Positions 1 to 40,719 of a stretch of 40,719 nt of DNA are shown here, one piece after another (the stretch's first letter is position 1; the number at the start of each line of letters is the position of its first letter). This DNA is from Nitrospiraceae bacterium (GTDB lineage: Bacteria > Nitrospirota > Nitrospiria > Nitrospirales > Nitrospiraceae). Location of the stretch: positions 1-40,719 of the forward strand of contig JBBIQV010000029.1 of assembly GCA_037442105.1 (NCBI GenBank), given 5' to 3'. The position numbers and the translations under genes are program-made. Below the pieces are notes generated by a model that ran no database searches, was not told where the DNA came from, and saw only the letters and a list, made by a program, of their open reading frames with translations.

Positions 1-305
1 CAGTGGACGTCAAGGGCATCCGGCGCCAGCTCGGCCGCCCGCCGGTAGGCCGCCAGGGCTTCTTGGTTCCGGCGGTTCGCGGTGAGAAAATCCCCATAGG
101 CTTTGTGGACGCGATAGTTCTGTGGGGCAAGTCGGAGCGCTTCGTCAAAGCGATCGGCGATGTCTTTGGACCGCCCTTGTTGCCACGCCAGACTGAGTTC
201 AGCGAGCAGGCTGGAGACATCTTCCATCGCCAAGGTGATTGTGTCGGGAGCCAGCGCAACCGCCAGCACTATTCCGACTACGAGTTGTAAACATGACCGG
301 GGCAT
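1..305 (-). CDS. Secreted TPR-repeat protein (partial, runs off the window edge; not in ORF track)
   Basis: Manual translation from ATG 305: MPRSCLQLVVGIVLAVALAP (signal-peptide-like) ... FDEALRLAPQNYRVHKAYGDFLTANRRNQEALAAYRRAAELAPDALDVH, a typical TPR pattern. Co-oriented with the mer genes. Confidence 0.75.
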   Translation of the reverse strand, partial: MPRSCLQLVVGIVLAVALAPDTITLAMEDVSSLLAELSLAWQQGRSKDIADRFDEALRLAPQNYRVHKAYGDFLTANRRNQEALAAYRRAAELAPDALDVH

Positions 306-351
306 GATCGTCTCTCAGAGACGCCTACGGTGAAGCGCGCATCATGACGGT

Positions 352-720
352 TCAATGGGAACAGCACGCGGCTGCCGCATCAGACGGCGTTCCAGCACAG
401 GACTCTTTGTAAACGGCATAGGCTTTCAGGGCCCATTCCTCCCCGGGGCAGCCCTGCATGGTCATGGCGACTTCGAGAAACTCGATCAATTCCTCTTGTG
501 TGATACCTTTGTTGCAAGCCATCTGGACGTAAGCCCGAATGCAGGGCTCACACCGGATTGCAATCGAGATGGCCATGGCGGTGAGCAGTTTGTACTTCGA
601 TGCGACTGCCGCATCGCGATAGGCTTCTTGCCGCATCCGCAGCAGCCCGCCCGTGACTTTGGGGCTCAACTTTCTCAGTTCGGCGAATAGTCCAGTTTCA
701 ACTTTGGTTGTTTGATCCAT
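352..720 (-). CDS. Carboxymuconolactone decarboxylase / AhpD-like protein with CxxC and a C-terminal CC pair
   Basis: KYKLLTAMAISIAIRCEPCIRAY...GITQEELIEFLEVA is the CMD/AhpD signature. Ends AAACCSH. GGAGG-type RBS upstream. Confidence 0.85.
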   Translation of the reverse strand: MDQTTKVETGLFAELRKLSPKVTGGLLRMRQEAYRDAAVASKYKLLTAMAISIAIRCEPCIRAYVQMACNKGITQEELIEFLEVAMTMQGCPGEEWALKAYAVYKESCAGTPSDAAAACCSH

Positions 721-745
721 GATGCTGTTCTCCTCCTCCTCCGCT

Positions 746-773
746 CGCCTCGCGCCTCTTGCCTCTCGCCTAT
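746..773. repeat. Degenerate heptamer tandem repeat (cgcctcg cgcctct tgcctct cgcctat)
   Basis: Four 7-nt units read directly in the spacer between merP and the CMD gene. Confidence 0.6.
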
Positions 774-1123
774 TTATCGAGCAGCCGCGCCTTGTACGTC
801 GACAGCGGGGTGCTGGCTGCTTCGATAGCCTTGACCAATGACTCCGCGCCCGCTTTCGCCGGATCGAACGTCACAGCAGCGCGCGCATCTCCGTAATCGG
901 AGAAGAAGACCCATTTCTTTCCCACGGTGAGTTCCACCGCAGTGACGCCGGACACTTTGCCGAGGGCGGTCTTCACGTCCTTGACGCAGACTCCACAGGT
1001 CATACCGTCAATGCGCAAGGTCACCGTCTGAAGTCCCTGGCCCTCAGCCGCCCATGTTTGAAGCCCGCTCAGGCTCAGCGTCATGATCCCGGCAAGGAGA
1101 GTCAATTGAATCGATCGCCACAT
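770..1123 (-). CDS. merP: Periplasmic heavy-metal-binding HMA protein (MerP-like)
   Basis: Signal peptide followed by VTLRIDGMTCGVC (GMTCxxC motif). Lies directly downstream of merT. Confidence 0.85.
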   Translation of the reverse strand: MWRSIQLTLLAGIMTLSLSGLQTWAAEGQGLQTVTLRIDGMTCGVCVKDVKTALGKVSGVTAVELTVGKKWVFFSDYGDARAAVTFDPAKAGAESLVKAIEAASTPLSTYKARLLDK

Positions 1124-1195
1124 CAGCGTTCACCTCCGTTCACAGAAGAGCCGATAGCGAATAGCCAACAGAGAATAGCGCGCACCGAGCCACTC

Positions 1196-1558
1196 TCACA
1201 ATCCAAGCCAGTACGGTGCCAAGACCAATGCAATCGCCACGGTCGCCATCAGCCACAGCAGCGTCCGATTCACACCATGTTTCGCTCCAGTCGCACACAT
1301 CATCCCTGGACCACAGGCGGGTTCCCGCTTTCGATAGGCGAGATAAAAGCTGGCGCCCAGCAAGAGCAACGTCAGGCCAATGAAGACCGGCCGATACGGC
1401 AAGAAGGCCTTGAGAAACCCCGCCGTCCCGGCAAGGAATCCTGTGGCCCCAACCCCCACGCCGAGGGCTGCGAACACCAGTGGCCCGATGCAGCAGAGAG
1501 AAGCGAAGAACGCCGCCACGAGCCCGCCGATCATCGTTGTCGCTTCACCTTTTGTCAT
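1196..1558 (-). CDS. merT: Mercuric ion transporter MerT
   Basis: ASLCCIGPLV in TM1, LPYRPVF, cytoplasmic ACGPGMMC Cys pair, three TM helices. Confidence 0.92.
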   Translation of the reverse strand: MTKGEATTMIGGLVAAFFASLCCIGPLVFAALGVGVGATGFLAGTAGFLKAFLPYRPVFIGLTLLLLGASFYLAYRKREPACGPGMMCATGAKHGVNRTLLWLMATVAIALVLAPYWLGL

Positions 1559-1617
1559 GGTGATCTTGGTGTCCCCTCTTCAAAATGCCGTCATCGGTCA
1601 TTCGTCAATCGTGACCT

Positions 1618-2067
1618 TCAGTCATCCCCGCTCCGGCCACCCTTTGCTCTTCCTGGCGCCTTGTTCTCATTTTCCAGGCTTGCCAGAATCGGACACTGTT
1701 CGGTGGGCTGACCCGCCCTGCAGGTGCGGATCAAGCGTTGCAGCGCCTTCGCTAGCGATTGCAAGTCGCGCACTTTGGCCTCAATGTGCTTCAGTTTGGC
1801 TTCTGCCCTTCGCTGCACATCCCGGCATCGCGCCTTTGAACTGATCCGCAGATCGAGGAGTTCTTCGATCTCATGGAGCGTGAAACCCAACCCTTGGGCG
1901 TTCTTGATGAGGCGTAGTCTTCTGTATGCTTCATCGCTGTACAACCGGTACCCAGACGGCTTTCGCGATGTCGGCGCCAGCAACTTCAGCCGCTCGTAGT
2001 ACCTGATTGTCTGGATATTCACGCCAACTTCTTTCGCAAGTTGCCCAATCGTTAATGCTGAGTCCAT
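1618..2067 (-). CDS. merR: Hg(II)-responsive MerR-family regulator
   Basis: TIGQLAKEVGVNIQTIRYYER HTH. Cys81/Cys116/Cys125 have the same spacing as the three Hg ligands of Tn501 MerR (82/117/126). Confidence 0.9.
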   Translation of the reverse strand: MDSALTIGQLAKEVGVNIQTIRYYERLKLLAPTSRKPSGYRLYSDEAYRRLRLIKNAQGLGFTLHEIEELLDLRISSKARCRDVQRRAEAKLKHIEAKVRDLQSLAKALQRLIRTCRAGQPTEQCPILASLENENKAPGRAKGGRSGDD

Positions 2068-2089
2068 GGCGCCACCTTTTCAATATTAA

Positions 2090-2121
2090 ACTCTACACCC
2101 TGTACCATAGTACGGAGTCAA
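2090..2121 (-). promoter_or_regulatory. MerR operator-promoter of the merR-T-P operon
   Basis: TTGACT - 20 bp (CCGTAC TATG GTACAG GGTG) - TAGAGT. The GTAC-N4-GTAC dyad sits inside an overlong spacer, as in classical mer promoters. Confidence 0.9.
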
Positions 2122-2195
2122 GTGGGCTGTGGGTCACGCCGCCCTTTTGATTCGAGTGAAATGGGATACGGCATGTAGTTTGACAGAATGAGGAG

Positions 2196-2228
2196 GGGCG
2201 ACCGGTGCGCAGCCCCGGTCGCCCTTTT
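2196..2228. terminator. GC-rich hairpin, probable intrinsic terminator after the small peptide gene
   Basis: GGGCGACCGG (2196-2205) / CCGGTCGCCC (2215-2224) form a perfect 10-bp stem. The T-run is on the + side and only a weak one on the - side. Confidence 0.6.
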
Positions 2229-2244
2229 CTTCCATTGCCCTTTC

Positions 2245-2331
2245 TTATACAAAGAAGCTCTGCATCCACTGCCAGACTGTGGCAGCCGCCTCATACGGGC
2301 AGAAGCCGAGTGTTTCGACCCACGGGCACAT
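2245..2331 (-). CDS. Unannotated 28-aa peptide MCPWVETLGFCPYEAAATVWQWMQSFFV
   Basis: Near-perfect SD AGAAAGGAGGTG 6 nt upstream of ATG 2331, its own MerR-type promoter upstream and a hairpin downstream. Below the ORF-track length cutoff. Confidence 0.75.
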   Translation of the reverse strand: MCPWVETLGFCPYEAAATVWQWMQSFFV

Positions 2332-2356
2332 AGGCTTCACCTCCTTTCTGAGGCCG

Positions 2357-2388
2357 ATGCTACACCCGGTACCACGGTACCGAGTCAA
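2357..2388 (-). promoter_or_regulatory. Second MerR operator-promoter, driving the small peptide
   Basis: TTGACT - 20 bp (CGGTACC GT GGTACCG GGTG) - TAGCAT. Perfect 7-bp dyad with the same geometry as the promoter at 2090-2121. Confidence 0.88.
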
Positions 2389-2621
2389 GGGGGTGGGAAC
2401 GGCATGAAACTATCTGCCGGTTTGTAAGGATTGCGGACCTTGGACGACTGATTCATCTGACCGCTGCATCTAGCAACTGGATTCTTCCCTCTTCACTGTG
2501 AGGTGGCTTACAGACACAGCCTATCGGAAGCTATACCGTCCGCCAATACGGGATTGACGGGAATGGCAGGGATTGATACATAGACGTATCTCGATAGGTT
2601 CATTGAATGACGGGGGACGCT

Positions 2622-3809
2622 ATGGCGATCGACGAGATTACCCTAAAGGTCAGCGAACGATATGCGCGCGCGGCCGTGGCCGGCGAGCAGATGTGCTGCC
2701 CCACCGGCTACAACTTCGATGACCTCCGCTCGTTCATCCCTGATGAGGTCTTGAAAATCTCCTACGGTTGCGGGACGCCGGCGGGGTTGGACACGGTGCG
2801 CGAAGGAGAAACGGTGCTGGACATCGGCTCCGGGGGCGGGATCGATTGTTTTGAAGCCTCGCGGCGGGTCGGGCCGACCGGTCATGTCATCGGCATCGAC
2901 ATGACGGACCAGATGCTGGAGATCGCGCGTCGCAATGCGCCGATCGTGTCCGCTCATCTGGGGTATCCATCTTCTAACGTCGAGTTCCGCAAGGGGATGG
3001 CCGACGCGATGCCGGTCGAAGATGGCAGCGTCGATCTGATCATCTCCAACTGCGTGATCAATTTAGCTCCAGATAAGCGAAAGGTGTTCCATGAAATGTA
3101 CCGCGTGCTGAGACCTGGCGGACGCTTCACAATCTCGGATATCGTTTCCGACCAGATCGTGCCGCAGTACCTTGTCCACGACACGGAAAAGTGGGGCAAC
3201 TGTCTCTCCGGTGCCTTGCCGGTCAGCGAATATGTGGGCGGAATGGTCGAGGCGGGATTTCTCGGCGTCCATCAGATCAAATATATCCCTTGGCAGGTGA
3301 TCGACGGCATTCACTTCCTCTCCATAACTCTGACCGGTTACAAGCTGCCCGCTGTAATCGAACCGAACGGAGTCCGGTACGCGACACTCCGGGGCCCCTT
3401 TAGTCGGGTGACGGACGAACTGGGAACCGCCTACCAGCGCGGTATTCCGCAGGCCGTTGATACGCGCACTGTTGCGCTTCTTCAGACCCCGCCTGTTGCA
3501 CAACATTTCGTGTTGTCCGAGCAGCCACAACGGTTGACCCCAGGAGATCCGCGCTACGTGGCCGTTCTTCCCGAACAGACACCCTGCGTGTGGCAGGGGC
3601 ACTTTGTCATCTTCACCGGTCCTTTTGTTGCCGCAGCGGACGACGACCATCATCTCTTCCGGCGTGGGGAACCACTCGAAATCTGCTCAAAAACCTTGAA
3701 GGTGTTGGGAACCGACGGCTATGAGAAGCACTTTGCCATCATTAATCGGGCCGGTCGGTCGGTGTCGGGTGAAGCCGTGTCCTGTGCTCCAAATGGTGGC
3801 TGCTGTTGA
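2622..3809 (+). CDS. arsM: Arsenite S-adenosylmethionine methyltransferase, long form
   Basis: MCCP, SYGCGTP, LDIGSGGGIDC, ISNCVINL and WGNCLSGA carry the conserved ArsM Cys and SAM motifs. Ends CAPNGGCC. ATG 2622 preferred; ORF is open from 2607. Confidence 0.9.
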   Translation: MAIDEITLKVSERYARAAVAGEQMCCPTGYNFDDLRSFIPDEVLKISYGCGTPAGLDTVREGETVLDIGSGGGIDCFEASRRVGPTGHVIGIDMTDQMLEIARRNAPIVSAHLGYPSSNVEFRKGMADAMPVEDGSVDLIISNCVINLAPDKRKVFHEMYRVLRPGGRFTISDIVSDQIVPQYLVHDTEKWGNCLSGALPVSEYVGGMVEAGFLGVHQIKYIPWQVIDGIHFLSITLTGYKLPAVIEPNGVRYATLRGPFSRVTDELGTAYQRGIPQAVDTRTVALLQTPPVAQHFVLSEQPQRLTPGDPRYVAVLPEQTPCVWQGHFVIFTGPFVAAADDDHHLFRRGEPLEICSKTLKVLGTDGYEKHFAIINRAGRSVSGEAVSCAPNGGCC

Positions 3810-3821
3810 ATCAGGTGGCCT

Positions 3822-4160
3822 GTGGCGGCCGTGATATTGACTGAACGGCAATGTGCCAATGTCTTGCGTGCGTTGGCCGACGAAACGCGCTTGCGCCTTC
3901 TGGAATCCCTGCTCGCACGGGAGAAGTGCGTCACTGATCTTGTGCGCGAACTGCGCAAGTCGCAGCCACACATCTCGCATCATCTGCGGATTCTGCGCGG
4001 CGCCGGCCTGGTGGAAGGCCTCCGAGACGGACAGAAAGTGTGTTATCGCGTGACGCCCAGCGTTCAGCGGGTCCTCAAGAACCACCAGGGCCATGCCTTG
4101 GACTTTGGCTGCTGCCAAGTGAGTTTTCCAGAATCCGTGCTCATCCCCAAGGCCGGCTGA
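3822..4160 (+). CDS. arsR: ArsR/SmtB family transcriptional repressor
   Basis: LRALADETRLRLL...EKCVTDL...SQPHISHHLRILR winged HTH, with a C-terminal DFGCC. Confidence 0.9.
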   Translation: MAAVILTERQCANVLRALADETRLRLLESLLAREKCVTDLVRELRKSQPHISHHLRILRGAGLVEGLRDGQKVCYRVTPSVQRVLKNHQGHALDFGCCQVSFPESVLIPKAG

Positions 4161-4192
4161 CCACGCATGACCGCTCAACGCGAGGAGCATTC

Positions 4193-5233
4193 ATGGCGCT
4201 GACATTACTTGGACGTAAGAATTTACTCGCGTCATCAGCCGAACAACTTTCCGTTCTCGCGCGAACAGGGGCATGTCCCCCCTTCGAGTCGCGCCTCAGT
4301 CAAGCCGGCTTGCAGCCTCTCCTTGCCACGGGTATCACTGTTTTCCAGATCAACGTCGGAAAACTGTGCAATCAGACTTGCCGCCACTGCCATGTGGATG
4401 CCGGCCCGGACCGCACGGAGAGCATGACGCGCGACACGGCCGAACTGTGTATTCGGGCTCTGGCAAGGAACGACATTCCTACCGTCGATATCACCGGTGG
4501 GGCACCTGAGTTGAATTCAAGCTTTCGTTGGCTGGTTGAACAGTCTACGACGCTTGGGCGTCACGTGATGGATCGGTGCAACCTGTCGGTGCTCTTGCTT
4601 CCCTCTCAGGCAGACCTCACAGCATTCCTGGCGCAACATCGCGTCGAAATCGTTGCTTCCCTCCCCTATTATCGGCCATCCCAAACCGATGCCCAGCGGG
4701 GCGAAGGGGTATTCGACAAGTCTATCCAGGCCCTGCGACTTCTGAATACCTTCGGCTATGGCGTGGAGGGCAGCGGTTTGACGTTGAACCTGGTCTACAA
4801 TCCCGTGGGCGCCTTTCTTCCTCCTAGACAGGAATCCATCGAAGCCCAGTTCAGACGTGAATTGGCCAGTCGATACCACATCACATTCAATCATCTTTAT
4901 ACGATCACGAATATGCCCATCAGCCGTTTTCTGGAGTTCCTCATCGAGAGCGGCAACTACGAAGGCTATATGGAGCGGCTGGCCAACGCCTTCAATCCCG
5001 CCGCTGCAGCCGGCGTCATGTGCCGCTATACCCTCTCGGTGGGCTGGGACGGCACCCTCTATGATTGTGACTTCAACCAGATGTTGGATCTCCCCGTCGA
5101 TCACGGAGCGCCTCGACACATCCGCGATTTTGATCCCGCTCGTCTCCACACCAGACAGATCGTCACCCGCAATCACTGTTACGGTTGCACCGCCGGCTCC
5201 GGCTCGTCCTGCGGCGGAGCGGTCACAACCTAG
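4193..5233 (+). CDS. arsS: Arsenosugar biosynthesis radical SAM protein ArsS
   Basis: QINVGKLCNQTCRHCHVDAGP (CxxxCxxC), DITGGAPEL, LYDCDFNQML and C-terminal HCYGCTAGSGSSCGG. RBS GAGGAG precedes ATG 4193. Confidence 0.9.
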   Translation: MALTLLGRKNLLASSAEQLSVLARTGACPPFESRLSQAGLQPLLATGITVFQINVGKLCNQTCRHCHVDAGPDRTESMTRDTAELCIRALARNDIPTVDITGGAPELNSSFRWLVEQSTTLGRHVMDRCNLSVLLLPSQADLTAFLAQHRVEIVASLPYYRPSQTDAQRGEGVFDKSIQALRLLNTFGYGVEGSGLTLNLVYNPVGAFLPPRQESIEAQFRRELASRYHITFNHLYTITNMPISRFLEFLIESGNYEGYMERLANAFNPAAAAGVMCRYTLSVGWDGTLYDCDFNQMLDLPVDHGAPRHIRDFDPARLHTRQIVTRNHCYGCTAGSGSSCGGAVTT

Positions 5234-5238
5234 GCCAT

Positions 5239-6372
5239 ATGGAACTCGCGCTCGTCACCTATCTGCTGGTTGTGGCCCTCGCGTTCGCGAACGGCACCAA
5301 TGACGTGTCCAAAGCCATCGCCACATTAGTCGGCAGCGGCGTCACGAACTATCGCACGGCCATCTTGTGGGGGACGATATGGACGATGGTGGGCGCGAGC
5401 GCTTCCGCTTTCGTGTCCGCCGCGATGGTGAAAACCTTCAGTAGCGGGTTGATCCAGCCCGACTTCGTCATTCCACCAGAGCTTGCTCCGGCCGTGCTGA
5501 CCGGTGCCATGACCTGGGTCTTGGTCGCGTCGCGGACAGGGTTTCCGGTCTCGACCACCCATGCCTTGACCGGTGCAATCGTCGGGGCTGGCCTGATAGC
5601 CTCCGGTCTGCAAGGTCTGGTATGGCCGGCCATTCTGAACAAGATCGTGCTGCCTTTGCTTCTGAGCCCTCTGTTAGCCCTGACCGTTTCAGTCTTGATC
5701 CATCCTGCCGTCCGGATGTTGGCGGAGCGGTGGGAAGGGTCCTGTTTGTGCGTCATGCCGACCTCGCGCGCGTTAGTGACCATCGACGCGAAAGGAATGA
5801 CCCGCACACTTTTTCAAGCGACCGGCTTCGGATCACCGGTGATCGCAGTTCCAGCCCAGTGCGAACGTGACGGCCTCCAGGGAATCACCATCGGCCTGGA
5901 CAGCATCCATTGGATCTCGAGCGGACTTGCGTCGCTTGCCCGGGGAACGAACGACACACCGAAGATCGTGGCAATGTTGGTGCTCGGCAGTACGGTCGCG
6001 TCCTGGCCCGGCTCCATCTCCAAGATCGCTTCATTCCTCGGTGTTACATTGTTGATGGGGCTTGGCAGTTATGTTGGAGGTCTTCGCGTCACGAAGGTGC
6101 TGGCTGAGAAGGTGACGCGAATGGACCATGCCGAAGGCCTCTCGGCAAATTTGACAACGTCTTCCCTGGTGATGATATCGGCCACGATGGGTCTCCCTGT
6201 TTCGACAACGCATGTCAGCAGCTCCGCCATCATCGGTATCGGGCTGCTGAAGGGCCTGAGCGCCGTTCGCTGGACAACCGTCCGCGACGTGGTGCTGGCC
6301 TGGATCGTGACGCTCCCCGCCGCGGCCGTGCTTGCCTGCCTCGCCTACTTCATCCTCGATCGACTACTGTAA
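5239..6372 (+). CDS. PiT-family inorganic phosphate/anion permease
   Basis: Duplicated PiT signatures ANGTNDVSKAIAT / ARGTNDTPKI and PVSTTH twice. ATG 5239 lies just after the arsS stop. Confidence 0.88.
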   Translation: MELALVTYLLVVALAFANGTNDVSKAIATLVGSGVTNYRTAILWGTIWTMVGASASAFVSAAMVKTFSSGLIQPDFVIPPELAPAVLTGAMTWVLVASRTGFPVSTTHALTGAIVGAGLIASGLQGLVWPAILNKIVLPLLLSPLLALTVSVLIHPAVRMLAERWEGSCLCVMPTSRALVTIDAKGMTRTLFQATGFGSPVIAVPAQCERDGLQGITIGLDSIHWISSGLASLARGTNDTPKIVAMLVLGSTVASWPGSISKIASFLGVTLLMGLGSYVGGLRVTKVLAEKVTRMDHAEGLSANLTTSSLVMISATMGLPVSTTHVSSSAIIGIGLLKGLSAVRWTTVRDVVLAWIVTLPAAAVLACLAYFILDRLL

Positions 6373-6408
6373 AACCCGTTGGACGTTCACCATGCAGAGG
6401 AGGAGATC

Positions 6409-7470
6409 GTGTACTCAGGCAAGACGCGCGCCACGCCAAACACCTATCGATGTCGATATGTCTTGCTGCTTCTTCTGCTCTTTGTTGTCTTTGCTGAAGA
6501 TGGTATCTCGTTCGACTGGGTCCCGACGGACGAGGAAATCCAGAAATATCGGAAGAGTTGGAATCCGATGGCCAACGGCCCCATCCTGATTTCAGGTGTC
6601 GACATCCAACCAAAGGGACAGTTTCTCTTCCAACCGTTTGTCTTCGGCCAAATCGGTCACGAGAAATTCGGAAACCAGCTCAGCACCCACTCGACCGACG
6701 CACCCACTCACCTGCGGGCGGTCGCCCCGACAGGCATCTTCGCCTATGGCATCAGCGACCACGTGGAACTGAACGTGGCTTTTTCGGGCATTTACTGGGA
6801 AGCCAGCCGAGCCGGCGGCACCAACGGGAGAACGGTCGATTCGGAAAGCGGCGTGGGCGATACCACGATCTATCTCAAGTACCGGCCCATCGTCCAGGAC
6901 CCAGATGGCTGGCGGCCGTCGGTCACGATCTACAACCAGGTTGCACTCCCATCGAGCGAGTGGTTTGGCACTCAAGGCATTCCAGGTGGGTTTTCCCCGC
7001 TCGGTCGACTCCCTGCCACTCGTTTCGGCGCGCTGTCCTTCACGGAAGGAGTCATGTTCCGGAAGAACCTGGAACCCTTTCGCATCAGCGGCGGCGTCTT
7101 TTACACCTATACCAACCCAGGCAGTACAGCAGGCATGAATACCTACCCCGGCGATATCATCAATACACGTCTCGTGGTCGAACATATCCTCAACGACGAG
7201 CGTGGATTCGGATATAACCTGGAATTCGTCACGCTCCACGGACTTTCGCGCCGGCTGGATGGCCACCAGGTGAACATCAACCCGACCAGCTTTTCACTGA
7301 TGGGCGTCCAGCCCACGCTCCAGTACAAATTCTTTCACGATTCCAACGGGGCCTTTGTTGGCGCAGCCGGTTGCCTCTTTACCGTTGCTGGGCAGAATAA
7401 CATCAACGCGATCTACCCCAACCTCTCTCTCTATTACTATTGGGGAAGGGGCACGCCCATGATGCGGTGA
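6409..7470 (+). CDS. Exported hypothetical protein, probable outer-membrane beta-barrel/transporter
   Basis: Hydrophobic signal segment, SGVGDTTIYLKYR motif and alternating aromatic beta-strand pattern. GTG 6409 follows GAGGAGGAG. Confidence 0.6.
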   Translation: MYSGKTRATPNTYRCRYVLLLLLLFVVFAEDGISFDWVPTDEEIQKYRKSWNPMANGPILISGVDIQPKGQFLFQPFVFGQIGHEKFGNQLSTHSTDAPTHLRAVAPTGIFAYGISDHVELNVAFSGIYWEASRAGGTNGRTVDSESGVGDTTIYLKYRPIVQDPDGWRPSVTIYNQVALPSSEWFGTQGIPGGFSPLGRLPATRFGALSFTEGVMFRKNLEPFRISGGVFYTYTNPGSTAGMNTYPGDIINTRLVVEHILNDERGFGYNLEFVTLHGLSRRLDGHQVNINPTSFSLMGVQPTLQYKFFHDSNGAFVGAAGCLFTVAGQNNINAIYPNLSLYYYWGRGTPMMR

Positions 7471-7548
7471 CCTGGGTTGCCCTCAGCAACCCACTCTGCT
7501 ATGGTGAGACCCTCTTCGCCCTATCTCTTGTGATCGGAAGGATGCTCG

Positions 7549-8589
7549 ATGGTGTGGGACCCGAAAGACCCGTGGAGTAAGAAAGGCGACAGGCTGGACG
7601 ACGCCCTGAAGGAGGCGCAAGGCAAGCTTCGCCAGATAGTCCCGTCGAGCGGGTTGCGAAACCTGCTCCTGGCCGCGGTCCTCGTGTTCCTCGCCTGGCA
7701 GAGCGCCTTCATCGTGGCACCGGATGAAGAGGGCGTCGTCAAGCGGTTCGGAGATGTCGTCCGGACGGTCGGCCCTGGCCCTCATCTCAAGATCCCGCTG
7801 ATCGAAAGCGTCATGCAACCCAAGGTGGCCAAACTGCACCGAATCGAAGTGGGCTTTCGCACCGATCGGCAAGGCCGGCAACAGATGGTTGCTCAAGAAG
7901 CGTTGATGTTGACGGGTGACGAAAATATTCTGGGCATCGAGTTCATCGTCCAATACAAGATCAAGAATGCACGCGAGTACCTGTTCAACGTGGCTGACAT
8001 CCAGGACACGATCGGGAAGGCAGCCGAGGCGTCGATGCGCGAGGTCATCGGAAAAAGCAAGATCGACGAGGCACTGACGACCGGCAAGGCCCAGATCCAA
8101 CAGGATACCCAAGTCTTGTTGCAAGGCATCCTCGATCAATACCAAGCGGGTGTGCAAGTGGCCGCGGTGCAACTGCAAGACGTCGATCCCCCGGAGGCAG
8201 TCGTCGCCGCGTTCAAAGACGTTGCCAGTGCAAAAGAGGATCGGGAGAAGCTGATCAATCAGGCGCAGGGCTACCGGAACGACATCATTCCCAGGGCCAA
8301 GGGCGAGGCCGCCCAACTCGTCAACCAGGCCAAGGGCTATGCCCAGGCCCGCCTGACTCGCGCGCAAGGCGAAGCGAACCGCTTCCTCGCCACGCTCAAG
8401 GAATACAACCAGGCCAAGGACATCATCAGCAAGCGCATTTACATCGAAACGTTGGAAGAGGTGCTGCCGCACGTCGAAAAAATCGTCATCGACGGCAAGG
8501 GCGGCGAGCGCATGGTCCCCTATTTGCCGCTGGACCGTCTCTCGAAATCCGGCGGGGCCGCGTCATCTTCCGAAGAGAAAAAGCCGTGA
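7549..8589 (+). CDS. hflK: FtsH protease modulator HflK
   Basis: N-terminal WDPKDPW, SPFH domain, MLTGDENI, LQDVDPPEAVVAAFKDV. Confidence 0.95.
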   Translation: MVWDPKDPWSKKGDRLDDALKEAQGKLRQIVPSSGLRNLLLAAVLVFLAWQSAFIVAPDEEGVVKRFGDVVRTVGPGPHLKIPLIESVMQPKVAKLHRIEVGFRTDRQGRQQMVAQEALMLTGDENILGIEFIVQYKIKNAREYLFNVADIQDTIGKAAEASMREVIGKSKIDEALTTGKAQIQQDTQVLLQGILDQYQAGVQVAAVQLQDVDPPEAVVAAFKDVASAKEDREKLINQAQGYRNDIIPRAKGEAAQLVNQAKGYAQARLTRAQGEANRFLATLKEYNQAKDIISKRIYIETLEEVLPHVEKIVIDGKGGERMVPYLPLDRLSKSGGAASSSEEKKP

Positions 8590-9446
8590 CGAAACAACAC
8601 TTCCTCATTGCGCTCATTGCGGTGGTGATCGGGTTGTTCCTGCTCGGCGCCTCGCCGTTCTTTATCGTCGATATCACACAAACCGCGATCGTCGTGCAGC
8701 TCGGCAAACCGGTCAACAACGTCACCGAACCTGGGTTGTACCTGAAAGTGCCCTTCATCCAGGAAGTGACCTATTTCGACAAGCGGTTGTTGGACTACGA
8801 CTCGTCGGCCCAAGATGTGATTACGCAGGATAAGAAAACCCTGCTGCTCGACAACTTCGCCAAGTGGCGGATCACCGATCCCTTGAAGGTCTATCAGGCG
8901 TTCCAGAGCCAGCGTGGAGCGCTGCAACGGCTGCACGACATCATCTATTCGGAGCTGCGGGTGGAACTTGGCCGTCACGACCTTTCCGAAATCGTCTCGA
9001 AAACCAGGGCCGAGATCATGAAGATCGTCACCGAACGAGCGAACGAGAAGGCCTCGGCCTATGGGATCGCGATTCAGGATGTCCGGATCAAGCGCGCGGA
9101 CTTACCAGAGCAGAATGAAAAAGCGGTGTTCGCCCGGATGCAAGCCGAGCGGGAGAGGCAAGCCAAGCAATATCGCGCAGAGGGAGCGGAAGAGGCCCAG
9201 AAGATCCGGTCAGAAGCGGAGAAGGATCGAGAGATTATTCTCGCTGAGGCTTACCGGGAATCTGAGGAGCTGCGAGGATCCGGCGACGCAAAGGCGTTTC
9301 GAATTTATGCGGACGCCTATCGTCAAGACCAACGGTTCTTTGAATTCACCCGCTCCATGGAAGCCTACAAGAAGACCTTCAACGACAAATCCACCGTGGT
9401 AATGAGTCCGGACTCCGAGTTCTTCAGATACCTCAAGCAGCGCTGA
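8586..9446 (+). CDS. hflC: FtsH protease modulator HflC
   Basis: DVRIKRADLP, RMQAERER, FFEFTRSMEAY. 4-nt overlap with hflK. Confidence 0.95.
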   Translation: MTKQHFLIALIAVVIGLFLLGASPFFIVDITQTAIVVQLGKPVNNVTEPGLYLKVPFIQEVTYFDKRLLDYDSSAQDVITQDKKTLLLDNFAKWRITDPLKVYQAFQSQRGALQRLHDIIYSELRVELGRHDLSEIVSKTRAEIMKIVTERANEKASAYGIAIQDVRIKRADLPEQNEKAVFARMQAERERQAKQYRAEGAEEAQKIRSEAEKDREIILAEAYRESEELRGSGDAKAFRIYADAYRQDQRFFEFTRSMEAYKKTFNDKSTVVMSPDSEFFRYLKQR

Positions 9447-9466
9447 ACATGCCGCACCTGTCAGAC

Positions 9467-11155
9467 TCACCCGAGCCCCACAATTTCACCAGTCTCAGCA
9501 TCCACATCGATGCGTTCGCTTGCCGGCCGCTTCGGCAACCCCGGCATGAGTTGGATTCCCGAGCAGACCGCCGTTAAGAATCCCGCCCCTGCAAACATCC
9601 GCAGCTCTTGAATCGGAAGAGTAAAACCGGTTGGGCGCCCCTTAAGCGAAGGATCGTGCGACAGAGACAGGGGCGTTTTGGCCATGCAGATGGGAAAGCG
9701 GTCGAACCCCATACGGGACGCGAGAGCAATCTGCTCCTGTGCTTTGTCCTCATACGACACACCCGCTGCCTTATACATGAGTTGCGCCACGCGTTCGATC
9801 TTCTGCTTGATCGGCAAGGCATCCTCATAGAGAAGCACAGGGTTGGACGGGCGATCACAGGCTGCGATGACTGCCTGCGCCAATTCTTCTGCCCCTCGCC
9901 CTCCATCAGTCCAATGAGTCGACACGGCTGCTTCTGCCGCCCCGGTTTCCTTGGCCCATTGGCACACGAAGTCCAACTCTTCCTTGGAGTCATCGGTGAA
10001 CACGTTTAGGGCAACCACAGCGGGAACCCCATAGGCCCGCACATTGGCAATGTGTTGAGCCAGGTTGTCCAAGCCTCGTGTCAACGCCTCACGATTGGGT
10101 CTTATCAGTCCGGCAGGTACCGGCGCACCTACCTTCACTACCCCGCCGCCACCGTGAAGTTTCAAAGCCCGGAGCGTCGCAACCACCACAGCGGCTTGAG
10201 GGCGGAAACCAGACGCGCGGCATTTGATGTTAAAAAACTTCTCCGCGCCCAACTCGCTCCCGAATCCCGCCTCTGTCACAACATACTCGGCACAACGAAG
10301 CGCAATGGCATCTGCCATCACTGAGCAGTTACCGTGGGCGATGTTTCCGAAAGAACCCGTATGGACAATCGCCGGAGTCCCTTCAAGAGTCTGAACCAGA
10401 TTCGGAAGAAAGGCATCTTTCAGCAATGCTGCCATGGCGCCCGCGCATCTCAAATCGTCGGCCGTCACCGGCTGTCCCTGTTCGGTGAAACCGACTACGA
10501 TTCGACCCAGCCGTCTTCTCAGATCAGCCTGGCCCAAGGCGAGGGCCAAGATGGCCATCACTTCAGACGCCTCCGTGATTACGAATTGCGTCCAGCGGGC
10601 TACTGTTGTCTCTCCTTCACCAATCAATACCCGTCGCAAGGCCCGGTCGCTCACGCTCATCACGCGCGGCCAGGTGATTCGACTCGGATCAAGGCCTAAC
10701 TCGTTCCCATGATAGAGGTGATTATCCACGCTGGCGGCCAGTAAATTGTGGCTGGCAGTTACAGCATGAGCGTCGCCAGTCAGGTGAAGGTTAATATCCT
10801 CCATCGGAATCAACTGTGCTCGTCCCCCTCCTGTTCCCCCTCCCTTGATCCCAAATACTGGACCGAGTGACGGCTGCCGTAGCGTGACCGCCGCGCGATG
10901 GCCGAGTCGACATAGCCCCATGGCCAGACCGATTGCCGTCGTCGTCTTCCCCTCTCCAAGAGGAGTCGGATTGATTGCGGTCACGAGGACATAGCGACCT
11001 CGTGGGTGGGACCCAAGCCGTGTCATAGCCTCAACGGGAATCTTGGCTTTCGCCAGCCCATAAGGAATGATTTCGTCACGGTCCAACCCCAAATAGTCGG
11101 CAACTTCCTGGATAGGACGAGGAGTAACGAAGCGGGCGAATTGTGGGTCTGTCAC
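9467..11155 (-). CDS. fhs: Formate--tetrahydrofolate ligase
   Basis: VTAINPTPLGEGKTTT, GIKGGGTGGG, INLHLTGDAHA, VTEAGFG, CMAKTPLSLSHDP. Start uncertain: GTG 11155 preferred, ORF open to 11236. Confidence 0.95.
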   Translation of the reverse strand: MTDPQFARFVTPRPIQEVADYLGLDRDEIIPYGLAKAKIPVEAMTRLGSHPRGRYVLVTAINPTPLGEGKTTTAIGLAMGLCRLGHRAAVTLRQPSLGPVFGIKGGGTGGGRAQLIPMEDINLHLTGDAHAVTASHNLLAASVDNHLYHGNELGLDPSRITWPRVMSVSDRALRRVLIGEGETTVARWTQFVITEASEVMAILALALGQADLRRRLGRIVVGFTEQGQPVTADDLRCAGAMAALLKDAFLPNLVQTLEGTPAIVHTGSFGNIAHGNCSVMADAIALRCAEYVVTEAGFGSELGAEKFFNIKCRASGFRPQAAVVVATLRALKLHGGGGVVKVGAPVPAGLIRPNREALTRGLDNLAQHIANVRAYGVPAVVALNVFTDDSKEELDFVCQWAKETGAAEAAVSTHWTDGGRGAEELAQAVIAACDRPSNPVLLYEDALPIKQKIERVAQLMYKAAGVSYEDKAQEQIALASRMGFDRFPICMAKTPLSLSHDPSLKGRPTGFTLPIQELRMFAGAGFLTAVCSGIQLMPGLPKRPASERIDVDAETGEIVGLG

Positions 11156-11370
11156 AGGAGACTTGGCGGTAGATGAGTTCGACGCAACGTAGCGCAGTAT
11201 ATCACAGTCGGTGCTGACCGCCCTGGGTCTCGGCATAGACTGGATCTTTTGGTGATGCTCTTCGAAAAAAGGAGAGGGTGGCTTTCGACAGGATCGGCGG
11301 AGACGAGTAAGGAGAGCATGCTCAAGGACTGAGGCACGCCATACTGTCGAAAATAACTACTTAGTAGAAA

Positions 11371-12393
11371 TTATTCGAGAATGTATCGGCTTGGGTCAAT
11401 ACTTTGACCATTGACCTTTACCATGTAATGCAGGTGTGGACCCGTCGCTAGCCCACTGCTCCCGACTAACCCTACAACATCCCCGCGCTTTACTCTTTGA
11501 CCTTCTTTCACCAGTGACTTGGCCAGATGTCCGTAGAGAGTCTCGATTCCATACCCGTGATCGATCCGCACCATGTTCCCTAGTTTTGGATCGAATCCGA
11601 TCGACGTGATACGCCCTTGCGCAGGAGCTTGCACCGGTGCATTAGGGGCAGCCCCGATATCAAGTCCATCATGCCAAGCAGGCTTTTCCGTGAACGGAGA
11701 GATCCGGGGGCCGAACCCAGATGTGACCCACCCCTTGACCGGCCATATAGAAGGAGTGGCAGCCCAGCGGGACGAACGTTGCTGCGCGGCTTCCGTCAAC
11801 TCCTGAAGAATCTTTTCCTGAATCGATGCTTCCTTTGAGAGTTGATCAAGATCTTCTTTGACCTTAGCTACTTGTTTCTCGTCAATACTAGGAGCTGAAT
11901 CTGATCCTCTTGCCCCGGACACCCTAGACTGTGCGATATCAGTGTCGTCAGTCCCACTACTTGACATGGAGTTCGATCGCATTTTTTCTACCGAAACTCC
12001 TTTCTCATCCGGTAAGGGGCCCTCCTCACCACCTCGCCCATTCAGGAGGTCTCCGGGCTTCACTGACTCAATCCCCAACATCACTCGTAAACGCTGATTG
12101 ACTTCCCTCATCGAGGATAGTCGCTTCTTCAGGTCGTCAATGGCTGAAGAAAAAGCGGCTGTCTGCTCGCGTGCGCTCATTGCTTCAGCTCGAAATGCAG
12201 AAAGTTCCCAGACTTCACCGGTTCTTATCACATAATGGGAGATTAAGAGCAGGTCGGCAAAAACAAAGCAGCCAAGCAATATCAACAACTTACGGACAAA
12301 CTTTTGGGGAAAACTAAATCGAAGTGGTTTCGCCGCCGACCCGCGAAAGATGACAACCGTATAGGCGTCATTATTCTCTGTTCCGTGTGCCAT
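11371..12393 (-). CDS. M23 family metallopeptidase (peptidoglycan endopeptidase)
   Basis: TM plus coiled coil, then PSIWPVKGWVTSGFG, HDGLD (HxxxD), YGHL and TGPHLHY (HxH). Confidence 0.92.
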   Translation of the reverse strand: MAHGTENNDAYTVVIFRGSAAKPLRFSFPQKFVRKLLILLGCFVFADLLLISHYVIRTGEVWELSAFRAEAMSAREQTAAFSSAIDDLKKRLSSMREVNQRLRVMLGIESVKPGDLLNGRGGEEGPLPDEKGVSVEKMRSNSMSSSGTDDTDIAQSRVSGARGSDSAPSIDEKQVAKVKEDLDQLSKEASIQEKILQELTEAAQQRSSRWAATPSIWPVKGWVTSGFGPRISPFTEKPAWHDGLDIGAAPNAPVQAPAQGRITSIGFDPKLGNMVRIDHGYGIETLYGHLAKSLVKEGQRVKRGDVVGLVGSSGLATGPHLHYMVKVNGQSIDPSRYILE

Positions 12394-12520
12394 GATTTTC
12401 ACTCCCTCTTCAAAAGGGAGACCGAGACGCTAGATTAGCACAAAGTTTACCGATCTGGCTAACGCCCGTCAATCCCCTCTTCCTTGGTAACGAAATCATT
12501 GCACTGACAAAGTCCACTCA

Positions 12521-12910
12521 TTATTTTGAGGTCTGGTTTTTGATCCACCGTCGGTATGCATTTGAACCACAATCGATAGAGAATCCAATAACTTCTGGAA
12601 CAGAGTATGAATGATTCTCCTTTATTTTGTCTTCAAGGCGCTTGTAACACGAGGTGGTGGTCTTAAATATGATCAATGTCTCCGTGCAATCTTCAAGTTC
12701 TCCCTTCCATCGAAAGATTGATCGAACGGTTGGAACTATGTTGGCGCACGCTGCTAGCCTGGCATCAACGACAGTCTTTGCAATCTTGGTAGCCTCATCA
12801 ATGGTCGCTGAACTGACTAATACGACAAGGTCAGCAGCGGCCTTTTTCCTATTTTTTGTAACCAATCTGGTTCTACCTTTCTCGCTACAGCTTAATAAAG
12901 GATAGATCAA
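12521..12910 (-). CDS. cutA: Divalent-cation tolerance protein CutA
   Basis: LAACANIVP, SIFRWKG, HSYSVPEVI. True start is probably somewhat downstream of 12910. Confidence 0.9.
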   Translation of the reverse strand: MIYPLLSCSEKGRTRLVTKNRKKAAADLVVLVSSATIDEATKIAKTVVDARLAACANIVPTVRSIFRWKGELEDCTETLIIFKTTTSCYKRLEDKIKENHSYSVPEVIGFSIDCGSNAYRRWIKNQTSK

Positions 12911-12990
12911 CGTTTATGTGCCGGATCAATAATAAATACAGCAACATCTGTGCCCAGTTTATATCGCAAATGAAATAAATAACATCAATA

Positions 12991-13003
12991 AATCAACAAC
13001 TTA
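12991..13003 (+). promoter_or_regulatory. IHF-consensus site in an AT-rich spacer
   Basis: AATCAACAACTTA is an exact match to WATCAANNNNTTR, with an A-rich tract on its 5' side. Confidence 0.45.
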
Positions 13004-13277
13004 ATATTATACGGCACCTTTGGTATCAACAAAGCTCGTGAATCGATGTATGAAAAAAGAAACATAAAGACATAAAATTGACAAAAATGTCCATTTCTTG
13101 TCACCGAGATGTATTCTAGGAAGGCAAAAGAGAAAGAGAAGGAACCCAGACAGCACACTGACTTTAGTATCAGGCAGAAGCCCACAGTATTCGGCCAACT
13201 TGACTACGACTTGACGTGTCCGGTTGACACCGTTGGAACCGCTCTAATAAGATGCTCCCCCAGCTAGAGGTGAGCAT

Positions 13278-13598
13278 ATGGGATTCGCTATTTCCCCCAA
13301 AGAACTCAAGTTGCGCCTAGATAAAGGAGAGAGATTGGTCTTGATCGACGTCAGGGAACAGTGGGAGTACAACCTGGCGAAGATTGAAGGCTCAGTCCTC
13401 ATTCCACTTGCCACACTTCCCCGTTCGTTAGAAAAGCTTGATCCCAAGGCCGAGATTATTGCGTATTGCCACCATGGGATGCGGAGCGCAGATGCCACAA
13501 GTTTCCTTCTTCAGCAAGGATTTCCCAATGTAAAGAACTTGATCGGGGGCATTGATGCCTGGTCCGTCCAGATCGATGCTTCTATCCCTCGCTACTAA
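13278..13598 (+). CDS. Rhodanese-like sulfurtransferase domain protein
   Basis: LIDVREQWEY, YCHHGMRS active-site loop, NLIGGIDAWS. Confidence 0.92.
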   Translation: MGFAISPKELKLRLDKGERLVLIDVREQWEYNLAKIEGSVLIPLATLPRSLEKLDPKAEIIAYCHHGMRSADATSFLLQQGFPNVKNLIGGIDAWSVQIDASIPRY

Positions 13599-13616
13599 AC
13601 GACACTCGCGATACCG

Positions 13617-14540
13617 CTAGCCCATCCTTTCAAGAAAGAAGGCAACAGTCCTGCGGAGACCTTCGTGTAGGTCCACCTTTGCTTCCCACCCAAGTTCCTG
13701 ACGGAGTTTTGTGGAGTCGATGGCGCTGCGCGCCTGCTCACCTTTCTTGGCTGGCCCGTGCACTTCTTTACAAGTCGATTTTGTTAGTTCGACCAGATTC
13801 CGGAATAGATCATTGATAGAAGTTTCCTGCCCCGTTCCAACATTGTAGACCCCTTGTACTTCCTGACCTGTAGCTGCCAAATTCGCCTCAACCACATCTT
13901 CCACGAAGATGAAATCACGGGTCTGTCGCCCGTTCCCATTAATGATCGGCTGCTCATGACTCAGTAGCTTCTGAATAAAAATCGCCACGACACCCGCCTC
14001 TCCCTCTGGATCCTGACGGGGGCCATACACGTTGGCATAGCGAAGACTAACGTACTGTACTCCGCTCACCCGTTGGTAATAGGACAGGTACTGTTCACCG
14101 CACAGCTTACTGATCCCATATGGGGAGAGCGGCTGCGTCACGTGGGATTCCGGCGCCGGAAAGGCCTGTTGCTCTCCGTAGATAGCTCCACCAGACGAGG
14201 AGAAAATCACCTTCCTCACCCCATGTTTCACCGCCTGCTCAAGCACATTCAGGGTTCCCAAAATATTCACCTGTGCATCGAAGACAGGATCTTCCACTGA
14301 ACGTCGCACATCCATCTGTGCCGCCAAGTGCATCACGAGCGAGGGCCGTTCGTTCCGAAACACCCGTTCAAGGCGCCAACTCTGAATATCGAGCTTATAA
14401 AGGCGCGCCGCTCGATTCAGATTTCTACGCTTACCTGTTGAGAGGTTGTCGACCACCACAACCTCATGTCCCTCCTGTACCAACCGATCCACTAGGTGCG
14501 ACCCAATGAAACCGGCTCCTCCTGTTACCAAAACTTTCAT
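13617..14540 (-). CDS. NAD-dependent epimerase/dehydratase (UDP-glucose 4-epimerase-like)
   Basis: VTGGAGFIGSH, YGISK (YxxxK), LRYANVYGPRQ. Confidence 0.92.
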   Translation of the reverse strand: MKVLVTGGAGFIGSHLVDRLVQEGHEVVVVDNLSTGKRRNLNRAARLYKLDIQSWRLERVFRNERPSLVMHLAAQMDVRRSVEDPVFDAQVNILGTLNVLEQAVKHGVRKVIFSSSGGAIYGEQQAFPAPESHVTQPLSPYGISKLCGEQYLSYYQRVSGVQYVSLRYANVYGPRQDPEGEAGVVAIFIQKLLSHEQPIINGNGRQTRDFIFVEDVVEANLAATGQEVQGVYNVGTGQETSINDLFRNLVELTKSTCKEVHGPAKKGEQARSAIDSTKLRQELGWEAKVDLHEGLRRTVAFFLERMG

Positions 14541-14629
14541 GCGTTCCCCCGCTTCAGATCGTGAATGACTTTTGTACGACTCAGGTTTAGACCCAGCCGT
14601 TCTTCATATCGCCGGCTCATCCCAGCTCC

Positions 14630-15406
14630 CTACGACACCTGGCTGCACCGAAGCTGTCTCTTCTTGAACGCAACCAGGATTTCACGGTTCCCTTTACGCC
14701 CCTCGATAGGCGAGTCCATGACGCCAATTGGTTCGAGACCGAGCGCCGCACTGCGCTGGATGATTGCATCTGTCACGGCTTGTCTTTGCGCGTCATCGCG
14801 CACCACCCCGCCTTTTCCGACCCTCCCCCGCCCCACCTCGAATTGTGGCTTAACCAGAGCAATGACTGTGGCCGAAGCGCCCAAGAATTTCACCACGCAA
14901 GGAAGCACAATTCTGAGAGAGATAAAGGAAACATCGATTACCGCAAGATCGATTGGGTCAGGAATGGAAGACTGGGCCAGATAGCGAATGTTGGTTCGCT
15001 CAAACAAGACCACGCGCGCGTCATGGCGAAGCCGCCAGTCGAACTGGCCATACCCGACGTCAACCGCGTAGATCCGTTTTGCACCACGCTGCAAAAGGCA
15101 ATCCGTGAAGCCGCCGGTTGAGCAACCGACATCCAATGCAATGAGCCCATCGGGATGAATCTGAAAAGCATCGAGTGCAGCCGCCAGCTTCTCCCCACCA
15201 CGGCTAACGTAAGAAGGCCCTCGTGCGAGAACCTCAATGCGGGCATCGGGCTGAACGAGCCTAGCCGGCTTATCAACCAGCGCACCATCCACGGTAACGT
15301 TACCAGCCAAGATCATGCGACCAGCCGCTTCACGACTCATCGCCAACCCGCGAGTCGCGAGCAGACGATCGAGCCGTTCCTTGGGTGCGCGAGCCCTTGA
15401 GGCCAT
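14630..15406 (-). CDS. tlyA: TlyA family rRNA 2'-O-methyltransferase
   Basis: S4 domain, YVSRGGEKL, LDVGCSTGGFTDC, DVSFISL, LVKPQFE. Confidence 0.95.
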   Translation of the reverse strand: MASRARAPKERLDRLLATRGLAMSREAAGRMILAGNVTVDGALVDKPARLVQPDARIEVLARGPSYVSRGGEKLAAALDAFQIHPDGLIALDVGCSTGGFTDCLLQRGAKRIYAVDVGYGQFDWRLRHDARVVLFERTNIRYLAQSSIPDPIDLAVIDVSFISLRIVLPCVVKFLGASATVIALVKPQFEVGRGRVGKGGVVRDDAQRQAVTDAIIQRSAALGLEPIGVMDSPIEGRKGNREILVAFKKRQLRCSQVS

Positions 15407-15462
15407 TGAGCAAAAGAAATGGGACCGCGGAGGAAAGTAGAAACTCCGAAGCTGGTGAGAGG

Positions 15463-15720
15463 CTACGTACCGGGATCTGGTTCATCACCCTCGCTATCGC
15501 CCAGCGAGAACGCTTGAATCTGTTTCTTGCCATCCTTGTCCTGTACAAGAATTTCCACTTTCCGCTCAGCCTGCTCCAGCATTTTAAGGCAGGATTTAGA
15601 AAGCCGGATCCCTTCTTCGAAGATCTTCAGCGATTCATCGAGAGGCAGATCCCCCTTCTCCAATTCGGCGACGATCGCTTCTAACCGAGCCATTGCCCAT
15701 TCGAACTTCACAGGTGCCAC
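15463..15720 (-). CDS. xseB: Exodeoxyribonuclease VII small subunit
   Basis: FEWAMARLEAIVAELEKGDLPLDESLKIFEEG. Confidence 0.95.
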   Translation of the reverse strand: MAPVKFEWAMARLEAIVAELEKGDLPLDESLKIFEEGIRLSKSCLKMLEQAERKVEILVQDKDGKKQIQAFSLGDSEGDEPDPGT

Positions 15721-15777
15721 GGGTTCCTCAAGACATAACGATGAAATCGCGTCATTATACTCGCCACTGTAAACAGG

Positions 15778-17178
15778 TCAAGAAAAGGGACCGGAACGAA
15801 TCTGTTTGACGACGCAGTCCAGTTGGCCAACGGCCAGTCGCGCTCGGACCAGTTGGCCTACCCGGGCATCGCTGGCTTGTCGCAGGACCTTGCCATCCGG
15901 AACAGTGAGAATAATGCTGTACCCCCGGCCTAAAACGGCAAGGGGGCTTAGGCTATCGAGCGATGCGACTTTTGCCGCCAGGCGCTGGCGTTTTTCCGCA
16001 AGACCAGCACATATCTGCTGTTCGAGGCGTCGTAGAAGTTGTGGAGCCACTGCCGCCGCCCGCCTCACGACCAGCAGCGGGCTACGCGAGAGCAGTCCAT
16101 AGCGCACGACGAGGAGGCGGTGACGTAACCGCCCCACTCTATCCCGCAGATGGCGTGTCAGAGCTTCAACCACGTCATCCAGACGTTGTCCCTCATGCTG
16201 AACCCGCCATTGGAATACTGTGAGACGGTCAACCATCCAGTCCAAATGGTTCCGCGAGACAGCCATCTCCTGTCGAACAATGCGGGATGCGCGGTCCCCT
16301 AATTCAACCAGACGATTGGTCAGGTCCGAGAGGACTGGGGCCACCGCTTCTGCTGCAGCCGACGGTGTCGGAGCTCGATAGTCCGCGGCGAAATCCGCCA
16401 AGGTGTAATCGATCTCATGCCCTACCGCCGACACGACGGGCACTTTCGACGCGACAATCGCGCGGACCACCACCTCTTCGTTGAAGCACCAAAGGTCTTC
16501 CGGTGACCCACCTCCTCGCCCAACGATCATCACGTCGACGATCCGTGCTTCGCTGAGGCTTCGAATAGCGTCAGCGATCTGAATCGCTGCGCCCTCCCCT
16601 TGAACTGGCACCGGCGCAATAATCACATGGAGAATGGGACAGCGTCGATGGAGCACTGACAAGATATCTCGAATGGCGGCGCTGGACGGTGACGTAATGA
16701 CTCCCACTCGACTCGGAAAGGGAGGAAGCGGCCGCTTTCGACTCTGATCAAAAAGACCCTCTCGCGCCAGCCTTTCTTTAAGTTGCTCAAACGCGAGCTG
16801 CAAGGCGCCGAACCCTTTCGGCTCGACGTACTCAAGGACCAGTTGATACTCGCCGCGCGGCTCATAGACGGAGAGACGACCTCGAGCCACCACCAGGAGA
16901 CCGTCATCAAGGTGGAACCGGAGACGGCTCGCACCGGATCGGAACAAGACGACCCGGATCTGGCTCGCATCGTCCTTTAGGGTGAAGTAAAGGTGTCCGG
17001 ACGCCGGCGCACGGAGATTCGAGATTTCTCCTTCGATCCAAAGGTCTGAGAATCGACTTTCCAGCGAGTCGCGAACGAGAGCGGTCAGTTGGGAGACAGT
17101 GAGAATCCGTCCGGAAAGCTCACCGTCAGACAGGGGAGAGAAGGAGCTACGAGTCGACACCAGTGGCTTCTTCGTCAA
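15778..17178 (-). CDS. xseA: Exodeoxyribonuclease VII large subunit
   Basis: GEISN, SGHLYFTLKD, RGGGSPEDLWCFN, SAVGHEID, APTPSAAAE. Confidence 0.95.
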   Translation of the reverse strand: MTKKPLVSTRSSFSPLSDGELSGRILTVSQLTALVRDSLESRFSDLWIEGEISNLRAPASGHLYFTLKDDASQIRVVLFRSGASRLRFHLDDGLLVVARGRLSVYEPRGEYQLVLEYVEPKGFGALQLAFEQLKERLAREGLFDQSRKRPLPPFPSRVGVITSPSSAAIRDILSVLHRRCPILHVIIAPVPVQGEGAAIQIADAIRSLSEARIVDVMIVGRGGGSPEDLWCFNEEVVVRAIVASKVPVVSAVGHEIDYTLADFAADYRAPTPSAAAEAVAPVLSDLTNRLVELGDRASRIVRQEMAVSRNHLDWMVDRLTVFQWRVQHEGQRLDDVVEALTRHLRDRVGRLRHRLLVVRYGLLSRSPLLVVRRAAAVAPQLLRRLEQQICAGLAEKRQRLAAKVASLDSLSPLAVLGRGYSIILTVPDGKVLRQASDARVGQLVRARLAVGQLDCVVKQIRSGPFS

Positions 17179-17954
17179 TCAATCACGCGGATCCGTTGAA
17201 CAGAGATGGCCTTTCCCAACGCAGAATCCAGTTCTATGAGCACCGCACAGAACACCGCCGGCCCATTCGCCACTTCAAACCGGCGCGGCATCCCGGTGAG
17301 AAATTTCCCGATCGCCAGTTCCTTCTTGATGCCGATGACGGAATGGAGCGGGCCGGTCATGCCGATATCGGTGATGTAGGCGGTCCCTTTGGGGAGAATC
17401 TGTTCATCCGCCGTCTGGACGTGCGTATGGGTCCCAAGGACAGCCGTGACCTCGCCGTCCAGATAATGGCCCATGGCCATTTTTTCCGACGTGGCCTCCG
17501 CATGCATATCGACCACGATAGCGGGCGTTTCACGCTTCAATTTCGCCACCTCCCGCTTGGCGACCTGGAAGGGACAGTCGAGTGTGGGCATGAATGCCCG
17601 GCCCATCAGATGCAGCACGGCCAGTCGATCTCCGCCTGGCGTTTCGACCACGATACTGCCATGTCCCGGCACCCCATCAGGATAATTCGCAGGACGCAAC
17701 AAACGCCGCTCCCGAGGGAAATAATCAAGGATTTCCTTCTTGTCCCACGCGTGATTGCCGGTAGTGATGACCGAGAGCCCTAACTCAAAGAGTTCCTCTG
17801 CCAAGTCGGGAGTAATGCCAAACCCGCCGGCCACGTTTTCCCCATTGCCAATGACGATGTCGATCCGATGTTGCGCCACTAGCTTGGGCGCCAGACGCGA
17901 GACCGCCCGTCGGCCCGGCTCGCCCACAATGTCGCCGATGAATAAGATCTTCAT
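17175..17954 (-). CDS. ymdB: YmdB-family metallophosphoesterase
   Basis: MKILFIGDIVG, NGEN, TGNH, DMHAEATSEK, GTHTH. Follows rny as usual. Confidence 0.93.
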   Translation of the reverse strand: MKILFIGDIVGEPGRRAVSRLAPKLVAQHRIDIVIGNGENVAGGFGITPDLAEELFELGLSVITTGNHAWDKKEILDYFPRERRLLRPANYPDGVPGHGSIVVETPGGDRLAVLHLMGRAFMPTLDCPFQVAKREVAKLKRETPAIVVDMHAEATSEKMAMGHYLDGEVTAVLGTHTHVQTADEQILPKGTAYITDIGMTGPLHSVIGIKKELAIGKFLTGMPRRFEVANGPAVFCAVLIELDSALGKAISVQRIRVID

Positions 17955-17960
17955 AAAGCA

Positions 17961-18036
17961 GGCAATGGGCAATCGGCTATAAGTGATGGGGAAGAACCTT
18001 GCCCTTCCCATAGCCTCGCGTCTCTAGCCTCTCGCG
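17961..18036. repeat. Heptamer-periodic inverted repeat spacer
   Basis: ggcaatg ggcaatc ggctata ... tagcctc gcgtctc tagcctc tcgcgct, between rny and ymdB. Confidence 0.55.
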
Positions 18037-18037
18037 C

Positions 18038-19603
18038 TTACTTCGCATATTCCACGTACCGGCTCTCTCTGATCACCGTCACCTTGATTTGACCGGGGTA
18101 AGTCAACTCCTGTTCGATCTTCTTGGCGAGGTCTCGCGACAATTGGAAGGATTCCGTATCCGTGATATCTTCCTGCCTCACGATCACTCGAATTTCACGG
18201 CCTGCCTGAATGGCATAGGCCTTTTGAACTCCCCTGTAACCGGTCGCCAACGATTCTAACTTCTCCAGACGCTTGACGTACGATTCCAGCGCTTCCCGTC
18301 TAGCCCCAGGCCTCGCTGCCGACAATGCTTCCGCAGACGCGACCAGCACTGTTTCCGGACAGATGGGCTCCACCTGTTCATGGTGCGCGGCAATCGCATT
18401 CACTACTTTAGGATTCTCTCCGTACTTTTTGGCGATCTCGGCCCCCAACATGGCATGCGGGCCCTCTTCTTCGTGGCTGACCGCTTTGCCGATGTCATGC
18501 AGCAAGGCACCGCGCTTGGCCAGCTTCACATCCAGCCCCAGCTCCGACGCCATGATCCCACAGATGTACGCCGCTTCGCGCGCATGGTAGAGATTGTTCT
18601 GCCCGTAGCTCGTCCGATATTTGAGCCGTCCCAGGACCTTGACCAACTCCGGATGAAAATCGGACAGGCCTACCTCGAAAATGACTTTTTCCGCTTCTTC
18701 GATCATCAGCTTGTCGATATCCGCCTTGACCTTCTCGACGATCTCTTCAATCCGAGTCGGGTGGATCCGGCCATCGTGCATCAGCCGTTCGAGCGAGACC
18801 TTAGCAATCTCTCGACGCAAGGGATCGAATCCCGAAATGATAACGGCTTCCGGAGTCTCGTCTATGATGAGGTCGATCCCTGTGGCCGCTTCGATCGCCC
18901 GGATGTTACGCCCTTCCCGACCGATGATCCTTCCCTTCATCGCATCGTTCGGAATCGGCACGACGGAAATCGTGGCCTCCGACACGTAATCGCGAGTCAC
19001 TCGCTGGATCGAGCGCGCGATGATCTCGCGCGCTTCGCGCTCGGCGTTTTCCTTGGCCTCCTCCACTGTGCGCTTGGCGAGGCCGGCCGCTTCCAACCTC
19101 GCCTGGCTCTCCATCTCCAGCACTAACTGCTTTTTGGCCTCCTCCGCGGTCATCCCGGCGACTCGTTCCAGCGCCTCTCGATGCTCCCTGACGGCCTGAT
19201 CGCACGCAGCCTGCATACGCGACAGCCCCTCTTCCCGCCTGGCTAATTCCTGATCACGTTGCTGAGCCTCTTGTTCCCGCTTCTCTAAGCTCGTAAGCTT
19301 GCGATCCAGCAGATCTTCTCGCTGGGTCAGCCGCTTCTCGACGGCCGAGAGTTCGACAAGCTTGGCCTTCTGCTCCTTTTCAAGCTCTGTCTTGGCCTGG
19401 AAGACGAGATCTTTTGCCTCCAGCTTTGCTTCCTTGAGGAGATTCTCTGCCTCGCGTTGGGCGCTCAACACGAGTTGGCGCGCCTGTTCATCCACTTCCT
19501 GCCGTTTCGCCACCGAGGTCCGCCGGCGCACCAATTCAAAGACGCCGATGCCCACCAGTGCCCCGGCCACTCCGGCCAGAATATAGGCTAATACGCTGAA
19601 CAC
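18038..19603 (-). CDS. rny: Ribonuclease Y
   Basis: N-terminal TM, coiled coil, KH domain (MKGRIIGREGRNIR) and HD domain (LLHDIGK). GTG 19603 preferred. Confidence 0.96.
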   Translation of the reverse strand: MFSVLAYILAGVAGALVGIGVFELVRRRTSVAKRQEVDEQARQLVLSAQREAENLLKEAKLEAKDLVFQAKTELEKEQKAKLVELSAVEKRLTQREDLLDRKLTSLEKREQEAQQRDQELARREEGLSRMQAACDQAVREHREALERVAGMTAEEAKKQLVLEMESQARLEAAGLAKRTVEEAKENAEREAREIIARSIQRVTRDYVSEATISVVPIPNDAMKGRIIGREGRNIRAIEAATGIDLIIDETPEAVIISGFDPLRREIAKVSLERLMHDGRIHPTRIEEIVEKVKADIDKLMIEEAEKVIFEVGLSDFHPELVKVLGRLKYRTSYGQNNLYHAREAAYICGIMASELGLDVKLAKRGALLHDIGKAVSHEEEGPHAMLGAEIAKKYGENPKVVNAIAAHHEQVEPICPETVLVASAEALSAARPGARREALESYVKRLEKLESLATGYRGVQKAYAIQAGREIRVIVRQEDITDTESFQLSRDLAKKIEQELTYPGQIKVTVIRESRYVEYAK

Positions 19604-19668
19604 AATACCCCTCACCCCCTTTGGTGGCCAAAGGACGCGCGTCGGCTCTCGTCGCAATCGGACATTTT

Positions 19669-20122
19669 AATGTAATGTGAGTACGGTGTACCGGTAGGAA
19701 GAGTAGTTGCTATCGGGAACGGGAAGGAAATCAGAATGGTTGGACGTCGAACGCTCTTACCCCGAACATTGGCCGAGACTGGCCAGAACCGGAGGTCGTC
19801 CTCGCGCAGGAATGGTCAACTGCCCAGTTGGCTGTCGCAGGCCCCTCCTCACGATGCACACCGGATCGGCGGTAACGGCCAAATCCCCTAATGTGCACGG
19901 ACTCTCTTCCTCTTGTCGAACCGAGCTTCCTCTATCTATACCGCAAGAGGTTATTACGTGTTCGACCACTTTGGCCATCACCCCGAACAACATTCGCACT
20001 ATCACGGCAAAGAGCATCGATACTTCCACATTCAACACAGCGACAACGCTGTTCGTCATTCTGATCTCGAAACCGTTTCTTCTTCCAATACCTTTTCCGG
20101 TTTATCGCGCACTCATCTACTT
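19669..20122 (-). ncRNA. Large structured non-coding RNA (~450 nt) at the syntenic 6S RNA (ssrS) position; identity as 6S uncertain
   Basis: Nested long-range helices 20108-20115/19678-19685, 20057-20068/19727-19738, 20006-20020/19747-19761, 19970-19985/19867-19883 and 19944-19950/19909-19915. Own sigma70 promoter. zapA-[ ]-rny synteny. No credible ORF. Confidence 0.65.
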
Positions 20123-20128
20123 AAGGGC

Positions 20129-20157
20129 ACGATAACAAAGCCCCGCCTTGATTGCAA
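20129..20157 (-). promoter_or_regulatory. Sigma70-type promoter for the structured RNA
   Basis: TTGCAA - 17 bp - TATCGT with an extended -10 TG. The predicted +1 (~20122) coincides with the 5' strand of the closing helix. Confidence 0.65.
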
Positions 20158-20165
20158 GGCGATTC

Positions 20166-20462
20166 TCATCTGAGAACCGAGGGCGGCATTTGCTCCTCGA
20201 TCGATTCCATCAACGACATCATACGCCGCTCGACGTCCGCTTCGCCCTGTTGTCGCCTCTTTTCGGCCTCAAGAAGCTGATGCGCGAGATTGATGCAGGT
20301 CAGCACCGCCAGTTTCGATAGCGTGGCGGTCTTCATTCCCTGCGCCAACCCACGCATATGCTCATCAATGAAATGCGCCAACTGACGCACATAGACTTCA
20401 TCAGCCTCTCCGCGGATGTTGTACTTCTGGCCATAGATTTCCACTTCGATGGTCTTAGTCAA
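20166..20462 (-). CDS. zapA: Cell division protein ZapA
   Basis: IEVEIYGQKYNIRG...KLAVLTCINLAHQL. TTG 20462 follows GGAGG and overlaps the upstream gene. Confidence 0.92.
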   Translation of the reverse strand: MTKTIEVEIYGQKYNIRGEADEVYVRQLAHFIDEHMRGLAQGMKTATLSKLAVLTCINLAHQLLEAEKRRQQGEADVERRMMSLMESIEEQMPPSVLR

Positions 20463-20709
20463 GCGCCACCTCCTTGGATTCATCCAGGCACTCGATCACT
20501 TCCATCTCGCCCAACACCTTTTCGATGCGTGACTTGATGTCGCTTCGCTCGCGCTCCCACCGGCGATTTGCATCGTCTTGCGCCGCAAGACGCTGGCGCG
20601 CAGCGCGCAACTCTTCCTCCAACGTCGCGTTCGTGCGCTTCAATTCCTGCACCAATCTCACCAATTCCCGAATGCGGGCCTCAAGAGCGTCCAAACGATC
20701 GATGGTCAT
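20455..20709 (-). CDS. zapB: ZapB-like coiled-coil cell division protein
   Basis: Short pure coiled coil (LDALEARIRELVRLVQELKRTN) directly upstream of zapA. Confidence 0.8.
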   Translation of the reverse strand: MTIDRLDALEARIRELVRLVQELKRTNATLEEELRAARQRLAAQDDANRRWERERSDIKSRIEKVLGEMEVIECLDESKEVALD

Positions 20710-20747
20710 GACTCTGGCTCCTCATCAGCCACGACGGATTGTGGCGC

Positions 20748-20776
20748 ACTATAGAAACTTCACTACATCTTGTCAA
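20748..20776 (-). promoter_or_regulatory. Sigma70 promoter of zapB-zapA
   Basis: TTGACA - 17 bp - TATAGT. Confidence 0.7.
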
Positions 20777-20786
20777 GAAACGAAGA

Positions 20787-23078
20787 TCACGAGGCAGGTT
20801 CGCCGAGACGAATGTATTCGCGATAGCTCCGGAGCACACGTTTCACGTACTGCCGAGTTTCCTGATAGGGGATCAACTCCACGAATTCATCAGATTCACG
20901 TCCAAGATTCATCGCCATCCATTTTTGGACCACCACAGGCCCCGCATTATAGGCACTCACTGCCGCAATGATATTGCCGGAGAATTGTTCCAACAATTCG
21001 TCGAGATAGCGCACGCCGATTCGGATATTGGTCTCTTGATCGAAGAGATCATCCCGTCCCACCTCTGGAAGCCCCCAGCGATAAGCCACTGCGCTGGCGG
21101 TCGTCGGCATGAGCTGCATAAGGCCGATAGCTCCGACGCGGGACACCGCGCGTCCGTCGTACTGGCTTTCTTCCCGTATGATCGCCGCAGCAAGGTAAGG
21201 ATCAACCCGCTTCACACCTTGCGCGCGGATAGCAGGCAAGAGGCCGGAGGGATAGGCCACGCCCCAGAGGGAAGAAGCCACCGGGCCTCCGCTCCGCTCG
21301 AGTTTCTCACGAAAATGGAGCCTGGCCAAACGCAGGCCTTGATGGTGAGATCCAACTTCGTTCAGCAGGATCGAAAGGGTAAGCATCACTTCCTGGTCAC
21401 GACCGTACCGCTCGGTTAGGACTGCCAGCTCGCGAGCCGCATCCTGATCCAGCCCGAGAATCTTCAACTCGATGGCCCGCTGGTACGCCGGTTCACGTTC
21501 GACCCCTCGGCGTTTGTCCAGCGGAAGCGCATACATCTCTTCCTGCTCACCATTGACCACGGCGCCGAGGGGCGGAGGAAGATCCGCGCGCTGGCGGCTG
21601 AGCTGGCAGTAGTAGGTGTAGACATAGCGCTGGCAGACGCGACTATAGAAGTCCTTGGCCTTGTCACGACTCGATCGTTCCGTTGCGCGGCCCATCCAAT
21701 AGAGTGCCTGGGGTTCCCACTCGCCATCCTTAAGGTCCACCACATCCTGGAAGGTTGCGATCGCCTCGCGATACCGATTCGTGCGGTACTGAACCCATCC
21801 GACCCGCCAGAGCGCCTCAAGCCTTTGTGCCGCAGGGACTCCGGAATTGGCAATCTGCCGGAAACGGGAGATCGCTTCTTCGAACCTGTGTTCATCTTCA
21901 AGCCAGATACCGGCGAAGAGTTGCACCGTCGCTCGCTGCTCAGCCTTGAGCGTCTTTCCGGTGGACCTGGCTAGATCGAGCAGCTTGTCTCCCTGTCCCT
22001 GCCGCAGATAGACGCGCGCCAGCCACACCGTCGCCTCGTCGGACTCGGAGCCCCCATCCGCGATCAGTTCTCGAAACGTGTCTCGGGCCTGGTCATAGGC
22101 CTTGAGCCGCACGAGGGAGACTCCCAACCGAAGTCTCGCCTCCGAACGACGCGCATGATGCGGGGCCACGGCGAGAAATTTCCGCAACTCTTCGATTGCT
22201 TCCGCATGCAAGGCAAGTCCTAAGTAGGCTTGGGCTCGCGCATAGCGGTCGTCGGGGGACGGCGTCCACGCCTCTCCCCCAAGATTTCCGCTGAGTCGAC
22301 TCTCTGCCTCCCGCGCTTCAAGACTATTCGGGTATCGGATCCAGATCTGCTTGAGGAAGACGCTGCCTTCCGCATACCGCCCTTCACGCTGGTAGCACTC
22401 ATTGAGGCGCATCAGGGCCGAGGGAGCCGAGGGGTCCCTGTCGTTTAGCATGGTCGCTTGGCTCAGCCATTGTGCAGCCCGTATGCAGTCATCGGCCTGA
22501 AACCACGCCTCCCCAGCCCGATACGCTATCCGAACCGACAAATTTGTGTCGGGCACGACCTGGGGGACAGACTCGAACATGGCTGCCGCTTGTGCGGTAT
22601 TGCCCTGTTTCAAGAGCGCTTCCCCCAGCCAGAACCGCACATAATCCTCCAGCACCGGAAAATCGCGCTGCGCCGATCGGAGAAACCTAACCGCCACGGC
22701 AGGATCATGCTCCACCAACAGCACGCCGGAGAGCAGGCCCGCGCGTTTGGCCCATAAAGACGCGGGCTGCCGTTCCATCACGAGATGGAGCCGGTCGAGC
22801 TTGGCGGCCAGTTGTCGTTCACGTTCTGCCGAAGTCGTTGGCTTCTGTTCTCTTATGGCAACCGCCGCACGGAAACACTCTTCGGCTGTTTCGCACGATA
22901 AGGAAGCGACGGAGTCGGCCAGGTCAGGCTCGGCCGCCAAAGACGCCGTGGTGAAAAAACAAAGACATAGAGCGAGAAGTCCTCCTAACATCATCATCAG
23001 AATGCGAAGAGGCAGGTAGCACGATGAGACCATGGCGTTGGTGGGGGTGAGAGACGGCATGGCGTTGCAAATTACCAT
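20787..23078 (-). CDS. Soluble lytic murein transglycosylase with TPR repeats (Slt-like)
   Basis: TPR array, then SLT motifs AIIREES, GAIGLMQLMP and AYNAG. Start uncertain; the signal-like segment begins near MMMLGGLL. Confidence 0.9.
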   Translation of the reverse strand: MVICNAMPSLTPTNAMVSSCYLPLRILMMMLGGLLALCLCFFTTASLAAEPDLADSVASLSCETAEECFRAAVAIREQKPTTSAERERQLAAKLDRLHLVMERQPASLWAKRAGLLSGVLLVEHDPAVAVRFLRSAQRDFPVLEDYVRFWLGEALLKQGNTAQAAAMFESVPQVVPDTNLSVRIAYRAGEAWFQADDCIRAAQWLSQATMLNDRDPSAPSALMRLNECYQREGRYAEGSVFLKQIWIRYPNSLEAREAESRLSGNLGGEAWTPSPDDRYARAQAYLGLALHAEAIEELRKFLAVAPHHARRSEARLRLGVSLVRLKAYDQARDTFRELIADGGSESDEATVWLARVYLRQGQGDKLLDLARSTGKTLKAEQRATVQLFAGIWLEDEHRFEEAISRFRQIANSGVPAAQRLEALWRVGWVQYRTNRYREAIATFQDVVDLKDGEWEPQALYWMGRATERSSRDKAKDFYSRVCQRYVYTYYCQLSRQRADLPPPLGAVVNGEQEEMYALPLDKRRGVEREPAYQRAIELKILGLDQDAARELAVLTERYGRDQEVMLTLSILLNEVGSHHQGLRLARLHFREKLERSGGPVASSLWGVAYPSGLLPAIRAQGVKRVDPYLAAAIIREESQYDGRAVSRVGAIGLMQLMPTTASAVAYRWGLPEVGRDDLFDQETNIRIGVRYLDELLEQFSGNIIAAVSAYNAGPVVVQKWMAMNLGRESDEFVELIPYQETRQYVKRVLRSYREYIRLGEPAS

Positions 23079-23158
23079 TATAACAAAGCAACGATGATCC
23101 CACGACCATGTTCCGCTCTCCTTGTCACTGGAATTTTTGCTGTGTTAGGCTGACTTCA

Positions 23159-24268
23159 ATGGTTACTCGGGTTGCCTCATATCATCCATCGTCACCGTCT
23201 GGTCCGGATCTCCTCAGCCTTGATGAACCCACGCTGGGACAGTTGGTGAAGGAACTGGGCTGGCCCCGTTATCGAACACGGCAGATTCTCCGCTGGCTAT
23301 ACCGGCGACGGGTGCGGGATATACGGGAGATGACGGACCTTTCCCAAGCAGAGAGACAGACGTTAATGGCTCAGGCTTACATTGGAAAAGCTGACAGTTG
23401 CCGTATCCTCTCGTCGGAAGACGGAACCAGGAAGTTCCTTTCCACCTTGGAAGACGGTCTGACTGTCGAAAGTGTCTTGATCCCCGATGACGACCGCCTG
23501 ACGCTCTGCCTCTCGACCCAGGTCGGCTGTACGTTGGATTGCCGGTTTTGTCTCACCGGCACCATGGGGCTCCTGCGCAACCTCCGCGCGCACGAGATTG
23601 TCGGACAAGTCTTGACGGCGCAGGACCATCTCGCACCGATCGAACGGGTGACCAACATCGTACTGATGGGCATGGGCGAACCGTTGGCTAATTTCGACGC
23701 CGTATCGGACGCGATTGCACGGCTGACCAATACCCAGTGGGGACTCGGGTTCTCACCCCGCCGGATAACGCTTTCCACCGCCGGGCTCGCCTCTCGGCTG
23801 GACAAAGTAGCGGCCCTGGGTATCAACTTGGCCCTCTCTCTCAACGCATCGACGGAAGCGCAGCGCGCGCAACTCATGCCGGCCGTGAACCGCTTGCATC
23901 CGCTGCCCACATTGCTGTCCGCATGCCGCCGGTATCCCCTGCCGCCCCGCCGCCGGCTGACGTTCGAGTACGTGTTGCTCGGCGGCGTTAATGACACGGA
24001 AGAGGATGCCCGCCGGTTGACGAAATTGGTGCGGGGCATCCGCTGCAAGATCAATCTCATTCCCTTCAACGAATTTCCCGGCAGTTCGTTCAAATGTCCG
24101 AGCAACGAGTCGGTCACGGCATTCCAGGCCATTCTCCGGCGCGCCGGCATCGACACCTACGTGCGGAAGAGCAAGGGCCGCGACGTGCTTGGTGCCTGCG
24201 GTCAATTGGGGCGCCCCGGCGTGCCGCCCTCTCCGCTCGCCTTGACACACATCGAAGCCCGTTGTTAG
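23159..24268 (+). CDS. rlmN: 23S rRNA (adenine(2503)-C2)-methyltransferase RlmN
   Basis: CLSTQVGCTLDCRFC, MGMGEP, INLIPFN, GACGQL. Confidence 0.95.
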   Translation: MVTRVASYHPSSPSGPDLLSLDEPTLGQLVKELGWPRYRTRQILRWLYRRRVRDIREMTDLSQAERQTLMAQAYIGKADSCRILSSEDGTRKFLSTLEDGLTVESVLIPDDDRLTLCLSTQVGCTLDCRFCLTGTMGLLRNLRAHEIVGQVLTAQDHLAPIERVTNIVLMGMGEPLANFDAVSDAIARLTNTQWGLGFSPRRITLSTAGLASRLDKVAALGINLALSLNASTEAQRAQLMPAVNRLHPLPTLLSACRRYPLPPRRRLTFEYVLLGGVNDTEEDARRLTKLVRGIRCKINLIPFNEFPGSSFKCPSNESVTAFQAILRRAGIDTYVRKSKGRDVLGACGQLGRPGVPPSPLALTHIEARC

Positions 24269-24296
24269 CATGCGTGGCGGTGATGAACGAACGCTC

Positions 24297-25682
24297 ATGA
24301 CTCGACCATTTCCTGCGCGTGAAAGCTCACTCGTTCGAGTGCTCGGTGTTGCCCTCTTCGCGTTCTCCCTGACAACCACCGTTGCTTTCGCCACCGACCC
24401 GAAGGAGTTCGTCCTGTCGAACGGCATGAAAGTCTTGCTGGTCGAGGTGCCCAAAGCTCCTGTGGCGACGATTCAAGTGTGGTACAAGGTCGGATCGCGG
24501 AACGAAGTCATGGGCCGGGCCGGCCTCTCCCACATGCTCGAACACATGATGTTCAAAGGAACCAACAAGTACCCCAATGGCACCTTCTCCCGAATCATTC
24601 GCAAGAACGGCGGCATAGACAACGCCTTCACCAGCCAGGATTTTACCGCCTACTTCGAGAACCTCGCAGCAGATCGGGTTGAACTGGCCCTTGAATTGGA
24701 AGCCGATCGCATGCAGGGACTCCTCCTCGATGCCAAAGAGCTCCAGACCGAACGCGAAGTGGTGAAGGAAGAACGGCGTCTGCGTAACGAGGATGATCCC
24801 CAGGGACACCTGGTCGAATCGCTGTTCGCGCAAGCCTTCATGAGCCACCCCTATCACTGGCCGGTGATCGGCTGGTTCGCCGACCTGGATGCCATGACCC
24901 TGGACGACCTGCAGCGCCACTACGACACCTACTACTCACCCAACAACGCCACCCTGGTGATCGTCGGCGATATCAAGGCCGAGACGCTGATGCCTACCAT
25001 CACCCAACTCTTCGAATCGATCCCGAAAGGTCCCACGCCGAAGCCGGTGACAGTGCTGGAACCGGACCAGCGTGGCGAACGGCGCTTCCTCCTGAAGCGG
25101 GAAGCGCAGGTCCCGTTCGTCATGCTGGGCTACCGCGTCCCGAACTACACCAGCGACGACTCCTATGCGCTGAACATCCTCGAAGCGATCCTTTCTAGCG
25201 GGAAAAGCTCCCGTCTCTACCAGAACCTCGTCTACGATCAAAAACTCGCGATCGCAGTCGGCGCCGAGTACAGCCTCATGCAGGCCGACCCGGGACTCTT
25301 CTACTTTTTCGCGCTCGTGAATCCAGGTCAGAAGGTGGAAGAGGTCGAAGAGGCCTTGCGCAAGGAGATCAGGCGCCTCCAGATCGATCCCCCCGTCGAG
25401 CTGGAGCTTCAGCGGGCAAAAAATCAAATCGAAGCGGCCCATGTGTTTGGGCAAGATTCCAACTTCCGTTCCGCCATGCTCCTTGGCCAAGCGGAGACGA
25501 TCGGTGCCGGTTGGAGGAAGGTGGGGCAATTCTTGGAACGGACGAGGTCCGTGACAGCCAAAGATGTCCAGCGGGTTGCACGCCAGTATCTGCTCGATGA
25601 TGCGCTCACGGTCGGAACGCTCATCCCGCTTCCGGCGGGCAAAGATCAGCCTCTGGTACCAACCACCACCTCAAGACAATGA
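24297..25682 (+). CDS. M16 family zinc peptidase, catalytic subunit
   Basis: HMLEHMMFKGT (HxxEH), NAFTSQDFTAY, signal peptide. ORF open from 24270. Confidence 0.92.
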   Translation: MTRPFPARESSLVRVLGVALFAFSLTTTVAFATDPKEFVLSNGMKVLLVEVPKAPVATIQVWYKVGSRNEVMGRAGLSHMLEHMMFKGTNKYPNGTFSRIIRKNGGIDNAFTSQDFTAYFENLAADRVELALELEADRMQGLLLDAKELQTEREVVKEERRLRNEDDPQGHLVESLFAQAFMSHPYHWPVIGWFADLDAMTLDDLQRHYDTYYSPNNATLVIVGDIKAETLMPTITQLFESIPKGPTPKPVTVLEPDQRGERRFLLKREAQVPFVMLGYRVPNYTSDDSYALNILEAILSSGKSSRLYQNLVYDQKLAIAVGAEYSLMQADPGLFYFFALVNPGQKVEEVEEALRKEIRRLQIDPPVELELQRAKNQIEAAHVFGQDSNFRSAMLLGQAETIGAGWRKVGQFLERTRSVTAKDVQRVARQYLLDDALTVGTLIPLPAGKDQPLVPTTTSRQ

Positions 25683-25741
25683 TTCTGCCATCCTTTCCCG
25701 CCACAAACCAGGTTTGGGTCGCTCCTGCAGCGGCCCATCGC

Positions 25742-27079
25742 ATGAGGAACATCCCTCATCTGTTGTTCGTAGCTATTGCGGTGGGCTTCACCTTGCTGTC
25801 GTCCGTGGCTCAGGCATCGGACATCAACCCGGTGCGGTTCCTGACTGCGAACGGGATCGCTGTTCTGTTCGTTGAGCAACATTATTTGCCCATTGTCGAA
25901 GTCCATGCGTTGCTTAAGATCGGCTCGGCCCAGGATCCCCCGGAAAAGGCCGGCCTCGCCAACTTGGTCGCCAGCCTGTTAGACGAGGGCACTGCGAGCC
26001 GGAGCTCCAAACAACTCGCCGAGCAAATCGATTTCGTGGGCGGCTCCCTTGAGGCCAAGACGTCGGAGGACTTCACGACCGCGTCGGTGCGCGTCCTCAA
26101 GAAAGACCTGGACGTGGGGGTTTCTCTGTTGGCCGATATCCTGCAGCATCCGGCCTTTCACAAACAGGAGTTCGAGCGGATTCGGAATCAAATTCTCGGC
26201 GAAATCGTTAGCGATAATGACAACCCCGGCCATGTCGCGGCAAAGGCCTTCAATCAACTGGTCTTCCATGGGCACCCCTACCGCTGGCCGGTGAACGGCA
26301 CCGAGGACACCCTGCCGAAGATCCTGCTGTCGGACGTCCAGAATTTTTACGCGAAAGAATATCTCCCGAATCAAACGATCCTCGCCGTTGTCGGAGACCT
26401 CACCTACGACCAGGTCAACGCCTTGGTGCAGACCCATTTCAGTTCCTGGAAGAAAGGTACACCGCCGGCGCGGGCGCTCAAAAAGCCCAACCAGCTCGAA
26501 CGTAAGATGGTCCAACTGATCGAGAAGGGCCTCACGCAATCGACCATCATGCTGGGGCATCCTGGGATCAGCCGAACGAATCCGGACTACTATGCCGTGA
26601 CAGTCATGAATTACATTCTGGGAGCCGGCGGGTTTTCTTCCCGGTTGATGGATTCGATTCGTGACAAACAGGGCCTCGCCTACGGAGTAATGAGCCACTT
26701 CGATGCGCGGCTGATGCCCGGCCCCTTTATGGTGAATCTGCAAACCAGAAGCGAGGCGACAAATCAAGCGATCACCGGTGTCCTGAGCGAACTGAAGAGC
26801 ATGCGTGACGCGCCGGTAACCGACCAGGAGCTGGCCGAAGCCAAATCGTTCATTATAGGGAGCTTCCCGCTCCGGTTCGATTCCACGGCGAAGCTCGCGC
26901 AGGTGTTGGCACAAGTCGAGTTCTACGGGCTGGGGCTGGACTATTTTACCCAGTATCCGAAGTGGATCGAGCGGGTGACCAAAGAAGATGTCCAACGCGT
27001 CGCGAAACAGTACCTTGACCCGCAACGCTACGCGCTGGTTGTCGTGGGCGATCTCGCGAAAGCGAAAGTCCACAAATAA
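25742..27079 (+). CDS. M16 family peptidase, non-catalytic partner subunit
   Basis: Lacks HxxEH (GLANLVASLLDEGT) but has SRLMDSIRDKQGLAY (R/Y pair). ORF open from 25679. Confidence 0.9.
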   Translation: MRNIPHLLFVAIAVGFTLLSSVAQASDINPVRFLTANGIAVLFVEQHYLPIVEVHALLKIGSAQDPPEKAGLANLVASLLDEGTASRSSKQLAEQIDFVGGSLEAKTSEDFTTASVRVLKKDLDVGVSLLADILQHPAFHKQEFERIRNQILGEIVSDNDNPGHVAAKAFNQLVFHGHPYRWPVNGTEDTLPKILLSDVQNFYAKEYLPNQTILAVVGDLTYDQVNALVQTHFSSWKKGTPPARALKKPNQLERKMVQLIEKGLTQSTIMLGHPGISRTNPDYYAVTVMNYILGAGGFSSRLMDSIRDKQGLAYGVMSHFDARLMPGPFMVNLQTRSEATNQAITGVLSELKSMRDAPVTDQELAEAKSFIIGSFPLRFDSTAKLAQVLAQVEFYGLGLDYFTQYPKWIERVTKEDVQRVAKQYLDPQRYALVVVGDLAKAKVHK

Positions 27080-27121
27080 GCGTCGCGCGCATCACCACGC
27101 CGGCTTTTTTCTCTCCGTCCG

Positions 27122-27937
27122 ATGTCGATGTCGAACAGCGCTCTCATCCAAGACAAACTTCGAACACTCGAGCGGCTATTCTCCAATATGCAATCGGTGC
27201 TCGTTGCGTTTTCCGGCGGCATCGACAGTTCGCTTGTGCTGAAAGTCGCTCACCGGCAGTTAGGAACGCGTGCCGTGGCGGTCACGGCGGCATCGCCCAC
27301 CTTTCCCGCTATAGAACTCGATGCTTGCCGACGAGTCGCAGCCGAAATCGGCGCCTCTCACCGGATCGTCCGGACGGATCAATTGAACATCCCGGCCTTC
27401 GTCCAGAACGACGCTGCTCGATGTTACCATTGCAAATCGGACCTGTATTCCTTGCTGGGAAAACTGCGGGATGACTATCAGGCAGGATTTGTCGCGGATG
27501 GAACCAACGTGGACGACCTTGGAGACGACCGCCCCGGCCTCACAGCCGCCAGAGAATATGGCGTGCGCAGCCCCCTCTTGGAAGCGGACCTTACCAAGGC
27601 CGAAGTGCGGGAGCTCGCGCGACTCTTGGGCCTCTCCAATTGGGACAAACCGGCGGCAGCCTGCTTATCCTCGCGCATCCCGCGCGGAATCCAGATCACC
27701 AGGGACAAGTTGACCCGCGTCGAGCAGGCCGAAGCGGTGATGTTTCAGGAGGGGTTCAGGCACTGCCGCGTGAGGGACCACGGCGAGATCGCCAGAATTG
27801 AGATTGCCGGTGAAGACACCGCGTTGTTGTTGATCGAGGAACGCAGGCGACGCATCAGCGAGAAGCTTAAGAAGCTCGGCTTCCGATATGTGACCCTGGA
27901 TTTGGAAGGGTACCGACCAGGGGGCGTGAGCATATGA
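27122..27937 (+). CDS. larE: LarE-family ATP-dependent sulfur transferase
   Basis: PP-loop AFSGGIDSS, RCYHCK, DDRPG, WDKPAAACLSSRIP, VTLDLEGYR. Confidence 0.92.
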   Translation: MSMSNSALIQDKLRTLERLFSNMQSVLVAFSGGIDSSLVLKVAHRQLGTRAVAVTAASPTFPAIELDACRRVAAEIGASHRIVRTDQLNIPAFVQNDAARCYHCKSDLYSLLGKLRDDYQAGFVADGTNVDDLGDDRPGLTAAREYGVRSPLLEADLTKAEVRELARLLGLSNWDKPAAACLSSRIPRGIQITRDKLTRVEQAEAVMFQEGFRHCRVRDHGEIARIEIAGEDTALLLIEERRRRISEKLKKLGFRYVTLDLEGYRPGGVSI

Positions 27938-27946
27938 GAGGTGAAA

Positions 27947-28456
27947 TCACACTTCACGGGAGTTTCTCGCCAACGCCTCGATCGCCTCGTCGGCAAAGCG
28001 GCGGTGGTCAGCGTCCGTGAGGCTACGCCCCACTACTTTCTCGGCCACCAGCAGCGCCAGGTCGGTCGTCTGGTTCCGGATATCCTGTACCGCCTTCCGG
28101 CGCTCGTGCTCGATCTCCCGTGCCGCATCTCCCTTGATGCGCTCGGCTTCGGCGGTCAGGCGCTGCTCATTCTCTTCCAAGACACGTTGCGCCCGCTCCT
28201 TCGCCTGAGCCAGAATCGTCTCGGCCTCTTTCGACACGGCGCTTAGTTTGGCTTCATACTCGCGCAGTCGGCGCTCGGCTTCGGACCGGTGACGTTCTGC
28301 CTGGTCCAAGCTGTCCTTGATCTTCCGCTCCCGTTCCTCGAGGATGCTCAAGATACCGGGAAACGCAAACTTGTAGAGCAGGAATAGGAGAACGGCAAAC
28401 GACACGATCTCCCAGAAGATCAAAGAAGAGAAAAAGTGTGATTCAAACTGAGGCAT
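27947..28456 (-). CDS. atpF: F0F1 ATP synthase subunit b
   Basis: IFWEIVSFAVLLFLLYKFAFP TM followed by a long charged helix. Confidence 0.93.
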   Translation of the reverse strand: MPQFESHFFSSLIFWEIVSFAVLLFLLYKFAFPGILSILEERERKIKDSLDQAERHRSEAERRLREYEAKLSAVSKEAETILAQAKERAQRVLEENEQRLTAEAERIKGDAAREIEHERRKAVQDIRNQTTDLALLVAEKVVGRSLTDADHRRFADEAIEALARNSREV

Positions 28457-28476
28457 CTCTTATCACCAGGCTCTAA

Positions 28477-28546
28477 GCAAGGGGCGAGGGGCAAGAGGAA
28501 GTACGATATCGGTATTGCCTCCGGCCCATTGCCTCTAGCCTCTGAC
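28477..28546. repeat. Heptamer-periodic inverted repeat spacer
   Basis: gcaaggg gcgaggg gcaagag ... gcctccg gcccatt gcctcta gcctctg, between atpE and atpF. Confidence 0.6.
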
Positions 28547-28552
28547 CTGCTC

Positions 28553-28783
28553 CTATTTCCGCAATCCCATGATAATGAACGCGATGACCAGCCCGTACAG
28601 CGCAATGGCTTCCACCAGCGCGAAGCCGATCCACATGTATTTGCCGACCCGGCCTTCGGCCTCCGGTTGACGCGCGACGGCTTCGATCATCTTGCCGAAG
28701 ATGTAGCCGATCCCCACACCGGCGCCTGCAAACCCGGCCGCCGCTAAGCCCATGCCCAATAACGCTGCTGCTGCTGAATCCAT
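28553..28783 (-). CDS. atpE: F0F1 ATP synthase subunit c
   Basis: GAGVGIG, ARQPE loop, ALVEAIALYG with the ion-binding Glu. Confidence 0.96.
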   Translation of the reverse strand: MDSAAAALLGMGLAAAGFAGAGVGIGYIFGKMIEAVARQPEAEGRVGKYMWIGFALVEAIALYGLVIAFIIMGLRK

Positions 28784-28806
28784 CGTCTCTCCTCCTCCCT
28801 TCAACG

Positions 28807-28880
28807 AGCGAACAGCAAATAGTAGATAGTTAGTAGCAAGAATCTACCCCGTGCCGTTCGCTATTCGCTATTAGCTGTTC
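28807..28880. repeat. Heptamer-periodic inverted repeat spacer
   Basis: agcgaac agcaaat agtagat agttagt ... gccgttc gctattc gctatta gctgttc, between atpB and atpE. Confidence 0.6.
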
Positions 28881-28883
28881 ATC

Positions 28884-29633
28884 TCAGTGCGCATGCTCGC
28901 TATGGCCGTGCAGCGTCATCGCATCTCCCAAATAGACGCAGGTCAACACGGTGAAAATGTACGCTTGGATAAAGGCGATGATCACTTCCAGGCCGTTGAT
29001 GGCAATCGTAAAGGCGAACGGCAGCCAGCCGATCAGGAGCGGCAGCGACAGCGCCATGCCGAAAAGGACCGCCAGAACCGTATGGCCCGCCGTCATATTG
29101 GCAAACAACCGCACGGCCAGGGAGAGAGGCCTCGCCAGTTGACTGATCAATTCGATAGGCACCATGAGCGGCAGGAGCCAACCCGGTGTATCAGACGGAA
29201 CGAGAATGCCCAGGAACTTGATCCCATGTAGCGCAAAACCCAGGACTATGCTCATCCCATACACAAACAGAGCAAATGCAGCGGTGACGACAATTTGGCT
29301 CGTCACGGTATAGGTGCCGGGAATGAGCCCGAGCAGATTACAGAAGAGGATGAAGAGGAACAACGTCGCAACCAACGGGAAGAAACGCATCCCTTGTTTT
29401 CCCATCGTATCCAGGATAATACCGCGGATAAAATCGACGAGCATCTCGGCCAGACTTTGGAGTTTTGTTGGAACGAGTCGTTTCGAGGAGCCGGCAATGA
29501 TCATGAGCGCCGTCACAAGCCCGACGACCACCCACATCATGATCACAGCCTTGTTGAGGGAAATGTCCAAGCCGCCGAGAGAAATCGGTACGAAGTTGTG
29601 CAGTTCAAACGGATGGAGCGGACTCTCTTCCAC
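28884..29633 (-). CDS. atpB: F0F1 ATP synthase subunit a
   Basis: RPLSLAVRLFANMTAGH, IQAYIFTVLT. Confidence 0.96.
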   Translation of the reverse strand: MEESPLHPFELHNFVPISLGGLDISLNKAVIMMWVVVGLVTALMIIAGSSKRLVPTKLQSLAEMLVDFIRGIILDTMGKQGMRFFPLVATLFLFILFCNLLGLIPGTYTVTSQIVVTAAFALFVYGMSIVLGFALHGIKFLGILVPSDTPGWLLPLMVPIELISQLARPLSLAVRLFANMTAGHTVLAVLFGMALSLPLLIGWLPFAFTIAINGLEVIIAFIQAYIFTVLTCVYLGDAMTLHGHSEHAH

Positions 29634-29749
29634 TCTTCCTTCCTTTCACTTTAAGGAGCGATGGGAGCCGGGCCAACCTGCGCACGTCTACCGCGCATCT
29701 TTCTGAAGATGCAGGATACGCAAGCACCGGGCCGGTTCCTATCGCTCCG

Positions 29750-29965
29750 CTACTTCCAACGCTGGGCTGTCCGGTACGCATTGAGCACACCAGCAACCGC
29801 CCCAAGGGCCAACCCTACCACTACGCCCCATGGAGTTGAGGCAAACAGATAGGTATCAACGACCCAGCCGAGCCCTCCTCCCACGATTAACGCGGCCAGC
29901 AGCTCGGTGCCGATCCGCACCGCCTGACCAAGCCCCGCATAAAACGGATCGTTCGAGGGGGGCAT
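29750..29965 (-). CDS. AtpZ/AtpI family ATP synthase accessory protein
   Basis: GTELLAALIVGGGLGWVVDTYL..PWG two-TM pattern. First gene of the F0 operon. Confidence 0.85.
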   Translation of the reverse strand: MPPSNDPFYAGLGQAVRIGTELLAALIVGGGLGWVVDTYLFASTPWGVVVGLALGAVAGVLNAYRTAQRWK

Positions 29966-29974
29966 TGAGAACCA

Positions 29975-30028
29975 AGTTCTGAGTTCTAAGTTCTGAGTTG
30001 CGGAACTCATCGCTTACAACTCAGAACC
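29975..30028. repeat. Heptamer-periodic inverted repeat in the atp leader
   Basis: agttctg agttcta agttctg agttgcg ... gaactca tcgctta caactca gaacc. Confidence 0.6.
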
Positions 30029-30251
30029 CCGGCCAGCCTTATGGATTGTTCACGATGCCTTGCGCTGGCCGTGACAGGCGCGCCATTCAAGCAAAAACAT
30101 CAGGGAATTGTCAAGCCGCGAAAGGGGCAAAGGGCTAAAGTGAAGCCACGGAGAAATCAGTCTGATTGATCAGTCGTCAATCGGTGCACTGGCCCCGTTT
30201 CCTCTGCTTGTGATAGAAGCATGGGTGCCGACGCAACTTCTTCTAACCACC

Positions 30252-31745
30252 ATGCGCGTACTTTCACAGCGACAATTTCTCGACGGCCCCCCCCAACCCC
30301 TGATCCTTGCTATACCCCAACCTCCGGTCGAGGCGTTCGAACTCTACCGGCGGATCGCCCGATCCCACCGTCCATCCTTCTTGCTCGAGAGCGGCAAGGG
30401 GAGCGAGGCGGTCGCCCGCTATTCCTTCATAGGCAGCGAGCCATATCTCACTCTTGTAGGCAAGCATGGGCGTTGTGAACTACGAACCTCTGATAAGGTG
30501 ACGATCCAACAGGGCGATCCTTTCACGCTCCTTACCCAGCTCATGCTGAGTTCTCCCATCGAAAAACCGGAAGGGGCACCTCCGTTCTTCGGTGGCGCGG
30601 TGGGGTACTGCAGCTATGATCTCGTACGCTCCTTCGAGGCTATCCCAACCCTGGCCCAGGATGACCTGGACTGGCCTGATCTCGAGTTCGCGTTCGTTGA
30701 TCTCTTGGCCGCTATTGATCACCAGATCAGAGTCGTCTACCTACTTTTCTGCCCACCGCGAGAACGTCAACTCGGCGAGCCGCGGGAAAAACTGTATCGC
30801 GAGGGCTGCGATCGCCTGGCTGAACTGGAAGCCCGCATGACAGACCCCAGCCGTTCGCAGGACACCACAATCCCTTTTCATCAGCTCGCGTTGAACCCGG
30901 ATCAACCGCGTCAGGCCTATATCGAGCGCGTCCGCCGTTGCTTGGACTACATTACGGCCGGAGACATCTACCAGGCAAACCTATCGCATCGATTCACGTT
31001 GGACCTCGCTCGGCAACGCGACATGGCTTTGCCCGACTACTTGTTCGAGCTTCAGTTGTACCAGCGTCTTCGGGCTGTGAATCCCTCTCCGTTCTCAGCC
31101 CTGTTGAGTTTCGACAACGTCCACTTAATCAGTTGCTCACCGGAGCGACTGGTTCGATTGCAAGGTCGGCAGGCCCAGACGCGCCCGATCGCCGGCACCA
31201 GGCCTCGGGGACTCACGTCGCCGGAAGACCGGCGTCTTACCAGCGAACTTCTCACCAGCGCCAAGGAGCGGGCCGAGCATCTCATGCTCGTCGATTTGGA
31301 GCGGAACGATCTGGGGCGCGTGTGCAAATTCGGCTCCGTGCGCGTCGACGAGTTTATGACGGTGGAACAATACTCACACGTGAGCCACCTCGTCTCGAAC
31401 GTGACCGGGACCCTGCGCGACGGAGCGAACGGTTTCGATCTCATCAAGGCCATGTTTCCCGGCGGAACGATTACCGGTGTGCCGAAGATCCGGTGCATGG
31501 AGATCATCGAGGAACTGGAACCCGTCCGCCGTGGACCCTACACCGGCTCCTTGGGTTACTTGAGTTGGAGCGGAGATCTAGACCTGAACATCATCATCCG
31601 CACCTTGGTCATGACGAAAAACCAGGGCTACTTGCAGGTGGGAGCCGGAATCGTGGCGGATTCCGTCGCGTCAAAAGAATACGACGAAACATTGTACAAA
31701 GCCGAAGCGGTCTTCAAGGCACTGATGGGAAACAAGAACGGGTGA
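30252..31745 (+). CDS. pabB: Chorismate-binding enzyme component I (aminodeoxychorismate synthase PabB-like / TrpE family)
   Basis: LLESG, GDIYQANL, SPERL, RPIAGTRPRG, EHLMLVDLERND. The adjacent class IV aminotransferase favours PabB over TrpE. Confidence 0.75.
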   Translation: MRVLSQRQFLDGPPQPLILAIPQPPVEAFELYRRIARSHRPSFLLESGKGSEAVARYSFIGSEPYLTLVGKHGRCELRTSDKVTIQQGDPFTLLTQLMLSSPIEKPEGAPPFFGGAVGYCSYDLVRSFEAIPTLAQDDLDWPDLEFAFVDLLAAIDHQIRVVYLLFCPPRERQLGEPREKLYREGCDRLAELEARMTDPSRSQDTTIPFHQLALNPDQPRQAYIERVRRCLDYITAGDIYQANLSHRFTLDLARQRDMALPDYLFELQLYQRLRAVNPSPFSALLSFDNVHLISCSPERLVRLQGRQAQTRPIAGTRPRGLTSPEDRRLTSELLTSAKERAEHLMLVDLERNDLGRVCKFGSVRVDEFMTVEQYSHVSHLVSNVTGTLRDGANGFDLIKAMFPGGTITGVPKIRCMEIIEELEPVRRGPYTGSLGYLSWSGDLDLNIIIRTLVMTKNQGYLQVGAGIVADSVASKEYDETLYKAEAVFKALMGNKNG

Positions 31746-31752
31746 TTGAGCG

Positions 31753-32697
31753 ATGTGGATTTTCCTGAACGATCGGTTCGTACGCGAGGAAGACGCGGTC
31801 GTCTCGGTGTTCGACCACGGCTTTCTTTACGGTGATGGTGTCTATGAAACTATCCGTTCGTATGGATCGCGTCTCTTCATGCGGGACCAACACTTGGCGA
31901 GACTCCGACGCTCGGCAGAGGCCATCGGACTCTCAATCCCCGTCCCTGAGAAAGAATGGCCGGCCCTGCTCCACGAAGCAATGGAGCGCAACGATGTCGG
32001 CAACGATCGCGTGGATGCCTACCTCCGGATCACGATTTCGCGCGGGGCAGGCGAGATCGGGCTCGATCCGGCACTGTGTCCGCGGCCGACGGTCGTCATC
32101 ATGACCAAGGCGTTACACCCCTATCCGGCCCAGTTATACAAGGACGGCGTAAGCCTCATCATTGCCCGCACCAGACGGAACCTGCCGACCGCGCTGTCTC
32201 CACACATCAAGGCCACCAATTTTCTGAACAACATCCTCGCCAAGCGCGAAGCGATCGCCGCCGGCGCCTTCGACGCTGTGCTGTTGAACTGGCAAGACGA
32301 ACTGACCGAGTGCACCGTCAGCAACATCTTCTTCGTTTACAAAGGCCGGCTCCACACACCGGCATCGGATTGTGGAATCCTCGATGGAATCACCCGCGAG
32401 ATCGTACTGTTGTTAGCCCACGAAAATGGAATGACCATCGGAGAGGGACATTTCAAGGCTACCGCTTTGAGCCAGGCGTCCGAATGCTTTTTGACCAATA
32501 CCAGCATGGAAATCATGCCGGTGACCAGCCTGAGCCACGCCTCTATCGGGCAAGGTCGTCCTGGTCCTATCACCTGTAAACTCCAGGCCCTGTTTGCTGC
32601 CGGCCGGAGCCGGTTTTCTGCGCCTCCCGGCCGGCCTCGCAACCTCTCACTGTTTTCTCACGGTCTTACACCCGCGCCGGAGCGGCATAAGAGCTGA
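31753..32697 (+). CDS. Class IV PLP aminotransferase (aminodeoxychorismate lyase / IlvE family)
   Basis: DHGFLYGDGVYET, HLARL, KATNFL, GILDGITR. Confidence 0.9.
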   Translation: MWIFLNDRFVREEDAVVSVFDHGFLYGDGVYETIRSYGSRLFMRDQHLARLRRSAEAIGLSIPVPEKEWPALLHEAMERNDVGNDRVDAYLRITISRGAGEIGLDPALCPRPTVVIMTKALHPYPAQLYKDGVSLIIARTRRNLPTALSPHIKATNFLNNILAKREAIAAGAFDAVLLNWQDELTECTVSNIFFVYKGRLHTPASDCGILDGITREIVLLLAHENGMTIGEGHFKATALSQASECFLTNTSMEIMPVTSLSHASIGQGRPGPITCKLQALFAAGRSRFSAPPGRPRNLSLFSHGLTPAPERHKS

Positions 32698-32738
32698 GGT
32701 TCTTTGACAGGTTTCCGGGTGGCTGCTAGGGTTGAACC

Positions 32739-33407
32739 ATGCGTGCTGACTTCCCGCACTTCGTCGCCGGCTTGTTGACCACGGCGCTCAGCCTCTTCAC
32801 GCCGCTCACATCCTTGGCTGAGGTCTATCAGTATATCGACGGCAACGGGACCGTCTCCCTCACCAATGTACCGACCGACCCTCGGTACCGGCGAGTCGAC
32901 CTCGATGCAAGCCGTCTTCGGCCATCTCTGTCAGAACGGGACTTGGCCCCCGTTATCAGCCGACATTCTCAACAACATCGTTTGCACCCCGCGTTGCTGC
33001 GCGCAGTCATCAAGGCTGAGTCAGACTTCGATCCGACCGCGGTGTCGCGAGCCGGCGCTATCGGATTGATGCAGTTGATGCCTCAGACGGCAGCAAGGCT
33101 GGAGGTCCGCGATCTCTATGACCCGGACGAAAACATCGGAGGTGGAGCCAGATACTTGCGGCAGTTACTGGACCGGTTCCACGGGAACCTACCGCTGGCT
33201 CTGGCAGCCTATAATGCCGGCGAGCACCTTGTGGATCGCTACCAAAGCCTCCCGCCCATCGACGAGACTCGCCGGTATGTCAGCAAGGTGCTCCGCTACT
33301 ATCGAAGGTTCCTTTCACGCGAGCAGGTGACCGGCGCCACTATCAGCCCGCACGCGCTCGCAACCCGATCACCAACCCTCGTGTTTTCCGGCGTGTCTTC
33401 CCGATAA
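32739..33407 (+). CDS. Small lytic transglycosylase (SLT domain) with N-terminal signal
   Basis: AVIKAESDF, GAIGLMQLMP, ALAAYNAG, ETRRYV. Confidence 0.92.
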   Translation: MRADFPHFVAGLLTTALSLFTPLTSLAEVYQYIDGNGTVSLTNVPTDPRYRRVDLDASRLRPSLSERDLAPVISRHSQQHRLHPALLRAVIKAESDFDPTAVSRAGAIGLMQLMPQTAARLEVRDLYDPDENIGGGARYLRQLLDRFHGNLPLALAAYNAGEHLVDRYQSLPPIDETRRYVSKVLRYYRRFLSREQVTGATISPHALATRSPTLVFSGVSSR

Positions 33408-34989
33408 CCCCATCCGCTTCTGAAACCTGGCTGTGCTGGCGCCAGCCAGGCCCCTTCGTCTGCGGAAAGTCAGAGCGGTAATGCGCTCCGACGCTATTCT
33501 GTCGCCACAGAGCCGCCTCAGCCACGCAGTGGGCGACCTGGATCATGTTCTTCACCTCAAGGGCGGCCCGAGACCGGAGAGGCTTCGAGACCGCCCTGGC
33601 CCAACGCGAGAGTTGCGCGCAGGCGCTCGTCAACGACTCACCTGAACGCACCAAGCCGACCTTCCCCCACATCACCCGGCGTAGCGAACTTCGCAGTTTC
33701 TCCACATCCACGAGATCGTCCTCGCCTCGCTCGGAAGACTTACAAGAAGGAAGCGGCAATGACGGTGGCCGCCCCTCGCGAGCAGAATACTCCAACGCAG
33801 CTCGCCCGGCCCGCGCGCCGAAAACAAGCCCTTCGAGCAACGAGTTGCTCGCCAGACGATTTGCGCCATGCACACCGCTGCACGCCACCTCGCCGGCCGC
33901 AAAGAGCCCCGGCAGGCTGGTCGCGCCGTTGAGATCCGTCCAAACTCCGCCCATCATGTAATGAGCGCTGGGCGAAACGGGAATCCATTCTTCGGTCATG
34001 TCGATATCGTACCGGAGACAGGTGGCATAGATGGTCGGAAACCGTCGCTTGACGAAAGATGGGCTCAGATGCGTCACATCCAGATACACATGCCGCGCGC
34101 GAGTCGCCGCCATCTCGGACCAAATGGCGCGGGCCACAATATCACGCGGCGCAAGAGCGCCAGCCGGATGGTACCGTTGCATGAACAGCTCGCCCTTGAT
34201 GTTCCTGAGCCGTCCTCCCTCGCCGCGAATCGCTTCGGACAGCAAGAACGGCGGGCTGGATGGCAGATACAAAGACGTAGGGTGGAACTGGACAAACTCC
34301 ATATCCTGGAGTATCGCGCCGGCACGGAACGCCATCGCCATGCCGTCGCCCGTCGCATTGGGGGGATTGGTGGTCCGCGCGTAAATTTGGCCGGCCCCGC
34401 CGGTCGCCAGCACGACCGCGCGCGCCGCGATCATGGTCCGTTTACCGGTATTTTCATTGAGCACCAGCGCCCCGCAACACCGGCCGTCTGCCACCGCGAG
34501 GTCCACCGTGAAATGCCGGTCGAGCCGCTGGATGGATTCCCTGCGACCGGCTTGGGCGAGGAGGACGCGCACCATTTCGTTGCCGGTAGCATCCCCACGA
34601 GCACGGAGGATACGACTCCGGCTGTGTGCCGCCTCCCGCGCAAACGCAAACTTTCCACCGGCCTTGTCGAATTTTGCTCCCCACCGGATGAGCTCTTGAA
34701 TCCGAGCGGGACCTTCCTCGACCAGCACCCTGACGGCCTCTTCCCGACACAGCCCGTGCCCCGCCTTCAATGTATCGGTCAGATGGATCGCCACATCATC
34801 TTCTTCACTCAACGCGACCGCAACTCCACCTTGCGCATAACTGGAACTGCTTTCGAGCGGATGCCCTTTCGTCAGGATCAAAACCCGCCCTTCACAACTC
34901 AACTCCAGCGCAGCCCGTAGCCCGGCCACCCCGCTCCCGATCACCAGAAAATCGGCGCCTGGTTGGCTCGCTTGCCCGGTCGCGCTCAT
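33343..34989 (-). CDS. nadB: L-aspartate oxidase
   Basis: VIGSGVAGL, AQGGVA, EAAHSRSRI, MEFVQFHPT, HGANRLASNSLLE. Confidence 0.95.
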   Translation of the reverse strand: MSATGQASQPGADFLVIGSGVAGLRAALELSCEGRVLILTKGHPLESSSSYAQGGVAVALSEEDDVAIHLTDTLKAGHGLCREEAVRVLVEEGPARIQELIRWGAKFDKAGGKFAFAREAAHSRSRILRARGDATGNEMVRVLLAQAGRRESIQRLDRHFTVDLAVADGRCCGALVLNENTGKRTMIAARAVVLATGGAGQIYARTTNPPNATGDGMAMAFRAGAILQDMEFVQFHPTSLYLPSSPPFLLSEAIRGEGGRLRNIKGELFMQRYHPAGALAPRDIVARAIWSEMAATRARHVYLDVTHLSPSFVKRRFPTIYATCLRYDIDMTEEWIPVSPSAHYMMGGVWTDLNGATSLPGLFAAGEVACSGVHGANRLASNSLLEGLVFGARAGRAALEYSAREGRPPSLPLPSCKSSERGEDDLVDVEKLRSSLRRVMWGKVGLVRSGESLTSACAQLSRWARAVSKPLRSRAALEVKNMIQVAHCVAEAALWRQNSVGAHYRSDFPQTKGPGWRQHSQVSEADGVIGKTRRKTRGLVIGLRARAG

Positions 34990-35003
34990 GTCGGCAGGCT
35001 CCT

Positions 35004-35504
35004 CTACTTCTGGAAGGCCGGCTCGATCACCGCTTGGCGCGTACGCATCCCGAACGGCAGATCACCCTGAACACCGCGCAGCAAGATCGACTGCACCCCG
35101 ACCCACTCCAATCGCGCATGGCCTCGTTGACGGAGTCCGGGATCAGTCTCGCTCTTTCTCCAGAGACCATGCCAGTGTACGAACACATCGATGTTGTCCC
35201 CATCGATGTATATTCGCTCGACCGCAAATTCCAACATCATCTCTGCGAAGCTGTCGAAATCGCTTTGCACATCCCGCTGCAATTGATCGATCGTATCCGT
35301 GGGAAGCAGAAGCGCGTCCAGCGCGGAGCGGTCTTTTGTCACATACGCTTTGCGAAGGGCCTCCACCGCCGCATCAACCCGGAGCACACGCGCGTGGTCT
35401 TCGGGATACTGGATTTCCTTGGAGGAGCAACTCACACCAGCCAGCGCGAACAGAAGAGCTGCGGCAAGGCTAGCCCGTGTCGGCAGACTCACAAAGGGGG
35501 ACAT
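35004..35504 (-). CDS. Hypothetical lipoprotein
   Basis: Signal peptide with lipobox-like LAGVSC. ATG 35504 lies directly behind a promoter-like sequence. Confidence 0.7.
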   Translation of the reverse strand: MSPFVSLPTRASLAAALLFALAGVSCSSKEIQYPEDHARVLRVDAAVEALRKAYVTKDRSALDALLLPTDTIDQLQRDVQSDFDSFAEMMLEFAVERIYIDGDNIDVFVHWHGLWRKSETDPGLRQRGHARLEWVGVQSILLRGVQGDLPFGMRTRQAVIEPAFQK

Positions 35505-35663
35505 AGCGCAGTATAGAAAGCGCCATTCAGTGAGGTCAAGGCACCAGGGTTGGGAGACCACATCGCCCGGATCGAGCACTGCGCGCTTGACACCTTCGCA
35601 ATCACTGTGTTACCAGTCCGCAGCGTTTGCTGGGTAGTACGTAAGTCCGAGATGCACGATTTC

Positions 35664-35692
35664 TTGCATTTTGGCTGGAATGCCTCTAGACT
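35664..35692 (+). promoter_or_regulatory. Sigma70 promoter of the bS22-like gene
   Basis: TTGCAT - 17 bp - TAGACT, with RBS CAGGAG at 35701. Confidence 0.6.
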
Positions 35693-35716
35693 CCGAACCG
35701 CAGGAGCAATCACTCT

Positions 35717-35812
35717 ATGTCGAGCGTCTTGAAGAAACGCCGCAAGAAGATGCGGAAGCACAAGTATAAGAAGCTCCGCCGGCGGCAGAAATTTCTCCGT
35801 CGGAAAAGCTAG
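35717..35812 (+). CDS. 31-aa basic peptide, ribosomal protein bS22 / AURKAIP1-COX24 (mS38) family; not in ORF track
   Basis: MSSVLKKRRKKMRKHKYKKLRRRQKFLRRKS matches the family motif SVxKKRRKxMxKHKxxKL. RBS and promoter present. Confidence 0.9.
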   Translation: MSSVLKKRRKKMRKHKYKKLRRRQKFLRRKS

Positions 35813-35842
35813 CCGCATCCTCCAAACAGGAGGGAGGTCCCC

Positions 35843-36061
35843 GTGCCAGAGAGCAAGAAGGTTCGCATCCGAGTTCGAACCGTCAACAGCACTTACGTCG
35901 GCGACTTCCTGGTCCCTCCTATGCGGAACCGGGTCTCTGACGCCATCAACGAAGAGGCGCGGCTGTTCATCAACATGACCGACGTGGTGATCGACGATAA
36001 AGAGCGTATGGACTTTGTCGCGATCAATAAGAATCTCATCGAGTCGATCGCGCAACTCTAG
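35843..36061 (+). CDS. Small conserved hypothetical protein
   Basis: GTG after a strong GGAGGGAGG RBS. Sequence RVSDAIN...FINMTDV...FVAINKNLI has a compact beta-rich character. Confidence 0.7.
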   Translation: MPESKKVRIRVRTVNSTYVGDFLVPPMRNRVSDAINEEARLFINMTDVVIDDKERMDFVAINKNLIESIAQL

Positions 36062-36174
36062 CAGAATTTCGTGATTCAGCGATTGGTGATTTCGTGATGT
36101 TCTGAGACTTTGCCAAATCGCCGGATCACCAAATCATACTTGCCGGTTCTCCACATCACGCACCACCCGTCCTG

Positions 36175-37905
36175 ATGTCCTGGTACGCCCGCCTCGCTCC
36201 TTTTCTCAAACCCTACCTGTTGCGTATGGCCGTGGCCGGCCTCTTGGTCATGGGAGTCGCCGCCATCAACCTGGCGCTCCTCCGACTGGCGGGCCTGCTC
36301 TGGGACATCATCACCGTTCAACACGACCAACAGCGGATGACCGAGATGATCGCCGGCTTTCTCGGTCTCGTGCTCCTCCAAGGCCTCTGCTCGATGGGGC
36401 ACAGCTATCTGACGTCCTGGGTGTCGCAACGGGTCATAGCGGATTTCCGCACGCACCTCTTCGCCCATCTGCAGAAACTGTCGCTGAGTTTCTTTACAAC
36501 GCGTCGCACCGGTGAGCTGATGTCGCGGCTGATGAACGACGTGACGGTGATCCAGAGCCTGCTGACCGAAACGCCCATCGACAGTGCCAAGCAGGTAGTG
36601 ACCTTCATTGGCGGCATCGCGTTCTTGCTCGCCATGAACTGGAGGCTGTGCCTGTTGATCGTGTTAATTCTCCCGCTGCTTGTCCTGGTCGCCCGTTTGT
36701 TCGGCCGACGGCTCAAGAGCCTCTCCACGACCATTCAAGATCAGACCGCCTCTCTCAGCACCCTCGTGGAGGAAGTGTTGTCGGGCATTCGAGTCGTGAA
36801 ATCGTTCGTCCAGACCAGCCGAGAAGAACGCCGATTTTCCGGCCAGGTGTCTTCTGCGTTGACCCTTTCGCTCAGACGAGCCGCCATCCTGGCCATTTTC
36901 ATTCCGACGATTACTTGGCTGACTTTCTCCGCTGCCGCCGCAGTCCTCTGGTACGGAGGCAACCAGGTCATCGAGGGCAGCGTCACACCCGGCGATCTCT
37001 TCGCCTTCGTCCTGTTCGCCGGCATCCTCATCGGTCCCTTCGGCTCCGCCGCGCGGGTCTTCGCTCAGGTGCGAGAGGCCCAGGGAGCGATGCAGCGGGT
37101 TTTCGAAATCCTGGACACGGTCCCTGAGATTCACGACCGTCCGGACGCGATCGAACTACCGCCGGTCGTGGGACGGGTGCGGGCGGAACAGGTCGGCTTC
37201 GCCTACGATGAACGGCACCCGGTGCTCGCCGATCTCTCGTTCGAAGCCAAGCCGGGAGAAATGATCGCCATCGTCGGCCCGACCGGAGCCGGCAAAACGA
37301 CGGTCGTCAATCTGCTACACCGGTTTTACGACCCCGGCGCCGGCCGGATTACGATCGACGGTTACGATTTAAGGCAAGCACGTCTCGAGAGTCTCTATCG
37401 GCAGATCTCGCTCGTCCCGCAGGAAACCATCCTGTTCGGCGGCACGATCCAGGACAACATTCGCTATGGCCGGGAAACAGCAACGGACGAGGAGATCCTG
37501 GCAGCCAGCCGCGCCGCACACGCACACGAGTTCATCACGACATTGCCCGACGGCTATCAGACCCTCGTGGGAGAGAAAGGCGCCAATCTGTCGGGCGGCC
37601 AGCGGCAGCGGCTCGCCATCGCCCGCGCCATCCTGAAGAATCCCCGCATCCTCTTGCTCGACGAAGCCACCTCGTCGCTGGACAGCGAGTCAGAGCGCCT
37701 GGTGCAGGAAGCGTTGGAGCAACTGATGGTCGGTCGCACCACCTTCGTCGTGGCCCATCGCCTCACGACCATTCAACGGGCGGACCGGATTCTCGTGCTG
37801 AACAAGGGCCGGCTCGTCGAAGAAGGCACCCACGCCTCCCTCATGGACCGCAAGGGCCTCTACCACTACCTCTACACGCTGCGGCTCAGCGAACTGACGG
37901 CGTAG
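36175..37905 (+). CDS. ABC exporter, fused permease/ATPase (MsbA-like)
   Basis: Six-TM domain, GPTGAGKT Walker A, LSGGQRQR signature, LLLDEATSSLD. Confidence 0.93.
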   Translation: MSWYARLAPFLKPYLLRMAVAGLLVMGVAAINLALLRLAGLLWDIITVQHDQQRMTEMIAGFLGLVLLQGLCSMGHSYLTSWVSQRVIADFRTHLFAHLQKLSLSFFTTRRTGELMSRLMNDVTVIQSLLTETPIDSAKQVVTFIGGIAFLLAMNWRLCLLIVLILPLLVLVARLFGRRLKSLSTTIQDQTASLSTLVEEVLSGIRVVKSFVQTSREERRFSGQVSSALTLSLRRAAILAIFIPTITWLTFSAAAAVLWYGGNQVIEGSVTPGDLFAFVLFAGILIGPFGSAARVFAQVREAQGAMQRVFEILDTVPEIHDRPDAIELPPVVGRVRAEQVGFAYDERHPVLADLSFEAKPGEMIAIVGPTGAGKTTVVNLLHRFYDPGAGRITIDGYDLRQARLESLYRQISLVPQETILFGGTIQDNIRYGRETATDEEILAASRAAHAHEFITTLPDGYQTLVGEKGANLSGGQRQRLAIARAILKNPRILLLDEATSSLDSESERLVQEALEQLMVGRTTFVVAHRLTTIQRADRILVLNKGRLVEEGTHASLMDRKGLYHYLYTLRLSELTA

Positions 37906-38168
37906 CCCGCATTATTCATGACGGTTCGTCGCGAAATCGCGCAGTCGCGTCGCGAGACGGGCACGCGGAGCCCCGGGGACTGACACCCTTCCCCGCGTCT
38001 GCGCGTGGTGTCTGTCCCCGTCCGAACCGGGACAGGCACCGTCGCGGACGACGGAGCCAGTCCCCAAACAGTACGTCGAGGGGGCAAGCGGCGAGCCTGC
38101 CCGCCGCAGGCTTGTCGTAGCAGCGAATGCGCGATTGCAGCAGAAGTGCTCATGAATAATGCGGGCTA
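37903..38168. mobile_element. MITE-like non-autonomous element (266 bp) with internal REP-like hairpins
   Basis: Perfect 19-bp terminal inverted repeats TAGCCCGCATTATTCATGA (37903-37921 / 38150-38168). No transposase. A second partial copy lies at 40531-40657. Confidence 0.85.
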
Positions 38169-38486
38169 GGGGATGCCCACTTCTTTGAAACTCCCTGGTG
38201 AAGCGGCATCAATGGCGTGTTTGATTGCCGCAGCCGCTTTTTGAATGCGGGGCCAACTGGTGGACGACAGCACGACAATGGCAATGCTGAGTCCAGCTAA
38301 GTTTTGCTGATCGCGGAGATGCTTGTCGGTGGTGACGAACACGTCAAAGCCCTCCCGCTCGGCCACGGACAACAATTCACCGTTGGTCAACGTACTCCAT
38401 CCACGCTCAAACACGGTTTCTGCTTGATGAGGATTCAGGAGCTTGCGCAGAGGGACTGGTGTGCCCTGATCGAAGAGAATGCGCAC
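38166..38486 (-). CDS. PIN-like toxin (DUF5615/VapC45-type)
   Basis: MRILFDQGTP, GWSTLTNGELL, FDVFVTTDKHL. Directly downstream of a DUF433-type gene. Confidence 0.8.
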   Translation of the reverse strand: MRILFDQGTPVPLRKLLNPHQAETVFERGWSTLTNGELLSVAEREGFDVFVTTDKHLRDQQNLAGLSIAIVVLSSTSWPRIQKAAAAIKHAIDAASPGSFKEVGIP

Positions 38487-38714
38487 TCAGGCAACGTGGG
38501 GCGATGCTAAGCTTTTCGCCGCATGGTCGAGCACCGCGCGCACCTGCTGGATGGTAACACCCGGAAACAATTCCACAAACCGAGTGATCTCGACCCCGTC
38601 TTCTAGGTTCTCAAAAAGAGCTGAGACCGGGACGCGTGTGCCGCGAAAGACCCACGCGCCGCTGACACGCTCCGGGTCACGTGCGACTGCTGGACAAGAC
38701 GACCAATCGAACAT
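38487..38714 (-). CDS. DUF433-type antitoxin
   Basis: DPERVSGAWVFRGTRVPVSALFENLEDG...FPGVT. Confidence 0.88.
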   Translation of the reverse strand: MFDWSSCPAVARDPERVSGAWVFRGTRVPVSALFENLEDGVEITRFVELFPGVTIQQVRAVLDHAAKSLASPHVA

Positions 38715-38862
38715 GCGAGCATCCTACGCTTAGTCATGCACCGATTCAAGACACGGCATGGTTCTGTGCAAGACCACGGTGTTCTCTCGGTACCGCTACC
38801 TTTGCGTCGTTTTGACTTGGCTATCGCATGCTTGACAGGCTGCAAAAGCTTTTCGCGCTGGC

Positions 38863-39051
38863 CTACAACGTCGTTCCCTCCACGATGGCGATCTCCTCAG
38901 CGGGCAGGTCGTAGAGGTGGTACGCAAACCGGTCGATCTCGCGGTCGGTGACGTCAATCTGATGCTGGAGACGGGTGTTCACATAAACCTGACTCCGACC
39001 CCAATTCGGTGTCCCGGCGGCCGCCTCCTCATGAAGAGTTACCCTCCTCAT
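38863..39051 (-). pseudogene. Chimeric remnant: first ~12 codons of a RelE/ParE-type toxin fused to the extreme C-terminus of a type IIG restriction-modification-like protein
   Basis: MRRVTLHEEAAA is translationally coupled (ATGA) to the upstream antitoxin. A linker follows, then RLQHQIDVTDREIDRFAYHLYDLPAEEIAIVEG, resembling the ID..VY.LY.L..EEI..E tail of such enzymes. Confidence 0.65.
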
Positions 39052-39278
39052 GAGATTGCTTGACGCGCCCGGCGGAACACCTCCTCGGCAGGTATCTCTT
39101 TAGCCCTACCCTCACGCAAGTCTCTAAGCCTTCGTTCAGCTTCAGCAACCCACAAATGCAGATTTTCTTCATCCGAGGGAGCGTCCAAACTTAAGATGAG
39201 CTTTTCCGCAAGGCGCGCCCTCGCCTCCAGGCCCAGTTTCATGATCTCAGCTTCGAGTTGCTCATCGTTCATGGCCAT
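39048..39278 (-). CDS. Addiction-module antitoxin component (TIGR02574-like)
   Basis: ARARLAEKLILSLD...WVAEAERR...EIPAEEVF. Confidence 0.82.
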   Translation of the reverse strand: MAMNDEQLEAEIMKLGLEARARLAEKLILSLDAPSDEENLHLWVAEAERRLRDLREGRAKEIPAEEVFRRARQAIS

Positions 39279-39289
39279 GTCACAGACTT

Positions 39290-39525
39290 TGTGTTGTCGT
39301 TGTCTTGGGCCAATCGTTCCGGGTCAGCAAGTTGCCAAAAGGCTTTTTCTTCAAGTCCCCAGATGGTGTCGTCTAATTTAAGCGTAGAGTCCAATGTCTG
39401 GACTCCGCACCCCCCTGGAGCGGCACCCTCCGGTGCGCCGCCGCCACCTTCGCGGGCGTGTTGTGCTGCTTGCGCCACGCGCGCGGGTTGGCATCCAACT
39501 CGTCAGCATTCATGGAAACGATCAT
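39290..39525 (-). pseudogene. Two fused gene fragments of unknown families
   Basis: MIVSMNADELDANPRAWRKQHNTPAKVAAAHRRVPLQ is coupled to the hicB stop and breaks at a palindrome (39387-39405). A different frame, TLKLDDTIWGLEEKAFWQLADPERLAQD, then begins without a start codon. Confidence 0.45.
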
Positions 39526-39743
39526 GAGCCGGTCTGATAAATCACAGGCCGGTAGCGTGGACGGGGCACAGCCTTGCCTTCGGCGCGGGCGGCTTCCAGC
39601 CAAGCCTTCTTGGCCAGGAGCGCCTGCCTGAGGGCCTCTGCGGGGGTCTTACCAAAAGCTGAACAGGCTTCGAGATCCGGAATGTCGGCGATGTCGCCCT
39701 TGTCGCCGTCGCTGTAGAAGATGTTGAGGTGATACTCCTTCAT
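39522..39743 (-). CDS. HicB-family antitoxin (no hicA partner adjacent)
   Basis: ADIPDLEACSAFGKTPAEAL...WLEAARAEGKAVPRP. Confidence 0.85.
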   Translation of the reverse strand: MKEYHLNIFYSDGDKGDIADIPDLEACSAFGKTPAEALRQALLAKKAWLEAARAEGKAVPRPRYRPVIYQTGS

Positions 39744-39764
39744 GAAAGCGACTCGGGGGGAAGC

Positions 39765-39875
39765 TTATGCGGCGGGGCCGCTCCCTTCAATCACCACCTG
39801 GCGAAGCGTATCCTGGCTGCCGAATCGCTTGACCGCATCTAAAATTTCGATCCCAGCCAATCGCCCATCGCTGTC
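39765..39875 (-). pseudogene. C-terminal half of a DUF2283-type protein
   Basis: Manual translation DSDGRLAGIEILDAVKRFGSQDTLRQVVIEGSGPAA* (D..G.L.GIEILDA motif). No start codon; begins at a palindrome. Confidence 0.65.
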
Positions 39876-39903
39876 AGAGTCGGGCACTGTGACTTACCGC
39901 GGC

Positions 39904-40143
39904 TTACGCATAGGTGGCCACTTCGACCTCGCGACGCTTCTTCTTTGCATCCTCAACAATGGCCTCGATGCGCGCCGCTGCATCATCCGTGATCCAGTCG
40001 GCCCCGCATTGCACACAGACCATGGCAGGGACGCTCCGCACAACGACCACACCAAATTCAAAGTCCGCCGTGAACGTCGTTGTTCCCGCTTTCTTTGTGC
40101 CCCCGCAAAGCGGACATTGCGTCGGGGAGTTACGTCTGTTCAT
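39904..40143 (-). CDS. YgiT-type zinc finger / MqsA-like antitoxin
   Basis: CPLCGG ... VPAMVCVQCGA. ATGA overlap with the upstream DUF4258-type gene. Confidence 0.85.
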   Translation of the reverse strand: MNRRNSPTQCPLCGGTKKAGTTTFTADFEFGVVVVRSVPAMVCVQCGADWITDDAAARIEAIVEDAKKKRREVEVATYA

Positions 40144-40454
40144 GGCTTCCTCCGTGTCTTAAAGTCGGGCTCGAAGCGTTCCAAGTCCGGCCGGTAGGTG
40201 GTGATAATGTACGCCCACCGGCTTGCCGGATCAATTGCCGCAACAACATGGAGCGGTTCAGTTTCTGTCCATCCCAGGAACAAGGCACTGGGAAAGGGCT
40301 GGTCATCGGGATAGTCTTCGATCTCTTCACCCGAAAGCAGGACGGCGAACACGTCACTTCGAGAGATTCCACGCTGCAAGATCCTCCTGAGCGCGTGCAA
40401 TTGCCATTCGACCCGTCCTCCCTCGATGGCTTCCCTGAGAGCGTTACGATCCAG
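40140..40454 (-). CDS. DUF4258-type putative toxin, probable CTG start
   Basis: LDRNALREAIEGGRVEWQLHALRRILQRGISRSDV...GEEIEDYPDD...PLHVV...IITTYRPD. Strong SD before CTG 40454. Confidence 0.78.
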   Translation of the reverse strand: MDRNALREAIEGGRVEWQLHALRRILQRGISRSDVFAVLLSGEEIEDYPDDQPFPSALFLGWTETEPLHVVAAIDPASRWAYIITTYRPDLERFEPDFKTRRKP

Positions 40455-40530
40455 CGCAGCCTCCTCCTCCTCAACCTACTTTATGGAGCGACAATCCGCC
40501 GAGACATCCCCAGCCTTTCACATTTCACCT

Positions 40531-40657
40531 TAACCCGCATAATTCATGACGGTTCGTCGTGAAATCGCGGAGTCGCCAAGCGAGACGGGCACGCGGAGCC
40601 CCGGGGGCTGACACCCTTCCCCGCGTCTGCGCGTGGTGTCTGTCCCCGTCCGAACCG
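40531..40657. mobile_element. Truncated second copy of the MITE (left end only)
   Basis: TAACCCGCATAATTCATGACGGTTCGTCG...GGTGTCTGTCCCCGTCCGAACCG is near-identical to 37903-38029. Confidence 0.85.
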
Positions 40658-40719
40658 CGCGGCTCGGCAAAGTAGACCGTCAGGGTTTCGCCGACTGGAT
40701 CATGGATCACGCGGACGTG
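40658..40719 (-). pseudogene. N-terminal part of a DUF2283-like protein interrupted by the truncated MITE (start outside window)
   Basis: HVRVIHDPVGETLTVYFAEPR, after which the reading frame runs into MITE sequence. Confidence 0.55.

Follow-up and report, generated by a model that had tools for sequence, protein, structure and literature searches.

A conserved two-cysteine micropeptide gene with its own MerR-type operator in Nitrospiraceae

Described metal regulons and the locus in the window

The inventory of mer genes is regarded as almost complete, and genes of fewer than 30 codons are mostly missed in annotation. Bacterial metallothioneins hold many Cys residues in a metal-thiolate cluster; the stress-induced small proteins AcrZ, KdpF and MgtS (<50 aa) carry a conserved hydrophobic transmembrane helix and have one partner each, a transporter which they bind as accessory subunits and whose activity they alter. 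In the text available for PMC1526738 the MerR signal is given as ACCGTGTAC-(4)-GTACAGGGT inside a 20-bp spacer; spacers of 19-20 bp are called a hallmark of MerR-family activation in the accessible part of PMC9909328, and the metal-binding pattern of MerR is C82/C117/C126 in that of PMC7911910. PbrD is named among metal-sequestering small proteins in the same part of PMC9909328, as are the cytoplasmic copper sequesterers MymT and Csp in the accessible sections of PMC11672702, which describe nothing like the peptide reported here.

We analysed a window of 40,719 nucleotides, positions 1 to 40,719 of contig JBBIQV010000029.1 from a Nitrospiraceae assembly (GCA_037442105.1), in which the spacer between merR and arsM had been read, from the letters alone, as a complete small transcription unit on the minus strand. 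Each element of this sequence-only reading was located: a -35 element TTGACT (2383..2388; TTGAC was required by our search pattern and is seen in 55 copies of the family described below), a 20-bp spacer holding the perfect 7-2-7 dyad CGGTACC-GT-GGTACCG (2367..2382; 9 of 10 pairs when extended), a -10 element TAGCAT (2357..2362), whose last T lies outside the search pattern and is nevertheless kept in all 55 operator-bearing copies, a strong Shine-Dalgarno sequence AGAAAGGAGGTG (2338..2349) 6 nt ahead of the start codon, an ORF (2245..2331) running from ATG at 2331 to TAA at 2245, and a GC-rich hairpin (2196..2224), all on the minus strand. The ORF encodes a 28-aa micropeptide with C2-x8-C11-P12 followed by a Trp-rich, putatively amphipathic helix. 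A Shine-Dalgarno-like motif lies upstream of 99 of the 100 copies; the remaining one begins at a contig end.

The palindrome, lying between the -35 element and the -10 element within the 19-20 bp spacer, is a MerR-type GTAC-(4)-GTAC signal and not a CueR or ZntR signal, also in the logo of the 55 copies, and its right arm GTACCGGGT agrees with the published GTACAGGGT at 8 of 9 positions (PMC1526738, available text). The second operator-promoter, TTGACT-20-TAGAGT (2090..2121, minus strand), serves merR-merT-merP-CMD-TPR; as had been remarked, it lies 267 bp away and has like geometry, the peptide operator being slightly more symmetric (9 versus 8 of 12 pairs, 7 versus 4 contiguous). A scan that tolerated two mismatches in the GTAC cores found only these two MerR-type promoters in the 2.81-Mb assembly, where the chance expectation of the exact operator-promoter pattern is 0.0005. 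By its sequence the peptide promoter falls in the MerR class and is nothing unusual there; it would be activated by the adjacent MerR. It shares with the MerR-activated mer promoters the palindrome, the overlong 20-bp spacer and the adjacent three-Cys regulator, as these are given in the accessible parts of PMC1526738, PMC9909328 and PMC7911910; it differs in serving a gene of 28 codons that has a promoter copy to itself, merR being co-directional under a separate activatable promoter.

The MerR-family regulator (1618..2067, minus strand) has C81/C116/C125, a divalent-metal, Hg-type pattern, and is the sole MerR-like match in the assembly. Its metal is likely Hg(II); its best model is TIGR02051 at 131 bits against a cut-off of 150.85, with the ZntR model at 127 bits, and this score under the curated MerR cut-off makes Hg specificity no more than probable. 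On the same strand lie genes for a MerT-family transporter (1196..1558; PF02411), a MerP-like HMA protein whose N-terminal leader is hydrophobic (770..1123), a CMD/AhpD-like CxxC protein (352..720; PF02627) and a TPR protein truncated by the contig end (1..305), after which merA comes next in relatives (L053, L073, L162). No merA scored above cut-off in the 87%-complete assembly; since the contig stops within the TPR gene, the genome may still carry one. On the other side, outside the peptide unit, an arsM-like methyltransferase gene (2607..3809, plus strand) is divergent and the first of arsM-arsR-arsS-PiT (2607-6372, plus strand), which stands back to back with the peptide unit and includes an arsenosugar-type radical SAM ArsS over cut-off; arsM was recognised near 10 of the 100 peptide copies.

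The product had been proposed to lie outside the known mer genes, and it indeed matches no profile of the mer protein families T, P, C, E, F, G, H and D. With MerP, MerT, MerC, MerE, MerF, MerG, MerH and MerD, as far as these are treated in the available part of PMC3466566, it has in common a Cys pair, MerR control and an optional place in mer loci; unlike them it is far shorter, has no transmembrane span, HMA fold or HTH, and occurs in Cu-type regulons as well. Likeness to the metallothioneins MymT and SmtA, to PbrD and to Csp lies in small size and in thiol-based buffering upon metal induction as the proposed role, but the peptide matches none of them in sequence, is predicted to form an ordered amphipathic helix and has two Cys only in 28 residues, and was rejected as a bacterial metallothionein on the last count. 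With AcrZ, KdpF and MgtS it has in common a length below 50 aa, a conserved hydrophobic helix and putative induction by stress; it departs from them in its Cys pair, in a helix of surface type and in the lack of any one transporter as a regular neighbour; a transmembrane modulator of their type was likewise rejected, the maximum 19-residue KD hydropathy being 0.69 (family mean 0.50) and the predicted helix 16 residues long. The CruR/CutF copper-responsive upstream ORFs also have two Cys and lie near copper genes in the available text of PMC9426467, whereas the peptide, at 28 aa, has no signal peptide and is often upstream of nothing; it lacks the CxxC and the C-terminal RAPP arrest motif that mark an operon-heading CruR/DUF2946 ORF in that text, and this assignment too was dropped. 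The peptide belongs to none of these groups, although it may work like the metallothioneins or the modulators. A literature search that covered few subscription papers and no supplements, with several sources available in part, returned no description of it, and it is apparently an undescribed small-protein family within known metal regulons, with a putative function.

Coding selection and distribution of the family

A profile search found homologues in 50 of 371 Nitrospiraceae genomes (about 13%), belonging to 19 of 39 genera. In a sample of the phylum the peptide was present in 5 of 50 genomes of the family and in 0 of 250 genomes outside it, except for one partial match at E 0.008. Twenty-nine loci came from the genome collection. 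For 26 of them the record title gives Nitrospira, Nitrospiraceae, Nitrospirota or Nitrospirae; of the other three, one is labelled “Proteobacteria bacterium,” another “Nitrosospira,” and the third is a marginal non-member. Pooled with 74 metagenome loci, they gave 100 distinct copies with 97 protein sequences; 66 of the copies have 28 aa, 12 have 25-26 aa, 12 belong to a long type of 36-44 aa, and 10 fall outside these classes. As these copies were collected mostly through protein similarity and a pattern requiring Cys, their conservation is inflated, which is controlled in part by a DNA-anchored search, independent of protein similarity, and by an HMM scan free of the Cys requirement. The DNA search matched 16 of 61 genomes, the source genome included, and at eight places overlapping the ORF, in seven other genomes, the ORF is intact with both Cys; the broken frames or lost Cys that would have spoken against the sequence-only reading were not seen there.

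In a 44-row alignment M1, C2, G9, C11 and P12 are invariant, and C2, W4, G9, F10, C11, P12 and W22 do not change among the 66 unique 28-aa copies. Variability in these 66 is 0.37 at third codon positions against 0.15 and 0.10 at the others, pN/pS is 0.28, and there are no in-frame stops, while every other frame is broken by stops in 13-54 copies; the stop at codon 29 is TGA in 35, TAA in 21 and TAG in 10. Maximum likelihood gave an omega of about 0.19 (lnL -2061 versus -2200 at omega 1, with kappa fixed at 2). Both the retention of the Cys pair and the synonymous bias anticipated earlier are present. With purifying selection in one frame and with start, stop and Shine-Dalgarno sequence conserved, as expected of a small coding ORF, the 28-codon ORF is by these sequence measures a real, conserved protein-coding gene. 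A chance ORF or a non-coding RNA was ruled out by the frame-specific selection, the best Rfam match having E 0.39 and the mRNA fold a z of -1.2 against shuffles. This is a selected 28-aa family with a dedicated MerR operator, in a bacterial family to which nitrifiers of key importance in wastewater, soil and groundwater belong.

Decay of copies occurs, in a minority. The HMM scan without a Cys demand yielded two extra long-type copies with an internal TGA, a copy whose initial three codons are missing, another that starts at TTG, one truncated at a contig end, and a single non-member; two further TGA-bearing copies came from the family-genome profile search, the database protein P0040 lacks C2, and several short copies have shifted stops (19, 31, 33, 52, 54 and 96 aa). 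Selenocysteine at the codon-7 TGA of some long-type copies was considered and rejected: the TGA stands for Trp, not Cys, and is read as gene decay.

The description of the gene as unannotated is right for the exact sequence, which is absent from a collection of 15 billion, but not for the family: a homologue in Nitrospira defluvii is annotated, with an upstream start, as hypothetical protein NSPZN2_40312. No Pfam or NCBIfam family corresponds to the peptide (35 members checked), with four single-member Pfam matches only (E 0.017-0.076); PDB sequences gave a best E of 1.2, the ESM Atlas no usable match, Foldseek with a 41-aa long-type model no match at E <= 0.001, and plasmids, phages and IMG/VR none. 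HMMER against 1.84 billion representatives returned 17 matches, all plainly members of the peptide family. At two-paralogue loci (L046:2188-2274, L053:5075-5182, L113:1649-1780) a copy of the short type precedes merR, and a longer, Arg-rich type with a W-x-P-V-x-W-like motif at its end and no hairpin lies between merR and merB.

Regulatory placement and genomic context

The placement of the 100 copies is varied: 55 have their own MerR operator, 56-67 nt ahead of the start, 18 lie inside merR operons, 8 behind a regulator with a CueR/HmrR-type box, 2 behind csoR, 7 with the gene U8 and 10 elsewhere. The group of eight stands directly behind another MerR-family regulator with the CueR/HmrR-like box ACCTTCC...GGAAGG; CueR, MerR and CadR models score about equally on this regulator, all below cut-off, and its link to copper is drawn from the box and the neighbouring cusCBA. 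The group of seven lies within 800 nt downstream of U8, which encodes a secreted, two-Cys, leader-like product. Counting recognised genes within about 5 kb, 26 copies have mer structural genes but no copper genes near, 35 have copper genes but no mer structural genes, 11 have both kinds and 28 have neither, figures which are lower bounds because contigs are short and divergent merT genes are missed. The peptide is the first cistron of merT-merP-CMD operons at three loci (L121, L150, L157) and stands alone under its promoter at the divergent loci.

Among genomes with merA, 15 of 42 carry the peptide; it was not found in the other 27, nor in 71 of 109 genomes with merR, these assemblies being incomplete. 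The window's merR was matched in 38 of 50 carrier genomes against 71 of 321 non-carriers, a comparison in which kin are not independent and assemblies are incomplete. The proposal that the peptide is a new member of the mer regulon therefore holds in one respect, its own MerR-type operator beside a three-Cys MerR, but is too narrow in another, since copies also stand behind the CueR/HmrR-box regulator, csoR and U8. Judged from this distribution, the peptide is an optional soft-metal-response gene, neither mer-only nor core mer, which most mer genomes do without; that it recurs behind three types of sensor suggests an overlap between these MerR regulons and copper handling.

Several neighbouring genes deserve a description of their own. 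The second MerR-family regulator (L095:4376-4900(+), L093, L096, L122, L178) has a tail of the form CPPL-x4-VCCLIE and, behind TTGCAC, a box like that of CueR/HmrR, gave no curated model over cut-off, and heads peptide-U8-cusCBA. U8 and U46 are secreted proteins of 116-126 aa (L054:3509-3865(-), L095:5222-5578(+), L063:2081-2440(-), L056:3757-4134(+) and about 25 more) whose N-terminus is signal-like and whose C-terminal VLRI-stop is near-invariant; two Cys are conserved. Their genes lie upstream of cusC, a multicopper oxidase gene or the micropeptide gene. Apart from the tail, which differs, the proteins resemble nascent-chain copper sensors of the CruR/CutF type, and among named Atlas clusters those nearest to them, at 0.94, are DUF2946-like. 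The window's genome gave no U8 match at E <= 1e-10. At L084, L091, L092, L171 and L176 an Hg-type MerR gene, under its own GTAC-type operator and divergent from the peptide, is followed on its own strand by CMD and, at some of these loci, by ECF sigma, HMA, cupredoxin and copA genes; the MerR-type regulon there seems, from gene order, to extend to copper export.

A merR-family gene lies within 1 kb of 79 of the 100 copies, and 129 distinct operators, a sample biased in that its loci were retrieved through the peptide, are split between 56 before the peptide, 72 before merR (64 by pattern, 8 by eye) and one before neither. Such pairing would suit a feedback switch on the sensor, a miniature MerD-like role in which the peptide strips metal from MerR or docks on it and so ends induction; its isolation under its own promoter at the divergent loci fits this as well, as does the C-x8-CP-helix, which copies the spacing of the MerR metal loop C116-x8-C125-P. 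We consider a switch of this kind rather improbable: the peptide is found behind csoR and U8 as well, where no nearby merR-family gene was recognised, 12 of the 50 carrier genomes gave no match to the window's merR at E <= 1e-30, the likeness to the MerR loop goes no further than C and CP, and a Trp-rich amphipathic helix suits a membrane. It is also doubtful that the peptide is a stand-alone, 28-residue MerR-loop mimic (C-x8-CP-helix), tethered to the membrane surface in MerR, CueR-type and CsoR regulons, that would compete with the sensors for Hg or Cu and set threshold and shut-off; if true, it would amount to a form of feedback by small proteins that the available parts of the literature do not list for metal regulons.

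The hairpin after the stop has a perfect 10-bp stem (13-nt arms, 92% complementary), as the sequence-only reading had it, but as a terminator of the peptide mRNA it departs from the textbook intrinsic type: the coding strand continues as CTCCTCAT, the hairpin is absent from the intrinsic-terminator listing for the window, and, as its T-run is on the plus-strand side, it is likely to be at best a leaky terminator or 3' stabiliser. A stem of at least 9 bp follows 74 of the 81 short copies, with 53 different stem sequences; long-type copies have no such stem after the stop. On the plus strand (2196-2233), where the T-run lies, no gene terminates near, bar a 79-codon antisense frame that begins at 2188 and has no Pfam match.

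Since these hairpins lie close behind the stop and often have no U-tract, and since merR (L172) or merT (L121, L150, L157) may come next with no second recognised operator between, the ORF might be a leader or attenuator acting in cis, setting read-through into merR or merT, with a product that has no role in trans. We find this most improbable. The window's merR has its own operator-promoter, which also argues against the earlier caveat that the peptide promoter serves for mere read-through into merR; for 27 of the 81 short copies the gene recognised next lies on the other strand, many copies are internal or last cistrons, the motifs of CruR are lacking, and the whole mRNA folds no better than its shuffles.

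Predicted product and its possible roles

AlphaFold2 predicts, for a 30-aa homologue (55 rows), a short helix at 5-10, a GFCP turn and a 16-residue helix at 14-29 (pLDDT 81, pTM 0.34), and a like layout for the long type (pLDDT 68). The predicted fold is a helix-turn-amphipathic helix in which C2 and C11 would be close, with neither a transmembrane span nor a signal peptide predicted. That the peptide is amphipathic, as had been claimed, is clear for the family (mean moment 0.42 +/- 0.05), whereas the window copy is borderline (0.30 versus 0.16 for shuffles, p = 0.053).

We propose, with moderate confidence, that the peptide is an induced two-thiol buffer for Hg(II) or Cu(I) at the inner membrane face. 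A soft metal entering the cell would cause the sensor to switch on the tiny, strongly translated unit; the near-perfect Shine-Dalgarno sequence, the tiny monocistronic layout and the 3' hairpin would make for high peptide output. The product would, by prediction, rest flat against the inner membrane on its cytoplasmic side and coat it, where C2 and C11 could grip one Hg(II) between them, or at other loci Cu(I)/Ag(I), in linear S-metal-S geometry, so that the peptide would act as a fast stoichiometric buffer or hand-off site from which metal passes to MerA, CMD, CopA or an efflux system. The metals of MerR-, CueR- and CsoR-type sensors share thiol-binding chemistry, and a buffer would explain both the reuse behind three sensor types and the absence of a single fixed partner. 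The presence of both such promoters of the assembly at this locus, the match to the MerR signal, the invariant Cys pair, the purifying selection and the placement behind three kinds of metal-sensor gene all support the buffer, as do the commoner occurrence of merR in carrier genomes, the predicted fold with its low hydropathy, and the MerT fusion described below. Against it, the invariance of W4, G9, F10 and W22 in the 28-aa type is more than a bare chelator needs and points to a partner protein; with a single metal for 28 residues the capacity is low; the peptide was not found in many merA and merR genomes, as noted above; and the regulator scores under the curated MerR cut-off. Should the peptide bind Hg or Cu, it would rank with the smallest metal-defence proteins in nature, easily synthesised and directly testable, a new part for bacterial heavy-metal defence and a candidate part for biosensors or biosorbents.

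The Cys pair could also be a disulfide instead of a metal site, a further point against the buffer. On a redox reading the peptide would be a sacrificial thiol that takes up oxidation caused by metal and is then reduced again by the CMD/AhpD-like CxxC protein encoded nearby; C-x8-C can presumably form a ring, and CMD, the commonest neighbour after merR, is near 40 of the 100 copies. The other 60 have no recognised CMD nearby and the operators in control are of metal-sensor type, which makes this very unlikely.

A protein partner of the kind hinted at by the invariant aromatic face could be a metal transporter, MerT, CopA or CusA, which the peptide would bind as a small accessory subunit and whose activity it would alter once its Cys pair is metal-loaded. 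The operons that it heads with merT, merP and CMD fit this reading, as do two gene fusions: in one lineage the first 27 residues are joined in frame to the N-terminus of MerT, which is cytoplasmic, in two variants that both have the Cys pair, and a degenerate-looking fusion to a MerP-like protein is seen in P0037. The MerT fusion is weak evidence, here and for the buffer, being confined to a single lineage in which merR of the locus carries a premature stop. With no transmembrane-grade hydrophobic span, a mostly monocistronic layout with hairpin, and no single transporter partner (within about 5 kb of the 100 copies, merT was recognised for at least 20, cusA for at least 20 and copA for at least 17), we hold a transporter modulator to be unlikely, and retain the two-thiol buffer as the preferred reading.

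The position in MerT that is occupied by the peptide in this fusion holds a MerB-like domain at other loci (L066, L116, L167). Both domains of these in-frame MerB-like lyase-MerT fusions are below curated cut-offs, and a SaoL-type model almost equals the MerB score; the fusions are 363-405 aa long and lie at L066:2374-3462(+), L116:711-1925(+), L167:948-1850(+) and L053:3827-4972(-).

Follow-up and report, generated by a model that had tools for sequence, protein, structure and literature searches.

A candidate uORF-containing leader of the rny operon in the 6S RNA slot of Nitrospiraceae

The 6S RNA gene ssrS commonly lies downstream of zapA and upstream of rny, and canonical 6S RNAs are simple rods of roughly 160–200 nt. 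In a contig of a Nitrospiraceae bacterium (assembly GCA_037442105.1, JBBIQV010000029.1; the window, meaning the whole 40,719-nt stretch that was analyzed), this slot is filled by a 489-nt stretch (19669–20157, minus strand) with zapA on one side and rny on the other, and the gene order zapB-zapA-[slot]-rny-ymdB-xseA was supported by Pfam and NCBIfam searches. This raises the question of what the element is. An initial annotation had described an end-paired, multidomain RNA of about 450 nt and offered two identities for it, a giant 6S variant or precursor and a different large noncoding RNA (ncRNA). Our best reading, to which we assign a probability of about 0.5, is a cis leader that contains a uORF, belongs to the (rarA-)rny-ymdB operon, and has an arrest-peptide-like layout; it would act via termination or decay and not by unmasking the rny SD.

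The giant 6S identity was not borne out. An Rfam search of positions 18500–21500 of the window returned no RF00013 match at E ≤ 10, the slots of 10 family loci and of L175–L184 gave no match to this model either, and the 6S apical motifs (GUGUGCA-GCC and GGAAGCCUAA) were present in 0 of 168 leaders. The 6S norm is a noncoding rod of ~160–200 nt with a central bubble, whereas the element is a ~450-nt rod that encloses an ORF. Its likeness to 6S RNA (RF00013) lies in the slot after zapA, the promoter position, and a rod with internal loops; it differs in being three times longer, coding, and devoid of 6S motifs, with the true 6S lying elsewhere or just upstream. The genomic position after zapA had been recognized correctly, but its occupant is not 6S. 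A giant 6S or 6S variant that would bind σ70–RNA polymerase, as first proposed, could draw on the ssrS slot, apparently on the ssrS promoter too, and on the purine-rich internal loops of the rod; given the search results, the genuine 6S found elsewhere, and the outgroups in which 6S and the element are separate neighbors, it is very improbable. RNase P RNA, tmRNA, and other large ncRNAs of Rfam were also rejected as candidates, with no Rfam match in the slot; the RNase P RNA gene (G000:C34, 279.8 bits) and one tmRNA gene of the same genome are located elsewhere.

A separate 6S-like gene of ~160 nt, with its own promoter and U-tract, was found at G000:C13:14223–14387 (L005:1501–1665) and scored 35.4 bits against a cut-off of 46.4. 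A 6S-like match was obtained in 29 of the 36 family genomes, and the cut-off was exceeded in 5 of all 61 genomes. None of the 30 family 6S-like loci had zapA or rny within the flanks examined, and their closing stems (16 listed of 30) were varied but paired. The location of 6S in Nitrospiraceae is corrected by these loci: the family 6S (e.g., L112–L140) is a stand-alone gene of ~150–165 nt away from zapA, mostly below the Rfam cut-off. Two copies were seen in a few family genomes. In family f2, no RF00013 match was obtained in 10 genomes, nor in 22 under a strict E value.

All helix and promoter sequences named in the initial annotation were found at their positions on the minus strand. The hexamers of the proposed promoter (TTGCAA-17-TATCGT) are in place and, by eye, form the most conserved part of the family alignment, but the promoter is absent from the list of a consensus scanner (0 found). 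Judged by eye, the site is the ssrS promoter site of the outgroups, and it has the same position before 6S in L144. The promoter position puts the predicted +1 near 20122. RNAfold gave −175 kcal/mol for the element (z = −2.44), and 0 of 100 shuffles folded as well. Eight of the 11 helices drawn in the initial annotation, including all four outer ones, had mean pair probabilities of 0.86–1.00, whereas three local or nested helices were unsupported as drawn, namely CCUCUUG/CAAGAGG (0.05), CAACU/AGUUG (0.00), and GAGG/CCUC (0.01). The argument that G-U pairs indicate RNA-level selection proved weak: the sense strand outfolded the antisense strand in 45 of 47 representatives, an advantage that would be expected from G-rich composition alone. 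The rod amounts to about 60 bp in short helices, closes around the ORF, and pairs over its start. By pair probabilities, the 3′ arm engages the first AUG of the ORF and the stop region engages an internal one (Table 1). This start/stop helix recurs in alignments A2 and A3 and in the outgroup family f8, and in all 32 representatives that were tested (real sequences only), at least eight long-range pairs were expected for the stop region.

Table 1. Positions of the element and its neighbors in the window
Feature	Position	Strand	Remarks
zapA	20166..20483	−	upstream gene; Pfam ZapA E = 1.6e-18
rny (RNase Y)	18038..19606	−	first downstream gene; Pfam RNase_Y_N, KH_1, HD
Predicted σ70-type promoter	20129..20157	−	−35 TTGCAA 20157–20152; −10 TATCGT 20134–20129
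5′ arm, purine-rich; one strand of the long interrupted rod	20057..20122	−	pair probabilities 0.88–1.00; ends in the uORF start region
uORF, 100 codons	19757..20059	−	AUG 20059; alternative starts GUG 20038, AUG 20017
Arg-Gly-Arg-Pro codons	19793..19804	−	the family's only conserved peptide motif
Stop-codon region	19747..19761	−	pairs with 20020–20006 (AUG 20017); mean pair probability 0.87
3′ arm, pyrimidine-rich, C>G	19669..19746	−	19738–19727 pairs over AUG 20059, probability 1.00
rny initiation region	19604..19634	−	SD AAGGGGGUGA 19621–19612, then AUU 19606 / GUG 19603

The conservation of the rod was analyzed in relatives. From 195 loci, 186 leaders were obtained (nine had no SD call or rny was out of reach), of which 166 were distinct; restoring two dropped leaders by hand and removing the three from f2 left 165 family leaders, which blastn grouped into 44 clusters, and these clusters plus the three f2 leaders gave 47 representatives. 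The rny gene lay behind zapA in 105 of 106 loci, duplicates counted, and the zapA–rny spacing was 499–629 nt in 104 of 105. In L102, the spacer is 778 nt, with additional DNA ahead of the promoter. A DNA search of 61 genomes found the element in only one same-genus genome, together with two promoter-only matches, and metagenome scans returned no relative and 14 chance pattern matches. The window element is ~39% identical to most relatives, and the MFE z scores were modest (median −1.2 over the 47 unalignable representatives). Pairs spanning at least 250 nt numbered a median of 61 in these representatives versus 22 in shuffles, and long-range pairs exceeded the best of eight shuffles in 34 of the 47. 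The purine fraction of the 5′ arm was higher than that of the 3′ arm in 47 of 47, and the median C/G ratio of the 3′ arm was 1.6. To separate pairing from composition, every 5′ arm was paired with every 3′ arm in an arm-swap test. The cognate arm came first in 13 of 47 representatives (1 expected by chance) and was one of the best three in 26 (3 expected by chance); the window's own arm ranked second, and the three f2 leaders gave no such signal. Compared with the nearest relative, 36 of the window's 62 long-range pairs were kept, 9 were changed on one side, 3 on both sides, and 14 were broken. A covariation check with RNAalifold on two clusters gave weak support: it recovered the start/stop helices, but the outer rod only in part, and the covariation terms were small (−0.89 and −2.27). 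No sequence motif was shared in the long-range helices across 69 elements. Therefore, from the length, arm-swap, pair-change, and motif results, the shape and length of the rod are selected, and its sequence is not. A neutral spacer, in which base-composition asymmetry is combined with a chance open frame, would fit the low identity, the modest z scores, the 14 broken pairs, and the antisense frames that are open too; against the constant spacing, the ranks of the cognate arms, the RGRP excess, and the high expression described below, it is highly improbable.

The nested domains of the fold are filled by a 100-codon ORF that the initial annotation had missed. The encoded peptide consists of an N-terminal hydrophobic helix, a variable spacer, and an RGRP motif near the C-terminus. 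An ORF lies at the same place in most relatives, with the frame open over at least 200 of nt 100–340 in 141 of 165 leaders. Open frames are weak evidence, as they were found in 35 of 44 clusters in sense and 31 in antisense (19.8 expected), and the longest-ORF length did not separate the two strands (109.5 versus 108.5 codons). RGRP with at least 60 upstream open codons occurred in 17 of 44 clusters versus 0.16 expected, and in 24 chosen sequences, R-x-R was invariant and G and P reached at least 90%. The sequence GGNCGNCC was present at nt 290–355 in 18 clusters; in all 18, the longest open frame was that of G-R-P (median 94 codons versus 34 and 29), and every third position varied. Indels that were a multiple of three made up 23 of 54 inside the ORF versus 12 of 211 outside, and dN/dS was 0.63 in the ORF frame versus 0.85 and 0.94 in the other frames, a comparison that favors the ORF frame because it was picked as open. 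The other 31 of the 54 indels inside the ORF were frameshifting, the ≥60-codon test left 27 of 44 clusters, the four largest among them, without RGRP, and two clusters often broke the uORF frame (open in 12 of 21 and 2 of 8). RNA-level constraint also acts on the RGRP site, since GGNCGNCC is a palindrome, CGC is avoided at the second Arg (used in 0 of 18), and one cluster shows hairpin-loop changes that alter the peptide. A conserved GG-NCGN-CC hairpin was rejected as the cause of RGRP; its stem extends by at least 2 bp in 7 of 18 clusters, and its probability in the window is 0.01.

The KD17 value of the window uORF was 2.47, and a KD17 window of at least 1.5 was found in only 15 of 35 open clusters. 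The AF2 model showed one helix at residues 2–40, with low confidence for the rest; on this model, the peptide is a hydrophobic N-terminal helix with an unfolded tail. The peptides span 80–110 aa across the family, independent members with less than 50% identity keep both ends, and the length is near constant (83–90 aa) in one lineage. The uORF is annotated as hypothetical in some Nitrospira (WHZ24443.1, SLM45237.1, and NITMOv2_4171). A single-sequence protein search with the uORF peptide found only itself, Pfam and NCBIfam contained no family for it, and the ESM Atlas returned nothing at ≥0.9. An HMM search of 1.84 billion representatives, in a library without taxonomy, gave 22 matches, all of which resembled the seed lineages, so the search gave no sign of the peptide beyond the family. 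The Nitrospira moscoviensis uORF (L043:1903–2238) ends in ...RRAGPVPEFLS with a SecM-type RAGP that its cluster mates do not keep; judged from these sequences, this RAGP is probably due to chance. A different large ncRNA, the second identity offered at the outset, is less probable: many lineages show signs of protein-level selection on the ORF in this RNA, which makes a coding leader the better reading.

The transcript has been recorded in N. moscoviensis. In Table S1 of PMC8407350, NITMOv2_4171 has an RPKM of 2144 ± 793 and ranks 52 of ~4790, and the same table gives 386 for rny, 374 for ymdB, and 243 for zapA; the RNA of the leader ORF is accordingly 5.6-fold above that of rny. In the published tables of this study, a TMH is predicted for NITMOv2_4171, and its peptide was undetected in the whole-cell proteome and in five membrane digests, whereas the proteome lists 36 for RNase Y, 13 for ZapA, and 9 for YmdB (PMC8407350). 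The missing-peptide result is soft, because the proteome covered 53% of proteins (PMC8407350) and small Arg-rich peptides may easily be missed. The table of PMC6606698 has no row for the leader ORF. The leader on L043 is covered by RNA contigs from four runs of one study, whose independence from the published table is uncertain. Two of the contigs begin at 1869, a position 5 nt away from the predicted +1, and in two of the four runs a contig stops near the 3′ edge of the rod, although contigs cannot show ends or levels; one contig (X1, 2264–2743 on L043), which may hold DNA, bridges the 3′ end of the rod into rny. The initial claim of an end-paired ~450-nt RNA under RNA-level selection, made from this predicted promoter, was right, and in the published RNA-seq table of this relative it accumulates well above rny.

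The abundance of the RNA without a detected peptide would also suit a structural or trans-acting ncRNA, or a protective or processing stem inherited from an ancestral 6S-precursor transcript, with the ORF being secondary and tolerated. The rod predates every individual uORF and has a wider distribution, its arms co-evolve in the arm-swap test, and the contigs ending near its 3′ edge (two of four runs of one study) point weakly in the same direction. Known large ncRNAs have conserved sequence motifs in their long-range helices, and the element has none; the frame-specific RGRP signal, the excess of in-frame indels, and the independent TM and xxPP uORFs of f8 argue further against this alternative, which we regard as rather doubtful.

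The outgroups place the element beside 6S. Among the 40 outgroup loci scanned (60 fetched), canonical 6S followed zapA in 13. Behind it lies a 340–600-nt end-paired element of similar build and then a RarA-like ATPase gene or rny; in 20 loci, the first gene after the element was rarA in 17 and rny in 2, and 1 was too short. In outgroup families (L261–L280), the RarA-like AAA ATPase gene separates the element from rny, and by eye it often begins with a weak UUG codon. Two sampled outgroup families have only 40–110 nt behind 6S and lack the element, and in f2 and several outgroup families the rod is present without a conserved uORF. The simplest history would have 6S depart from the slot within this order, with the old promoter retained by the element. 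In f8, a hydrophobic-start uORF was found in each of the 12 loci, which come from 11 genomes, some of them closely related, with the endings HGPP (7, plus 1 frameshifted), DGPP, GAPP (2), and VSPP. These uORFs could not be aligned to the RGRP peptides, and the likeness observed is one of layout. They are unannotated ORFs of 66–115 codons directly after 6S (L295–L306), and the motifs stand 12–30 codons before the stop. HGPP is a query motif for RAPP-like arrest peptides in PMC10987492, and on sequence grounds the f8 ORFs are good candidates for such peptides upstream of rarA-rny. In L299, L300, and L305 of f8, zapA was not found upstream of 6S within the flank examined, and L313 carries a c-di-GMP-I riboswitch (1870–1971, plus strand; 45.8 bits, above the cut-off) upstream of and opposite to the 6S gene.

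An SD-spacing heuristic called AUU as the rny start in 122 of 166 leaders, and examples are found in the window (19606–19604), at L043:2359–2361, and in L144, L149, and L269. A very strong SD precedes the AUU start, also in outgroups with rny as the first gene, and it often sits in a mini-hairpin with CCC immediately 5′ of AUU; the mini-hairpin was seen in alignments A2 and A3, and in the window a local hairpin CCUUUGG/CCAAAGG covers the beginning of the SD AAGGGGGUGA. These heuristic calls suggest that the rny start codons in Nitrospiraceae are AUU, and a literature search for an AUU start of rny found no paper. The rny SD lies ~135 nt beyond the uORF stop. A SecM-type SD switch was rejected, since in equilibrium folding of one sequence the rny SD was unpaired with a probability of 0.25 with or without a ribosome footprint at RGRP. 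No intrinsic terminator was found before rny in the window, and a terminator-like site was found in 1 of 44 leaders (0.8 expected).

The element always lies upstream of the gene that opens the operon (rny or the RarA-like ATPase gene), hardly any terminators intervene, an RNA contig runs into rny, and the RPKM of the leader exceeds that of rny. These observations argue for a cis leader, and the RGRP excess, the frame-specific signal, the in-frame indels, and the xxPP uORFs of f8 argue for a role of the uORF in it. We infer promoter use, translation, pausing, and the action of Rho or RNase Y, which would combine as follows. The uORF start would be more open only before the 3′ arm is transcribed, as suggested by its unpaired probability, 0.56 when the transcript ends at the stop and 0.20 in the full leader, and only one or a few pioneer ribosomes would translate it. 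Through its hydrophobic helix, the complex would be brought to the membrane, the site of RNase Y, and the ribosome would pause near RGRP. The duration of the pause would decide rod closure and read-through into rny; the alternative fates would be termination (C-rich arm, Rho-like) or a cut by RNase Y, leaving a stable rod of ~430–450 nt. The likely purpose would be to keep RNase Y low or under feedback.

Several known systems share parts of this layout. The tnaC-type attenuators have a Rho site after the uORF. They resemble the element in the uORF, the C-rich spacer, the first gene, and a leader RNA more abundant than the downstream RNA, whereas the C-rich arm of the element is paired with the 5′ end, no ligand is known for it, and Rho action is our proposal. 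The E. coli genes rne and pnp have autoregulatory ribonuclease leaders. RNase Y of B. subtilis autoregulates by cutting its own 5′ UTR, as described in PMC10303841, which speaks for the leader reading; this UTR, too, precedes a gene for a decay nuclease and is a place at which stability could be controlled. The element differs in being about 500 nt long and one closed rod with a uORF.

The arrest peptides (SecM, MifM, ApcA/ApdA/ApdP, and the RAPP/RGPP uORFs; as presented in PMC10987492 and PMC12992588) are close in design, with a uORF of ~80–110 codons upstream of a co-transcribed gene, a putative N-terminal localization-type segment, a variable spacer, and an Arg/Pro motif near the C-terminus, to which the HGPP/GAPP endings of f8 conform. 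As in RAPP-like systems, the uORF appears to be co-transcribed upstream of its target, with no terminator between them and one bridging contig as a weak indication. RGRP takes the place of the C-terminal RAPP/RGPP/HGPP/RAGP-type motif, which was found only in f8; in silico, a stalled ribosome did not open an SD stem, and the downstream SD is far away. A further difference is that the start of the element's uORF is locked by a long end-to-end rod. The terms rny, RarA, RGRP, and HGPP had no match in 10 of the 11 supplements of PMC12992588, and RGRP had 0 occurrences in the main texts of PMC12992588 and PMC10987492 and is not among the RAPP-like motifs listed there. In 1709 long ORFs of this genome, RGRP was not clearly depleted (12 seen versus 17 expected), and RAPP (3) and RGPP (0) were scarce.

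The occluded start also recalls type I toxin mRNAs (aapA, hok, and others), for which PMC8594479 describes 5′–3′ long-distance pairing as a key determinant. The element could accordingly be an independent mRNA that encodes a small membrane peptide and silences itself: 5′–3′ pairing would hide its start until processing frees it, and rny would be a mere neighbor in the transcript. The 3′ sequences that cover the start of a small hydrophobic ORF, the N-terminal hydrophobic helix, and the abundant RNA with an undetected peptide in the published proteome are as such an mRNA would have them. However, a crude pattern scan of the antisense strand found promoter-like motifs in 5 of 44 clusters (8.4 expected) and 0 terminators, sense terminators were no more frequent than expected, and the transcript appears to continue into housekeeping genes. 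The peptides, at 80–110 aa versus the 20–60 aa given for type I toxins in PMC8594479, are about twice as long. The element is also a single copy at a fixed housekeeping locus, most of its peptide is weakly constrained, and several lineages have lost the ORF and retained the rod. We therefore consider a toxin-like mRNA unlikely and favor the cis leader.

By defining features, the element is not 6S, a RAPP-type arrest peptide, or a type I toxin–antitoxin system, and it is a variant among uORF leaders; no description of it was found in the literature searched, which mostly excluded subscription journals. Going further, we tentatively consider, at well under even odds, a membrane-tethering leader class. 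In such a class, a one-shot uORF, locked by pairing between its start and its own stop region, would use its TM helix and an RGRP pause (RGRP being a new context-dependent arrest motif) to bring the nascent rny mRNA to the membrane, where membrane-bound RNase Y would pick between read-through and the stable ~450-nt rod. The same rod would have bred the HGPP/GAPP uORFs in another family and would be phylum-wide, staying in place when 6S moved away.

The element accounts for a transcript of N. moscoviensis that is annotated as "hypothetical" and is among the most abundant of that kind. Bulk mRNA decay is set by RNase Y, an enzyme whose control has been described mainly in B. subtilis. If our reading is true, an arrest-peptide-like uORF in a self-closing 450-nt leader would be a new form of regulation of a decay nuclease, uORF control would extend beyond sec/yidC and metal-uptake targets, and RGRP would be a candidate new pause motif.
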